A stretch of DNA of 64,000 nucleotides from Eledone cirrhosa (Eukaryota). Shown piece by piece: positions 1-64,000 of this stretch. The DNA is taken from assembly GCA_964016885.1 (NCBI GenBank), contig OZ024751.1, forward strand, positions 38,068,001-38,132,000, written 5' to 3'. The notes under the pieces are model-generated. The model was not told where the DNA came from. It did not search any database and worked only from the letters and a program-made list of their open reading frames with translations. The translations under genes were made by a program, and so were the position numbers. Within the stretch, counting starts at the first letter, position 1, and every line of letters begins with the position of its first letter.

Positions 1-779
1 GAAGAGGTCGGAGATAGAATTTTTTGTTCGTCTCGAATAACTGTTTTTCTGTGTAATTTTCTCTGCTGTTGTTGTTCTTACTCCGACTGTTACTATTCAT
101 ACTATTGCAACCAACACCACCACCACCACTATTACTACTACTACACACGAATATAACAAATTAGGAAATCCCTATACCTTTCCACATTTCATCTTTCATA
201 TCAACTATGGCATTTTCAGTTCCCCCCTCTTTATAGTGTCGAAAGTAAAATAATTGTATAAAAATGGGAAGAAGAAGTAATAAATGTATAAAATATATTT
301 ATATGAAATAAATAAAACAATATAAAAACAGGAGAAAAACCAGAATCTTTGATTAAATGACATCAATTTTACACCATCACTCACGGAATATACTCGTTTG
401 TCCGACCGGAAATTGCTGAAATGAGTGAGAAATTGCATCACATCCGCTTCATCAGTCTATTTTCAAGTGTGCAGGGAGAAAAAAATATTGATAATGGCGA
501 CGTTTGCTACGTTATCACACGAAAAAGGAAATATCATGCTTTCTGTCATGGAGAAGATAATTAATTGTAGTGTCATTAATATTGTGGCGTATGCTTCTTT
601 TTTTAGAGATTTCTCTTAATTAATGTTACACCTTTAACCCTCAAGGAGCTTTGACATGCATGCATATGGGTCGGTCGTACTTTCTATAAAGGAACTGTGT
701 CAATTGCGGTTTTCTATACAAATGATGGCTTCCAGGAAATAAGTTGTTATATAAAAAGTATCCACCGCTCATCATATTC

Positions 780-820
<41 letters not shown>

Positions 821-1051
821 GTGGGCGTGTGCGTGCATGTGAGTGTACATGTATACATACACACATGCATGCCTATATATGTGTATGTATCTAGGAATGT
901 ATTATATAAATGTTTATATATGAACATGTGCGTACATGTTTTTCAGCATATCTAACATGTATTAAAAACTGAAAATTATATATATACACGCTCACACATA
1001 CACATTTATATATATGTTATTCAGGCGGTGCACCGTGGGAAGCATTCGAGG

Positions 1052-1053
<2 letters not shown>

Positions 1054-1145
<92 letters not shown>
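1054..1145. repeat. (GA)n microsatellite
   Basis: Pure GA dinucleotide run; source of the ERERER/LSLSLS ORFs. Confidence 0.97.
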
Positions 1146-1149
<4 letters not shown>

Positions 1150-1221
1150 AAGGTACTGTGTATACCTATGATAGGACAAACACAGCAAAAGCAGGTGTGA
1201 TATATATGATATATATATATC

Positions 1222-1418
1222 AATGATATTAATAAATGGAAACTATCTTTATAAAACCATATTTATTCTATTATATATATTTCAAGTGTAGCAAAACTTA
1301 GGTACGCTCTCATCAGATGAAATACAAAGTTTGTTTTATAAATAGTGTCATAGCCAGAAATATATATAATAGAATAAAGATAGTTATAAATATATTTGTT
1401 GAATTACCAACAAATTAA
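1222..1418 (-). mobile_element. TA-adjacent hammerhead element, family C (homologous to 17927-18184), partial fold-back
   Basis: Shares 'attaa(t/c)aaatggaaactat.tttataaaaccatatttatt...tcatcagat.aaat' with 18021-18120; 1357-1378 is an inverted copy of about 1262-1283. Confidence 0.75.
1265..1323 (-). ncRNA. Type I hammerhead ribozyme
   Basis: Minus strand: atttcat CTGATGA gagcgta..tacactt GAA ATATATAT A atagaat; palindromic stem III, AUA triplet, imperfect stems I and II. Confidence 0.7.
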
Positions 1419-1432
1419 ATATCCCTTTGCTT

Positions 1433-1464
<32 letters not shown>

Positions 1465-1466
1465 TA

Positions 1467-1683
1467 TAGAAGTGGTTACACAACAGTTAGTTCACCATAC
1501 TGAGAACAATTGTTTCACCTTAGCGGAACCTCAGCTCGTAATACACGAGCTGAGGATCCGCTACGGTGAAACAATTGTTCTCGGTATGTTGAACTAACTG
1601 TTGTGTAACCACTTCTACCTAACTCGTCCCATGGACTGAGTGCTCTACCACTACGGATATTACCTTCCAGTGTTCTACCACTA
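1467..1683 (+). mobile_element. TA-embedded fold-back hammerhead element, family D
   Basis: 151-bp near-perfect palindrome 1467-1617 (loop AATAC 1540-1544) plus a unique 3' tail 1618-1683; (TA)n on both sides. Confidence 0.88.
1546..1583 (+). ncRNA. Minimal type I hammerhead ribozyme
   Basis: cgag CTGAGGA t ccg cta cgg t GAA ACAATTGT T ctcg; all core nucleotides present, palindromic stem III, GUU triplet (predicted cut after 1579). Confidence 0.9.
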
Positions 1684-1687
1684 TATA

Positions 1688-1743
<56 letters not shown>

Positions 1744-1983
1744 AATAGTGTGTAAGACTATCTTACAATTCTTAACATTTCCTTTGTCGATAGAATCCGA
1801 TTATGCGAGAGTCGCAAATATTACGTTGCCAGATATATCTTAGCGGCTACGAATGGCTGGAAAGCTAATTACAACAAGCATTGTTTTAGAAAACATTGGT
1901 TCTTACCATTTTCCTAACACACGATGTCTCATACATGGCAGAGCAATCATTTTAGTAGATTCATAACTCTCTCTCTCTCTCTT

Positions 1984-2025
<42 letters not shown>

Positions 2026-2603
2026 CATATATAAGCGCGTGTGTATATTTACATACATATGGACACACACATACACAAACATATATTCATACTGACTTGC
2101 TGAAGTCAGAGATTTTCCTACGAATATAAAATCCGTGCAGGAAGAAAGAAGAGACGACAACAACAACAACGACAATAACAACAAGGGCGACAATAACAAC
2201 GGCAACTGTGATGCGATGTGATAGCGTGAAGTTGAAGTGATCAATAATACGCTTATGTATTGATACACTAGGTCAAGAGAAATAATTTGATTGTTAATAT
2301 CATCTTGTGTAAGCTTAGCCAATATTTTCATAACTCTTTGTTAGCATTATAACTTTTCAATTAGTCACCTTGAGACTCTGTTAATCGCACACTTGTATCA
2401 AGAATATTTCAGCACCCGATCTCATTTGTAATTCCATTACAATTTACTGATAAATATAACCGTAAAATTAGTGTACTCTATACGAGGCTACAAGACAATA
2501 GTAAATAAGTCACGTCACTGTCATAAACTCCTAATAAAAAGAAAGAAATATAGAAAACTAGCAGAAATATCGCACATGTTTCTACTAGTCTCTCTCTCTC
2601 TCT

Positions 2604-2666
<63 letters not shown>

Positions 2667-3700
2667 GTGCCTGTGTTTGCGTGTGAATTTGTGACTATTT
2701 AGCTTCCCTTTTTGCTACAAATATTAGGAATCTACTCACTATTGGTACTCCTGCTCAATCTTATACTATATATATATGCATATATGCATACATACATAAG
2801 TTCTTACATATATACATACGTATATACATACATACATGTATGCATGTTTACATAAATAACTATATACACACACGCATACTTACATGCAAACCTCTTAAAA
2901 TATCACGAATTCACAGCCGAACAACTTTAACGTTCACTATAGTAACAAGCACATTTATTTAACTCCTAATAAAAAGAAAACGCTTCATAACTTCATATCT
3001 ATATTGTACAAACAAACAAACAAAAAAAATATCTATATATATATATATATATATTTCACTACTGTTATATATTTCCTTCTATATGAATATTAATGTTTCA
3101 AACGGTGCGATGAACAATATTTCGACTAATTATAGAACTTCTACACCACATATAATTTTTTTTTTATCTGAAGTGAAGTACTGTGGAAAAAATTACTGGT
3201 TATATATATATCGAGAGAGAGAAATCTGTTTTATATATACATTATATATATATATATATATGTTATACCCATATTTATGTGTGTGTTTATATCTTATATA
3301 AACACATACATATTTGTACAAGATATATGTTATTTTTTATACACATAAAGCCCATGTTAAATACTAATCCGTTTATGAATATATGCATATAATTACAGCT
3401 GTTTGTTTTCTTGTGAGATGGGACATGTGTTTCACTGTTTAGCTTATAAGTGTATTTAACCATTCCCATCTACAGCGCATTAAGGCTCTGCAATACATCT
3501 TTGAAGTGTAGCTCTGGCTTCTATGGCTTTATGTGGCTATTACCATCCTTTCAATAGTACCAATTAATTTACACACACCTACACACAAATATATAGATAA
3601 ACATATATATATAGAGAGAGAAAGAGAGAGGCATACATACTCACACAATTCTCTCTCCCTTATATATATATAAATATATATACATACGTATCTGTATACA

Positions 3701-3762
<62 letters not shown>

Positions 3763-3810
3763 CATACAGATTCGTATATATATATATATATATATATGTA
3801 TACATACACA

Positions 3811-3854
<44 letters not shown>

Positions 3855-4898
3855 AATCTGTTTGTTTATTGCAATATTTTTTGTTAATGTTAATGCTTAC
3901 TATGTATTGTACAGTTTAAGAGGAGGAATATATTCTAGACTTATTATAAAAAATAAAAAAAATAAGAAGAAAGCATGGCATGTTTATCATAATTGCTTCC
4001 CCTTTATCGTTGCGGGCAATTGCAAATGGGATTATTGAAGAATGCGTCCTTAAGGGAATATTAATAGTCGCAGTGGTAGTTATAACAATGATGATTATGA
4101 TGATAGTGATAATAACAATTATAAATATAATAACAATAATAATAATATCAACAATAATAATATCAACAATAATATTATCAACATATGTTGAGGATAAAAC
4201 AAATATCGAATAATACCACCCAACACCAATTTGTCAGCAGATAGTATCCTTTTGAGCACGTTGAGGAATTTATCAAATATTTAAATGGAATTTTACCAGC
4301 ACAAAACAAAATCAATTTATAAAGAATATGTGAAAGGAAAACTAAAAAGTAAATCTACCTTGAAAGGGGAAAAATATGTCTCGGTAGATCCATGAATATT
4401 AACTGATAAAAGGGGCTAAGAACAACAATAACAATATCAAGAACAAAATGAAAATCAAAGGCTTTAGAAGCAACAAAAAAGGAACATTCTCAGAAATGGC
4501 AAAAAAAAAAAATGTAAATAAATAAGTAAAATAAAAATTCGCAAAAATATATAAAGAAGCAGCCGCCATTAGTAGCCACACCACCACCAACAACACTAAA
4601 AAAAAACAATACCAACTCCAAAATAACAAGATTAACAATAACATTCACAAGATCTCGTTTCTTTCGAGAGCAATAGCGATAACAAACGTGTACACTAATT
4701 AAGCATAACCAGCAGACAATCACATAACGTCCCTTTTAAGTAGGCCTCCTTTGTTCTTGCTTTGCGTATACTCCTTATACATTTTGTATATAAAGAATAT
4801 ATATGTATATATTGTAATTATTATTGTTATTGTGTAGATTGATGTGAAGAGAGAATAAGGCTGGAGTGAAAAAATACTTTCTTGGCGTTATAAAGCGT

Positions 4899-4996
<98 letters not shown>

Positions 4997-6771
4997 CTGA
5001 TATAATTGTACATATTAACATATTTAAGGTGAAGTGGTGAGTGGGAGTAGCAGTTTATGGCTGCCGTGAAAATGATGTATTTACAATTCCCGTGCGTTAT
5101 TATGTGCCTATCGTAAATAAGCAGCCTGTTTTAATGAATTGCAAGGCTATATTGTCGTCTTTTGATATATTTGTTTCAATTCAGTTGTGACGATGTAGAC
5201 TTAATGACATACAAACGTACACATGTAGGCTCACCCACACTTACCACACGTATATATTTAAATATATGTACATATATATTGGTATAGGTAAGGTGGGGTA
5301 CGTTTGCTTTGTACTTTAGCATGAATATTGCAAACAAGTTTTAAGTAGTGTGCATTTTTTAAATGCGGAAATTGTAGTAAAAATAATTATAATAATATAA
5401 CATGAAACAATCTAAATGCATTAGTCAACATACGCCATTAACGTTGAAATCATGTTTCTAAAAAGGAAAATTAAAAGAAAAATGGTTACGCATATTAAAT
5501 AAGGATGGTAAATTTGAAATGGTATAGAAAATATGACATGAAAATCGAGAGAATATAAATAAAATAAGGCATGAGTCATTAAAATATAGAAATTATTTCA
5601 ATCTATGTTACTGCTGGAGAACACATACTTTTGCTACTGGTATTGTACTTTACTAGAAGTTTTCAAAGTACACGTATTTCAACCCATGAAAGTAAAAGCA
5701 CTGGAAATCTAATTCATATTCTATGGCAGCAACAACATTTTAAATAAAAGACAGGAGCGAAAATGGGTTGTTTGGGCTCAGCTTGAAGTCATCCCTGATA
5801 AGGCAAACAGAGGGTGAGAGGGAGAAATTAAGAGAGTAAGAGAGATAGTAAGAGAGGGTGATAAAGAATAAGAGTGAGGTAGAGATAAAAAAAACAGAAA
5901 TTTCTAGAAATTTCAGAGAAAGTAATACAGAAATGATTAATAATTCATTAATCAATTCATCAAATTCAAAGCAAATCAAGACACAGTCTGTTTAATCAAC
6001 ACAAGGTTTCACTTACAGTAAATAATTCTCTTTTTACTCCCAATCCTGCCCCATTTCCCTTCTCTTTCTTTCCTTTGTTCACATTCGAGCCTTCATTCAG
6101 TTTATTTGTCCTTTTTTCTATTATGTCATTCATCAACTTGTCTCACTCAAATTTCAAATGAAATTTTCCTCTTAATTTTCATCTAATTTTACTTTTATTT
6201 ATGCATATATACACACACACAGACACAGATATACAAAAACATACATACACACATACACATATAAACACGTACACACATACATACATGAAGACAGACACAC
6301 ATATATGTATATATGTATGCTTATATGTATGAATGCGTGTGTGAGTGTGAAAATATGTGTATGTGTGGATACGTATGTTATATGTGCAGGTTTGTCCACA
6401 TATGTGTTCAAGTGTATTCTGTCTGTAGTTACATGTCAAAACGTTTATATACTAAGCTGACACATTTTGCATTTTACCATTTTACCAATTCCTCTTGAGA
6501 GATTATCTGGAATTGACAGGACAATATATGGATCCATTTTTAATACCACAGATTAAAAGGCAGCTGAAGTATTCTTGCTTCTTGATTCTATTTATCTCGC
6601 CATCCCCTCTCTTCTTCCCAGCGGTTTACTATTGCTAAAGTCTTGCTATTCTGACTAACGTTTTGGCTCTGACAGGTGACTATGCCATTGGCTAAGCTTT
6701 GTACAATTTATTAATTACGGAAAAATTCTATATATGCATCCTGCATATATACACTTGTGTAAATACGCAAT

Positions 6772-6853
<82 letters not shown>

Positions 6854-6919
6854 ATATATAGAGAGAGAGATGTGTATGACTATCCTTTAATCTCTTTCTT
6901 TACACACAGACACACACAA

Positions 6920-6998
<79 letters not shown>

Positions 6999-7386
6999 TA
7001 CACACAAACATCTACGCACACATATACATGTATACATAACATTGTCTGCCCTCTGTTGTTGCTGCTATGTAAGCTAAGGGAAATTAAGTATCACGTGGTA
7101 TTGGAATAGAGACGATTAATCAAAGTTCATCAATAGGAGTTCAATATACCATCCTGACCAAAATAAATGATAAATTTTTAAGCAATCCTTTAAATACTCA
7201 TTAATAAAATAACACACACCCATACATACATACATACATACATGCATACACACATACATATACACACGTATATATATATATACGTTTATATAGATGTAAG
7301 ATTCTCTAATGTGTACCACACACACGCACACATATATGTATGTATATATATATCTATATATATATCTATATACATACATACATACA

Positions 7387-7667
<281 letters not shown>

Positions 7668-8219
7668 ATATATATATATGTATATATATATTTATAAATA
7701 TGTCACTGCGGTACCTCTAAGATTCCATCAGAAGTTACAAGCCCTTACATACACGTTACAAGCCCTTACATACACACAGACACATATTAAATACATGCAT
7801 TTATTCGGCATGCATTCAGTTCATTTTTAGCTTGTCCATATACACTAAGGTGTTGTATATTAGAGAGAGAGCATTGCGTAGGATGTTGTATAATGATGTA
7901 GGAAATGTATAAATAGTGTAGGATGTTCAAGAGGCAAATAAGACATAACGAGACGAAATTGTTTGCAATTAATGATGACAACATCTGATGGCATTTCCTA
8001 ATTAAAAGAAATTAGTAGCCTTAATGGAATTCATTGAGAGGAATTGAATAAGCCGTTAACATTGACCTCATCAACTGGCATTAATAATTGCTGTGTATTA
8101 ACAATACCAGAGGTCCATTCAGGTTAACAGCATTTTCAATTTCTCGAGTAAATTAGTTGCATTACTGAAAAATGTTAACTTGTAGAGTAGAGAGAGATTC
8201 GTTGACATTAAGACTTTAA

Positions 8220-8288
<69 letters not shown>

Positions 8289-8290
<2 letters not shown>

Positions 8291-8545
8291 GTAGGAGGTG
8301 AGTTTTATTGTAGTACAATAAAGCAATGCAGATATCGGATAAGAAGCACTCTACAGTTTGTGGGACTGGAGTATGCATAATATAAGATCAAAAGATGGTT
8401 AAAGGAGTTCCATATATTTTATTATGCGCATTTCAAAGACAAACATCATCAAGCAATAATATTTGTGTTTTCAACAGATAAAACAGGAGAACATGATATG
8501 AAGGCTAAAAAACACTTGTTGATAGTGCAGTTTTTAATCAACATA
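8289..8545 (-). mobile_element. TA-embedded hammerhead element, family E (near-identical to 62988-63277), not folded back
   Basis: Flanked by (TA)n; hammerhead at 8417-8483 with a mutated core (CTGTTGA), stem III ATGCGCAT, AUA triplet. Confidence 0.88.
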
Positions 8546-8650
8546 TCATATATATATATATGCACCACCACCACCACCCCACTCTCAAGAGCGTGAAACT
8601 AATAAACCTTTGCTCGAACTGCCTCTCTGTTTTGTTCCCGTTCAATTTTT

Positions 8651-8792
<142 letters not shown>

Positions 8793-8974
8793 ATCCATGT
8801 AGCTGAAGCAGTAAAATAGCATGGTTCAGGATTGGGCTTATTTAGAAAGGAGTATACGAGACTGGTATGTGTATTGTACATTGTGTATAACTTCATTTTC
8901 AACATAGTGTGTGTGAGTGTGAGTGTGAGTGCGTGTGTGTGTGTGTGCACATATATTTCTTTTTCCCCTCGTGT

Positions 8975-9175
8975 TGGTAGAATCGTAGAGAGCGTCGGAG
9001 AACATATTTTGCGGCATTTTTCTCGCTCTATATAATCGGTGTTCAAGTAACGTCGAGATCAATTTTGCTTTTCGTCTTTCCAGGGTCGATAAAATATTGT
9101 ACCTGTCATAAACTGGGTTGATTTAATTAACTTTTCTCTCTACTCAAAGTGCTGGCGTTGTGTCTAAATTGGAAT
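8975..9175 (+). mobile_element. Old degenerate tRNA-derived SINE
   Basis: 'ttggtagaatcgtagagagcgtcgga...gttcaagt..cgtcgagatcaattttgcttttcgtctttccagggtcgataaaata' resembles the young SINE family in this window. Confidence 0.7.
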
Positions 9176-9711
9176 AACCCATTATTTGCAAGTGTGAGTG
9201 TATTTTTCTTGGTTAAAAATTAATATTGTCTATGGGTGTTTGATAGGAAAAGAAACATCAAATATTTCAAGGGATTTTCCCCCGTTAAGTCTTGCTTTGG
9301 CTTTGTGGTCCAACAAATAGACTTACTATTTTTAAGAGAGACTTTGTAAGAAAATGTGTATATGAAGATAAGATGGGTCTATTGAATCGGGACTAATAAT
9401 ATTGTATCGTGTAACTATTATAGATTAGTCCTTATTTAAATTTATCCTGATCAATCAAACTTGCGAAACGGTTGTGAAACAATGAAATAATTAAGCACTA
9501 AACATCGCTTTTTATTTTCCCTGTCCAACATACACATAAATGATTCTGTTGCTCGTTTGATTGGTCAACGATGTCCAATATGATGATAACCTTCTACACC
9601 AAAACCCTTATCACCTGAGATTTTGGGAATTTTAACTTTTGTATTACCAGGAGTTGTAACAGCGTAATTGCCGCTACTATAAGCAGGTAGATATCAGATT
9701 CTTTCACCCAC

Positions 9712-9828
<117 letters not shown>

Positions 9829-11316
9829 TCAAATGTGTACATATTTATGTGTGCATGTGTGAGTCAGCGTTCTTTTGAATGTCCTCCAGAATAAACGAGA
9901 AACTAATGTCAAAGTTTGGTAAGCTAATTAAAAGGTGATCCGTTACAGACCAACACACGCATTGTGTCAAATATAAATAGATACAGCTTCATGGTTTACT
10001 TGTTTAAAACATGAGATATCTGTTATGAACTGGATTATAACATGTTTGTATATAACCAACCTCACCCTTCTATGTCGTGTATGGAGCAGTTTATAATTTA
10101 CCATATGGTAAATAAAGTAGAATTGACAAATAATACGTAAATATTATAACGTAGAAATCATGAATTACATTATTTTTAATGATAAAATCAACATATATCC
10201 AATCTAGAAGCATAAACGTCTGTAGAGAACGCTGAATTTTGTATGAAAGCAGTTTAGAACACTTATCCCCCAAAACTTTTGTTTTACGTTTGTGTTTCTG
10301 ATATTCGAAACAATGATTTTAGCAGGCCCTAGCGTTCATATGACAGTCGACAAAAAAGCCTCTTCAGTTATTATAATACAGATTAAGAAAAATACATAAT
10401 TAAATCAACATGTATAAATTATGAAGGAAATATTTTTCGAATTGATAAAAAATGCATATATTCACCCTAAAAACATTAACTTCTATACTTAAAATTACAT
10501 CAATTTCTGTAGATAAACGTATTTATTGAAACATTTGCTTCCGAATTATTGGCTGCTATTGGCTACATTCCACTGATGAGTTGTGGTGATCATCAGCAAA
10601 AATGTCTACCTATTGATAACAGGTTAGTATTGAAATATTGTCTCCATAATGATTGGCAACGATCCAGCGATCGAGTAGGATTATCATAGAACCATATTTT
10701 CATGACCAAAAGTCGTTTAATGTTTGTAGCTGAAATTGGAAAAATTCCAACATTGAATACCATCAAATTTATGATTCATTCATTCATTCATTCCCTAATG
10801 TTTTATAGCAGTATTAACAAACTATCAATGTTTTAATTTTATAAACCATTGAATGAGAAGTTGATGAATTCTTGGACAGAAGGAGAGAAATAGTCTGTCT
10901 CCGTCTCTTCAGAGGAATAATTTCAAATGTATATTTTATGTAAGGTTTCATCATGTACACAAGAACATAGAAAATAATTGCAATAAAATATTGTATATAG
11001 CGAAATATGAAGAGATAAAAGACCTACCTACGCACATTTTATAGCTGGCTGTAAAAATTGCCGCCCTCAATTATGTTTACACACACACAAACATATATAT
11101 ATTTATTCATATAGAGACACACACACACACATACACACACACACACACGCAGATACAGATACACAGACAGACACATGTACACACATACACACACACATAT
11201 ACACAGACAGACACACATACACACAGACACACACACACATGCATAAACATGAATACATACAGAGACATATATATGTATACAAATGTATACATATACAGCC
11301 ATATATATATATACAT

Positions 11317-11351
<35 letters not shown>

Positions 11352-11735
11352 AATATATATATATGTGTGTGTGTGTGTATGTGTTTGTGTGTATGTATGT
11401 ATACATACCTATACACGCAAACACATATATATTAAAATGTTAACGTTACCCTTAATACGACTAGCTTATTTTTACCGAAACGTATTCCGAATCACTACAC
11501 ACGCGCATACACACACACACACACAGAATACACAACACACACAACACACACAGCTATGAGCTATGATTATGCATTGATGTTTGTATATTGTTCAAATATG
11601 TTGACATGAACTGAAATAGAGGAGTTTAATTATAACTACTTAAGGCACGTTAATGTCTCATTTACATAGAAGTCAATAGTATTATAGACATTGTGACGTC
11701 CAGTTGTTTTCACTTGTACTCACCTTCACACACAA

Positions 11736-11804
<69 letters not shown>

Positions 11805-12361
11805 TGTTGTATGTTTATTTTATAATATATATATGTGTACGTATGCATCTATATTTTATAATATATATGTTTGTATATTTTGTAATAAATATTTGTGTGC
11901 CTATGTATGTATATTTTATAATACATATGTTTGTATATTTTGCAATAAATGTATTCGTATGTATGTATATTTTATAATATGTATGTATATATATATTTTT
12001 TGTATATGCATATATATACATGCATATGCATGTTTGTGTTTGTATGTTTCTCAATATATAAGCGTTTGTATATCTATATATTGCTGTATTAAAACAGTTT
12101 AATAGGTGTATATACAACGATACAATGCATTTATTGAAACTGTTTATTTGGAAATATTTTATACTACGTGAAAGGATGAAAGAATTTGATATTGCAGTAT
12201 TATTTGATGTGTAGGTTTGTATAATTGTAACAAGAACTTAACTGAAATAACACTTATAGTAAAATAAACACATACCCAACACGTTGCTTGATGTTGACTG
12301 GAAACACCAAAAAACTACAATGTCAATTGTTTGAATTATATATTTCTAAATAATATCGAAA

Positions 12362-12502
12362 TTATTAACATTTCTAATACGTGATATCCATATTGAACAC
12401 ACGGCCAGTAATTTAACATTTCTAATATATATCTATATTGAACATACGGCCAGCGATTTAACATTTCTAATGCAATATCTATATTGAGTTCAAGGCCAGC
12501 AA
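12362..12502. repeat. About 43-bp tandem repeat, 3 copies
   Basis: 'ttaacatttctaat...atc(c/t)atattga....ggccag' repeated three times. Confidence 0.8.
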
Positions 12503-12629
12503 TCCTTAAACGGAAGTCAACTAGATTAACCCCTATAATAGTAAAATGGCTGGAACCGCCCAGGGTTATATACTTTAAAGCTATTTGTTTTAATCTGCTT
12601 ATATTTAAATGTAAACATTCTATGATAAT

Positions 12630-12808
12630 ATTGCTTCTACTTTTGGCACAAGGCCCGCAATTTTCCCAGTGTATTACTGGTACTTTATTTTATAGACCCC
12701 GTAAGGATGAAACGCAAAGTTAACCTCGGCGGGATTTGAACTCAGACCATAAAGGGCCGTAACTCCTTGCTGCAAAGCATGGCGTCCGACCCTCTACCGA
12801 TACTGCGA
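12630..12808 (-). mobile_element. tRNA-derived SINE (young family)
   Basis: Minus strand: A box-like (c)gcagtatcgg, B box gagttcaaatcc, central 'tttgc.tttcatccttacggggtc.ataaaataaagtaccag'; several copies in the window. Confidence 0.9.
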
Positions 12809-13057
12809 AAGAAGTAAAATATATTACTAAATTTCTCCAAATTTGTTTTATTATTTTCACAGTTATTTCAAAACCATAGACATTGACAAACATTGTATAA
12901 GGATAGTAAGTGTGGTGGATGTGTGCTGGGTGACTCTTGGTGAAATAGCTGCCACCCGCAGAGGTTCGAACCAGCTTCGTTAGGCCAACGCTGCTCTTGC
13001 ATTCGTCGTCCTCATCCGGCATGATGTTTGTAAATTGTGGTGTTTCAGAAGACAGGC

Positions 13058-13095
<38 letters not shown>

Positions 13096-13846
13096 ATATA
13101 AAACGACAATACCTGCTGAAGAATATCACATTTCCCTATATAGGAATCGAACCCACAATCTTATTGTTATACGAATATTCTAACCGTTAAGCTACATGGC
13201 TACACTATAGTGTTTTACGTCGGCCTGTTGTTCTTGTTAAGAATGAAGTATAGTTTGTAACAATTCTAGAAGTAATTGTTGATAACATAGGTTTTAAACA
13301 TGAAAGCTATATATGATAGTTGCATGGTATTGATTCCTCATTTTAGCGCTTCTTTGATGGCCATTAATTCGCTACTGGCGAATAATTAATATTTTTTCCT
13401 GCTTGTGGCTGCATGCTAGTGCCTCGTTAGTGAACTATATGGTCATGTTGTATGTTTATTTTATGGCTTAATCCGAAGAGAGATGGCGGCACCTATGAAC
13501 CTTCTGCAGGACCTCCCAGATACGAGAGGTGAGAGTGGGGTGGGGTGGGTGGGTTGATCGGTATAGTAAGAGGGTGGGGGAGAAAAATGGATGAAGAAAT
13601 TGTTGGTCTAGTTCGAATGTCTGTAAGAAAGTATAGCCTGCTATATATTACCCAAAGACCAAGGATCCTGCTAAAATGGTTGACAGATAATTCACCGATG
13701 CTGAACTAGTGAGTTATTATATTTCCTGTGACTATAACCTCTGCCTTTACTGAAGTTCTCATGTGATGTTTCAATCTTAGTTAATTTATTACTACAATTC
13801 TCACTTTAAATATGCTCCTTTTAAACGCAAAATAGTTAAATTGTAA

Positions 13847-13945
13847 TGATCGAAAGTATACAATCGCAAATAAAAGCGGTCAAAATGGGATTCCTCCAAA
13901 AGGTTCAGAGTAACGTTACTCGAAAGAAGGCGCAGATCGGAAAAC
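13847..13945 (+). mobile_element. Degenerate RTE-like LINE ORF fragment
   Basis: Translates to MIESIQSQIKAVKMGFLQKV / VTLLERRRRSE across one frameshift, resembling the RTE post-RT motif 'RSRIQAAEMGFLRRVAGVTLLD' (recalled, not searched). Confidence 0.55.
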
Positions 13946-14154
13946 TATGACCCACACCAAATACTATGAATTCATGGTAAGTTTTGAAATTCACTTTAAC
14001 ACATATTTGAGTCTCTGCCATTAGAAATAACTATTACGTCAATATCTAAGAATACCCTGTTATAATATATAATAATAACTTTTATATTAATATGAAAATA
14101 TTAAATAGTTTAATATCTCTCTGTCTCTCTCATATATATATAAATATATATATA

Positions 14155-14359
14155 TAACGAAGGAAATGTGATAAGGAACCAGGTGGACCATAACGCACCA
14201 AAGTACTCAATACTTAGGGTAGTAGAGTGGGTAATAGGAACGAGTAGGACCCCGACGACTGAACTCAAGCCGTTTCGACGGCTAATTCTGGACTAAAAAT
14301 TTTAGTCAAGAATTAGCCGTCGAAACGGCTTGAGCTCAGCCGTCGGGGTCCTACTCGTT

Positions 14360-14364
<5 letters not shown>
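14155..14364 (-). mobile_element. TA-embedded fold-back element, family A (half hammerhead)
   Basis: Tail 14155-14233 plus palindrome 14234-14364; right arm reads GAA ACGGCT tgagctc AGCCGT C ggggtcc (GAAA-stem III-GUC); six related copies in the window. Confidence 0.9.
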
Positions 14365-14427
<63 letters not shown>

Positions 14428-15079
14428 GTCCTATATATACTAATATATATATATGAATGTGTATATATATATTAGTAAATTAATTTATTTCTTGTGTTAT
14501 TCAAAATATAGTAAAATAGCTAAATAAGTAATCATAAATATTTACAACTGTTTCTTCGTATGGCGTGAAATTGAATGACTTCAAATGTAATAATTTAAAA
14601 TATTTTACTATGAACGAACGAAAACAGAAATTTACCAACTGTATTCATCTTGTTTAAATTTAAAGTTGAAAAGGAAAGTATATGTTGTCTGCAATTGCTG
14701 TATCAATTAATCAATCTCCCGTGTTTATCCACCCATTTCAAGCACCTATCTAGTTATCCGTATGTACTTCTATTTATAAACATAAACATATACATGCTGC
14801 ACACTGCCTGTATATATATATATAAACACAGATATATACATATATGACCATATCGGTATGCATGTACACAGATATACGCACACGACTTATTTATGTATAA
14901 ATGTGAAGCAGTTATTATTTCAATGCTGTATAATAAATTCTCTACAGAGTAGTGTATAGAGTATATATATATTTATATGATTTATATAATGTAGTCTAGA
15001 TTAGCTCAGAAATGAGCTGGTTACGATTATTGAGCAAAAAAAAAAAACTTAAACATGACAAATAACGTCGAGTGAGTGA

Positions 15080-15137
<58 letters not shown>

Positions 15138-15182
15138 TTGGTACTACCACCGGCAATCTCATTGAAGCACATACACTATATG

Positions 15183-15227
<45 letters not shown>

Positions 15228-16027
15228 CACAGTCATTATATTTAAAATAAACATTCATATTGAATTATATTTAAATTGATTCGTTTTCCATTTCATCCTG
15301 ACGATATCCCAGTCTAAATCCGATCCTTTGTTCTAAAAGCCAGGGAAAAGATAATAAATGACATGAATTCCATTCTAATCAATAGTTGATCAATTAATAA
15401 TCTCATAATGTATGTACTGTGAAGTAACCATTAATTACCGAACGTCAATCCGAGGCTCAGCATGGGACTTCAACCTACTCAGAAATTCAATTAATGTATA
15501 TTGTTTTCCGTCACACACCCACACCTCTATATGTGTGTGTATGTCTGTGTGTGTAGTACGCACGTTTCTGCTAACTTATCACACGATATGTTTCAGTACT
15601 ATTGTTTTATAAATTCCTATGCACTAACAACGAATATATTCTTATGTAAATGAATACAAATTATGTGGATGATCAGATAGTATGCCATCGTCTTTAGCGG
15701 AAAAAGGGACAAATGGATAATATAGACTTTTAAGATGATATTATCAGCTATCACAGATGAGGAAGGAGCTGTGTTCGTATCTGCTACTGTCTCACCGATA
15801 ACTGTGATACCACTATATTGTTAACCTTACAACAGTTACAAGTTGATGGAAGCAGGAGTAAATTATGGAGGGTGGAATTTCAGAGAGATGATATGATAAG
15901 GGAGGAAAAACTACGAATTTTGGTTAATGAGAGGAGATGTTATAAGGTTAGGAAAACAAAGAGAAACGAATGTGAATGTAGCAAGTTTTTCTATAGTATT
16001 TCGTTTTAATTATTTGTACTTCTGGTA

Positions 16028-16232
16028 ATGCGTGGCTTAGTGGTTAGTTTAATCGGTGTACGATCGTCAGATCATGAAATAGGGTCTTGAAATCATGCTG
16101 TGTCCCTTAGCAAGACAAGTATATCTCTCCTTCCCCTGCCTACCCAGCTGGAAAACAGTACTTGTATCTGGATTTCAGAGTATCTGGCTCGTTTCTCAGT
16201 GTGGCGCTCAATCTTCCAGTTACGTTAAAATT
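16028..16232 (+). mobile_element. Degenerate tRNA-derived SINE (second family, like 59925-60210)
   Basis: A box-like 'gcgtggcttagtggttag', then 'tgtgtcccttagcaagaca', 'cccagctggaaaa', 'ttacgttaa'. Confidence 0.6.
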
Positions 16233-16932
16233 GCGAGTGTGTTTGTGTGTGCGTGTTTGCCTGTGTGGGTCAGTGAGTGAGTGAGTGAGTGAGTGTGAGT
16301 GTGCGTGTGCGTGTGCATGTGTGTGTGTGTGTGTGTGTGTGCGTGTGTGTGTATGCGTGTGTGTGTGCGTGTTTGTGTGCGTGTTTGTGTGCGTGTTTGC
16401 CTGTGTGAGTCAGAGAGTGAGTGAGTGTGTGGAGTAAGTGAATTTCACGAGCAGGCCCTTCCAATGTTCCACAAAACTATAACACACAGCGTCGGAAGTG
16501 ACGGAGGACCAGCACCAACATCATTTCGATGTAAACAGAAATATATTTGATAGGTTTGGCACGTCTACACTTTACACGCTGCACTATATCATAGAAATAC
16601 TGGCTAACCTAAAAGACACATGAATGATCATTTTCCTGTTTTATTATCTCTCTTCCATTAAGTGATTAGACTTACTTCTGTGCTACACATGTAGCCGCAT
16701 CAGTCGTATTGCATGCTCACACACACACGCACGCACACAAACACACACACACATATATATATATATATGTGTGTGTGTAGTGTGTGTATGTACGCACGCA
16801 CAAACACCAACCTATAAATAAACAAATATGTACCATAAAAATATTATTTATATATATGTATATATATATAAACAAATATAAGGTACATGAACAAACAAAC
16901 AGACACACATTATACATATATATGTATGCATA

Positions 16933-16999
<67 letters not shown>

Positions 17000-17297
17000 A
17001 TATATATATATTTGTCTGTTATTGCGACATTTCGGTAATGTTAATATAGACATTTTCTCGATTATTTCTTATCCATTATTTATATTTTCTCTATTTTCTC
17101 TTCAATTCATTTATTTTAAAGTTATTTGTGATAAACGTTTGCTATTGTTTGAACTAAAACTGCACCAAGAAGATTTACTAACGTAAATGGGGTTTTACTA
17201 AAATGTGAAATGTAGTTTAATGAAACGAATGAAAATGGCTGAAACAAACATTTAAGTAAAAACATAATCTAAACAGAAACAATAAGTTAAATGTTAA

Positions 17298-17352
<55 letters not shown>
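17298..17352. repeat. (AAT)n microsatellite
   Basis: Seen directly. Confidence 0.95.
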
Positions 17353-17356
<4 letters not shown>

Positions 17357-17699
17357 TAATGGTATAAAATATATAAAAATATATGAAAAATCACCAACAT
17401 AACCATAACAAAGTTGGTAACAATAAAAATGTCAACAAAATTTCCATTGAATTAATGTTGAATAAAAGAAAATAGACGACAAACCATTAAATAACTGATT
17501 CTACTGCAGCGGGGGACGCGTTAGGTGCAATTTAACATGTCATATATTAAAATGGTGGATATTAACAATTCATACATAAAAGCCATACTCTGTATTTGTA
17601 TGTATGTGTATGTATGCAGAGACGAGACACATATTCTCATATTCTTTCAAATGGTTCGATAGTTTTGTGAGTCTATATATGTAGACAATTATATACATA

Positions 17700-17882
17700 T
17701 ATAAGTATGCATATATAAACATGTGTAAACATGTATACACATACATATGTAAACATATATACACATACATACATATGTAAACATATATACACATATATAC
17801 ATATGTAAACATATATAAACATACATACATATGTAAACATATATACACATACATACATATGTAAACATATATACACATACAT
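17700..17882. repeat. About 28-bp minisatellite (catatgtaaacatatatacacatacata)
   Basis: About 6 tandem copies. Confidence 0.85.
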
Positions 17883-17926
17883 ATATATATTCTTACATAT
17901 ATACTCGCATATATATATATATATAT

Positions 17927-18184
17927 GTAAAAGTTCTATTTAAATTGTTGGGATACAACAAGTAAATATTTTTATACCTGATATAAAGCACTCAACAAAT
18001 ATTTGGAGTAAAAATACGATATTAACAAATGGAAACTATATTTATAAAACCATATTTATTTCATTATACATATTTCAAGGACACCAAGTTAAATTATGGT
18101 GTGCTTTCATCAGATAAAATATAATATAGATCAGTTTTATAAATAAATATTGACATACCCTTAAAAATGCAACCATTACTGTTA
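17927..18184 (-). mobile_element. TA-embedded hammerhead element, family C
   Basis: Bounded by TA-rich tracts; contains hammerhead 18058-18120 and 3' motif GTTGAGTGCTT (17986-17996, minus). Confidence 0.8.
18058..18120 (-). ncRNA. Type I hammerhead ribozyme
   Basis: attttat CTGATGA aag c acacca ... tggtgt c ctt GAA ATATGTAT A atgaaat. Confidence 0.82.
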
Positions 18185-18186
18185 TG

Positions 18187-18219
<33 letters not shown>

Positions 18220-18766
18220 ATATATATACATACATATATATACATATATATATATACATATATATACATATATATATATACATATATATATACATATATA
18301 TATATACATATACATATATATACATATAGATATATACATATACATATATATACATATAGATATATACATATATATATACATATATATATATACATATACA
18401 TATATATACATATAGATATATACATATACATATATATACATATAGATATATACATATACATATATATACATATAGATATATACATATATATATATACATA
18501 TATATATATACATATATATACATATATATATATACATATATATATATTTACATATACATATATATATACATATACATATATTATATACATATATATATAT
18601 ATTTACATATACATATATATATTTACATATATATATATATACATATATTTACATATACATATATATATATACATATATATATTTACATATATATATATAC
18701 ATATATATATTTACATATATATATATACATATATTGACATATACATATATATACATATATATATAC

Positions 18767-18798
<32 letters not shown>

Positions 18799-18826
18799 TT
18801 ACATATACATATATATATACATATAC

Positions 18827-18859
<33 letters not shown>

Positions 18860-18968
18860 CATATACATATATATATACATATATATATTTATATATACAT
18901 ATACATATATATATATACATATATATATACACATATATATATACATATACATATTTATATATACATAT

Positions 18969-20935
18969 AAAAATCAACAAGCTGAAATACTGTCAGCAGC
19001 AACACATCAACTTGACTGCCATTTCATCACTAGAGATTAAAAAACATAACCTCCAAAACAACATAATGTCCCTCATCAACAATCAGAGAAGAGCTGAAGA
19101 GGCCTGGGCCATTGAGAAGATCAAACTCAATCCCAAAGTATTCTTTTCATTTGCAAAAAAACACAAAATCACTGGCTCTACTGTTGGCCCTCTAATTGAT
19201 GAAAATGGCACTCTTCAAGACAATGCTAAAACCATGGGTGAGATACTGCAGAAACAATACTGCTCTGTTTTCAGCAATCCTGATATGGCCGATCTGGGCT
19301 GTATCGGCGATGTTACTCCCCATTACACCTTATCGGACATAACGTTTGGCGCCCCTGATGTCTTAGCGGCAATAAAGGAAATCAAGCATAATTCAGCAGT
19401 AGGTCCCGATAGGTTCCCTGCTTGTGTCTTGAAGGCGTGTCAACACCAACTTGCATCTCCTCTTGCCAATCTGTGGCGGAACTCACTGGATGCTGGATAT
19501 GTGCCAGAAAACCTTCTATCCCAGTCTGTTGTCCCAGTTTTCAAAAAGGGAAACAAATCCCTTGCCGTGAATTACCGTCCAATCTCACTCACCTCTCATA
19601 TGATTAAGGTATTTGAGAGAGTGGGGAGATCGCGAATGACCCACTTCCTTGAGAGTAACAATATGCTGAACTCCAACCAGCATGGATTCCGTAATGGAAG
19701 GGATTGCCTGACGCAGCTACTGCATCACTTTGATGACATTTTGAGAGCCTTGGGAGAGGGTTCCAACACTGATGTTATCTACCTTGATTTCAGCAAGACC
19801 TTTGACAGGGTTGATCATAACATTCTACTGAGAAAGCTGTCCAATATTGGTGTCACTGGAAAGCTGCTGCAGTGGATCAAGAGCTTCCTGTCAAATAGAA
19901 CCCAACATGTTGTAGTTGAAGGAGTCAAATCCAGCCCAGCCAAAGTCAGTAGTGGGGTCCCACAAGGCACTGTGTTGGGCCCACTTCTCTTCATCATTAT
20001 ATATTAATGAAATCACTGACATCATCAAACACAGCAACATTAAAATTTTCGCTGATGATTCCAAGCTCCAAAAGGTCATCAATGGCGTGGATGACCGGAT
20101 AAGCCTTCAGTCAGACCTACTGGCTGTTACCCAATGGGCGGAAAAGAACAACATGTTACTGAACGAAGACAAATTCGAACTGATCCACTTTGGAAAAGAG
20201 GATGCTCTGAAACTCCCGTACTCCCTTCTCTCCGGGGAAACTCTCGTGGCATCTAACAACATCAGAGACTTGGGAGTAACCGTGGACAGCAACATAAGCT
20301 GGGCCACGCATATAAACAGCAAAGTTGACATGGCCCGCAGAATGTGTTCCTGGATCCTCAGAACCTTCCAGTCGAGAGATTCCCACACCATTATCCTTCT
20401 CTTCTCTACTTTTGCCCGACCACACCTTGAATACTGTTGTCCACTGTGGTCTCCCCACACGAAACAAAGTATCATGAAACTTGAAGCTCCTCAAAGGGCA
20501 ATCACGAAAAAGATAGATGGCATGTCAGACCTTGACTACTGGGGTCGACTAGACAACCTGAAACTTTACTCACTCCAACGTCGCCGTGAGCGTTATATTA
20601 TCTGCATGATGTGGAAAATGTGCCATCATCACTGCCCAAATGATGTTGGCATCGCCTTCAAGATACACCCAAGGCTTGGGCCCCGTGCTATCCGTCCCAT
20701 TCAAAAATCTAAATCGCAACTCATAACAACAATACGGTACAATTATTTCACCTCAATCGGCCCTGCTCTCTTCAACATCACACCAGGACACGTCAAAACA
20801 GAAACTGACCACACAAAATTCAAGAAGTCTTTGGACAAATTCCTCCAAGTAATCCCGGACAAACCACCCACACCCGGATATGTCTCCGCAAACAATAATT
20901 CTCTTCTCGAATGGGCCATGGTGCCCAAATCCTGA
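18969..20935 (+). pseudogene. LINE ORF2 reverse transcriptase, frameshifted near 20000
   Basis: Motifs [46 protein letters not shown] in ORF 18184..20007; FADDSKL, RDLGV, RPHLEYC, LYSLQRRRER in ORF 19916..20935. Confidence 0.93.
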
Positions 20936-21021
20936 ATTGAAAGACTTCGCCAGGTGGTGCTATTAAGTTAGACATGGCCTGGGCCAATACTGGCCAAAAC
21001 ATTTCAAAGTTATTCAAAGTT
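18969..21021 (+). mobile_element. 5'-truncated CR1-group non-LTR retrotransposon (LINE) inserted in a (TA/CA)n tract
   Basis: RT-coding sequence with a sharp compositional switch at both ends; 3' UTR ends in (TTCAAAGTTA)2; no endonuclease domain visible. Confidence 0.93.
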
Positions 21022-21091
21022 ATACATATATATATGCATATACATATATATATATATTTATATATACATATACATATATATATACATATAC

Positions 21092-21238
<147 letters not shown>

Positions 21239-21775
21239 CATATACATATATACATATACATATATACATATACATATATTTATACATACATACTTACATG
21301 AACAGATACACACACAGACACACATATATATATGTATATCCTAGCACCGCGATATTGATTGAACACCAGTCCGAAATAATAATGAGGTCGTGATTCAGCT
21401 GGCGAGAAAGATTCTTATAACTAAATACAAATAACCAGTCACATATAGTTTTGTTGAAAACAAAAGAACGAACAGGGGAACACACGATATTTCCTGTTTA
21501 TGAAAAGAAATATTCATACGAGGTTGTGAGCATAGTTCTTCGAGTAAAAACCATTTCTCTTATCAAATATAGATGACGTTTTATATATCAGAGAATCATA
21601 AATTGTGGTATGAACGTAGGATGGTGTATATGTTGTGTATGTATTATCGTCATTATAATATTATCTCACTTTTCATAATTATTTCTCTATATAAATCTCT
21701 CTCTCTCTCCTCCACCCTTTTCACTGTCAAAAATTGGCACTTATGTCTAATGTCACTTGAGCATATATGTATATA

Positions 21776-21837
<62 letters not shown>

Positions 21838-22227
21838 CATGTACTACATAAATATGATTCATCTATATATATAAAGAATATGTTGGTATCGTATATATAT
21901 ATATATATATAAAAGATATATTGGTATCGTATATAACATAATTTAATATAATCTAATATGATGTAATGATAATATAATATCCGGCCTGTCATTTTGATAG
22001 TAAGCGTCCATGCTTGTCATTATCATTTTTATTGGTATTGTCAAATTCAATTTACTTGACCTAGAAGCCTGTTGTGTGAACGTCTGCAACACATTTATTA
22101 TAGTACAAGATTCTATAAAGGTTTTAGTAAAACTATTTTAATGAATAGTTGCTTCGGTAACGTTGGGCAGCAGAAATATTATAAAAATCTACAGACGAAA
22201 GCAAATATCAGTAATAGAACAACGTGT

Positions 22228-22257
<30 letters not shown>

Positions 22258-22258
<1 letters not shown>

Positions 22259-22304
22259 ATTGTTTCTACTTTAGGCACAAGGCCAGCAATTACCCAGTGC
22301 ATTA
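22258..22304 (-). mobile_element. SINE 3' fragment
   Basis: 'aattgtttctactttaggcacaaggccagcaattacccagtgcatta' matches the 3' end of the young SINE family. Confidence 0.85.
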
Positions 22305-22305
22305 T

Positions 22306-22351
<46 letters not shown>

Positions 22352-22454
22352 TGATAGATAGATATGTGTGTGGTGTCGTGTGGTGTGGTGTGGTGTGGTG
22401 TGTGTGTGTGTGTGGAATGAACCTTAGACGAAGATACATAATTATATTTATTAG

Positions 22455-22765
22455 TATACGTATTTCCGTAACGTCGGCATGGATGTGTTTTGCAATCGTT
22501 ACAACAACGACCCGCACCAGTGTAACGTTATCAAATGTTAACCTAGTTATATGCGTGGGTCGATATGTTTTTGAAGGGAGTGGCAAAACCAATGCCGATT
22601 GGCACCAGTGAAGTCGTAACTCGTTTCCAATTTAGTGAAGTCTAGAAGCCTGAAATACAATATGTTGCTCAAAGGTACAACGCAATGCGTGGTATTGGAA
22701 TCGAAACTACAACCTCATGATTCAGGATCTAATGAATGTATCACTAAGCTACGTGCGTTCGCAAT
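22455..22765 (-). mobile_element. Old tRNA-derived SINE-like repeat
   Basis: Minus strand 'gtagcttagtgata...gaggttgtagtttcgattcc...gcgttgtacctttgagcaacata' gives an A/B-box-like head. Confidence 0.55.
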
Positions 22766-22768
22766 CGG

Positions 22769-23624
<856 letters not shown>

Positions 23625-25806
23625 AAATTGGAATAAATGCTCTGAAATAGCGATATATATGTGAATATAGACATAGAATATTCGAAAATATTCTGTATGT
23701 TTATAATAAACATTTTGAAGACCTAATCGCTATAGAATAGAATACGTCACGTATTACAATTAGATTCTCGATAAAAGCAAGGGAAGTAAGTCTACGCGTT
23801 TCATTCTCGTTAGAAATCGTCAGGACTACATATCCAGTGCTTTTATCGAGAATGACACAGCTAGAGACTTATAGAATACTTAGCTGTGTACAGGAACTGG
23901 TTTGAAAGAGCGGTTGCCGGTCCGGCAGAAATTAGAAATTGGAATAAATGCTCTGAAATAGCGATATATATGTGAATATAGACATAGAATATTCGAAAAT
24001 ATTCTGTATGTTTATAATAAACATTTTGAAGACCTAATCGCTATAGAATAGAATACGTCACGTATTACAATTAGATTCTCGATAAAAGCAAGGGAAGTAA
24101 GTCTACGCGTTTCATTCTCGTTAGAAATCGTCAGGACTACATATCCAGTGCTTTTATCGAGAATGACACAGCTAGAGACTTATAGAATACTTAGCTGTGT
24201 ACAGGAACTGGTTTGAAAGAGCGGTTGCCGGTCCGGCAGAAATTAGAAATTGGAATAAATGCTCTGAAATAGCGATATATATGTGAATATAGACATAGAA
24301 TATTCGAAAATATTCTGTATGTTTATAATAAACATTTTGAAGACCTAATCGCTATAGAATAGAATACGTCACGTATTACAATTAGATTCTCGATAAAAGC
24401 AAGGGAAGTAAGTCTACGCGTTTCATTCTCGTTAGAAATCGTCAGGACTACATATCCAGTGCTTTTATCGAGAATGACACAGCTAGAGACTTATAGAATA
24501 CTTAGCTGTGTACAGGAACTGGTTTGAAAGAGCGGTTGCCGGTCCGGCAGAAATTAGAAATTGGAATAAATGCTCTGAAATAGCGATATATATGTGAATA
24601 TAGACATAGAATATTCGAAAATATTCTGTATGTTTATAATAAACATTTTGAAGACCTAATCGCTATAGAATAGAATACGTCACGTATTACAATTAGATTC
24701 TCGATAAAAGCAAGGGAAGTAAGTCTACGCGTTTCATTCTCGTTAGAAATCGTCAGGACTACATATCCAGTGCTTTTATCGAGAATGACACAGCTAGAGA
24801 CTTATAGAATACTTAGCTGTGTACAGGAACTGGTTTGAAAGAGCGGTTGCCGGTCCGGCAGAAATTAGAAATTGGAATAAATGCTCTGAAATAGCGATAT
24901 ATATGTGAATATAGACATAGAATATTCGAAAATATTCTGTATGTTTATAATAAACATTTTGAAGACCTAATCGCTATAGAATAGAATACGTCACGTATTA
25001 CAATTAGATTCTCGATAAAAGCAAGGGAAGTAAGTCTACGCGTTTCATTCTCGTTAGAAATCGTCAGGACTACATATCCAGTGCTTTTATCGAGAATGAC
25101 ACAGCTAGAGACTTATAGAATACTTAGCTGTGTACAGGAACTGGTTTGAAAGAGCGGTTGCCGGTCCGGCAGAAATTAGAAATTGGAATAAATGCTCTGA
25201 AATAGCGATATATATGTGAATATAGACATAGAATATTCGAAAATATTCTGTATGTTTATAATAAACATTTTGAAGACCTAATCGCTATAGAATAGAATAC
25301 GTCACGTATTACAATTAGATTCTCGATAAAAGCAAGGGAAGTAAGTCTACGCGTTTCATTCTCGTTAGAAATCGTCAGGACTACATATCCAGTGCTTTTA
25401 TCGAGAATGACACAGCTAGAGACTTATAGAATACTTAGCTGTGTACAGGAACTGGTTTGAAAGAGCGGTTGCCGGTCCGGCAGAAATTAGAAATTGGAAT
25501 AAATGCTCTGAAATAGCGATATATATGTGAATATAGACATAGAATATTCGAAAATATTCTGTATGTTTATAATAAACATTTTGAAGACCTAATCGCTATA
25601 GAATAGAATACGTCACGTATTACAATTAGATTCTCGATAAAAGCAAGGGAAGTAAGTCTACGCGTTTCATTCTCGTTAGAAATCGTCAGGACTACATATC
25701 CAGTGCTTTTATCGAGAATGACACAGCTAGAGACTTATAGAATACTTAGCTGTGTACAGGAACTGGTTTGAAAGAGCGGTTGCCGGTCCGGCAGAAATTA
25801 GAAATT
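23625..25806 (-). repeat. 311-bp hammerhead satellite/retrozyme array, left arm, 7 head-to-tail monomers
   Basis: 'ggaataaatgc' recurs at 23630, 23941, 24252, 24563, 24874, 25185, 25496; minus-strand hammerheads at 23786-23829 and every +311. Confidence 0.96.
23786..23829 (-). ncRNA. Minimal type I hammerhead ribozyme (first of 7 minus-strand copies)
   Basis: gtagtc CTGACGA t ttct aacg agaa t GAA ACGCGT A gacttac. Confidence 0.94.
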
Positions 25807-25827
25807 AGAAATTAGAAATTAGAAATT

Positions 25828-27499
25828 GCTTTTATCGAGAATCTAATTGTAATACGTGACGTATTCTATTCTATAGCGATTAGGTCTTCAAAATGTTTAT
25901 TATAAACATACAGAATATTTTCGAATATTCTATGTCTATATTCACATATATATCGCTATTTCAGAGCATTTATTCCAATTTCTAATTTCTGCCGGACCGG
26001 CAACCGCTCTTTCAAACCAGTTCCTGTACACAGCTAAGTATTCTATAAGTCTCTAGCTGTGTCATTCTCGATAAAAGCACTGGATATGTAGTCCTGACGA
26101 TTTCTAACGAGAATGAAACGCGTAGACTTACTTCCCTTGCTTTTATCGAGAATCTAATTGTAATACGTGACGTATTCTATTCTATAGCGATTAGGTCTTC
26201 AAAATGTTTATTATAAACATACAGAATATTTTCGAATATTCTATGTCTATATTCACATATATATCGCTATTTCAGAGCATTTATTCCAATTTCTAATTTC
26301 TGCCGGACCGGCAACCGCTCTTTCAAACCAGTTCCTGTACACAGCTAAGTATTCTATAAGTCTCTAGCTGTGTCATTCTCGATAAAAGCACTGGATATGT
26401 AGTCCTGACGATTTCTAACGAGAATGAAACGCGTAGACTTACTTCCCTTGCTTTTATCGAGAATCTAATTGTAATACGTGACGTATTCTATTCTATAGCG
26501 ATTAGGTCTTCAAAATGTTTATTATAAACATACAGAATATTTTCGAATATTCTATGTCTATATTCACATATATATCGCTATTTCAGAGCATTTATTCCAA
26601 TTTCTAATTTCTGCCGGACCGGCAACCGCTCTTTCAAACCAGTTCCTGTACACAGCTAAGTATTCTATAAGTCTCTAGCTGTGTCATTCTCGATAAAAGC
26701 ACTGGATATGTAGTCCTGACGATTTCTAACGAGAATGAAACGCGTAGACTTACTTCCCTTGCTTTTATCGAGAATCTAATTGTAATACGTGACGTATTCT
26801 ATTCTATAGCGATTAGGTCTTCAAAATGTTTATTATAAACATACAGAATATTTTCGAATATTCTATGTCTATATTCACATATATATCGCTATTTCAGAGC
26901 ATTTATTCCAATTTCTAATTTCTGCCGGACCGGCAACCGCTCTTTCAAACCAGTTCCTGTACACAGCTAAGTATTCTATAAGTCTCTAGCTGTGTCATTC
27001 TCGATAAAAGCACTGGATATGTAGTCCTGACGATTTCTAACGAGAATGAAACGCGTAGACTTACTTCCCTTGCTTTTATCGAGAATCTAATTGTAATACG
27101 TGACGTATTCTATTCTATAGCGATTAGGTCTTCAAAATGTTTATTATAAACATACAGAATATTTTCGAATATTCTATGTCTATATTCACATATATATCGC
27201 TATTTCAGAGCATTTATTCCAATTTCTAATTTCTGCCGGACCGGCAACCGCTCTTTCAAACCAGTTCCTGTACACAGCTAAGTATTCTATAAGTCTCTAG
27301 CTGTGTCATTCTCGATAAAAGCACTGGATATGTAGTCCTGACGATTTCTAACGAGAATGAAACGCGTAGACTTACTTCCCTTGCTTTTATCGAGAATCTA
27401 ATTGTAATACGTGACGTATTCTATTCTATAGCGATTAGGTCTTCAAAATGTTTATTATAAACATACAGAATATTTTCGAATATTCTATGTCTATATTCA
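25828..27499 (+). repeat. 311-bp hammerhead satellite/retrozyme array, right (inverted) arm, about 5.4 monomers
   Basis: Reverse complement of the left arm; 'gcttttatcgagaatctaattg' at 25828, 26139, 26450, 26761, 27072, 27383; ends in (TA)n. Confidence 0.96.
26088..26131 (+). ncRNA. Minimal type I hammerhead ribozyme (first of 5 plus-strand copies: 26088, 26399, 26710, 27021, 27332)
   Basis: CTGACGA 26094-26100, stem II TTCT/AGAA, GAAACGCGTA 26115-26124, stem I agtc/gact; predicted cut after 26124. Confidence 0.94.
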
Positions 27500-27514
27500 T
27501 AAATATAAATATAT

Positions 27515-27579
<65 letters not shown>

Positions 27580-27596
27580 AATATATATATAAATAT

Positions 27597-28312
27597 AGTA
27601 TTAGTTATACTATTTATGGTTATGTAAACACAAAACCTTAAGCAGTTGTAAGTATTTTACACACACCCTAAATAGTGGTAGGCAGTAATGTATTACTACC
27701 TTATTACCAGTAAGTTAAGTAGCTCAATGTAAAAACATCAGATGATTTACAGAGCAGTTATATGAAATATAAGAATCAAAAAACTGTTCAAAACATTATT
27801 GTGCTTACAGCTGTTTCCTCCAAACCGAGGTTTGGATTCTTCGGAGCAATTTATTAATGCATGGACAGTTATATGACCTCCTTTTCAGCCGAGAGACTGA
27901 AAAGGAGGTCATATACCTACCTAAGTGCCTCTACCACACATATCTCTCTGCCACACTATATAAACAAGACGCACATGCGTGCCACACATATAACATTTGC
28001 ACTATATAACCACTTATCTTCATGTTGTACTTTAACCTATATCTTTGATTTTTGATTGTACCTATTAATATAAATGTAATCTCGAAGTGTGTACTGCCAC
28101 TCTAAATTCTGTAATGAATGTTGACCCACAATGTTTGAATATGTATCAATGTTTGAATATGTATTGGTATGTCTCTCGGCTGAAAAGGAGGTCATATAAC
28201 TGTCCATGCATTAATAAATTGCTCCGAAGAATCCAAACCTCGGTTTGGAGGAAACAGCTGTAAGCACAATAAAGTTTTGAACAGTTCTTTGATTCTTATA
28301 TTTCATATTTCA
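27597..28312. mobile_element. TA-embedded hammerhead element, family F, with 138-bp inverted arms
   Basis: Arms 27760-27897 and 28171-28308; inner hairpin 27870-27916; hammerheads at 27802-27848 (-) and 28220-28266 (+). Confidence 0.88.
28220..28266 (+). ncRNA. Type I hammerhead ribozyme, CCGAAGA core variant
   Basis: tgct CCGAAGA a tccaaac ctcg gtttgga g GAA ACAGCTGT A agca; identical copy on the minus strand at 27802-27848. Confidence 0.85.
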
Positions 28313-28318
28313 TATATA

Positions 28319-28358
<40 letters not shown>

Positions 28359-28549
28359 AATATATATATATAAATATAAACATAAATATATAAATATAAA
28401 CATATATATATATATAAATATAAATATATAAATATAAACATAAATATATAAATATAAACATATATATATATATAAATATAAATATATATATATAAATATA
28501 TAAATATATAAACATATATATATAAATATATATATAAATATATAAACAT

Positions 28550-28586
<37 letters not shown>

Positions 28587-28611
28587 AATATATATATAAA
28601 TATATAAACAT

Positions 28612-28716
<105 letters not shown>

Positions 28717-28740
28717 AATATATATATATAAATATATATA

Positions 28741-28894
<154 letters not shown>

Positions 28895-28927
28895 AATATA
28901 TATAAATATATAAATATATATATAAAT

Positions 28928-28958
<31 letters not shown>

Positions 28959-29002
28959 AATATATATAAATATATATATATAAATATATATATATAAATA
29001 TA

Positions 29003-29347
29003 TGTAGATAAATCTACCAAGAGTTTACGGTAGTGTCCAATCCGTATGAAGAACTCAATGTAATACGGATATCATGGAAAGAAAAGATGCAATGAAAAAT
29101 CACTTTCGGTGAAAGATAAACGGAATACAGAGTCAAGATAAAATATAAAAAAAAATAATGAATAAAACAATGAAACAGTTCCTTATATTAAACAAAAAAA
29201 GTTCATTATTTAACGATCGTTTCTAGGATATATATGTGTTAGAATTGGCATGCATATTCAACAGATCTATGTACAAAATTATACAAACTATCAAAAATTA
29301 ATATACATACCAACACATATATATGCCGTCTTCAGAAATAATTTTTA
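29003..29347 (-). mobile_element. TA-embedded hammerhead element, family G
   Basis: Unique island between long (TA)n tracts; hammerhead at its 5' end; motif CATTGAGTTCT (29050-29060, minus). Confidence 0.8.
29205..29342 (-). ncRNA. Type I hammerhead ribozyme with extended stem II
   Basis: attattt CTGAAGA c ggcatatatatgtgttgg ...about 70 nt... ctaacacatatatatcc ta GAA ACGATCGT T aaataat; 7-bp perfect stem I. Confidence 0.85.
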
Positions 29348-29436
29348 TATATAAATATATATATATAAATATATATATATAAATATAAATATATATATAT
29401 AAATATATATATATAAATATATATATATAAATATAT

Positions 29437-29467
<31 letters not shown>

Positions 29468-29468
29468 A

Positions 29469-29503
<35 letters not shown>

Positions 29504-29504
29504 A

Positions 29505-29535
<31 letters not shown>

Positions 29536-29656
29536 AATATATATATAAATATATGAATTATATATATATAAATATATATATATATATAAATATATATAAA
29601 TATATATATATATATAAATATATATAAATATATATAAATATATATATATATATATT

Positions 29657-29698
<42 letters not shown>

Positions 29699-29831
29699 TA
29701 TATAAATATATAAATAAATATATATAAATATATATATATATAAATATATATAAATATATATATAAATATATATATAAATATATAAATAAATATATATAAA
29801 TATATATATATAAATATATATATAAATATAT

Positions 29832-29864
<33 letters not shown>

Positions 29865-29907
29865 AATATATATATAAATATATATAAATATATATATATA
29901 TATATAA

Positions 29908-29938
<31 letters not shown>

Positions 29939-29969
29939 AATATATATAAATATATATATATATATATAA

Positions 29970-30000
<31 letters not shown>

Positions 30001-30001
30001 A

Positions 30002-30032
<31 letters not shown>

Positions 30033-30057
30033 AATATATATATAAATATATATATAA

Positions 30058-30155
<98 letters not shown>

Positions 30156-30870
30156 TTCATTCCAACAAACTTATCTCGTATCAACGGAACACCAGCACAG
30201 ACTAAGAGATTCAAAGCAGAATCCATACGTAGATTATAAAATAGGTCACAATTCTTGATTCAAGAGAAGCAGACATATTGAAAATCCGAGAAATGGTTGC
30301 TACTTTTTGTAATGCCGATTTCAAAGCAAATTATTCTTACAGTATGAAAGCCGTACCTTTGTATGTGAATGCTAGATAACAACTCTAATCTTATTTAAAA
30401 GAGAATTCGTGAACATTTTATATTATTGCTATAATCAGCATAATCATAATCATAATAATGTTGTCGTCGCCATCATTGTTATCATCAGAATCGTTGTTAT
30501 CATCATAATCATCATTATCCTTATCATCCCCACAGTCATAATCGCCATCGTCCTGAAGATCAACATCATCAACAACATTATAAACAACACCACTATGATG
30601 ATGATCATCATCATCAGCATCGACATTATCAACAGTAATATTTATCCTGACCATCACCATAGTTCACTCCATTATTACTATCATTACTATTATTACTATT
30701 ATTGTTGTTATTGTTGTTGTTATCACTGCCGCCATTTATTTGTGAGCGAGTCTTAGTTCAAATCTATATTAGCATCCTTTGTTACAGCATTGCTATCTCC
30801 ATCCTCCGCTCGTGTCGACGTTCCAAAATATACGTGCGACGATAGATAAGAAACAACGTACTATCATTAT

Positions 30871-30976
<106 letters not shown>

Positions 30977-32486
30977 AATAAGGCATACGTTTTTGTAGAT
31001 ATCGCTACTAATATGCATTTGTCAATACTCTAGTGTTTACTATTGAGATTGGGTTATTTGTAGATTAATTAAGATTCAGATTTTGTTCGTCAAGTTTGAC
31101 TGACTGAAATATTTCTATCTAATACGTATCAAAGCCTCGTATCATTGAGTCCTTTAAACTACTGTCTGTGCTGAGGCGGTAGATAGCTAAACATAGTTTA
31201 TCTATCATCTGAAATAAACCAGTATCACAGTCATATATGATATACTATTGGTCAACTCATAGCTTACTTCAGATTTCAGATGCAAACTGCAGTAATACAT
31301 TAGATGCTGAACCGTAGTATAATATATTTCATATAGTTGTTTGATTAAAGTCTTTGAACAAGTACATACAATGAGATGGATAGAAAGATGGATAGATAGA
31401 TAGATATATAGATTGATATACAAGCAGACAGAGAGACAGATATATTGATAGATAGGCAGAGAGACAGACAGATAAAGATAGATAGATAGATAGAGAATGG
31501 GATAGAAAAATGAGCATGCATATAACATTCTTTTGTTTCAATCTTTGAAGTAGTGTTTGATGATATGACGAAAATAAGCACATTTTTGGCGTGTATACGA
31601 GAGTTTCTTTAGGACGAACTCAACCATATAATCCTGCTTTATTCAAGAGATAAGTTTTTCTATTATATGTAATTCCTAGCATGTTTTTTGCTTGCTTCTT
31701 CTCCTCTCATTGAAGAGTTTGAGAGAGTAACGCTAAACGATCATTGTTTCAAGTGTATTGAAGAGCTCCAGTCTTCTCTCGTTCAACAATGATTCAGCCT
31801 GATGATCTTGAATTATTGAACTGATACGATACTATATTATATATATTTCCTAGCAATTTCTCGTTTAATGTCTTCCGTCTTGAGAGGGAGAGAGAGGGAG
31901 ATAGATAGATAGAGAGAGACAGACAGAGAAAGAGAGAGGTGGGAGAATGATATAGGAGGGAGAGTGAGAGACAGAAAAGACTGAAAGAGAGTGAGAGACG
32001 GCGGAGAATGAGAGAGAAGTGGGAGGATAGAGAAGGGGGTGAGTGAGAAAGAGAGAGTGGGAGAGAGAACGGGGAGAGAATAAGGAAGGAGGGAGTGTGG
32101 AATCGAGGCATGAGTGAGATATGGTGTAAGTGGAAGAGAGGCGAGATGTATAGTGAAGAGATGTAGTGAAGAGATATTGAGGCGTTTCCGTTGAAGACTG
32201 ATTAAAACAGAGGATGGTGTATTCTCAAAACGATAATTTTCTCAGACATAAGCAGTGGCGAAATATTTTAATAATATTGGTTTAAGTAAATGGTTGCGAT
32301 GTGCAGTAACGATACAGATAATAAACTACAATATGTAGATTGATGATATGAAGTATAAATATGACATTGACAAAAAAATAATGAAATAAATACAAAGTTA
32401 GTCGATCTCTTTCTCACATTTTATTTATCAGATCCTCATGTACTCAACAGCATATGAGAACAGCTCTTATCCTTCAATATACATGC

Positions 32487-32611
<125 letters not shown>

Positions 32612-32631
32612 ATAAATCCTAATTATATATG

Positions 32632-32686
<55 letters not shown>

Positions 32687-32754
32687 GTGCATTTGTCTCT
32701 TAAAACCTGCTGGATATAAAGATAAGGAGACTAATATACATACATAATTCTACA

Positions 32755-32913
32755 CACATATATATATATATATATATATGCATGTGTATATATGTATGTG
32801 TATATATATATTTGTATAGATATATATGTATATCTATAAGTATATATATATATACATACACATATATATATATATACATATACATATATATATACATAAA
32901 TATATACATATAC

Positions 32914-32963
<50 letters not shown>

Positions 32964-33017
32964 GTATATATATATATATATATACATATATACACATATA
33001 CATATATATATACACAC

Positions 33018-33062
<45 letters not shown>

Positions 33063-33065
33063 TAC

Positions 33066-33116
<51 letters not shown>

Positions 33117-33295
33117 CATATATATATACATATATACATATATATATACATATATACATATATATATACATATATACATATATATATACATATATACATA
33201 TACATATATACATATACATATATACATATACATATATACATATACATATATATACATATATACATATATACATATACATATATACATATATATAT

Positions 33296-33326
<31 letters not shown>

Positions 33327-33431
33327 TAAATATATATATATACATATATACATATATATATATACACATAGTTATATATATACATATATATATATATACA
33401 TAGTTATATATATACATATATATATATATAC

Positions 33432-33476
<45 letters not shown>

Positions 33477-33480
33477 CACG
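32755..33480. repeat. (TA)n/(TACA) compound microsatellite
   Basis: Seen directly; source of many spurious ORFs. Confidence 0.95.
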
Positions 33481-34081
33481 TATGCATAGCATAAATATAT
33501 AACGAAATAAAAAAAAGGAAATCAGATAATATGATCAAGTAGGGAAAGAAAGCAAAAACAAAAGAAAGGAACGATTTCTTCTTATTTTTTTTTTACTATT
33601 CTAGTTCTCTCTTATTTATTGGCATAATTTATTTATACATTTTATTGTTTATTTTTCATCTTAACAGTGAATAACTTTCGTCCCCGTATTTATTTTTTTT
33701 ATTTACCTATATATCTATATTTCTTATTTTTGGCTATTTATTTATATTTGGGGGTATTTTCGTTTTACACTTTTTATGGGAGGAATAATGGCGTAATATC
33801 TGATAAGTAAACGTTGTAAACAGTCAAAAATGTAAAGTCTAGCATAAATGTCAATTTAAGGAAAAATTACACTCATCAACAATAGATATTTTGGCATAAG
33901 AATGGCGAGCAAATACGTGAGAAGGAGCGGAGAGAAAAAGACATCGAGAGATAGAATGCGTGTTTTGGCTTAAGAAGGAGAGTAGGTGAAAAATGAGAGG
34001 GTGATAGAAAATAGAGAGAACAGGGGGATTGCTGAGGAAGAGATTGCGATCATATATATATATATAAGTATACATATATAT

Positions 34082-34124
<43 letters not shown>

Positions 34125-34127
34125 TAT

Positions 34128-34166
<39 letters not shown>

Positions 34167-34169
34167 TAT

Positions 34170-34238
<69 letters not shown>

Positions 34239-34241
34239 TAT

Positions 34242-34274
<33 letters not shown>

Positions 34275-34347
34275 CATATATATACACACATATATATATA
34301 TATATTTACACACACACACATATATATATATACATATACATATATAT

Positions 34348-34388
<41 letters not shown>

Positions 34389-34463
34389 TATATATATATA
34401 CATATATATATACACACACACATATATATATACATATATATATATACACACATATATATATAT

Positions 34464-34526
<63 letters not shown>

Positions 34527-34549
34527 TTATATATATATATATACATATA

Positions 34550-34597
34550 TTTACTGAAAAAGCATGTATATATAAGTATGTAGGAGGGCATATATAT

Positions 34598-34630
<33 letters not shown>

Positions 34631-34709
34631 AATATATATATATTTACTGAAAAAGCATGTATATATAAGTATCTAGGAGGGCATATATATATATAAATAT
34701 ACACACACG

Positions 34710-34742
<33 letters not shown>

Positions 34743-34783
34743 GCCCTCCTAGATACTTATATATACATGCTTTTTCAGTAAAT
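34550..34783. repeat. 42-bp unit present twice direct and once inverted within (TA)n
   Basis: 'tttactgaaaaagcatgtatatataagtat(g/c)taggagggcat' at 34550 and 34643; reverse complement at 34741-34783. Confidence 0.9.
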
Positions 34784-34799
34784 ATACATATATATATAC

Positions 34800-34865
<66 letters not shown>

Positions 34866-34900
34866 GTGTGTATATATACATATATACCATCCTATATATA

Positions 34901-34978
<78 letters not shown>

Positions 34979-35814
34979 AGATATACATATATATAACGAG
35001 AAAGAAAGCAAGAGGCGGGAAGGAACGAATGGGAGAAAAGAAGGCAAAGATGTGTAATAAGTGGAACAACAAAAGAAAAATAAAGAGCAGACATAAGGTA
35101 GACTTGTCAAATAAACATTGTAAATGCAGACATATTGATTAGAGGCGAAAAGGTACTTGAAACGGAGCTATGAGGGAGGTGGTAGTTCGTATAAGGGGTG
35201 AAACACTAAAAATTCTGGCTGTATAGAGTTATGATGGAGATGGAAGTTAGTGTGAGGGAGAGAATCATTATATATTATGGTTCTACTGTGCTAGGTGGGA
35301 TGTGTGGGTTAGTATGTGAAGAGAATCGGTAAAAGTAAAAAAATGGCGGTTCTGAACATGGCGGGATAGTAGCGGTAGTGTTAGGGATAAACCAGTAAAA
35401 ATGGTGGCTTTGAGGATATATAGGGGAGATGGCGGTAGTTAAAGAAGAGAAGCAGTAAAAAAACAAATGGTGGCTATGAGAATGGTGAAGAGGGGGTGAT
35501 AGGGTATGGGTAATACCACTAAAATGGTGTGCTACGTGTGTAGCGGGGTGGTGGTGGTTGTGGTAGTTTGCAGGGGGAATCACTAAAGATGGAGGTTGCG
35601 GTATTATTGCTTTTTTTGCAAGGAAACGAACTATGACACCGAAATCTTTACAACGTCGTATAAGTAGCTATATGTATATATATATAAATATATATATTAT
35701 ATATATATACATGCATATATATTATATATATATATATATATGCATGTGTATATAGATATATGTATTCATGTTGATGTATATATGTGCATGTATGTCCAGA
35801 TATATGTATTTATG

Positions 35815-35845
<31 letters not shown>

Positions 35846-35975
35846 AAATATATATATAAATATGTGTGTGAATATATATATATATAATCATATATATGTA
35901 TATTTATATATCAAGTATTTATTTGTGTATGTATACGCATTCCTTCTCATTTAATTTGCAGTCCTTACACATATC

Positions 35976-36035
<60 letters not shown>

Positions 36036-36532
36036 TACACATTTCTTTACAGCTTTTTTACTTTTTTCTCTCTCTCACACACCTTTTATCTTCTTATTCC
36101 CAAAACACACACACTCACTCATACCCACCACAGCTTACCTCAGAATTAATACCTTTACCACCCTACACAGCCAACATACCTACATCCCTACATACTACAT
36201 CAGGCCACCTCCGTTAGTTTCCACGTCGGACTTAACGATTATTGATGACAAAGAAAAATATTCCCTTATTTGCGATATAGAACTCCCATCATGCATTCCT
36301 TCAACGAACCTGAAGAAGAAGAAAAATTAAAAGAAGAAAAAAGTGGGTTTATTGGGTTTCTCTCTGTCGCCCCCTTTCTGTGTCAGTAGAATCACACATA
36401 CACACACGCATATATATATATATATATATATACCCACACACACATATATATAAACCTCCCTGTCTCTTACTGTATTTTTTTGCCTTTAATATTGCGCTTT
36501 CTCTGTCTCTCTCTCTCTCACACACACAGTCT

Positions 36533-36573
<41 letters not shown>

Positions 36574-36686
36574 TATTTTGTTCTCCCCCTCCCTCCTGCT
36601 CGTGTCTACCTTTTTGGCTTTATCATTAGCAGTTTGCATCTCATCTATATCCGTGTATATATGCATTTATCTCACTCTACCTCGCT

Positions 36687-36748
<62 letters not shown>

Positions 36749-36833
36749 GTGTGGATTGGCTGCATTTTATATGTCGTCGTGTGTGATTATCCGTTGATAT
36801 GTTTTTACTGCAAATATAAACACACACCGATGC

Positions 36834-36888
<55 letters not shown>

Positions 36889-37238
36889 TATATACGCTAC
36901 GTGTGTGTATACTTGTCAAATTTCGTCCGTATGAGGGCATATGTGTATTTGAGAGTATACAGGTGCGTCTACGTCAGTGTATTTGCGTGTAACTATGTGT
37001 GTGTGAATGTGCTGAGTTGTGTGTCCTCATAATATTGATGAATGGTGCTTCATAATGCTCCTTCCATACGATTAAAAACAACACTAAAATGTCTTTTAAA
37101 CTAATTTTATGTTGATCTTTTCGTGACTAGGAAAAATTCAGTATATTCTTCTTGTGAAAACGGACAGAAAGGAAATGCCAATAAACAAACAAATAAATAT
37201 ACACAAACGCATATATATACACACACACACAAAAAATT

Positions 37239-37283
<45 letters not shown>

Positions 37284-37346
37284 AATATATATATATACAT
37301 ACATATACATATATACATATACAGTATATACATACATACACACACA

Positions 37347-37394
<48 letters not shown>

Positions 37395-37702
37395 ATCAAC
37401 AACATCACCAGCACAAACATGAATCTTTTAGTTGATTTGTTGTTAATTTCCATTATTATTATTTTTTTATTTTTATTTTTTTATTTTTTATTGAAAATGT
37501 TCTGATGGCATTTTCCAGTAGGTTCTTATTATTTTCTTTTTTCATTCACAAATGTTCGTCTCCATACACATGATGTTAAATAGCTTTTGACACTGAATGT
37601 TTCCAGAGAGCTCCCAGGAAACTATTGACGCAGCAATTTGAAGCAAATAATGACACTTAACTGTACACATTGTGCACTGAAAATGCTTATTATACATAAA
37701 AA

Positions 37703-37744
<42 letters not shown>

Positions 37745-37812
37745 TTTTTTATGTATAATACATATATACATATATATGCATGTATATATGTGTGTGTGTA
37801 TGTGTATGTGTG

Positions 37813-37860
<48 letters not shown>

Positions 37861-38245
37861 CACACATATACACGCGAAGTTCCAGCAATATTATATTTTC
37901 ACACCTATACAGCTGTATAAATATGTGATTGCTCGTAATCAAAGATGAAATATCTTAACTTCCTGTACATATTAAGACAAGCATCTAACACTGAATAACG
38001 AATACCATGGTAACTATTATATTACATACTTAAACATACTTCGTTACCTTAACTACTATTATTACTTTAAATGTACCTATTAATCTCGTACACGCCTTCA
38101 TTTTTCCTTTTATGTGTAAATAGTTATGGGATAGGAAGATAACGACAACCTTTTATTATTTATTTTTTGTTATATAGCGGGTGGTATTTCAGCTTGAGAT
38201 ACAATTCATGGTTTATCGACTCTGTATCCCTAATGGGTGAGGTTT

Positions 38246-38430
38246 GGAGAAGATTTGGCAGGTAGAGGGTCGGATGCCATGCTTTGCAGCAAAGAGTTAC
38301 GGCCCTTTATGATCTGAGTTCAAATCCCGCCGTGGTTAACTTTGCCTTTCATCCTTACGAGGTCGACAAAATAAAGCACCAGTAATACACTGAGGGAAAT
38401 GCTGGCCTTGTGCCAAAAGCAGAAACAATT
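38246..38430 (+). mobile_element. tRNA-derived SINE (young family)
   Basis: 'tggcaggtagagggtcgga...gagttcaaatcccgccg.ggttaactttgcctttcatccttacga.gtcgac...gctggccttgtgccaaaagcagaaacaat'. Confidence 0.9.
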
Positions 38431-38759
38431 ATTTCAAAACATTCTTGAGATTGTAATCCTGCTTCGAGTTTGTGTGACGTTTTCTCTAGTTGTATAGCAT
38501 TCGACAAGGACAGTATTTTTTATAATTCTAGATATTGACGCTTTTATGATTGCTGCTCTATAAATTCTTATTTTCTAAGATCAAAATTTGCCGGGATGGC
38601 CTCTAACCTTCGTGTTTCAAAAATCACAGAAACAAAGCGAGTACCTGTCAAGTATTTGCGTCGATATAATAGATTTTAGAAAATTCTGCTTAACTTGCGA
38701 GTAAATTGGAAACAATTATTATTGTTGTTAAGGATGGTAGGTAGGCGGAACCACCAAGT

Positions 38760-38900
38760 GTAGTCTTCTTCTTTACTCACTTAGAGGGTCATGGGAGCAA
38801 AGTTCTTAAAATCTCCATACAGCCGATCCTGTCAGAAGCAACCATCTCCAGCTAATCCGGTTAGATCCAACCGTAATCCTATTGCTCCTTCCAATTCTCG
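38760..38900 (-). mobile_element. Possible degenerate RTE-like LINE 3' end
   Basis: Minus strand '...gaactttgctcccatgaccctctaagtgagtaaagaagaagactac' resembles RTE 3' termini; recalled similarity only. Confidence 0.35.
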
Positions 38901-39921
38901 ACAAATTGCCTAAATTTGTCAACATTTTTGGATACTCAAGTTGCATCCTCACGCACCCCAGCAACACGACATTCTATAAAGTTCATCGTGTGGATAATAG
39001 AGTCTAAACCCCTCAACATCTAACAATGTACTTTATCTAGAAGACACTTTCTAAAACAAGAGGATGAACCTTAAGTATTTAGCAAGACTATTTAAGATAT
39101 CGTCATTATTGCTATTGTCAAATGTGAGTTTATTAATGGCTGTCTGACCACCGTAATCAGAATCTCTTCATTATAATTACCATCGGCTATATAATAATTA
39201 ATATCATCATTAACACAATTTTCTTCCTAATTAATATGACATATATGATATATATACAACAGTACAAGCATCTAAGATTCTTAATTCCTTGTACCGATCA
39301 CTTCATTATTATTATCAACATCATCAACATTATCATCACCATTGTGCTCAGCACCATATTCATTATAACCTTTATTATTATAATCAGCGGTAATAATTTT
39401 ATTATTCTAATATCCACCCATCATTATAATCGGTATAATGATATTTGCAATCATCATTATCATTAACTTTCTCCCCACCCTTTCCTCCTCAACGTTGAAA
39501 TATTTCTGGTTATAATCAGTCTTAATATTTTAATCATCATCACCATCAACGTTATTGTCTTTATCATTAACATACTTATAATCAGCGTTAACATTTTTAT
39601 TATCATTATCAACATCATCATTATTACTATTGTCATTGTAGCAGCAGTAGTTAATGACACCAGAATTGCTAATGAGAGAAACTGCGGAGAAAATGTAAAT
39701 AGCAGTGCTGTATAGTGTATATTGTGTAGTAAACTCCATACTAACTATGAGGTTTAATGTTTACGTCTTCACATTCACTTTAAACATTTGGAAATCCACG
39801 TTGTAGAATCATATCACTCACAAATGTACTCGAAACAATAATAAACAGAGAAGTGATGGCGCTCCTTTTTATCTCAACTTTGCTTCTGTCTTTAATATAT
39901 ACTGCATACTACAAAATCAAC

Positions 39922-40754
39922 AGATAATGTATAATCGTTAATAGTACATTCCTAAATACAATGATTAGAACAACACTAAGTTTTTATTAAAGGTAGTAAT
40001 AGTTGGAAGTTATTTTTGTTAACATTGAATAGGATTTTGAATCGAGAGAATTCTGAAGATGCGTGGTCTTTACATCAACGTAATAAAACCTTTAGTTATT
40101 AAACAGTATCCACTGACGATTATGCAAACACAATAGCATCCAACTGAATCCATTACAATTTTTGGTTGAGGAATTCTAAAACAACTGATGTTTATAATGA
40201 TTTTTACTCTGTACCTATCAATGAAAGAAATCTCAGAAATATGTTGATATTTATACAATCGAATATATATATATGTATATTTATATATATATATGTATAT
40301 ATATAACGAAGGAATTGTGGTAAGGAACCAGGTGGACCATAACGCACCAAAGTACTCAATACTTAGGGTAGTAGAGTGAGTAATATATAAATATACATAT
40401 ATATATATATATTCGATTGTATAAATATCAACATATTTCTGAGATTTCTTTCATTGATAGGTACAGAGTAAAAATCATTATAAGCATCAGTAGTTTTAGA
40501 ATTCCTTAACCAAAAATTGTAATGGATTCAGTTGGATGCTATTGTGTTTGCATAATCGTCAGTGGATACTGTTTAATAACTAAAGGTGCTATTACGTTGA
40601 TGTAAAGACCACGCATCTTCAGAATTCTCTCGATTCAAAATCCTATTCAATGTAAAAAAAAAATAACTTCCAACTATTACTGCCTTTAATAAAAACTTAG
40701 TGTTGTTCTAATCATTGTATTTAGGAATGTACTATTAACGATTATACATTATCT
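39922..40754. repeat. About 365-bp inverted duplication of flanking DNA around a family A 3' fragment
   Basis: Arms about 39922-40288 and 40385-40754 are reverse complements with few mismatches. Confidence 0.93.
40304..40385 (-). mobile_element. Family A element, 3' tail only
   Basis: 'taacgaaggaattgtggtaaggaaccaggtggaccataacgcaccaaagtactcaatacttagggtagtagagtgagtaat' matches 14155-14235. Confidence 0.92.
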
Positions 40755-40765
40755 CCTTCGTTATA

Positions 40766-41557
40766 TCTATACATATATATATATGTATATATATAAAATT
40801 AAGTATGTGTGTGTGTCTGTGTGTCTGTTTATTACCTATAGGGGCTTACATCTTACGACCGATTTTCATGAAACTTTAGAGGCACATAGATTAATCATCG
40901 GGAGTGTTTTCTATATATCAGCGTATCGTTTATTATTTATTCCGAGGTCATTCTGCAGATAAAAATCGATAGGGGGGGTGGGGTCACCTTTTTTTAGGTA
41001 TCGAAAAATAAGATTTTTGGCTCTAGCTCCCCTATTTTTCAACCGATTTCGTTCGAGGCTCCACCTCACACATAAATCAATTTATTTTGTTCAACGTTTA
41101 TACTACGATAGAACCTATCATTGCATATCTTATTCTTTAATACGATTTCTTCTAAATTCTCAGCCTTTGCAGCAAATCATCTTAACTTTTCATTATTTGC
41201 TGCAAATGATGTGTACGATTCTATAATTCCTTCCAATTATCCAGTTGATGGTCAAAGGCAAAACGATGGCCACTGACGTCGTCTGAGCTTTTAGTTGTGT
41301 ATTTGAGAATTCATCGGTTTCCAATCAAGTAGCGTGAGGAAATTTGGCTTAGTGGTAGAGGTCATTACCTCCCTCCCCAGCATGCCACTTCGTCAGTCAC
41401 CCACATTTCTCAGTGATAGAGGTCATCACCACCCTCCCCCGCATCGCCTGTGTGTGGTCATAGATGAGTCATCGAGAAGCAGTCGCTAAGATCAACACGT
41501 TTTCATCAAAGCAGATATTATTTTACCTACCCAGGCAACGCTGGGTACTGCTGCTAG
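40766..41557 (+). mobile_element. Non-autonomous Helitron
   Basis: 5' TC after A, microsatellite-rich 5' region followed by 'ccgattttcatgaaactt', subterminal hairpin tacccag-gcaacg-ctgggta (41528-41547), 3' CTAG before T; the 5' boundary is less certain. Confidence 0.82.
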
Positions 41558-41583
<26 letters not shown>

Positions 41584-41588
<5 letters not shown>

Positions 41589-42724
41589 ACATGGGGAGAA
41601 GAATACTGCTGGTTGCACATGGATAACATGTAATAAAATAATATAAGTCCCTCATCAGTGATTTGCCGACGATCATAGATATTTCATTGCATTAAAAATC
41701 ATATACCTCACGTCGGTGCAATAATAACTAAATTAAGTTATTAGGACAATTAAAACGCATAAAGCGAGTGAGACGAGATAACAACAAAGAGGATAGCTAA
41801 CCGTAGAAGGAAGGGAACAAGCTTCATAGTTATTCTGTTAGCATAAGCTAGGTGAATATATGAGCGCTTAGAAAATAGACCTTTCAGCAGCGAATTCAAA
41901 TGTGAGTGAGAAAGAAAATGATTTCGTCGCGAACGGGGTGAAGTGAGAAGAGGAGAAACAGTGAGTGAGTGAGTGGAAGTGTGAGGAAGAGTTAACGGAC
42001 ATGACAGAGGGGGCGAAAGAAAGTAGGAGAAACAGAGGGAGCAATAAGAGAGAGAGAGAGAGAGAGAAAAAAACAGAAGCGCAGTATAGGTAAATATACG
42101 TGAAAAAATGGGGAGAAGAATACTGCTGGTTGCACATGGATAACATGTAATAAAATAATATAAGTCCCTCATCAGTGATTTGCCGACGATCATAGATATT
42201 TCATTGCATTAAAAATCATATACCTCACGTCGGTGCAATAATAACTAAATTAAGTTATTAGGACAATTAAAACGCGTAAAGCGAGTGAGACGAGATAACA
42301 ACAAAGAGGATAGCTAACCGTAGAAGGAAGGGAACAAGCTTCATAGTTATTCTGTTAGCATAAGCTAGGTGAATATATGAGCGCTTAGAAAATAGACCTT
42401 TCAGCAGCGAATTCAAATGTGAGTGAGAAAGAAAATGATTTCGTCGCGAACGGGGTGAAGTGAGAAGAGGAGAAACAGTGAGTGAGTGAGTGGAAGTGTG
42501 AGGAAGAGTTAACGGACATGACAGAGGGGGCGAAAGAAAGTAGGAGAAACAGAGGGAGCAGTAAGAGAGAGAGAGAGAGAGAAAAAAACAGAAGCGCAGT
42601 ATAGGTAAATATACGTGAAAAAATGGGGAGAAGAATACTGCTGGTTGCACATGGATAACATGTAATAAAATAATATAAGTCCCTCATCAGTGATTTGCCG
42701 ACGATCATAGATATTTCATTGCAT

Positions 42725-42726
<2 letters not shown>
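41584..42726. repeat. About 516-bp tandem repeat (2.2 units, A-B-A-B-A) embedded in (TA)n
   Basis: 'atggggagaagaatac' at 41591, 42108, 42623; near-identical units; TA tracts at both ends. Confidence 0.95.
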
Positions 42727-42750
<24 letters not shown>

Positions 42751-42755
<5 letters not shown>

Positions 42756-42897
42756 AGAAAAAGCGAAGTAGTTGCAGATGTTAAAGTCCTTTAATGAACT
42801 ACTTCGCTTTTTCTTATTCGATATATACTCCGTCACTCCTATGTGGAAAAAGTACGTTGAGTGCTTGAATGGAATTGCATCAATATTTACCTTAAGT
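42751..42897 (+). mobile_element. TA-embedded hairpin-plus-tail element with no hammerhead retained
   Basis: 23-bp stem gaatgagaaaaagcgaagtagtt/aactacttcgctttttcttattc (42751-42819); tail motif GTTGAGTGCTT 42856-42866. Confidence 0.7.
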
Positions 42898-44559
42898 ATA
42901 TAATATATATATATATATATTCTGTATATTTTCTCTGAAATATTTGGTTTTATATTCTTATATAAGCAATAATACAATCATCTAAACGTTCCTCACTTTT
43001 TACTTCAACCTCATCCGTAGCTGAATGCGAAACCTTGTGCAGTTTGATCGGTAGAGTAGCGCAATAACATATATAAACATAAAACTACGCCAATAAGAAT
43101 TCTTAAAAAAGACAACAATACAGAGGAACTATAGAAATGCCATTTAAACTGATAAGAAAATGCATAAGAAATGCATAGATGGAAATGCATTATTCCACGT
43201 CACAACTGGAGATGGCTTTACACTCTTCCTTTCAACTTTAACTGTCGACTATTTTTACTATATTTTAGAACATTTGTTTTACTTTAAATTTAATATTGAA
43301 TAATGATAAATGTTGCAGAATATTGACATGATTGCAATGCAGAGAGGCCAGTTAGTGAAGAGAGAAAGATTGAAATTTATGTTATAGAATCATTGAAAGA
43401 GAGAAATGGAAAGACAATGCTGGAGACGAAGCTCTAGAATGAAATAAAAGGGGAAAAAATAAGACAGATACAATTATGAAAGCTAGAAAACATTATGCAT
43501 TTTAAATGCTTTATATAAGGAAAATATTTTGTCACTTTTATAGTCATAAATCATTAATAGCTAGTGCAAGCATGGTAGAAATATATATATTATTTGTGTG
43601 TGTGTATGTGTAAATAAATACATTTTATGTATCTAAATAAATACATTTCAGCTAGGATGTTAAATTAGAAACTTAGAAAATAAATTTATATAGCAAAATA
43701 TTTCTAGTGAACTTGTAACGATCACCATCAATTTAAATTGTTTCAGACAAATACTAACTGCTTATTCGATTAATTTTCTGCTAAAACAAACATTACAATT
43801 ATGTTTTATTTTCATTTGCGTTTTATTTATTTTACTTTTAGTTTCATGTTTCAATTTTTTAAAATATTTTATTTATTTAATCTATATTTTTTGTTGTTTT
43901 CCCCTTACTTTTTAAAAAGATTTTTATCGTACATTTAGATTTTATCGAATGTTTTGATAAGTTTATGATAGAATGTTTATTTATTGTTTTTCTACTTTAT
44001 TTATATAACTATTTATTAATATATTGCTGTAAGAATTGCAATTATCGAGCAGAATAATATATCAAAAGAGTTTAAACAAGGAATGTAGTAATGCATTTAT
44101 TGTTTCTGCTATTAAACATATATTGATGTACTTTTATAGTGTAATTTCTCAGACTACTTAAACTATATCATAATATTCTTTAAATGGTACTACTTGACAG
44201 TTGAACGTATCATTTTCTGGTGAAAAAGGAACCACATTTCTATTCATGTGAGGTAGCCCACTCATTACTATATGAAATACGCTACTATATTCCTATTATA
44301 AGAATGAACATTCTTAATTCTGTGTTTAGTGAGCTGGGAGCAGAATTCAGAGTTACGCTATTAACGTAGCTTAACGAATATTATTCAACGAATACCTACG
44401 AAACATACACATATATATATTTCGTGTATTGATCTAAGTTATTCGATTGTGATCATTCTGGGTCACTGCTTTCATAGAATTTAGCCGCTCATCTCAACTC
44501 CAGAAAATGTGTCGTCAAATGAGTTAATTGATTATTTTTTATGTATCTAACCAATAAGA

Positions 44560-44732
44560 CAGGGAACATAAGTACAAACAACAAATGAAATACACACACA
44601 ATGATATATATAACTGGCTTTTAGATAGCTTCCATGTGCAAATCCTCACAGAAGGATTCGGACCAGCAGTTTGAGAGAATCCGAACGTACGTGGTTTTGG
44701 TGCAAATCCCTTAACCACGAAGCCATGTCGGC

Positions 44733-44733
<1 letters not shown>
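44560..44733 (-). mobile_element. Degenerate SINE-like repeat
   Basis: Minus strand 'gccgacatggcttcgtggttaagggatttgc..caaaaccacgtacgttcggattc' is a tRNA-like head. Confidence 0.55.
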
Positions 44734-44785
<52 letters not shown>

Positions 44786-45384
44786 TAAAAAAGTTTTTTC
44801 TTATATACATATGTATATATACGAAATATAATTTGTATAATTCATCCTTCTTCGAAACCAACAATTACTGTAAAACGTTTGTAACGTATATAGAGGTAAA
44901 ATCAATTCAACAGAAGATCAAAACAACTCTGTTACACGGAACCGAAATCAATTCTCAAAAAACGTTTGTAAAAAATAAAACAGAAAAGACTTTGCGAGAG
45001 TTTCTAAGTTAATTTTGATAAAACAAAATACATAAAACACTTCATTAGGTAATGATTATTTCATTTGCTTCTCTTGTAACAGGAAACCTTTACAATATAG
45101 TTTACTTGATTATATATATATATTGAAAGAGAAAGTGTGATAGATAGATGGCCGGAGGTAAGCGTAATTGAAACATTTTGTTTCATCGGGTTATTTGATA
45201 GGGGTAATCAAAGACAATAGAAATAGTGGAACGTAAAAAAGAAATATGTAAAAAGATCCGGTAAACTCTAGAAAATCAAAATTATAAAATGTAATTTGAA
45301 CAAGAAAATTGAAAAATTATATAAATAGTAAGATGAAAAGTAACAAGATGAAGACATCGGCTAGTAGAAACGACGATAAAGTAC

Positions 45385-45420
<36 letters not shown>

Positions 45421-47159
45421 GGGATAATGATGGTGGTGATGAACTAATCTGAAAAAAAGTTGGGGGAAACTTTTCGAAGATAATATTTTCAAGTCTAGAA
45501 ATTCATCGAAATTAATTGTTCAGTTTCAATTGTCATTTTTTTTTTCATTTCGAATATTTAAAAGAGAACATTTTGTTATATTCTCCATAATATCTTTAAT
45601 ACAAACATCGGGTTCTCTTTACTCTAGGGCTGAATAAAATTAGAAATATGATTTTCTGACTTAATTCAAAGATGTCTATGATTGGATAGAGGATGATTCC
45701 ATCATAGTTGTGGTAAAAGTTGCTGAGAAAATGAAATTCCACATCTTTAAAGCTTCTTCTCTGACCAATCAATTCAATGAAATAGTAAAAAAGATTTCGA
45801 CACCATTGAAGACACGCCTCAGTGGATTTTCAATTTTCTATTCTTTTATGTTAGTTACTCATTGTTTTTTTTATTTTATACTTTCATTTTCTATTCTTTC
45901 CCATCTTTCGGATTTTTCTTTTAGTTTAAAAAAAAATTCTTTCATTTCTGTATTTTTCATTCACTTTCTAACACCATTTTGTCTCTCCAGCTAATTCTAG
46001 TATTCAACTTTCCAATTCACGCATCAACAATCATGTTGTGTATAAGTAAAGTAGTTACCTCTCTTAATTTCAAAATGTCCCGAACAATGTGAACTTTTAA
46101 AATACTCCTCTATTAGAATTAATCTCAATATTTTCGATGATTGCTACGCTTCAATTGTTCTACGACTTTAGATTATGGAGAAAATATAGAGACATTAGTT
46201 GTGTTTTTATAATTCTCTCCACAAACACTTATAGCTATAGGATTCGCGAGAGGTGTTCCGCCTATTAACTGCAGCTAGACAACAGTTCGTTCCCCTGTGT
46301 TAGTATTGCATATTGTTCTGAGATAAAATTTCCTAATATTTCTTTTTCAGAATATTTCAGACAAATGGGATCAGTGCTTCTCACTAGTAGGTATGATGTT
46401 AAAATAAATACATACAAATCTTTTTTTTTTCAAGATAACATGAAGGAATTGCGCAGATTCACCACAGTCGTTAGAACGTCAGAGAGATTGTCGTATCTAG
46501 TTCTGCATTCCTCATGCTTGTAAAATCTTTCCACATTTAAATGTTTTCCATCCTTAATCGCTCGATAAACAAAATACTAGACTATTGTAGCGGATTGGCA
46601 GATTTGTTGCAACACAAAAGGGGACGCGTTGTGGGATAGATTCCAGTATTTTGCCTTCTCATTAGTCCCAAGTTCTAACCAACCCATACATCTTTTTTCC
46701 TGGAAATATTTGATATAAATTAGGGAGGAGAATGTACGTATAAGCAAATACAGTTCTATAAACAAAAAGTCAAGCAGTTATACACCACAGAGAGACATTT
46801 TTATGGCATAGATTGACAGTTGAAAGATGTATACACAAGCCGCAATATAATATTTTAGTAGCACATCTTTCTTGAATTATTAATTAATATTGAAAGATAG
46901 CATTAATAGTCATTTTGATCATGAGTCTTACTGTAAGCCAAGGATGAAAGGAGATGTGTCACCAGTGAGAGTTGAACTTCGTATATAAAGGACCTCCATT
47001 AAGTGGCATAACACACTTACTATACCACCCTGACGTATTCCCCTCTGAACTCTATTATTTTCAACTAATTAATGATATCACATATTCCAACATCATTTCC
47101 ACTGATCTCTTAATATAAATAGGAAAAAATACTGAGGTAATTTTCAATAAACACACACG

Positions 47160-47181
47160 CACACACATATACATACATACA

Positions 47182-47246
<65 letters not shown>

Positions 47247-47290
47247 CATGTATACATACATATATTAACATATATATATATATGTACATA

Positions 47291-47323
<33 letters not shown>

Positions 47324-47806
47324 CATGTATACATACATATATTAACATATATATATATATATATGTATACACATTTATATATATACATATATATATATAC
47401 ATATACATTTATATATATATACATATATATATATACATTTATATATATACATATATATATATACATATACATTTATATATATATATACATATATACATTT
47501 ATATATATATATACATTTATATATATACATATATATATACATATACATTTATATATATATATACATATATATTTATATATATATATACACATAAACATGT
47601 ATATATATATATTTATATATATATATATACATAAACATGTATATATATATATTTATATATATATATACATAAACATATATACATATGTACATATGTACAT
47701 AAACATGCATATATATATATATATATATACACACATAAACATATACATATATACATATATAAGCATATATATATATATATATAAGCATATATATATATAT
47801 ATATAA

Positions 47807-47897
<91 letters not shown>

Positions 47898-47990
47898 CAT
47901 ATATAAACATATATATAAAGATATATACATACATATTTATTTATATATGTATGTAGACATACATACATTGCATATATATATATATATATA
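47160..47990. repeat. Compound (TACA)n/(TA)n microsatellite
   Basis: Seen directly. Confidence 0.95.
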
Positions 47991-49345
47991 TGGTCTTTCA
48001 TTCTCTTCTCTCTGCTACCATCTTTTGTTTATATATATATTCGATATGTGTATTACTCTGTGAAAAAACTTTTCATTGAATATACGCCGCTCTCATTTAT
48101 TCATTTATTTATATTTATGTGTTTTTTTGTTCCCTTCTTGTTTAGAGACTTAGATGAATTTCACTTGGTTCCACACGGATATACGTATTGCTGTTGATTA
48201 ATATTGAATATGTTTTCCCTTTGATCTACGTTTATATTATATTACATTATATTATGTATGTGTTGAAATGTACTGCATTTGCTAAGAACTCATTCATGAT
48301 TAAATAAATAGATTGTGTGTTGTGTGTGTCACAGTTTGTTTGCTTAGTTTTTGTTTGTTTATTTAAAGCAATTATTTGACGAGGATTAATTACTTGGGAT
48401 TTCAACATTATATCTAAAATTACCTCTCACCCACCTCGTACAACCTCCACCTCCACTAACACCATCATCATCATATGCTCTAGTGTGATTATTAGTTACA
48501 CATACATACCATACTTATGAAATAATATGGAAGTTTACTTATAGGGAAAATGTTTGTTTATTTTGACTAGACACAAATGCTATGTGATATTATTTATATT
48601 AAGTCGAGATAAGGCTATAAACGTGATGTCGTGATTGTTATTCTGTTCCCTCAATGGAATTATCGGCATTTATATTCATTTTGTTTAAGCGCCGACCCCC
48701 ACAAGTTCAGAATCATGAACAAGGTTGCGGTTTATTGTCACATAAATTTAACAACCTCGGTTGGCCATTTGGGTGAGGGTGCCTGATGTTGGCAAACTTG
48801 AGGCTTCCACGGAACTTGGGCAATATTTCGTGATCACAGCAAGTAATAAATTTTACGTAATTCTAATAATATAGTCCCTTACATTTGCATAGCTCTCATC
48901 CAATTTCACCATTAAATTATTACTGTATAATATCTGTACCCAACCAAGCTTCAGACAACGCACAACATATTAATTATGTCCCTTTTTGTTCTTTTCCCAT
49001 TGTAAATTGCTGACCCATGTAGACCCTGTTTTCAAAAATGAGAGGTATAGTTGAGGTACTTGCTCACAATACGTATTCAAATTTTCGAATTTTAACCATT
49101 GTTCTAAAGTACACGCCTCTTTATACAATGTTATTGAATTTCCTTAACTCGAGGCCCAAACTTGATACTGCACCAAGCGGTTTCTCATCCTTATATTCTC
49201 TTTTACTTTCGTGCGGCTAAGCTTTACTGAGCGAAGCAAAGTAACGTGTTATAACAAATATATAAATCAATTTCATTTACCTTACGAACTAGTTTTGAAT
49301 TATTAATTTAGTTTCTCGTATCTGTTCTTCTAACAAATGCACACA

Positions 49346-49450
<105 letters not shown>

Positions 49451-49744
49451 AAATCATATATATATATATATATATGATTTAAAATTTCGCAAATTTGCAA
49501 AAGTTAGAGTGACTGATATCGATTCAGAAGATATAAATATAAAAATATACAAATATATGCGCGACTGTTGGTGTGTCCATGTATGTATAGGTGAATGAGT
49601 ATGTGTGTTTGTGTGACATTAAGTATGTGTCAGTGGCTCAATGTTATTGTGTGTCTAATTATGAATTCAGAAATTCAATTGTTTGTCTAGTTAGTTATAA
49701 ACACACACACAGATTACACACACACACACACGCGTACACACACA

Positions 49745-49792
<48 letters not shown>

Positions 49793-50227
49793 TATATATA
49801 TATATATATATATATATAATTCAAAACAAGGCAGCGTCCCTCAGAAAACCCGATTTTATTCTGTTATTTATTTCTCACACGTAGCTGAATTTCATTTGTG
49901 AGAAGTGACACGTACATATGCAGGTGTCTGTGACCTATAGAATGTAAATAAACAAAGAAAGCCTTGCAGGCCCTCGTATTAGTATTCTTACGTAGCACTT
50001 TGTTTGATTAGATAAACATTTACCATTGTCTTCTAAGAATTTGACGTCCTCATACAACAGATATGCCAATCACAAAATTATGATTTCTTCAACTCAATAC
50101 GTTGCAGTATCTCTAAAATTATTCACAGTATATGTTTGCTCAAGAAATTATATTGCATAATGAAAATAACAAATAATACCAATAACAACAATAACAATAA
50201 TAATATTAATAATAATAATAATAATAA

Positions 50228-50403
50228 TTGTTTCTACTTTTGGCACAAGGCCAGCAATTACCCAGTGCATTACTGGTACTTTACTTTATCGATGAAAGGC
50301 AAAGTTAACCTCGGCGGGATTTGAACTTACAATGACAGGGGCCGTAACTCTATGCGTCAAAGCATGTTGTCCGACCCTCTACCGATAATGCCAATCCAGT
50401 GCC
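50228..50403 (-). mobile_element. tRNA-derived SINE (young family) next to (AAT)n
   Basis: Matches 53966-54153 with a small internal deletion. Confidence 0.9.
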
Positions 50404-50962
50404 CCTTTATAATAGTAATGATAATTTTATAATTCAATAGCTCGAATTAAACAGTAAACTGAGGCAAATAAATTTGCACTTACAAAACAAAACAACCACC
50501 TTATAAAATAGCACAACTCGCATTAGAACTACTCAGGTTCCACTGGAAAATGAAAAGAATTCTGAGACAAATCACATCCGATTTAGTAGTATACAACCAC
50601 AGGTCTATATTCCCACACCCCAATCCACCTGAGAAATACTGATGTTTCAGTAGGAATTTCTCATATAAACGTGTTGAAAACATGATTATTAATCAAGAAA
50701 ATATAATGAAGTATCTCGTTAGTTCATTGGCTCACCTTTATTTTAGTATATTATAATGCAAGTGCTGATAATATTATACTTAGCAGAAGAGATCTAACAA
50801 GACCAAAGCATACTTGAAATTATCACATCTTCTGAAGAACAGTTCCAATGCTACTTCAAGTTGAGGGCAGCTGACCGAGGTAGAAGCTGCTAAATATTCG
50901 GTCGCCCTCATGTCTCCGATTTTCAGCCCCATGGAGTTTATCTATTATATTCCTTTGTTATG

Positions 50963-51014
50963 TTTTGAATACCTGGTGATGTCACCGGATTCATACTGAA
51001 ACCGGTCATTGAAA
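50963..51014 (+). ncRNA. Degenerate hammerhead-like motif
   Basis: CTGGTGA (one core change) ... GAA ACCGGT C; palindromic stem III and GUC, weak stems I/II; about 60 nt upstream of a TA run. Confidence 0.5.
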
Positions 51015-52876
51015 TGATCATAGTATCATAAACCTTTTAAGGAATTACACCAGTCCAGCCTCCTGTTATCTTATATATATATAACTAGAAATATATGGTG
51101 GAGAAAACAAGACGTTTAAGAACAAATTTTATTCCTTACGCCTTTATATATATATATATATATATAGATGAATAGAAGTGAGATTTGAAATCAAATTTGT
51201 TGTAATAGTTATTGATGAACGTTCTGTCGTTGACCAATAAATGTGGAAGTTTATCTTTATGTCACAAAATTGTAAAATATATAACCGGATCTATTTTTGT
51301 GATTACGTAACTGAATGAAGTGAAATATATTGTGATGGGCAAACGCGTGTGTTTGCTACTTCGAATATACTAGGTTATAAATTATGTAAATAATAGTTAA
51401 AAAATGGGTATGATAAGAATATTAAATATGAGTTGTGTTTTAAATGAAAATATATTATGTACATACAGTCTCGTTGGATATTAGAACATAACATTATAAA
51501 TATAGTGAATGGACACAAAAAATATAGACACGTGTATATACATACAAAGACACACACTCATACATACATTATATATATATATCAGTCTTGGAAATATATT
51601 ACACAATATTTCAATGACCTTTATCTCCTATATATTTATTCATCGATTCTGTCTATGTCTCGATATTAACACGCAAACACACAATATATATATACATATA
51701 TACACATACACACAGAGAGAAAGATTGAGAGGGAGGGAAGTACAAACACACGTACATACATACATATATATATATATATATTATAGAAAAGTTTTAAACA
51801 TCTAAGAAGTTCGCCATGATATTTATCACAGTCTTCCAGTCTATGCACAGTTTCATAGCAAAACTATATTGATACAAACACTGACTAACTAAGACTATGA
51901 AGCAACCTATAGGGAAAAATATTCTACCTTGAAAAAGTCCATCATCCTTATCGTTTCGCCCCGATGAACACGGTTTTAGAATCCAACATCACTACAGTTC
52001 AAAATGAAATAAATTCCGCTCAATTCCCGCTAACATCTAAGTAATGTAACGATTTCAAGATTTTAAGATTATTTCTTTGTTTTATATGTAATTAAGTCAG
52101 TTACGATTAATTATACATAAGTAAATAAATGATGTGATGTATTTCATCTTAATTCATTTCACCTTTTCAATCCAAATTATATTTTTTGCTCAGGTATATT
52201 TAGTTATTATCTATTCAACTATATCAGGCGTTCAAAATTTTCTACCCTATATAATGCGATGTTTTTAATCAAATTTCTTTCACCTCTTTAATCCAAAATA
52301 GACGAAAATCGGAATTGAATAAAAGAGAATGGAAATAACCAGCGCCAGTTTCGAGAATGAGTGTTCCAGTTGTTCGATAAATGGAAGAGACTGGTGTGAA
52401 ATTAACGTCTGGTTGGTTGAGGATTCAACGTTCATGTGTAAACATTTAACGTTATTCTCAAGGATTCATCATCAGACAAAGTGTATGGCTAGACAGATTT
52501 TATGTATTCTCGGTAAAGTTCATCCTAAGAAATTATTTCTCAAGGAAAATACTTGCTACGGATACATACAAAAGCCACATGATGTTGAGAATCTCAAAGT
52601 AATATCACAGCTATTGTACATCTTTTGGAACTGAGAACATACAATCTTGGAATAAATGCTGTAAAGCATTTTGTATGACACTAATTGTTCTCCGAATCCA
52701 CAACCCTCAAGTAATATGTTTACGTTTTGAAAAGTCACCACTATAAAGTATGAGTCGAATAATTGAGGCCCGGAGTCGAGAAAAGGTGATAGAAACACAT
52801 GTCGTTAAAGCTGGACATTACATATACGTGACCCTTTTCCACGCAAGCGCTTCTATCCATTTTTACCCGATTCATT

Positions 52877-53060
52877 TGGATTGGCAGTATCGGTAGAGAG
52901 TCGGAGACCATGCTTTCCAGCATAGAGTTACACCCCTTTATGGTCTGAGTTCAAATCCCGCCGAGGTTAACTCTGCCTTTCATCCTTACGGGATCGATAA
53001 AATAGAGTACCAGTAATGCACTGGGATAATTGCTGGCCTTGTGCCAATAGTAGAAACAAT
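52877..53060 (+). mobile_element. tRNA-derived SINE (young family)
   Basis: A box tggcagtatcgg, B box gagttcaaatcc, 'tgcctttcatccttacgggatcgataaaatagagtaccag', 3' 'gctggccttgtgccaatagtagaaacaat'. Confidence 0.92.
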
Positions 53061-53965
53061 TATTTATAGTCCATATTCATTTTCCATATGCATGTTTACA
53101 ATACGCAAACATATGTTCAAATTTCTCCAACTCTTCGTAAACGAATAGCATTTTTCAGCTGGTTAAACTAACTTTCAAAACACTTTTCATTCACTTGAAA
53201 TTCTCTGGAATTATTGAAAAAATAAAACAAAACAAACAAGACATCAATTAAATTACATTTTCCTACGCCATAAGTTCACTTGTCCAACTCTAGCTATGGG
53301 GGATTTCAGTAATGGTAGACATTTCTTAAAAACGAATTGATATATATCAGGTTTCTCGTAACCTAAAGACAATTGACTTACATTCTACACATCTTGTCTG
53401 TCAAGGGAATTTGGTGTGTTTTACACTTTATAAATCACTTTAACTGTTGTCTAATCTACAACAAATGATCTTGTATCTTAATTTGTGTCAGCTTCAGATC
53501 TTTTAAAAATTTAATTGAACCATATATTTACACGACTATAGCATGCATACCCACCTATCTACTTATAAACCTATACATATAAGTATATATATATATATAT
53601 GTTTATATATTCACGCGCACACATGTATATATTTCAGTGTATGGATATATGTATGTGTATATGTATATGTATATAAGGACAAAGGGAAACCGACACGGAA
53701 TGATGGAGACGGAGTGGGCAACACTCGGATAGTTTTAGCTACGTAGTTTGAAGTAGCTAAATTATTTAAAACACGTTTTTCTCTCCGCAATGATCTCCGA
53801 AAAGGGATATGAAATACTAAAACTAGTCTACAGAGAAAAACTCTATTTTAAATAGAATATCAACATTTAACAGAGACTTTTACAAACAATCTAGTATAAT
53901 CCCACTATCAACATTTATAATGATGTTAAATAATCATGTAATTTAAACACAGTATGAACATTTAT

Positions 53966-54153
53966 AATTGTTTCTTCTTTGGGCACAAGGCCAGCAATTA
54001 TCCAGTGCATTAGTGGTACTTTATTTTATCGACCCCGTAAGGATGAAAGGCAAAGTCAACCTCGGCGGGATTTGAACTCAGACCGTAGAGGGACGTAACT
54101 ATGCTGGAAAGGATGGCGTCCGACCCTCTACCGATACTGCCAATCCACCGCCT
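53966..54153 (-). mobile_element. Full-length tRNA-derived SINE with 20-bp target-site duplication
   Basis: TSD ACAGTATGAACATTTATAAT at 53949-53968 and 54156-54175; A and B boxes intact. Confidence 0.94.
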
Positions 54154-54329
54154 GAACAGTATGAACATTTATAATGATGTTTATTAATATCCAGCTTAAA
54201 CATAGTATCAATATTTTACAGTGATGTTTACTAATACCAACACGTTTAAGTTTAACTTACAACTCCATGACACGTGCATACACACATATCAGACATGTGT
54301 GCTCTCACACATGAATGTGTGTGTGAGTG

Positions 54330-54376
<47 letters not shown>

Positions 54377-54378
<2 letters not shown>

Positions 54379-54515
54379 GGAACGAGTAGGACCCCGACGG
54401 CTGAGCTCAAGCCGTCGGGGTCCTACTCGTTCCTATTACCCACTCTACTACCCTAAGTAATGAGTACTTTGGTGCGTTATGGTCCACCTGGTTCCTTACC
54501 ACATTTCCTCCGTTA
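54377..54515 (+). mobile_element. Family A fold-back element (turn in the stem III loop)
   Basis: Palindrome 54377-54435 plus tail ending 'ttcctccgtta(ta)n'. Confidence 0.92.
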
Positions 54516-54523
54516 TATATATA

Positions 54524-54575
<52 letters not shown>

Positions 54576-54776
54576 CAGAGAGTGAAGACTAAAATCCATA
54601 GAGGGCTCGGTAAGGATAAATATATATCAAATATATAAGAACCCTAGAGCAAATATTTATTAAATAACAGATTAAATTTGAAGCAAAGAATCGCTGCTTT
54701 CACCCTTAACGGGAGTTTCAGAAGATCCTATTAAGGGTGAAAGCAGGGATTCTTTGCTTTAATCTGTTACTTTAAT
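54576..54776 (-). mobile_element. TA-embedded fold-back element with degenerate hammerhead (family H-related)
   Basis: Arms 54665-54709 and 54731-54769; CAGAAGA tcct atta aggg t GAAAGC; tail 'aagacta..tcc..agagggctcg.taag.at' shared with 59349-59378. Confidence 0.7.
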
Positions 54777-54940
54777 ATATATATATATATATATAAAACG
54801 TAGATGCATATCGATAATTTTGTTCTTTGAAATGATTGTAAAAGAAAGGATTAATTAAGTACTTCATTTTGTCTTATTTCATTATTTAACATTATACAGG
54901 CCCAAATATATATACATATATATATAGTATATATATATAT

Positions 54941-56003
54941 ATAAAGAATTAGTATATCTACCAACATATTTATACAGAAGTATACTTATGCTAGCAAGAT
55001 ATAGGTTTTGTCTTAGTAACTTTGTGGTTCAATACAAAAATGTAGAACAATTATATGAAATACGTAAAATAAGAAAATTATAATAATTAACTTACTTACT
55101 TAAGTTTCGCTCCAACTAATTAGTTTCTGAAAGGGGATATACATAGTGTTCAAAGCTATGGAGAATTCCTTTCTTCATCAGGGAGTCAATTCTCTGCTAA
55201 GATCCCAGGCGATAGGCGGACACAGAGATCTCAAACAAAAATAATCCAGTGAATGGAAAAGAAGCAAGCGCGGACTAAATTTCAAGACACTGAAAATTTC
55301 ACTACCTTCCCGGTCAGTGGCAAATTCAAAAGAATCAATCACGTGACATCGAGGTTAATCAGTGAGGAGTGGGGTGTTAAAAAGACAGTAGCCAAAATAC
55401 TACTATGAATCATAGCAGTAATCATAGCCAAAAACTTAAGTAAGTAAGTTAATTATTATAATTTTCTTATTTTACGTCTTTCATATAATTGTTCTACATT
55501 TTTGTATTGAACCACAAAGTTACTAAGACAAAATCTATATCTTGCTAGCATAAGTATACTTATGTATAAATATGTTGGTAGATATAGTAATTCTTTATAA
55601 TTATCTCCAAATTATTTGTTGAGAAAAAATTCGCCTGAATTACTGCTATGATTCATAGTAGTATTTTGGCTACTGTCTTTTTAACACCCACTCCTCACTG
55701 ATTAACCTCGATGTCACGTGATTGATTCTTTTGAATTTGCCACTGACCGGGAAGGTATTGAAATTTTCAGTGTCTTGAAATTTAGTCCGCGCTTGCTTCT
55801 TTTCCATTCACTGGATTATTTTTGTTTGAGATCCCTGTGTCCGCCTATCGCCTTGGATCTTAGCAGAGAATTGACTACCAGATGAAGAAAGGAATTCTCC
55901 ATAGCTTTGAAGACTATGTATATCCCCTTTCAGAAACTAATTAGTTGGAGTGAAACTTAAGTAAGTTAATTATTATAATTTTCTTATTTTACGTCTTTCA
56001 TAT
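54941..56003. mobile_element. TA-embedded hammerhead element, family I: inverted copy plus partial tandem (unit about 521 bp)
   Basis: A(54941-55107) B(55108-55422) | A'(55432-55599) spacer B'(55639-55952) partial A'(55953-56003). Confidence 0.92.
55110..55185 (-). ncRNA. Type I hammerhead ribozyme
   Basis: ctcc CTGATGA a gaaagg ... cctttc a GAA ACTAATTAGT T ggag; the plus-strand copy at 55875-55950 has a mutated core (CAGATGA). Confidence 0.88.
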
Positions 56004-56848
56004 ATATATATATATATATACACTCACACGTGATATTGTAGATACAAACGCATGCCAAAAAACAGACACACGTATATTCAGCCCTGTCTGTAGAGTGTGT
56101 ATAGAATCTTTAAGTACTAATAATTAAGGAAAGACTTGTAAATAAACGGGAGATAGAGGAGGAAAATCATAGCAAACTATTGAAGAATAAAATACAATGA
56201 CCTAACTTCTAACCCATCACCCCTGAAGATGAAACCCTTAAACCTTCAGAGCCCCAGACAGCTAATTAGTGTCTAATTCCATTGCAAAGTTTAATTGACT
56301 TCGCTTCTATATTACAGCATTGATTACATACGGAAATAATATACGAGCATGCGCCATGTTTTCAAAAATGCAATTATACATTTTAAAATTAGTGAAAGGA
56401 CATATATATTACCATGAATTATTTTGAGAGCTGAATTTATACCGAGACGAACCTCGAAATATCCTGAAAGTTCTTTTAATCTATATTAATTATATATGCA
56501 ACTATATTTGTCTTTTAATAAATTGCTAGTTTATCTCGATTCTTATAAATTCATTTGAAATTTGGTCTCTAATTACAGATGAAATGAACAACGTGTATTT
56601 CATTGAATCTCTAAATTAGATTGGCGTCGCAAGTGGAAATATGCCAAAACTTTTTAGACATTGAGTGAGACTGATTTAGCCATTACCGAAAACAAAAGCT
56701 GCTTTATATAATGTTACGTATCATAATTATTTTAGAGCATGTGTGTGTCTATCTCTCTATCTCCATGAATAAATAAATATATATATATTCATTATCAGTT
56801 TTTCACTTGAGTTTTTCCATTGTCTTCGTCCTTTGTGACCGCGCAACT

Positions 56849-56889
<41 letters not shown>

Positions 56890-56903
56890 TATACATATAT
56901 ATA

Positions 56904-56939
56904 TACACTACGTAGTAGAGCACTCAGTCCATGGGACGA

Positions 56940-56999
<60 letters not shown>

Positions 57000-57035
57000 T
57001 CGTCCCATGGACTGAGTGCTCTACTACGTAGTGTA
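56904..57035. mobile_element. 38-bp inverted pair of family D-like 3' tails bracketing (TA)n
   Basis: 'actcgtcccatggactgagtgctctac..tacg' (56998-57029) matches 1622-1655; reverse complement at 56904-56941. Confidence 0.9.
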
Positions 57036-57071
<36 letters not shown>

Positions 57072-57611
57072 AATATATATATAGAGAAAGAGAGAGAAAG
57101 TGAGAGAGAAGCGTGTGTGTCTCTGTGTTGTAAATCGAAATTCTGAACTGAAAATAGTTTCGAAGGATTTACATTATATGCAATATTTTCTGGTTGGATC
57201 ATGGATGACTCGATGTTATTTAACAACAAAAATATCCAGCACCAATTACATGTATAAATATAATCAGATAGGAACACCATATAACCCGTAGTAATAGCTG
57301 TGTTGGTTGTACCACACAGAAACCATGTCTCAGATTTATCCAGAAATTATTGGTATTACATACAGATTCACAATCGCCATGTTCAGTTTGTATATGGTGT
57401 GTGTGTGTTGAGTGTGTGTATATGGTGTGTGCGTTGGATGTGTTGTGGGGAGGAGCAGTCATACAGATGACATCAGATTCAAAACTAGATATTGTCTCGG
57501 AAATGAAAATGTTCACGTGATCTGCCAAGGAAATTATTCCTGAATCTACACTTAAAAATAACATCTATATATACTCCTAAAACATATATACTCATATTCC
57601 CTCTTTCTCTT

Positions 57612-57681
<70 letters not shown>

Positions 57682-58246
57682 GAGGGGGGTTGTAGTTGAT
57701 TTATCAGATGATGGTGGCTGTAAACATGTTAAAGATAACGTTTAATATTAATAAATGAGTTTTAATTTAATCGAATCTTCATATATGTTTTCTAATTTCC
57801 TGTAATTTCAGGATAAATCTGTTACTAATACCACATATCACAACTGAATGTAATTTTGTCTCCGAAAATATAATAAAATAATCGCTTGAAATATCAAGTC
57901 GCTTATCATGACGACACTAGTAGTCTATGAATGTAAAGTTTCTTAAAAAATAATGAAGCTTTGATTAATGTCATCTAATTTTACGATGGAAGAAAATATA
58001 CCAAGAGATGTTCAGGTAATTTGAAGGGAATTATTAAAAGGAGCACTGGTGATTGTATGGTTACGAATATTACTTCGCAACTGAAGAAGTTGGTCCGAGC
58101 CCCTTGAAACTTCCAGCGAGGGAAGAAGCCAGGATGTGACAGTAGGTAGGAAAGAAGGCTGTAACAGAACTGAGATACTGACATTTCATTCCTTTAACAA
58201 TTCCGCCTTAAATGAGTCAGAACAAATATCTAAATATATATATATA

Positions 58247-58345
58247 TAACAAAACGCACCAGATTGCTCGATACTTGGGGTAGTAGAGTGGGTAATATGT
58301 CGAAACAGCCGGAGCTCAGCCGTCGGGGACCTGAATATCTTTTCA
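58247..58345. mobile_element. Degenerate family A element
   Basis: 'aacgcaccaga..gctcgatacttggggtagtagagtgggtaata' joined to the opposite-orientation 'gtcgaaacagcc.gagctcagccgtcgggga'. Confidence 0.82.
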
Positions 58346-59241
58346 TATATATATATATATATAATCGAGGTTAAGTAGAGTCATGGTTTACATGGTTTAC
58401 CAAAATCAGTACTCGATACTAAATCAGATTGGATATATTGGAAGGAAAAATTGAGATTTCACTCTATAATCAATATCAGTTTGTTTTCAATATATATATA
58501 TATAATTTATATCTTTATATATAGTTTCTGAGTACATAATCTATAATTCATCAAAGAAATAAGAAAAACCTTCAGTGCTTTATTTTTTAAAAAAGCTGTA
58601 CAAGTCTGTATTGGATCCAGGGAATTCTTCAGTTATAAAAGGGAAAATTTATATAAAACTTCTTCGACGTTGCTTTGTGTAGTAATAATAATATTAAATA
58701 ATGATTTCTTTTGTTGTCTAAATACAGAAAGTAAAAATATCCTGTTACTTCCAACAGCTAAGGTAGAGGTTCGGTAGGGAAATTTACAAATAAATATCTA
58801 CTTTTGACACGAAAGCTATTTGTTTCATAAAAGTAGCATGAGATAAGAGAGATTATATACGAGTTAAACCTTGTGTGATAAATCGTTCTCTGTTCCACGT
58901 GTCTTTTTGCAACCCTCTTTGCAGCGAAATGTTCGCCTCAGACTGCGAAATGTCATAGATCTAATGTGTTACATAAGCGAAGATATAAGCATTGCTATGA
59001 AACATTGTAGTTCATACAGGAAGGCATATTATTCTTTCTACAAACTGGATCAAGGTGTTATTATCATCCTAAAGTGAAGTGAAAGGATTTTTGTTTTACA
59101 CAGATTTTCTGCAATGCGCTTATCAATGTGCCCCCTCCCCTTCCGTCACTTTCCTTCTAACAACTTTATATATATTTGCGGATGTGTGTTCGTGCGTGTG
59201 TGCGTATATAAACGTTTGCATTGATATAGGTATGAATATGC

Positions 59242-59332
<91 letters not shown>

Positions 59333-59333
<1 letters not shown>

Positions 59334-59690
59334 GTAATAATAAATGTTAAGACTATCCGAAGAGGGCTCGATAAGCATTATATATATATATAAATATATA
59401 TATATATGAATGTATATATAGTGTATTTTGCAATACACTGTATACTTAATTAAAAGCATTTCGAAGACCTTATGCTATTGTTTTAGAGTAGTGACAGACT
59501 CACTTACTTTAATTTCAGGGAGATAAAGCTACATAAAGCTTTATCTCCCCCTGTTTGCTGAAATTAAAGTAAGTGAGTCTGTCACTACTCTAAAACAATA
59601 GCATAAGTTCTTCGAAATGCTTTTAATTAAGCATACAGTGTATTGCAAAATACACTGTATATACATGCATTCAGAACACCAATTCTAATA
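59333..59690 (-). mobile_element. TA-embedded fold-back element, family H (half hammerhead)
   Basis: Arms about 59410-59518 and 59558-59666; inner hairpin 59518-59549; GAA ATGCTT ttaatt AAGCAT A cagtg at 59614-59640. Confidence 0.85.
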
Positions 59691-59715
59691 TATATATATA
59701 TATGTATATATATAT

Positions 59716-59754
<39 letters not shown>

Positions 59755-59795
59755 AATATATATATACAAATATATATATACAAATATATATATAT

Positions 59796-59826
<31 letters not shown>

Positions 59827-59924
59827 CAAATATATATATATATATTGTAAAAGGCCGTAGTGTCTCAGAAGATCTCGTTAAGTGTGAAAGCAGCGATTAT
59901 TACTACTATTACTCGGCTAATGTG

Positions 59925-60210
59925 AAGGCCACGTGGGTTAGTGGGTAAGGTATTTTGCTTATGATTCATTACTATGAGATTATGAGTTCGATTCCTGGTG
60001 GTATATTTTGTCTGAGCAAGACACGTTATTTCACGTTACTACAGTCCACTCAGCTTGCAAAAATAAGTTGTACCTCTAATTCGAAGGGACGTTCTTGTCA
60101 AGCACCGTTTCACGCAAAATCTTTCAACCGAATTATGTTAAGGGTTCACGGAATGCTCAGATATTTGCACGTTAATTTCACGTGTTTGAATCAAGTCGAA
60201 CACTAACGAA
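59925..60210 (+). mobile_element. tRNA-derived SINE (second family)
   Basis: A box-like 'gtgggttagtgggtaagg', B box 'gagttcgattcc', 'tctgagcaagacacgttatttcacgttactacagtccactcagc'. Confidence 0.75.
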
Positions 60211-60797
60211 AGGAAACGGTGGAGGCCTAACAACAGTAACTGTTCTTATGGGCGCTAGTAAATCATTAAAGCAAAGCAGAGTATTTGTAGAACGCAATGA
60301 ATTAAAGATAACAGCTTACAACAGTTATGATATATTATCAGTTGACTCCTAACATGTTTACATTAACTTATTAACCGTATATGTAAATTTTGATATGGAG
60401 ATCTTATTAAAACACAGACGTCAAATTTACTTCGAAGATCTTATTAGGCAGCAAATGTAACAAGGAAAATTTATGAAGTCAGTATGTCAATTAACACAAA
60501 GTTTGTGTTAACCAAATATTACTATACATTCATTAGATTCTATTGTAAGAACATCGACTTTGATGAAATGGTGCTTAGCTTCAAATTACATGTAGTATTT
60601 AGTTTCACTCTCTATAATTGCAGGTTCCCACAATGATGGAGATGTAGTAGATTTAGTTTATCTTTCATCACCAAAGAATCCTAAACTATGTATCAAAAAT
60701 ACACTGAAACTTAAACTTGAAAGTAAAACGTGCTCTAAATGGATGTCGTGGTTTTGTGGTGGGATAATTATCACCACCACCACTACTAATAATAATA

Positions 60798-60981
60798 ATT
60801 GTTTCTACTTTTGGTACAAGGCCAGCATTTAACCAGTACATTACTGGTACTTTATTTTATCGACCCCATATGGATGAAAGGCAAAGTTAACCTCGGCGGG
60901 ATGTGAACTCAGATCGTAAAGGGACGTAACTATGCTCGAAAGCATGTCCCACCCTCTACCGATACTGCCAATTCACCGCCC
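60798..60981 (-). mobile_element. tRNA-derived SINE (young family)
   Basis: Matches 53966-54153; flanked by a probable TSD ctactaata(a/t)taataa. Confidence 0.92.
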
Positions 60982-61007
60982 TACTACTACTAATATTAAT
61001 AAATTCT

Positions 61008-61205
61008 CGGATTGGCAGAATCGTTAGAGCGCCGGAAAAGTGCTCTTTGCTTATTTTTTTTACGGATCGTTACACTCTGAGTTCTAATCTGAACGAGGTC
61101 AAATTTACCTTCCGGGTTCGCTCATAAAAAGTACCTGTAAAGGACCTGTGTTTATATATTAGACCCCCATCCCCCTTAAAATTGCTGGCCTTTAACCAAT
61201 GTTAA
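61008..61205 (+). mobile_element. Older copy of the tRNA-derived SINE
   Basis: 'ggattggcagaatcgttagagcgccgga...ctgagttctaatc..acgaggtcaaattt.cctt...aaattgctggcctt'. Confidence 0.78.
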
Positions 61206-61942
61206 ATTTATTATTATTAGTAGTAATAGTAGTAATAGTTTTGGTAATAATAGTAGTAGTATTACTGCTGAGACCTGGAACGAAAACTGCAAAGCATTCA
61301 ACTAGACGTTCTAAGGACGCTGCCAATTCACTGGCAGAGACGTCCGTTGGTTGTAAGAAAATACTAAATTGCCATATTTTTATTTCGTACGGTCACGTAT
61401 CTTCAACTCACATATTTTTACATCAGCAATATTTTAAGTTTACACTTTACATGTAATTGAGAAAAAAAGTTTCATTCAAGGACATATATATAACGTAACA
61501 TCTAGAATGTTATAATTGAAAATTATGGGCTTTCTCTGTATGAATTGCTGTAGCGCTTCAAACATGTAATTACGAACATTTGGAAGTGAACACATGGTGG
61601 TTTAACATAGTGATTTATAGTTGCATTTAGACCTGAAAAGATCAACATTTCTGCTGCTACGTAGAATGTGAAAGAGAACATTATTGAAATTAATTTGTTT
61701 TGATTTTTATCTCAGCGAATCCATATTTTCTACATGCTCAGATATTAATGAATAAAATATTTAACATATAAATACAGGCAAAACAGAAAAGACACAGGAA
61801 AACAGTCATTATATATATGTTTATTATGGCTAAAAGATGGGACTTGTAAATGTGGAGGAGTAGAAAGATATAATGTAGCCAAGGTAAAAAAAAATATTAA
61901 TTCAACTTCGGTATGGAACACACTTTCTCGCGTCTATCAATA

Positions 61943-62060
<118 letters not shown>

Positions 62061-62124
62061 GGAATATGAGTGTGTGTCTGTATAACCGAATTGTGTTTGG
62101 CTTCAGGTTTTCTGCCTTATATAT

Positions 62125-62179
<55 letters not shown>

Positions 62180-62191
62180 AATATATATATA

Positions 62192-62382
62192 TAACGAAGG
62201 AAGAGTGGTAAGGAACCAGATGGACCAAAACGCACCAGAGTACTCAATACTCAGGGTAGTAGAGTAGGTAATAGGAAAATGTTTGATCCCGACGGCAGAG
62301 GTCAACCCGTTTCGACGGCTATTTCGTGAAATAGCCGTCGAAACGGGTTGAGCTCTGCCGTCGGGGTCAAACACTTTCCTAT
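62192..62382 (-). mobile_element. Family A variant fold-back element (half hammerhead)
   Basis: Tail 62192-62270 plus palindrome 62271-62382 with apex gacggctatttc-gt-gaaatagccgtc, followed by GAAACGG...CCGTC ggggtc. Confidence 0.92.
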
Positions 62383-62410
62383 ATATATATATATATATCT
62401 ATATATATAT

Positions 62411-62617
62411 ACGTTATTCCGGGTTGAATCGGAGGTAACCACAGTAAGTAAGGTACTCAATACATTGCAGAGTATAAAAGTTTTAATATAGATCAGATTC
62501 TACAGGACTAGAACTGTTTCATTCTTTAGAAATCATCAGGAATCTCATATAGAGATTCCTGATGATTTCTAAAGAATGAAACAGTTCTAGTCCTGTAGAA
62601 TCTCATCTATATTAAAA

Positions 62618-62620
<3 letters not shown>
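62411..62620 (-). mobile_element. Family B fold-back hammerhead element
   Basis: Palindrome 62478-62620 with complete hammerheads on both strands (62495-62545 minus, 62552-62604 plus); tail 62411-62477. Confidence 0.92.
62552..62604 (+). ncRNA. Type I hammerhead ribozyme
   Basis: gagattc CTGATGA t ttct aa agaa t GAA ACAG ttctagtc CTGT A gaatctc; GUA triplet. Confidence 0.9.
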
Positions 62621-63353
<733 letters not shown>

Positions 63354-63679
63354 TGGTGTGTTGGTGTGTGGTGTGTGGTGTGTGTGGTGTGTGTGTGTGT
63401 GTACACTTTGTCTTCATCGCGCACTGTTGTAGACTACGACGAGGCAAAGCATTTCTGTGTGAATTTTCAAGAATCATATATTGTGAGTTCTCAATACACA
63501 CTTGGTAGTGCTTTCTCAATTATTTCGTAAATTCTAAGTGAATGTATATATGCAAAAAATACAAGTTGGCCTTCATTTTACCGAGGCCGGTGAAGTGCCG
63601 GACTAGGTTCTACTCAGTGAACCAGTTTAGATATACACGAGGTGAACCTTTGAAATATGTGATGTGTATGTGTGTCAAT

Positions 63680-63862
63680 ATATGATATATGTGTGTGTAT
63701 ATCTATATACGATATATGTGTGTGCCTATATACGATATATTTGTGTGCCTATATATGATATATGTGTGTGTATGTGTATCTATATATGATATATGTGTGT
63801 GTATATGTATCTATATATGCTATATGTGTGTGTATATGTATCTATATATGCTATATGTGTGT
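63680..63862. repeat. About 26-28-bp AT/GT-rich minisatellite
   Basis: 'tatatgtgtgtgtatatgtatctatatatg(a/c)' units. Confidence 0.8.
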
Positions 63863-64000
63863 GGTTATGTATGTAGAGTACCCTTTACCTTATCAACATA
63901 TTGTGATTTGTGTACGTTTGGTTTTCTGTGTTTGACATTTGGCTAACAGAGCGTATGCGCCCTTATATGTGTGTATGTGCGTGTATGTGTGTGTGTGTGT

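Follow-up and report, generated by a model that had tools for sequence, protein, structure and literature searches.

We identify a 3.9-kb mirror-image array on contig OZ024751.1 of Eledone cirrhosa as a very young insertion made of a 311-nt repeat that is non-coding and bears a hammerhead. Within the window, the whole 64,000-nt stretch that we analysed, the array comprises 7.02 and 5.38 identical units placed head to head within (TA)n, with no mismatch to the 311-nt unit in either the left or the right arm. These counts bear out the original prediction of seven monomers followed by about 5.4 inverted ones, and the TA-rich tracts that border the array (22769-23624 and 27500-27597) agree with its placement of the whole structure inside (TA)n. 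The geometry, the fixed outer ends, the scattered inner ends with microhomology, the single haplotype per locus and an A>G bias are directly observed; the pairing of two fixed outer ends ~35 nt apart, the family of ~1,300 copies and the A>G bias had no place in the original prediction. We consider it likely that a Penelope-like element (PLE) enzyme cut both (TA)n strands and that, primed from both DNA ends, it reverse-transcribed a single monomer RNA, probably a circle, through several turns. We also lean, by a small degree, towards a fuller reading, namely that the palindrome is the print of a pair of PLE reverse transcriptases (RTs) rolling, from the two ends of a DNA break, round a single ribozyme-made circle, with host A-to-I edits on that circle written into all units of the two arms. 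Unit positions are counted from the predicted cut (position 1 = 26125), and the parts of the locus are as follows.

22769-23624, no strand: left (TA)n-rich target tract, a TA-rich flank
23625-25806, minus strand: arm A, 7.02 identical 311-nt units, with its outer 3' end (the tail end) at unit position 168 and its inner end at about 164
23625-23661, minus strand: one-sided tail (unit positions 132-168), at the outer end of arm A only; the family pattern agrees
23786-23829, minus strand: outermost arm A hammerhead, recurring every 311 nt in seven copies
25807-25825, no strand: 19 extra nt at the junction, reiterating AGAAATT, followed by a 2-nt overlap with arm B
25826-27499, plus strand: arm B, 5.38 identical units, with its inner end at unit position 13 and its outer 3' end at 131
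26064-26153, plus strand: first arm B hammerhead with its 16-bp stem I extension; core from 26094, predicted cleavage after 26124, five copies in the arm
26125-26435, plus strand: one monomer from the predicted cut; 35% GC, longest ATG ORF 30 aa, circular fold z = -4.5
27500-27597, no strand: right (TA)n-rich target tract, a TA-rich flank

Manual inspection of the core and helices finds a type I hammerhead with helices I-III in 12 of 12 copies, seven on the minus strand in the left arm and five on the plus strand in the right. The identification rests on this inspection because the Rfam hammerhead models give no match in the array, at gathering score or at E<=10. By the same manual check, stem I is bulged, 6 bp long and prolonged by a perfect 16-bp helix, stem II has 4 bp closed by U·U, and stem III consists of one pair and a palindromic tetraloop. 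Each monomer had been predicted to carry a canonical hammerhead; the type I core is present in all 12 copies, but the ribozyme is modelled as weak rather than canonical, with U·U at the base of stem II and a one-pair palindromic stem III. The predicted cleavage after 26124 coincides with the site named earlier. In hammerhead numbering, common family variants fall at tolerated sites: core position 7, loop II, a U-to-A change closing stem II, and the stem I bulge. None of 29 locus-fixed variants lies in the 12 invariant core positions, a weak test given that about one is expected there.

The 311-nt unit has 35% GC, neither an LTR nor a coding frame, and no ORF longer than 30 aa; folded as a circle, it is stabler than 100 shuffles (z = -4.5). 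An ORF joining RT and GIY-YIG was found neither in the unit nor inside 20 insertions scanned. Its length, low GC, lack of LTR and coding frame, one type I hammerhead per unit and dispersed copies are those of a non-LTR retrozyme, the identity first proposed for it; on sequence grounds we assign the repeat to the animal non-LTR retrozymes, with its cleavage and circles predicted only. As described in the available text of PMC7229834 and bioRxiv 10.64898/2026.07.22.740005, animal non-LTR retrozymes are likewise non-coding tandem units of 170-400 nt with GC below 45% and a type I hammerhead per unit. Axolotl retrozyme ribozymes share both weak features, the one-pair stem III with a palindromic tetraloop and the U·U at the stem II base, and are reported to cleave better as dimers (PMC7229834, in part); a related study of Xenopus saw no cleavage in 8 of the 9 retrozyme dimers predicted there. 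For published retrozymes these accounts show RNA, whereas the evidence for the 311-nt repeat is DNA sequence, with the A>G variants fixed at loci as indirect support for its expression as monomer RNA.

The palindrome is asymmetric, with outer ends at unit positions 168 and 131 and inner ends at about 164 and 13, and the RNA 3' directions of both arms face outward. Unique DNA outside the TA flanks shows no mirroring between the two sides, and a target-site duplication is unreadable inside (TA)n. At the junction, AGAAATT, present as two copies in the unit, has grown to five (25793-25827) through the 19 extra nt, likely by polymerase slippage.

Across the 3.0-Gb genome, the tail-end pattern gives 662 forward matches on many contigs; an estimate built on these forward matches, the reverse counts being duplicates, puts the 310-base repeat at about 1,300 insertions, and the family at about 4 Mb (also an estimate), as perfect hairpins. 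Among 68 tail ends fetched from the 75 listed, 62 are palindromic, four single-armed and two unresolved (L141 was judged by eye). For the junctions, 85 rows were reduced to 81 palindromes by dropping two L067 duplicates, the error-rich L083 and the gap-cut L041; the end of L064 was corrected by hand, and L140 was kept though its end lies on the fetch edge. All 81, most of them selected via an end, have one A end (161-171) and one B end (115-140), with 65 A ends at 166, 42 B ends at 131 and 26 at 140. A fairer sample is given by 22 loci found by interior sequence or beside such a locus: 20 are palindromes and two single arms, and an A end is paired with a B end in all 18 of these loci that have both ends readable. 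The hold-out of 60 new loci, picked by their A end, yielded 48 A/B palindromes (one duplicate pair included), one A/A palindrome, seven cut or gapped palindromes and four single-armed or cut loci. Taking the commonest ends, the tail measures 35 nt (166 versus 131) or 26 nt (166 versus 140). Older, diverged subfamilies retain the first part of the tail and differ elsewhere, suggesting that this part is a recognition signal. Two single arms (L074:604-875 and L077:631-921) start at the B end and stop shortly beyond the A site (167-168), having covered approximately one circle minus the tail.

These data bear on whether the array is an assembly or fold-back-read artefact, or a satellite inverted later by DNA rearrangement, which we regard as highly improbable. 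Comparable structures do exist in the assembly, as a single locus (L295) of the 60 in the hold-out combines A/A ends with mirrored flanks, and the exact junction of the 3.9-kb array is bridged by none of the listed short-read contigs of runs X1 and X2; these runs cover the extra AGAAATT repeat 49-68 deep, a depth that could stem from other loci. In the 3.9-kb array, however, the ends are unequal and the flanks are not mirrored, the two end positions are repeated at more than 120 loci, and in the X1/X2 contigs the haplotype variants reappear, with TA loose ends at positions 131, 140 and 171 of the unit. An artefact is therefore an unlikely source of the array, and its interpretation as a real insertion holds. 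The L294/L295 structure itself (C3:7.83-7.85 Mb), an A/A palindrome with mirrored flanks that duplicates its neighbour's junction, is an assembly fold-back or a secondary inversion.

Nearly all insertions of the family take the form of a head-to-head inverted, 5'-truncated copy with a tail on one side. An inverted 5'-truncated copy with a one-sided 30-40-nt tail is the layout described for PLEs in the portions of PMC8557442 and PMC3846280 available to us, and a PLE protein tested in purified form nicks, and then extends, each strand of AT-rich DNA, with two internal RNA start sites bounding the tail (PMC11167929, in part). The likeness to endonuclease-bearing PLEs thus covers the head-to-head inverted copy, a one-sided tail of about 35 nt, microsatellite targets and two RT start sites (PMC8557442; PMC3846280; PMC11167929, as far as their available text describes). 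In contrast to those elements, the 311-nt repeat has no RT or endonuclease ORF, and both of its arms are multi-turn copies of the unit; nor does it match in sequence the terminal repeats of the two coding PLE families compared. Within this genome, two young coding PLE families and other hammerhead repeats have the same two end classes. In L1 twin priming, both target ends also prime, giving a head-to-head inversion joined by microhomology, with the second primer annealing at a variable internal site and the arms not overlapping. The 311-nt arrays differ in having two fixed starts and in that both arms repeat the same unit many times.

We propose that array transcripts would self-cleave, probably as double hammerheads, that the monomers would be ligated to circles, and that host ADAR would edit some circles in their stems. 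A Penelope-like enzyme would then cut both strands of a (TA)n tract, one cDNA would start at unit position ~166 and the other at ~131-140, and both would roll round the circle for several turns. The two same-sense cDNAs would be joined head to head via microhomology and then filled in. Because both cDNAs would copy one circle, an edit on it would appear in every unit of both arms.

The inner junctions favour two primings over the fold-back of one cDNA. Inner ends are distributed uniformly along the unit (p=0.53), and a small-loop class is not in excess among the loop offsets (12 of 81 versus 10.7 expected). Of junctions without an insert, 43 of 62 share >=2 bases, against 18% by chance, the mark of microhomology; inserted bases occur at 19 of 81, often as local re-copies like that at the 3.9-kb array. 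Loci L082 and L083 have a common junction and different flanks, which we read as a microhomology hotspot. At L061 (2099-2370), 272 nt from a source repeat clustered on C25 (19-24 Mb) were captured at the inversion junction, likely by a template switch.

The original prediction had a multimeric cDNA folding back on itself. On that account the cDNA would have copied itself and the second end would then have been resolved at the other site, a course of events that we hold to be improbable. Fold-back accounts trivially for haplotypes common to both arms, near-perfect hairpins do occur (L143, L270), and self-priming has been proposed for head-to-head PLE copies (in the available text of PMC3846280). 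Yet either arm may be the longer one: B exceeds A at 35 of 81 loci (by more than one unit at 26) and at 19 of 48 in the hold-out, and a coding PLE that lacks internal repeats likewise has loci where the shorter-ended arm is the longer (L089/L090). Short loci hold B sequence missing from A (L141, L076) or A sequence missing from B (L049). Single-unit variants are mirrored across the junction in one case and unmirrored in 35 in the first set (four of the 35 from a haplotype switch at L153), and in one versus 42 in the hold-out (12 of the 42 an alignment artefact at L250). The two mirrored cases, at L082 and L260, sit in the minimal register that fold-back predicts, against about 60 unmirrored variants; moreover, fold-back needs a further assumption to explain why an A end is paired with a B end each time. 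Single-unit variants, which may postdate insertion, show more T>C than A>G changes (27 versus 11, p=0.03), which fits RT errors. The argument from arm length is weakened, and some homogenisation allowed, because variants recur at scattered units of one arm and the duplicate loci L285 and L286 differ by three whole units, so that arm length can change after insertion or in assembly. On balance, two primings remain our favoured reading and fold-back is disfavoured.

Both arms of a locus appear to derive from one monomer. At 48 of 50 loci, with 22 haplotypes among them, the two arms have the same majority haplotype; the C1 subset gives 34 of 36, versus 0.12 by chance, and in the hold-out the core haplotype is common to both at 51 of 52. 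Variants are mostly fixed within a locus (152, with 62 single and 15 intermediate). The arms differ in haplotype at L119, L153 and L265, and these loci together with L124 are exceptions showing that mixing or switching happens. Arms pass over the predicted cut site as many as 29 times. Inner ends do not cluster at that site (4 of 162 fall at most 10 nt from it, where 10.4 were expected), nor at the A site; 34 of 268 fall in unit positions 1-31, where about 27 would be expected, no clear excess in a hand count that included hold-out ends without haplotype correction. The uniform haplotype per locus and the absence of a pile-up at the cut site sustain the earlier proposal of repeated copying of one monomer, and the template was probably one circular monomer RNA.

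Substitutions fixed at a locus suggest A-to-I editing of the RNA template. Across 96 insertions, with seven lineage-defining positions left out, A>G on the ribozyme strand makes up 24 of 48 locus-fixed substitutions, and variant-by-background origins number 18 for A>G, 4 for T>C and 1 for C>T (p=5e-4). The hold-out, in which one divergent locus was skipped, repeats the pattern (A>G 11 of 21; 11 origins versus 4 T>C and 0 C>T, p=0.026), and 20 of 20 testable fixed variants are present in both arms. The direction of A>G was set by the majority base, and recombination could inflate origin counts; in each set, counting distinct sites gives a smaller excess, 8 A>G versus 4 T>C. Every one of the 11 A>G sites, among them unit positions 21, 260, 261 and 277, is predicted to be paired, compared with 56 of 91 among all adenosines (p=0.003), and the base 5' of the site is G in 0 of 11 and U in 7 of 11 (p=0.07). 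ADAR sites lack an upstream G and octopus edits heavily, according to the available part of PMC5625713. Single-unit variants show no such excess, with A>G in just 11 of 169. Wobble tolerance alone was rejected as an explanation of the bias: C>T is tolerated just as well and is the most frequent single change of the first set, yet it was fixed once, versus 29 A>G origins (Fisher 5e-8). An edit found in every unit of both arms would imply that one edited monomer served as template, at that insertion or an earlier one, while a linear multimer would give mosaics because each unit would be edited apart.

Two-ended priming could also have used a long linear multimer, or a template-jumping linear monomer, with uniformity coming from uniform parent arrays and later gene conversion; we judge this unlikely. 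The PLE protein PAc accepts unprocessed RNA in vitro, insertion still takes place with ribozyme mutants, units are exchanged between arrays after insertion, and template switches are seen (L153, and the captured 272-nt piece at L061). Against it, editing a multimer unit by unit should leave A>G singles, of which there is no surplus. Many variants private to one locus have gone to fixation in both of its arms, intermediates being few, and inner ends do not accumulate at the cut site. A circular template remains the reading that we prefer.

Resident PLEs were screened as candidate partners. Neither coding family received a name from Pfam or PDB; the best named homologue of a resident PLE protein is in Octopus vulgaris (69%), and RT or GIY-YIG Pfam marks lie on the homologues of one family. 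An intact family of 1,217 aa with an Asn-rich insert (L075, L158-L161 on C1 and C4) has dozens of copies identical over 635 aa, in 4.1-kb tandem units and A/B palindromes, and is apparently active. Its end classes lie ~45-60 nt apart (L075/L158), and those of a family with a 777-aa open stretch (L207-L236) ~37-39 nt, the closest spacing to the repeat's tail. The similarity of the monomer to the 1,217-aa and 777-aa families is not significant (shuffle p 0.37 and 0.61). A non-exhaustive search of these two families and a third that shares the monomer's hammerhead core found no autonomous partner with the monomer's tail, and the third family has no ORF of its own within 1.6 kb upstream in 30 loci. 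The variant-tail pattern, followed as a lead to a partner, gave only older, diverged subfamilies of the same 310-base repeat.

Related structures occur nearby and elsewhere in the genome. At 62410-62625 lies a small head-to-head palindrome of another hammerhead family. The core of this family is near-identical to that of the 311-nt unit, agreeing at 25 of 28 aligned positions; its two end classes are separated by ~67 nt, its candidate copies run into the hundreds, and no ORF was found. Short palindromic repeats are nested round the small palindrome (62200-62411 and 62644-62883). Just right of the array, a 138-nt inverted repeat (27760-27897 and 28171-28308; 99% complementary) ends at a TA tract and is possibly another PLE-type palindrome. 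Between TA tracts at 18970-20935 (plus strand) is what we take, judging the family by motifs, to be a frameshifted LINE-like reverse transcriptase remnant. Palindromes in (TA)n are also formed by two further families of hammerhead repeats, ~450-470 nt long and carrying an octamer-like motif (L052, L058, L080, L149). The 311-nt unit also turns up in sequencing runs that carry the labels of 18 organisms and come from 17 studies; no RNA run is listed among them, which does not bear on expression. In runs X4 and X8 it forms a single closed 340-nt contig without variants, the X4 haplotype having a fully paired stem II, and 0 raw Hi-C reads under X8's organism label (X23/X24) matched the unit, a result that concerns that organism and not the present genome. 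The plain reading is cross-contamination by abundant RNA, and free or shared RNA is possible.

Retrozymes and the PLE layout are already known, and a circle copied by a PLE has already been proposed: circle-templated tandem cDNA with a PLE partner is put forward for animal retrozymes in the available text of PMC7229834 and bioRxiv 10.64898/2026.07.22.740005, the latter favouring local expansion by unequal crossover. Unlike the present family, the retrozymes described there form head-to-tail arrays only, without head-to-head arms, fixed paired ends, (TA)n targeting or an editing trace. A literature search, with subscription journals and preprint supplements outside it, found no palindromic retrozyme arrays, two-ended priming, or fixed edits in such arrays.

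The ~1,300 insertions, near-identical to one another, supply precise start sites, junctions and variants with which two questions become simple to assay. One is whether animal retrozymes move via RNA circles and PLE enzymes, as proposed in the accessible portions of PMC7229834 and bioRxiv 10.64898/2026.07.22.740005; the other is how PLEs make their inverted copy and tail, for which self-priming was proposed and two start sites were later seen in vitro. The perfect hairpins, at an estimated ~4 Mb, are also a potential source of dsRNA. If our reading of the palindrome is true, the edits would be a genomic barcode proving a circular template and tying retrozymes to PLE machinery, and RNA editing would drive the sequence evolution of the element. 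If the editing reading is true, A-to-I edits would be inherited through DNA.

Follow-up and report, generated by a model that had tools for sequence, protein, structure and literature searches.

Two inverted hammerhead retrozyme arms joined at a five-copy AGAAATT run in Eledone cirrhosa: a likely copying slip and the insertion architecture of its family

The array between two (TA)n tracts

The window, i.e. the whole analysed stretch of 64,000 nt from contig OZ024751.1 of Eledone cirrhosa, contains a tandem array that sits between two (TA)n target tracts, one on the left (22769-23624, TRF and sequence) and one on the right (27500-27597, TRF), neither of them assigned to a strand. The array consists of two arms in inverted orientation. 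The left arm (23625-25806, plus strand, putative cDNA sense) possesses 7.02 identical monomers of 311 bp, equivalent to 2,182 nt or 7 monomers plus 5 nt, and runs from phase 1 to phase 5, with phases counted from position 23625. The inverted right arm (25826-27499, minus strand) possesses 5.38 identical monomers and runs in array order from phase 156 to phase 38. Mismatches are absent from the left arm and from the right arm, i.e. from 12.4 copies. Read from the right, the right arm begins at a start site at phase 38 (site B, see below) and ends at phase 156. If the RNA is taken to correspond to the ribozyme strand, both arms would be cDNA sense when read from the TA flank inward.

In a motif scan, each of the 12 full copies shows the hammerhead core, stems I and II and a short palindromic stem III. 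The motif is composed of a CUGANGA core, a 4-bp stem II, GAAA, the short palindromic stem III and stem I, and occurs once per monomer, on the minus strand in the left arm (seven motifs, that of the last monomer at 25648-25701) and on the plus strand in the right arm (five motifs, that of the first full monomer at 26082-26135). The predicted ribozyme cut lies between phases 168 and 169, in the first full right-arm monomer after position 26124. Judged from these motifs, the array is a type I hammerhead retrozyme of the animal non-LTR type, one of >1,000 in the genome, where many sister arrays have a monomer of 310 bp. Variation between arrays is located at N7, in loop II, in a bulge of stem I and at the base following the core. 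An Rfam search gives no hammerhead match, and the minimum-energy fold of the monomer differs from the ribozyme fold. Metazoan hammerheads with a short palindromic stem III are described, in the available text of PMC4209133, as working as dimers.

The two arms meet at five exact copies of AGAAATT (25793-25827), as in the original prediction. Two of these copies (25793-25806, plus strand) are templated and present in every monomer, with the heptamer twice at all 11 other monomer boundaries (6 on the plus and 5 on the minus strand), while the three following copies (25807-25827, plus strand, TRF and sequence) are extra. The dinucleotide TT at 25826-25827, not assigned to a strand, fits both sides of the inversion junction and constitutes the microhomology that had been proposed for the passage into the inverted strand. 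In the (AGAAATT)5 run, which joins two inverted retrozyme arms, a heptamer otherwise present twice is over-run by three copies. The outer ends and the turn all lie away from the predicted ribozyme cut, as had been claimed for the array boundaries. That the left arm comprises an integer number of monomers is true as well, but coincidental, resulting from a fixed start plus a chance stop. Genome-wide (3.0 Gb), (AGAAATT)4 occurs at five places (seven matches), of which three are inversion points of tandem insertions (the array under study, L061/L132 and L126) and two are unrelated microsatellites; the run is no product of chance. By itself, the five-copy run is a rare by-product of little weight.

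Outer ends and template of the sister arrays

The sample of arrays comprises 75 loci, 15 obtained through a DNA search and 60 drawn from the 100 matches to the start pattern that were listed first; the 60 pattern-derived arrays are preselected for an A end, and only the 15-array set tests both ends. A plus arm is followed by a minus arm, i.e. an inverted second copy, in 68 of the 75 loci, while the other seven are single-arm or interrupted and were left out of the junction counts. TA runs flank nearly all sampled arrays.

The outer ends occupy two fixed positions of the monomer. Start site A (phase 1; here 23625-23629, plus strand) is situated within the second heptamer, and start site B (phase 38; here 27490-27499, minus strand) 35-37 nt from it, at the offset of a Penelope-type tail. 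One outer end is of type A (phase 1-3) and the other of type B (phase 29-44) in 59 of 68 arrays, the combination A+A is found in none of the 68, and in the remaining nine an end is off position or lost to a gap or to the locus edge. The set not preselected for an A end yields A+B in 11 of 14 arrays. Phase 38 accounts for 33 of the 136 outer ends. In the genome, a TA run is joined to phase 1 or 3 in 261 + 1,051 matches (a few of them internal variants) and to phase 38 in up to 1,230 pattern matches, internal variants included, and to the ribozyme cut site in none; these counts, like all other pattern counts, demand exact flanks and are lower bounds. A start at the ribozyme cut is rejected on this absence, and the predicted priming at a defined site is supported by the phase-1/3 starts. 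The single AAUUUCU start of the same prediction describes one arm (site A), but the other arm uses a second fixed start ~35 nt on. Since the two starts are ~35 nt apart, one end of the array carries what is called a 'tail' in Penelope-like elements (PLEs).

The majority unit is the same in both arms in all 21 arrays with at least three full units per arm, compared with 64 matching pairs out of 420 (15%) among majority units of different arrays. Array-specific variants, up to 20, are present through all copies, and arms range from 0.2 to >21 copies in length (mean 5.3). The uniformity of the haplotypes suggests an RNA circle as retrozyme template, and the two arms are most readily accounted for if a single monomer circle was copied in rolling-circle fashion from both ends of the target. 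Matching arms would also result from a cell dominated by one source locus.

Turn positions and slips

Arm ends are scattered over the monomer. The heptamer pair contains six of the 136 arm ends of the 68 arrays (6.1 expected), the arm-end phases are not distinguishable from a uniform distribution (chi-square p 0.13, Rayleigh p 0.08), and the arms read through the heptamer motif ~5 times on average. Heptamer expansions are absent from the 68 arrays, which were not chosen for their junctions, and a single heptamer contraction is located 13 nt ahead of the turn in L100. Termination at a defined AAUUUCU site, the second half of the original prediction, is refuted by these scattered turns, an outcome that the prediction itself had named as refuting. 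In its strict form, with priming and termination at AAUUUCU and telomerase-like repeat addition before the strand switch, that model is scarcely tenable, even though start site A lies in the motif and three to five copies occur at the turn of four arrays and of one element of a second family.

Other determinants of the turn were considered and rejected. Phases 160-175, around the ribozyme cut, contain two of the 136 ends instead of the seven expected. An RNA 5' end shared by the two arms finds no support in their lengths, which are uncorrelated (rho 0.18, p 0.18); the end-phase difference between arms departs only weakly from uniformity (Rayleigh p 0.02, among several tests), and a search for consistent shared private variants at matching distances in both arms found none. 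A 16-bp internal inverted repeat (25630-25645 / 25704-25719) matches the first bases past the turn, and a route through it is possible in the array under study; phases 140-157 contain 11 of the 136 ends, with ~8 expected (hand count), which is no clear enrichment.

Junctions between arms are characterised by microhomology. An overlap of at least 2 nt is present in 27 of 55 insertion-free junctions, compared with 18% under the null (p 1.4e-7), and 13 of the 68 junctions contain inserted bases.

The pattern for the start of a third heptamer has 62 matches at 22 places, 21 of which were examined; the remaining array, with 26 matches, is regarded as consisting of a variant monomer in view of the 310-bp spacing. 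True expansions to 3-5 copies number seven genome-wide in >1,000 arrays, with 1-3 extra units each, at distances of 0, 0, 8, 11, ~150, ~450 and ~500 nt from the turn. Four of the seven are within 11 nt of the turn (three of six without the array under study), where 5.5% are expected. The other matches are accounted for by point variants, by overlaps at junctions and by incomplete third copies where an arm ends.

The best short-range direct repeats of the monomer are a pair of the 5-mer AGAAT, the heptamer and a 10-nt repeat. AGAAT is expanded at 11 places, and seven of 10 are within 90 nt of an arm end (5.5% expected), with L143 left out of the count as its third copy may be a junction overlap. 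The 10-nt repeat, predicted beforehand, has one expansion match, within 30 nt of its turn (1/1; 5.5% expected). Heptamer and 5-mer expansions together are near the turn in 11 of 17 cases against 5.5% expected (p ~1e-10), a figure that includes the array under study and distances entered by hand. The remaining six are far from it (~150, 260, 450, 500, 2,500 and >5,800 nt), and L049 possesses an expansion in both arms, ~450-500 nt from its turn.

Shifts of at least 3 nt in the 68 arrays show the same arrangement: 10 of 12 rows (9/68 arrays; one gap is counted twice) are within 60 nt of the turn, which corresponds to 3.7% of the arm sequence. Eight of 10 checked shifts have 2-7 nt of homology where synthesis resumed, compared with 8% by chance, and slips of 10-41 nt on 1-5 nt of homology are seen. 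The single-arm arrays L135 and L046 have slips near the arm end. Slips cluster at the turn, and they represent a general junction slip which is not specific to the heptamer. The predicted stutter ahead of the strand switch does exist and recurs, yet at low frequency (four arrays of >1,000 with at least three copies no more than 11 nt from the turn), and its supposed tie to the heptamer does not hold, as AGAAT and the 10-nt repeat expand near the turn too.

A second, unrelated family with a 291-bp tRNA-like tandem unit has the same TA target, inverted arms and a heptamer pair at one start. It possesses five AGAAATT copies at one turn and two copies at 26 of 30 sites. Further Rfam matches are hairpin noise with the exception of one tRNA match.

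Long inverted repeats are fragile at their centre, and later growth of the run, through slipped replication or repair in the middle of the 3.9-kb palindrome, would likewise place changes near the turn. The absence of mismatches in 12.4 copies marks the array as very young, the two-copy heptamer is a poor substrate for slippage, slips of 10-41 nt on such short homology resemble re-priming and not microsatellite growth, and end slips also occur in L135, a single-arm array devoid of a palindrome; later growth is improbable on these grounds. A sequencing or assembly artefact at the fold-back point is more improbable still. The run is known from one assembly, and among the short-read contigs listed none spans the junction, but contigs of the sequencing runs X1-X3 hold plus-to-minus joints at seven other positions and also a pure heptamer loop, possibly from other loci. 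Inversions and long runs are accordingly present in data independent of the assembly. Ordered A+B ends and homology-guided slips are moreover unlike fold-back chimeras, and the neighbouring monomers are error-free.

Formation of the array and comparison with known systems

The anatomy of the arrays gives good support to the first four of five proposed steps. A Penelope-type endonuclease would cut both strands of the (TA)n tract. Each 3' end would then be extended from one of the two fixed sites, ~35 nt apart in the retrozyme RNA, these ends being present in the arrays and the enzyme being presumed. Both ends, as the identical haplotypes suggest, would be extended round one and the same monomer circle, 1-20 times, with unprogrammed stops, and the two cDNA 3' ends would anneal at 1-5 nt (here TT/AA), a pathway consistent with the observed excess of microhomology. 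In the fifth step the end of the right arm, held by two pairs, would copy the left cDNA backwards through the heptamer pair, melt, re-anneal one unit back in three rounds and continue with processive synthesis. Candidate enzymes for this step are a host Pol theta-type microhomology-joining polymerase or the element's own reverse transcriptase (RT) acting on DNA. The five-copy run is likely a copying slip during the joining of two reverse-transcribed strands, not a telomerase-like stop signal, and the specific event of step five, repeated slipping back of a short newly primed DNA end, has about an even chance of being correct.

A 5-bp GC hairpin directly 5' of the heptamer pair (25781-25793, plus strand; -4.8 kcal/mol) is predicted to be no stronger than in shuffled sequences (z -0.96). 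It is the only hairpin beside the pair and might, as a weak hint, stall backward synthesis along the left cDNA, not an RT on RNA.

The main alternative places the slip in first-strand synthesis: a stalling PLE RT would shift the 3' end of the cDNA to nearby homology in the RNA, and the ends would be joined later. Such a stutter would iterate on a perfect repeat and be telomerase-like in its realignment, with no programmed boundary. The finished sequence is identical for a late first-strand slip on RNA and for early copying of the other cDNA. First-strand stutter also explains the clustering of slips near arm ends and those near the ends of the single-arm arrays L135 and L046, it accounts for the six distal expansions out of 17 too, and, among RTs, those of PLEs are most closely related to TERT (available text of PMC8557442 and 10.1101/2025.10.16.682844). 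It requires, however, that cDNA ends survive joining almost untrimmed, a search for a stable structure able to stop RT in the RNA 5' of the heptamer pair finds none (z 0.10), and known joining pathways already yield such insertions (PMC2895639, in the text available). A slip at the joining step is favoured, because it explains slips at the join without extra assumptions, and the hairpin side fits as well; first-strand stutter is the less probable of the two, yet a serious possibility. Against the joining slip count the same six expansions, which are too far from the turn for a joining patch, and the expansions in both arms of L049, which it leaves unexplained.

The unit resembles those of animal non-LTR retrozymes (Cervera and de la Pena 2020, PMC7229834; Li, Clavereau, Pollet 2026, 10.64898/2026.07.22.740005), which, in the available text of both sources, are tandem units of 170-400 nt, each containing a single type I hammerhead. 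PLE-RT copying of circular RNA into tandem cDNA is proposed there as it is here. Unlike those retrozymes, described in the same text as tandem repeats only, most sampled arrays of E. cirrhosa consist of an inverted pair of arms. Their fixed starts come in pairs and their junctions are randomly placed and marked by slips, features which do not figure in the available descriptions.

These arrays share with PLEs a (TA)n target, an inverted 5'-truncated copy and a tail at one end only, and the accessible text of Craig 2021 (PMC8557442) names a (TA)n preference, truncated copies in inverted orientation and a tail on one side as general PLE traits. In vitro, PAc of Anolis cuts AT-rich DNA and extends both strands, and its RT starts at two adjacent internal RNA sites bounding a tail of 30-40 bp (Frangieh 2024, PMC11167929, in the text available), which corresponds to the extension of both target strands and to the paired starts proposed here. 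Different from PLE and PAc, the template in E. cirrhosa is a short, presumably non-coding unit copied many times, likely a circle, and junction slips as seen here are not described in the consulted text of PMC11167929 and PMC8557442.

L1 twin priming likewise involves two cDNAs from both target ends, a microhomology join and an inversion (Ostertag and Kazazian 2001, via the available text of PMC11702581). In L1 the second primer anneals, according to the same text, beside the first cDNA end and the arms barely overlap, whereas the retrozymes have two fixed starts, each arm comprises repeated copies of the entire unit, and poly(A) is absent.

Alternative end joining of the Pol theta type uses short microhomology and leaves flank-copied insertions, with repeated 5-8 nt units from several rounds of templating (PMC2895639; PMC9962433, as far as their accessible text goes). 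The retrozyme junctions have the corresponding traits, with microhomology of at least 2 nt in 27/55 joins and flank-copied shifts no more than 60 nt from the turn in 9/68 arrays. Some slips differ in being 150 nt to kilobases from the junction.

With telomerase and DRT10 the over-run shares a step in which the product end pairs anew with a two-copy template, displaced by one unit, and is elongated once more (10.1101/2025.10.16.682844, available text). The alignment and templating segments are present as two adjacent heptamers in every monomer. Telomerase needs a template boundary and has repeats as its main product, again in the available text of that source, whereas the retrozyme motif is read through in nearly all passes with no boundary, and its repeats are rare by-products instead of a main, processive product, with other short repeats behaving alike. 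The telomerase-like character that had been suggested thus applies to the realignment step and lacks the defining template boundary.

That PLE RTs, working in pairs on one RNA circle from the two strands of a single cut, possess a latent capacity to re-align their product on the RNA and to add short repeats when stalled is doubtful. If this were the case, the heptamer pair at the start site would be a natural half-way state between TPRT and telomerase, lacking a template boundary.

The slip scar is real but incidental; of greater value is the architecture of the arrays. Taken singly, all the elements involved are known from the available text: retrozymes, tails and inversions of PLEs, twin priming (PMC11702581) and templated insertions. 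A search of literature listings and open main texts gave no account of paired fixed starts combined with inverted arms and junction slips in retrozyme arrays. The available text of the respective papers states as open how retrozyme arrays enter genomes (PMC7229834) and how tandem and inverted structures and tails of PLEs form (PMC8557442). The >1,000 very young insertions follow one rule, namely an arm from A, an arm from B, one haplotype and a random microhomology join, and the junction slips are a countable footprint of the joining step. Target-primed rolling-circle copying on two strands in vivo is supported by this rule, which also agrees with the biochemistry of PAc. The architecture of the family usefully documents how PLE-driven insertion of retrozymes proceeds in vivo.

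The genome is rich in PLEs that possess RT and GIY-YIG, in many copies; RVT_1 and GIY-YIG are found at locus L160, and RVT_1 at L156 is just below the cut-off. Six PLE loci with long ORFs are devoid of homology to the monomer, and an autonomous partner element was not found among the PLE loci searched. A shared motif with 1,102 matches, followed as a lead to the partner, belongs to a sister retrozyme family and not to a coding element. One PLE family possesses a cDNA start with a similar ATTAG motif and a tail of its own. The heptamer pair, which would be the substrate of any latent repeat addition, is kept in a loop in three non-autonomous families.

Families sharing features with the 311-bp retrozyme unit

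Older sister families of the 311-bp hammerhead retrozyme monomer (loci L166-L195, L063:1-530, L065:1350-1610 and L074:2750-3130 of the same genome) have units of about 320 bp that are 68-75% similar to it. They retain the start module and start within the same AATT motif; in their hammerhead the palindromic stem III is longer and the core has drifted. The shared motif yields 1,102 matches.

A 291-bp tandem family (L126:1430-1816, i.e. G000:C1:42516407-42516793, and L196-L225) contains a tRNA-like segment, classified as tRNA-Ser by ARAGORN and as tRNA by Rfam; a simple scan detected no hammerhead core in it. The family has TA targets, inverted arms and two start sites, one of them with the AGAAATT pair of the 311-bp monomer, and its pattern is matched 129 times in a genome search. 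It is likely a tRNA-derived passenger of machinery that also serves the 311-bp retrozyme.

In three families (window 25450-25515, L210:1484-1560 and L176:1505-1580) the 7-mer-like pair at start A, one of the fixed outer ends, is predicted to fold into a loop on a stem of 5-6 bp, each fold alone being no stronger than those of shuffled sequences. This predicted loop recalls the stem-loop start of PAc, an Anolis Penelope-like element (PLE; PMC11167929).

PLE and probable PLE-type insertions

Between TA tracts, and separate from the retrozyme array, the window contains a repeated element (27598-28311) with 138-bp inverted arms (27760-27897 and 28171-28308) and relatives at other loci, likely a truncated PLE-type insertion. 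An RT-coding PLE family (L156:3140-3330 and 6966-7089; L157:2691-3375 and 5767-6454) likewise has inverted arms within TA tracts. Its two starts are about 60 nt apart as judged by eye, which exceeds the published PLE tail of 30-40 bp.

Deletions, expansions and slips within the arms

Locus L119 (G000:C2:272315300-272323300) has deletions of 86 and 3 nt, identical in both arms and present once per arm, the order of which differs between arms; this hints that some insertions had templates that were mixed or multimeric. At L049 (G000:C2:84728500-84735500) each arm has one site with three copies of the 7-mer, at distances of about 450 and 500 nt to the turn; these paired expansions are explained neither by a monomer circle nor by a joining slip. 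In L062 (3100-3490), four successive back-slips of 13-32 nt are found about 310-370 nt ahead of the turn, which also carries a partial third 7-mer.

Follow-up and report, generated by a model that had tools for sequence, protein, structure and literature searches.

Within the 64,000-nucleotide stretch of Eledone cirrhosa DNA analysed here (contig OZ024751.1; hereafter the window, in whose coordinates positions are given), mirror-image copies of 367 bases of host DNA are confirmed around a 79-base fragment of a Penelope-like element (PLE). We give about even chances to the reading, drawn from the sequence, that one stalled integration event produced this mirror copy around a lone element tail. 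Specifically, the inverted arms run from 39922 to 40288 and from about 40383 to 40754. A global alignment of 39922-40288 with 40385-40754 showed 356 identical bases out of 367 aligned, with 3 gap bases and 11 mismatched bases between the arms, and the fold could be placed in the TA tract only to within 2 TA units. A preliminary description of this DNA had reported an inverted flank duplication of about 365 bp around a tail of the repeat family called family A, and the alignment, together with the placement of the tail at 40306-40384, bears this out. The features of this locus (the index locus) are collected in Table 1.

Table 1. Features of the index locus, in window coordinates.
Feature	Position	Strand	Evidence or remark
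Left arm, single-copy host DNA	39922..40262	+	Continuous with upstream flank
Interrupted (TA)n target tract	40263..40305	+	Position in sequence and fine alignment
Solo 79-nt tail of a Hydra-like Penelope element; loop of the palindrome	40306..40384	-	Element sense on minus strand
Inverted copy of 39922-40288 (TA tract and host flank)	40383..40754	-	Alignment; 3-nt overlap with tail end
Inverted copy of left junction 40283-40313	40754..40784	-	30/31 identical; 1-nt overlap with arm end
23-nt direct repeat of 40283-40305	40773..40795	+	Alignment
Right host flank resumes	40796..40830	+	Sequence read

The left arm is likely to be the original copy of the duplicated host DNA, and the TA tract beside it would have served both as cDNA primer and, at about 40288, as the landing site of the fold-back. 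The tail, which is similar to five further family A copies in the window, has at either boundary a UAU site that is internal to the element. The two inverted pieces were each copied from the top strand, their order is permuted, and the overlaps are those of 3 nt and 1 nt. The second of them contains 8 nt of the tail terminus and the TA tract, with its single interruption in register, and such a register-true inverted copy of the left junction suggests a second round of self-copying. Neither this junction copy nor the direct repeat had been recorded in the preliminary description. As for the direct repeat, it may be a target-site duplication or a third small fold-back. Long target-site duplications were found in 0/32 cases in family A when exact, and in 4/32 by loose matching compared to 1.5 expected; because they are atypical of the family, the repeat may be a third small fold-back, and we make no confident call of a target-site duplication.

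The genome measures 3.0 Gb in 1796 contigs and is AT-rich, with GC mostly near 0.30 and many (TA)n tracts. A search of it with 301 nt of the arm (39950-40250), in which very common words are left out, returned 2 matches, namely the arm itself and its mirror, and comparison of the arm with 290 sequences (1.85 Mb, window included) led to the same two places only. In run X4, the summed contig depth was about 8-17 over the covered parts of the arms, compared to thousands in the adjoining repeats. Given the two genome matches and the single-copy depth, a TIR element, a MITE or a dispersed repeat was rejected; the flank is otherwise single-copy and the arms are not a dispersed TIR repeat, the outcome that the preliminary description required. 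Contigs of run X4 also matched 39400-40085 on the left and 40420-40587 in the right arm, with 0 differences each. These contigs, carrying arm-specific bases, and the 11 differences between the arms argue against an assembly fold-back artefact, which is unlikely, with the caveat that X4 is possibly the assembled sample. A contig of run X1, from a relative, covers 39553-39749; there are differences to either side of 39922, and at one diagnostic site the base is that of the left arm. This relative has a diverged orthologue of the left flank. Among the contigs of the four runs (nine listed), none joined across the site, and neither an empty nor an intermediate allele was observed, a negative of no weight with 40137-40404 and 40673-40806 being without cover; runs X2 and X3 gave matches to repeats only.

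The copies of family A in the window consist of TA, tail, short palindrome and TA. By following the arm outward, we reached copies of less than 3 kb whose ends are inverted and whose tail is one-sided, such as those at loci L113 and L114, where the inverted ends measure 744 and 995 nt. Features of PLEs (EN+) are present, specifically inverted pLTRs with a one-sided tail, partial tandems, 5' truncation and a single ORF with RT and GIY-YIG endonuclease, frameshifted in the copies seen. In Pfam, family A gave GIY-YIG at only E=0.069 and no RT hit, while its atlas top hits were RT/PF26215 clusters at 0.96; the RT fragment matched no solved structure. The translations, read by eye, contain RWR (not RWK), DKT, a CxCx5C linker, CxxC and CxH. 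The exact tail-start pattern of the index subfamily has 15,550 genome matches. The index tail matches that of L113 at 92.5% over 80 nt, and in L102 and L302 tails of the index subfamily extend to the ORF start; the index tail can thus be assigned, on sequence similarity, to this Penelope-like element.

The Hydra clade of PLEs, in the available text of PMC8557442, resembles family A in its size below 3 kb, its RW-basic and DKT motifs and CxCx5C linker, its C-terminal GIY-YIG with CxxC and CxH, its (TA)n targets, and its inverted pLTRs, one-sided tail and partial tandems. Accordingly, the motifs, the size below 3 kb and the (TA)n target were judged to be Hydra-clade features present in family A. 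On the other hand, the tail measures 79 nt in family A compared to 30-40 nt in the Hydra clade and, unlike what the same text describes, the family A copies tested have no hammerhead and most copies are palindromes of about 200 nt. Inverted copies of host flank are not mentioned for the Hydra clade in that text. Specifically, an Rfam scan of 3 loci, with E up to 1, showed no canonical hammerhead ribozyme, and in 6 loci no hammerhead core was placed inside the element, the motif hits apparently lying in adjoining repeats. The arm palindrome was also considered as a hammerhead stem and rejected, with 0 pattern matches and none by Rfam. Given the weak Pfam support, the lack of a hammerhead and the divergence of about 8% among copies, we file family A as a Hydra-like, (TA)n-targeting Penelope-like element and not as a proven member of the clade.

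Two further repeats of the window deserve description. A second TA-inserting family, made of a tail plus palindrome, occurs at 62480-62620 and 7551-7667, and also at L121, L148, L162 and L171; in its arms we read by eye what we take to be a hammerhead-like core. At 23537-27617, a 311-bp tandem unit forms two head-to-head blocks (7 and 5.4 copies, 99% alike). This inverted array, with arms of about 1.8 kb, lies between long TA tracts and is possibly a PLE-type or retrozyme-type tandem repeat.

In tandem copies of family A, the tail is internal, with sequence running on about 100 nt further to the ORF start, and a UAU (RNA sense) stands at either end of it; extension of the tail towards the ORF start was seen in L063/L064/L119, L102, L115, L145, L302 and L038. 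It follows that the apparent terminus is an internal RT start and not the RNA 3' end. Two internal UAU sites, both upstream of the ORF, flank the tail, the first start being about 100 nt from the ORF start, and the index cDNA halts exactly at the second UAU site, 79 nt on. These findings modify two earlier statements. The 12-mer at 40754-40765, taken for the element's 3' terminus in inverted orientation, is indeed present (6 window matches at up to one mismatch, 0.54 expected), but the terminus in question is the internal RT start upstream of the ORF. Likewise, a stop after about 80 nt of cDNA agrees with the 79-nt tail, and the stopping point has to be redefined as the element's second internal start site.

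Each UAU could pair with a TA primer. In vitro, the tail of Poseidon is the sequence between two RT start sites (PMC11167929), and the two UAU tail ends of family A fit this two-start model. In the available text, Poseidon PAc resembles family A in that two internal RT starts close to the beginning of the ORF delimit its tail, cleavage and extension take place on both strands, and the targets are AT-rich. The PAc sites, as described there, are adjacent, inside the ORF, in an AC-rich stem-loop and without target homology, whereas those of family A lie 79 nt apart, upstream of the ATG, each at a UAU that would allow pairing with a TA primer.

Across the genome, the exact tail-end pattern continues into the arm in 19,800 matches and goes straight into TA in 216, so that about 1% of tail ends belong to solo tails, in which the cDNA ends precisely at the second internal start. 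These 216 exact matches (G000) include the 79-nt solo tails within TA tracts at L003-L052 and L133-L172, and nearly all of the 92 tail-to-TA places that we inspected, from among the 100 matches listed, are plain solo tails.

The recurrence of flank fold-backs was scored at family A insertions and at plain TA tracts with flanks complex enough to be informative (144 of 324 insertions and 868 of 1849 tracts). The final count of anchored inverted flanks recovered the index locus as positive control and lost the 16-nt case L037. An anchored inverted flank was present at 1 of the 37 informative solo tails, this being the index locus (88 examined), and at 4 of the 107 informative arm-bearing insertions (236 examined). 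Taken together, flank fold-backs occurred at 5/144 family A insertions, index included, and at 22/868 plain TA tracts (Fisher p=0.57), with 10/5000 in the mismatched-pair control; a stricter count of unique arms gave 10 among 1392 tracts compared to 2 of 20,000. As to the individual hits, L285 resembles an insertion into an older palindrome and the flanks of L122 and L256 resemble repeats, these being among the 4 non-index insertions, while among the 22 plain-TA hits a single tandem array (L152) accounts for 3, and at least 2 resemble repeats of other families. The plain-TA fold-back copies are mostly 14-60 nt long, and the index is the longest clear host-like case in a 1.2-Mb scan. In conclusion, TA-tract fold-back is real and common in this genome, and the suggestion that the elements specifically create host palindromes is unsupported by any enrichment.

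Short flank copies lie in or beside the family A insertions L010, L037, L049 and L300 (20 nt of left flank in L300), and L122 and L256 are double-tailed palindromes with mirrored flanks. The index arrangement, by contrast, was found in 0 of 70 short-stub loci (from 244 matches; 40 picked by eye). The count of similar structures called for earlier thus shows, in the loci sampled, that flank fold-backs recur and the index arrangement does not. In 9 of the 70 stub loci, stubs of 8-11 nt are joined to opposite (arm) cDNA; as such joins are common, the right-hand 8-mer of the index locus need not be a junction copy. Instead of a strand switch back to the element end, as formerly proposed, this piece is better read as a re-copying of the junction or as a separate short cDNA stub. 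Other candidate analogues were discarded: L026/L125, L028/L126 and L006 are adjoining dispersed repeats, L197 is a low-complexity match, and L162 is internal to another family.

Inverted structures of other kinds were also observed. TA-centred palindromes without a family A tail, with arms of 15-99 nt, occur in the window at 37688-37760, 56856-57083 and 34683-34820; the one at 37705 resembles a mirrored host flank, and the one at 56940 another element's end. In L218:1300-1700, a tandem unit opens with the final 8 nt of the tail and includes the TA junction together with a TA-centred flank fold-back, representing a second case of a re-copied tail junction. Inverted duplications without a family A tail at the apex were found in L096:848-1281, L112:1-368, L030:1826-2865 and L150:2855-3200 and in no other examined locus; they comprise 73-228 non-simple bases at 89-99% identity and end at, or are centred on, TA tracts. 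A complex inverted duplication at 54940-56004 of the window, with TA tracts at its start and end, includes inverted pairs of 371 nt and 168 nt (96-98% identity) and re-used segments, which suggests repeated template switching. At 41532-42736, a 517-bp tandem duplication (about 2.3 copies at 98%) has its breakpoints near TA tracts.

With regard to timing, the arms of the index locus differ at 11/367 positions (3.0%), and the arm pairs of ordinary insertions of the same subfamily at 32/1350 (2.4%; 45 insertions). The index tail departs from the majority of 111 same-subfamily tails at 2/79 positions, the subfamily mean being 2.0%. These ages are compatible with one event but may also fit two close events, the comparison having low power.

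In the single-event model, the TA tract would be cut by the GIY-YIG endonuclease, and cDNA synthesis would start at the first UAU site from the left 3' end, whose last bases are ATA. After 79 nt, at the second UAU site, synthesis would halt with a new 3' end that again terminates in ATA. Failing to join the right end, which would give a solo tail of the kind that makes up about 1% of tail ends, this end would pair with the TA tract of its own strand, some 95 nt upstream and laid bare by 5' resection. From there a polymerase, most likely one of host repair, would lengthen it by about 367 nt, with the strand itself as template. Synthesis-dependent end joining with snap-back reportedly involves the same intrastrand annealing, fill-in and inverted templated copies. 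Inserts made by Pol theta are usually far shorter than 367 nt. In the last steps of the model, the end would detach, re-anneal 8 nt inside the tail, copy the new junction again and join the right chromosome end via TA pairing. The earlier view that the tail is retroelement cDNA primed at (TA)n, and that the strand folded back through self-complementary TA, is supported.

Several observations favour this single event. The tail stops exactly at its boundary and, with 19,800 tail ends continuing into the arm versus 216 into TA, a lone tail would seldom end up in the loop of a random later event beside an intact insertion. Both inserted segments copy the top strand with the short overlaps already described, and the divergences of the arms, of the ordinary arm pairs and of the index tail agree. 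In addition, smaller analogues exist at L300, L037, L049 and L010, besides the double-tailed L122 and L256, and there is precedent in LINE-1 breaks and in yeast fold-back fill-in by Pol delta. Against it stand the equal frequency of flank fold-backs at insertions and at plain TA (p=0.57), the isolation of the index among the 37 informative solo tails and the 70 stub loci, the frequency of short stubs joined to opposite cDNA, the fact that long target-site duplications are no habit of the family, and the observation of neither an empty nor an intermediate allele in the read sets, none of which bridged the insertion.

A rather unlikely alternative is that two events took place, an ordinary tail-arm-arm insertion or a solo tail coming first, and a break with host fold-back repair later. 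The arm hairpin or the TA tract would have broken, and the end would have been trimmed to ATA at the tail boundary, the element acting as a fragile site with no enzyme involved. TA-centred host fold-backs without family A sequence do exist well above the mismatched controls, both in the general count and with unique arms, their rate at plain TA equals that at insertions, and the ATA microhomology would be present at the tail boundary regardless of timing. However, this course of events requires either the total loss of both arms or a prior solo tail, itself a 1% class, and the duplication is as old as the insertions of the subfamily.

We consider it improbable that one event involved two primed ends, of which the left made the tail and folded, and the right, having first folded back over a short length, made an 8-nt stub starting at the first UAU, with a 1-nt overlap joining the two ends. 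Such stubs are documented by the 244 matches of the stub-enriching pattern, many of which are whole-tail variants, by head-to-head stubs (L205, L229, L232, L240, L244, L245, L264, L266, L267) and by the double-tailed insertions L122, L124 and L256, and the terminus of one subfamily would give a 2-nt overlap; yet an extra step is needed to make the TA interruption on the stub side match the register of the left junction (30/31). It is highly improbable that the arms are a TIR-type dispersed repeat, a pre-existing inversion or an assembly fold-back artefact. Palindromic repeats do abound in the window and the empty site was not observed, but the arm is single-copy, with single-copy depth and arm-specific bases in X4, the relative has a diverged orthologue, and the arms differ by 11 mismatches.

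The single stalled integration has parallels in other systems. At LINE-1 breaks, resected ends anneal to themselves at 2-bp TA/AT homologies, and this priming produces inverted duplications of the flank (bioRxiv 10.1101/2024.12.14.628481). The available text of that study (its Fig. 4 in particular) shares with the index locus the cDNA at a break, the inverted host duplication and the TA/AT priming of 2-3 nt, as well as a short direct repeat across the site. The inverted single-copy flank with microhomology at the fold, which serves as criterion for the LINE-1 type, is present at the index. The two inverted duplications described there for LINE-1 arose in somatic cells, at the reciprocal end and with a small hairpin, whereas at the index locus the end that folded carried cDNA, which forms a 95-nt loop, a second copy of the junction is present and the element is a PLE. 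The divergence of about 3% indicates that the index scar is inherited, unlike the somatic LINE-1 cases.

In yeast, fold-back priming and fill-in at double-strand breaks are carried out by Pol delta (PMC10622511). As far as the available account goes, this pathway resembles the index in its intrastrand annealing, fill-in and inverted templated copies, but ends in a hairpin-capped dicentric chromosome, while the index locus was resolved locally. Palindromes at PLE inverted junctions have been interpreted as self-priming (PMC3846280). We found no report of inverted host-flank copies at PLE insertions in the open-licence PMC and bioRxiv literature, and the available portions of PMC9977147, PMC3846280, PMC13282606 and bioRxiv 10.64898/2026.07.22.740005 do not describe them. 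This scar type is known already at human LINE-1, and the locus presented here is a variant of a known break-repair scar; what sets it apart is the element class, the folded cDNA-bearing end with its cDNA loop, the second junction copy and the inheritance. All in all, the preliminary description was broadly right but overstated.

It is possible, though in our view doubtful, that TA-targeting Penelope elements constitute a genome-wide palindrome factory, and that most TA-centred host palindromes are footprints of the PLE endonuclease. If this were true, both ends of a cut TA tract would prime on one RNA at the two UAU sites, and such twin priming would give the classic tail-plus-inverted-arm product, the solo tails and the stubs. 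Cuts failing to capture cDNA would fold back and mirror the host flank, and the index would be a case caught with the cDNA still in the loop. TA-centred host palindromes would number roughly 10^4, a figure scaled up from the non-random 1.85-Mb sample.

The index locus is one repair scar without sign of function, and its value is that of a snapshot of a Penelope integration intermediate. The stop of its cDNA at the second start site supports the two-start tail model in a clade far from the one studied in vitro. Moreover, family A, with its tens of thousands of short copies, solo tails and stubs, offers a natural data set on the inverted ends of PLEs. The leads of most interest are the genome-wide TA-centred fold-backs and the two-UAU priming model. 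About 1-2.5% of the TA tracts with readable flanks carry a mirrored flank, and these mirrored flanks suggest that TA-rich animal genomes steadily gain heritable palindromes, be it through PLE cuts or the fragility of TA tracts.
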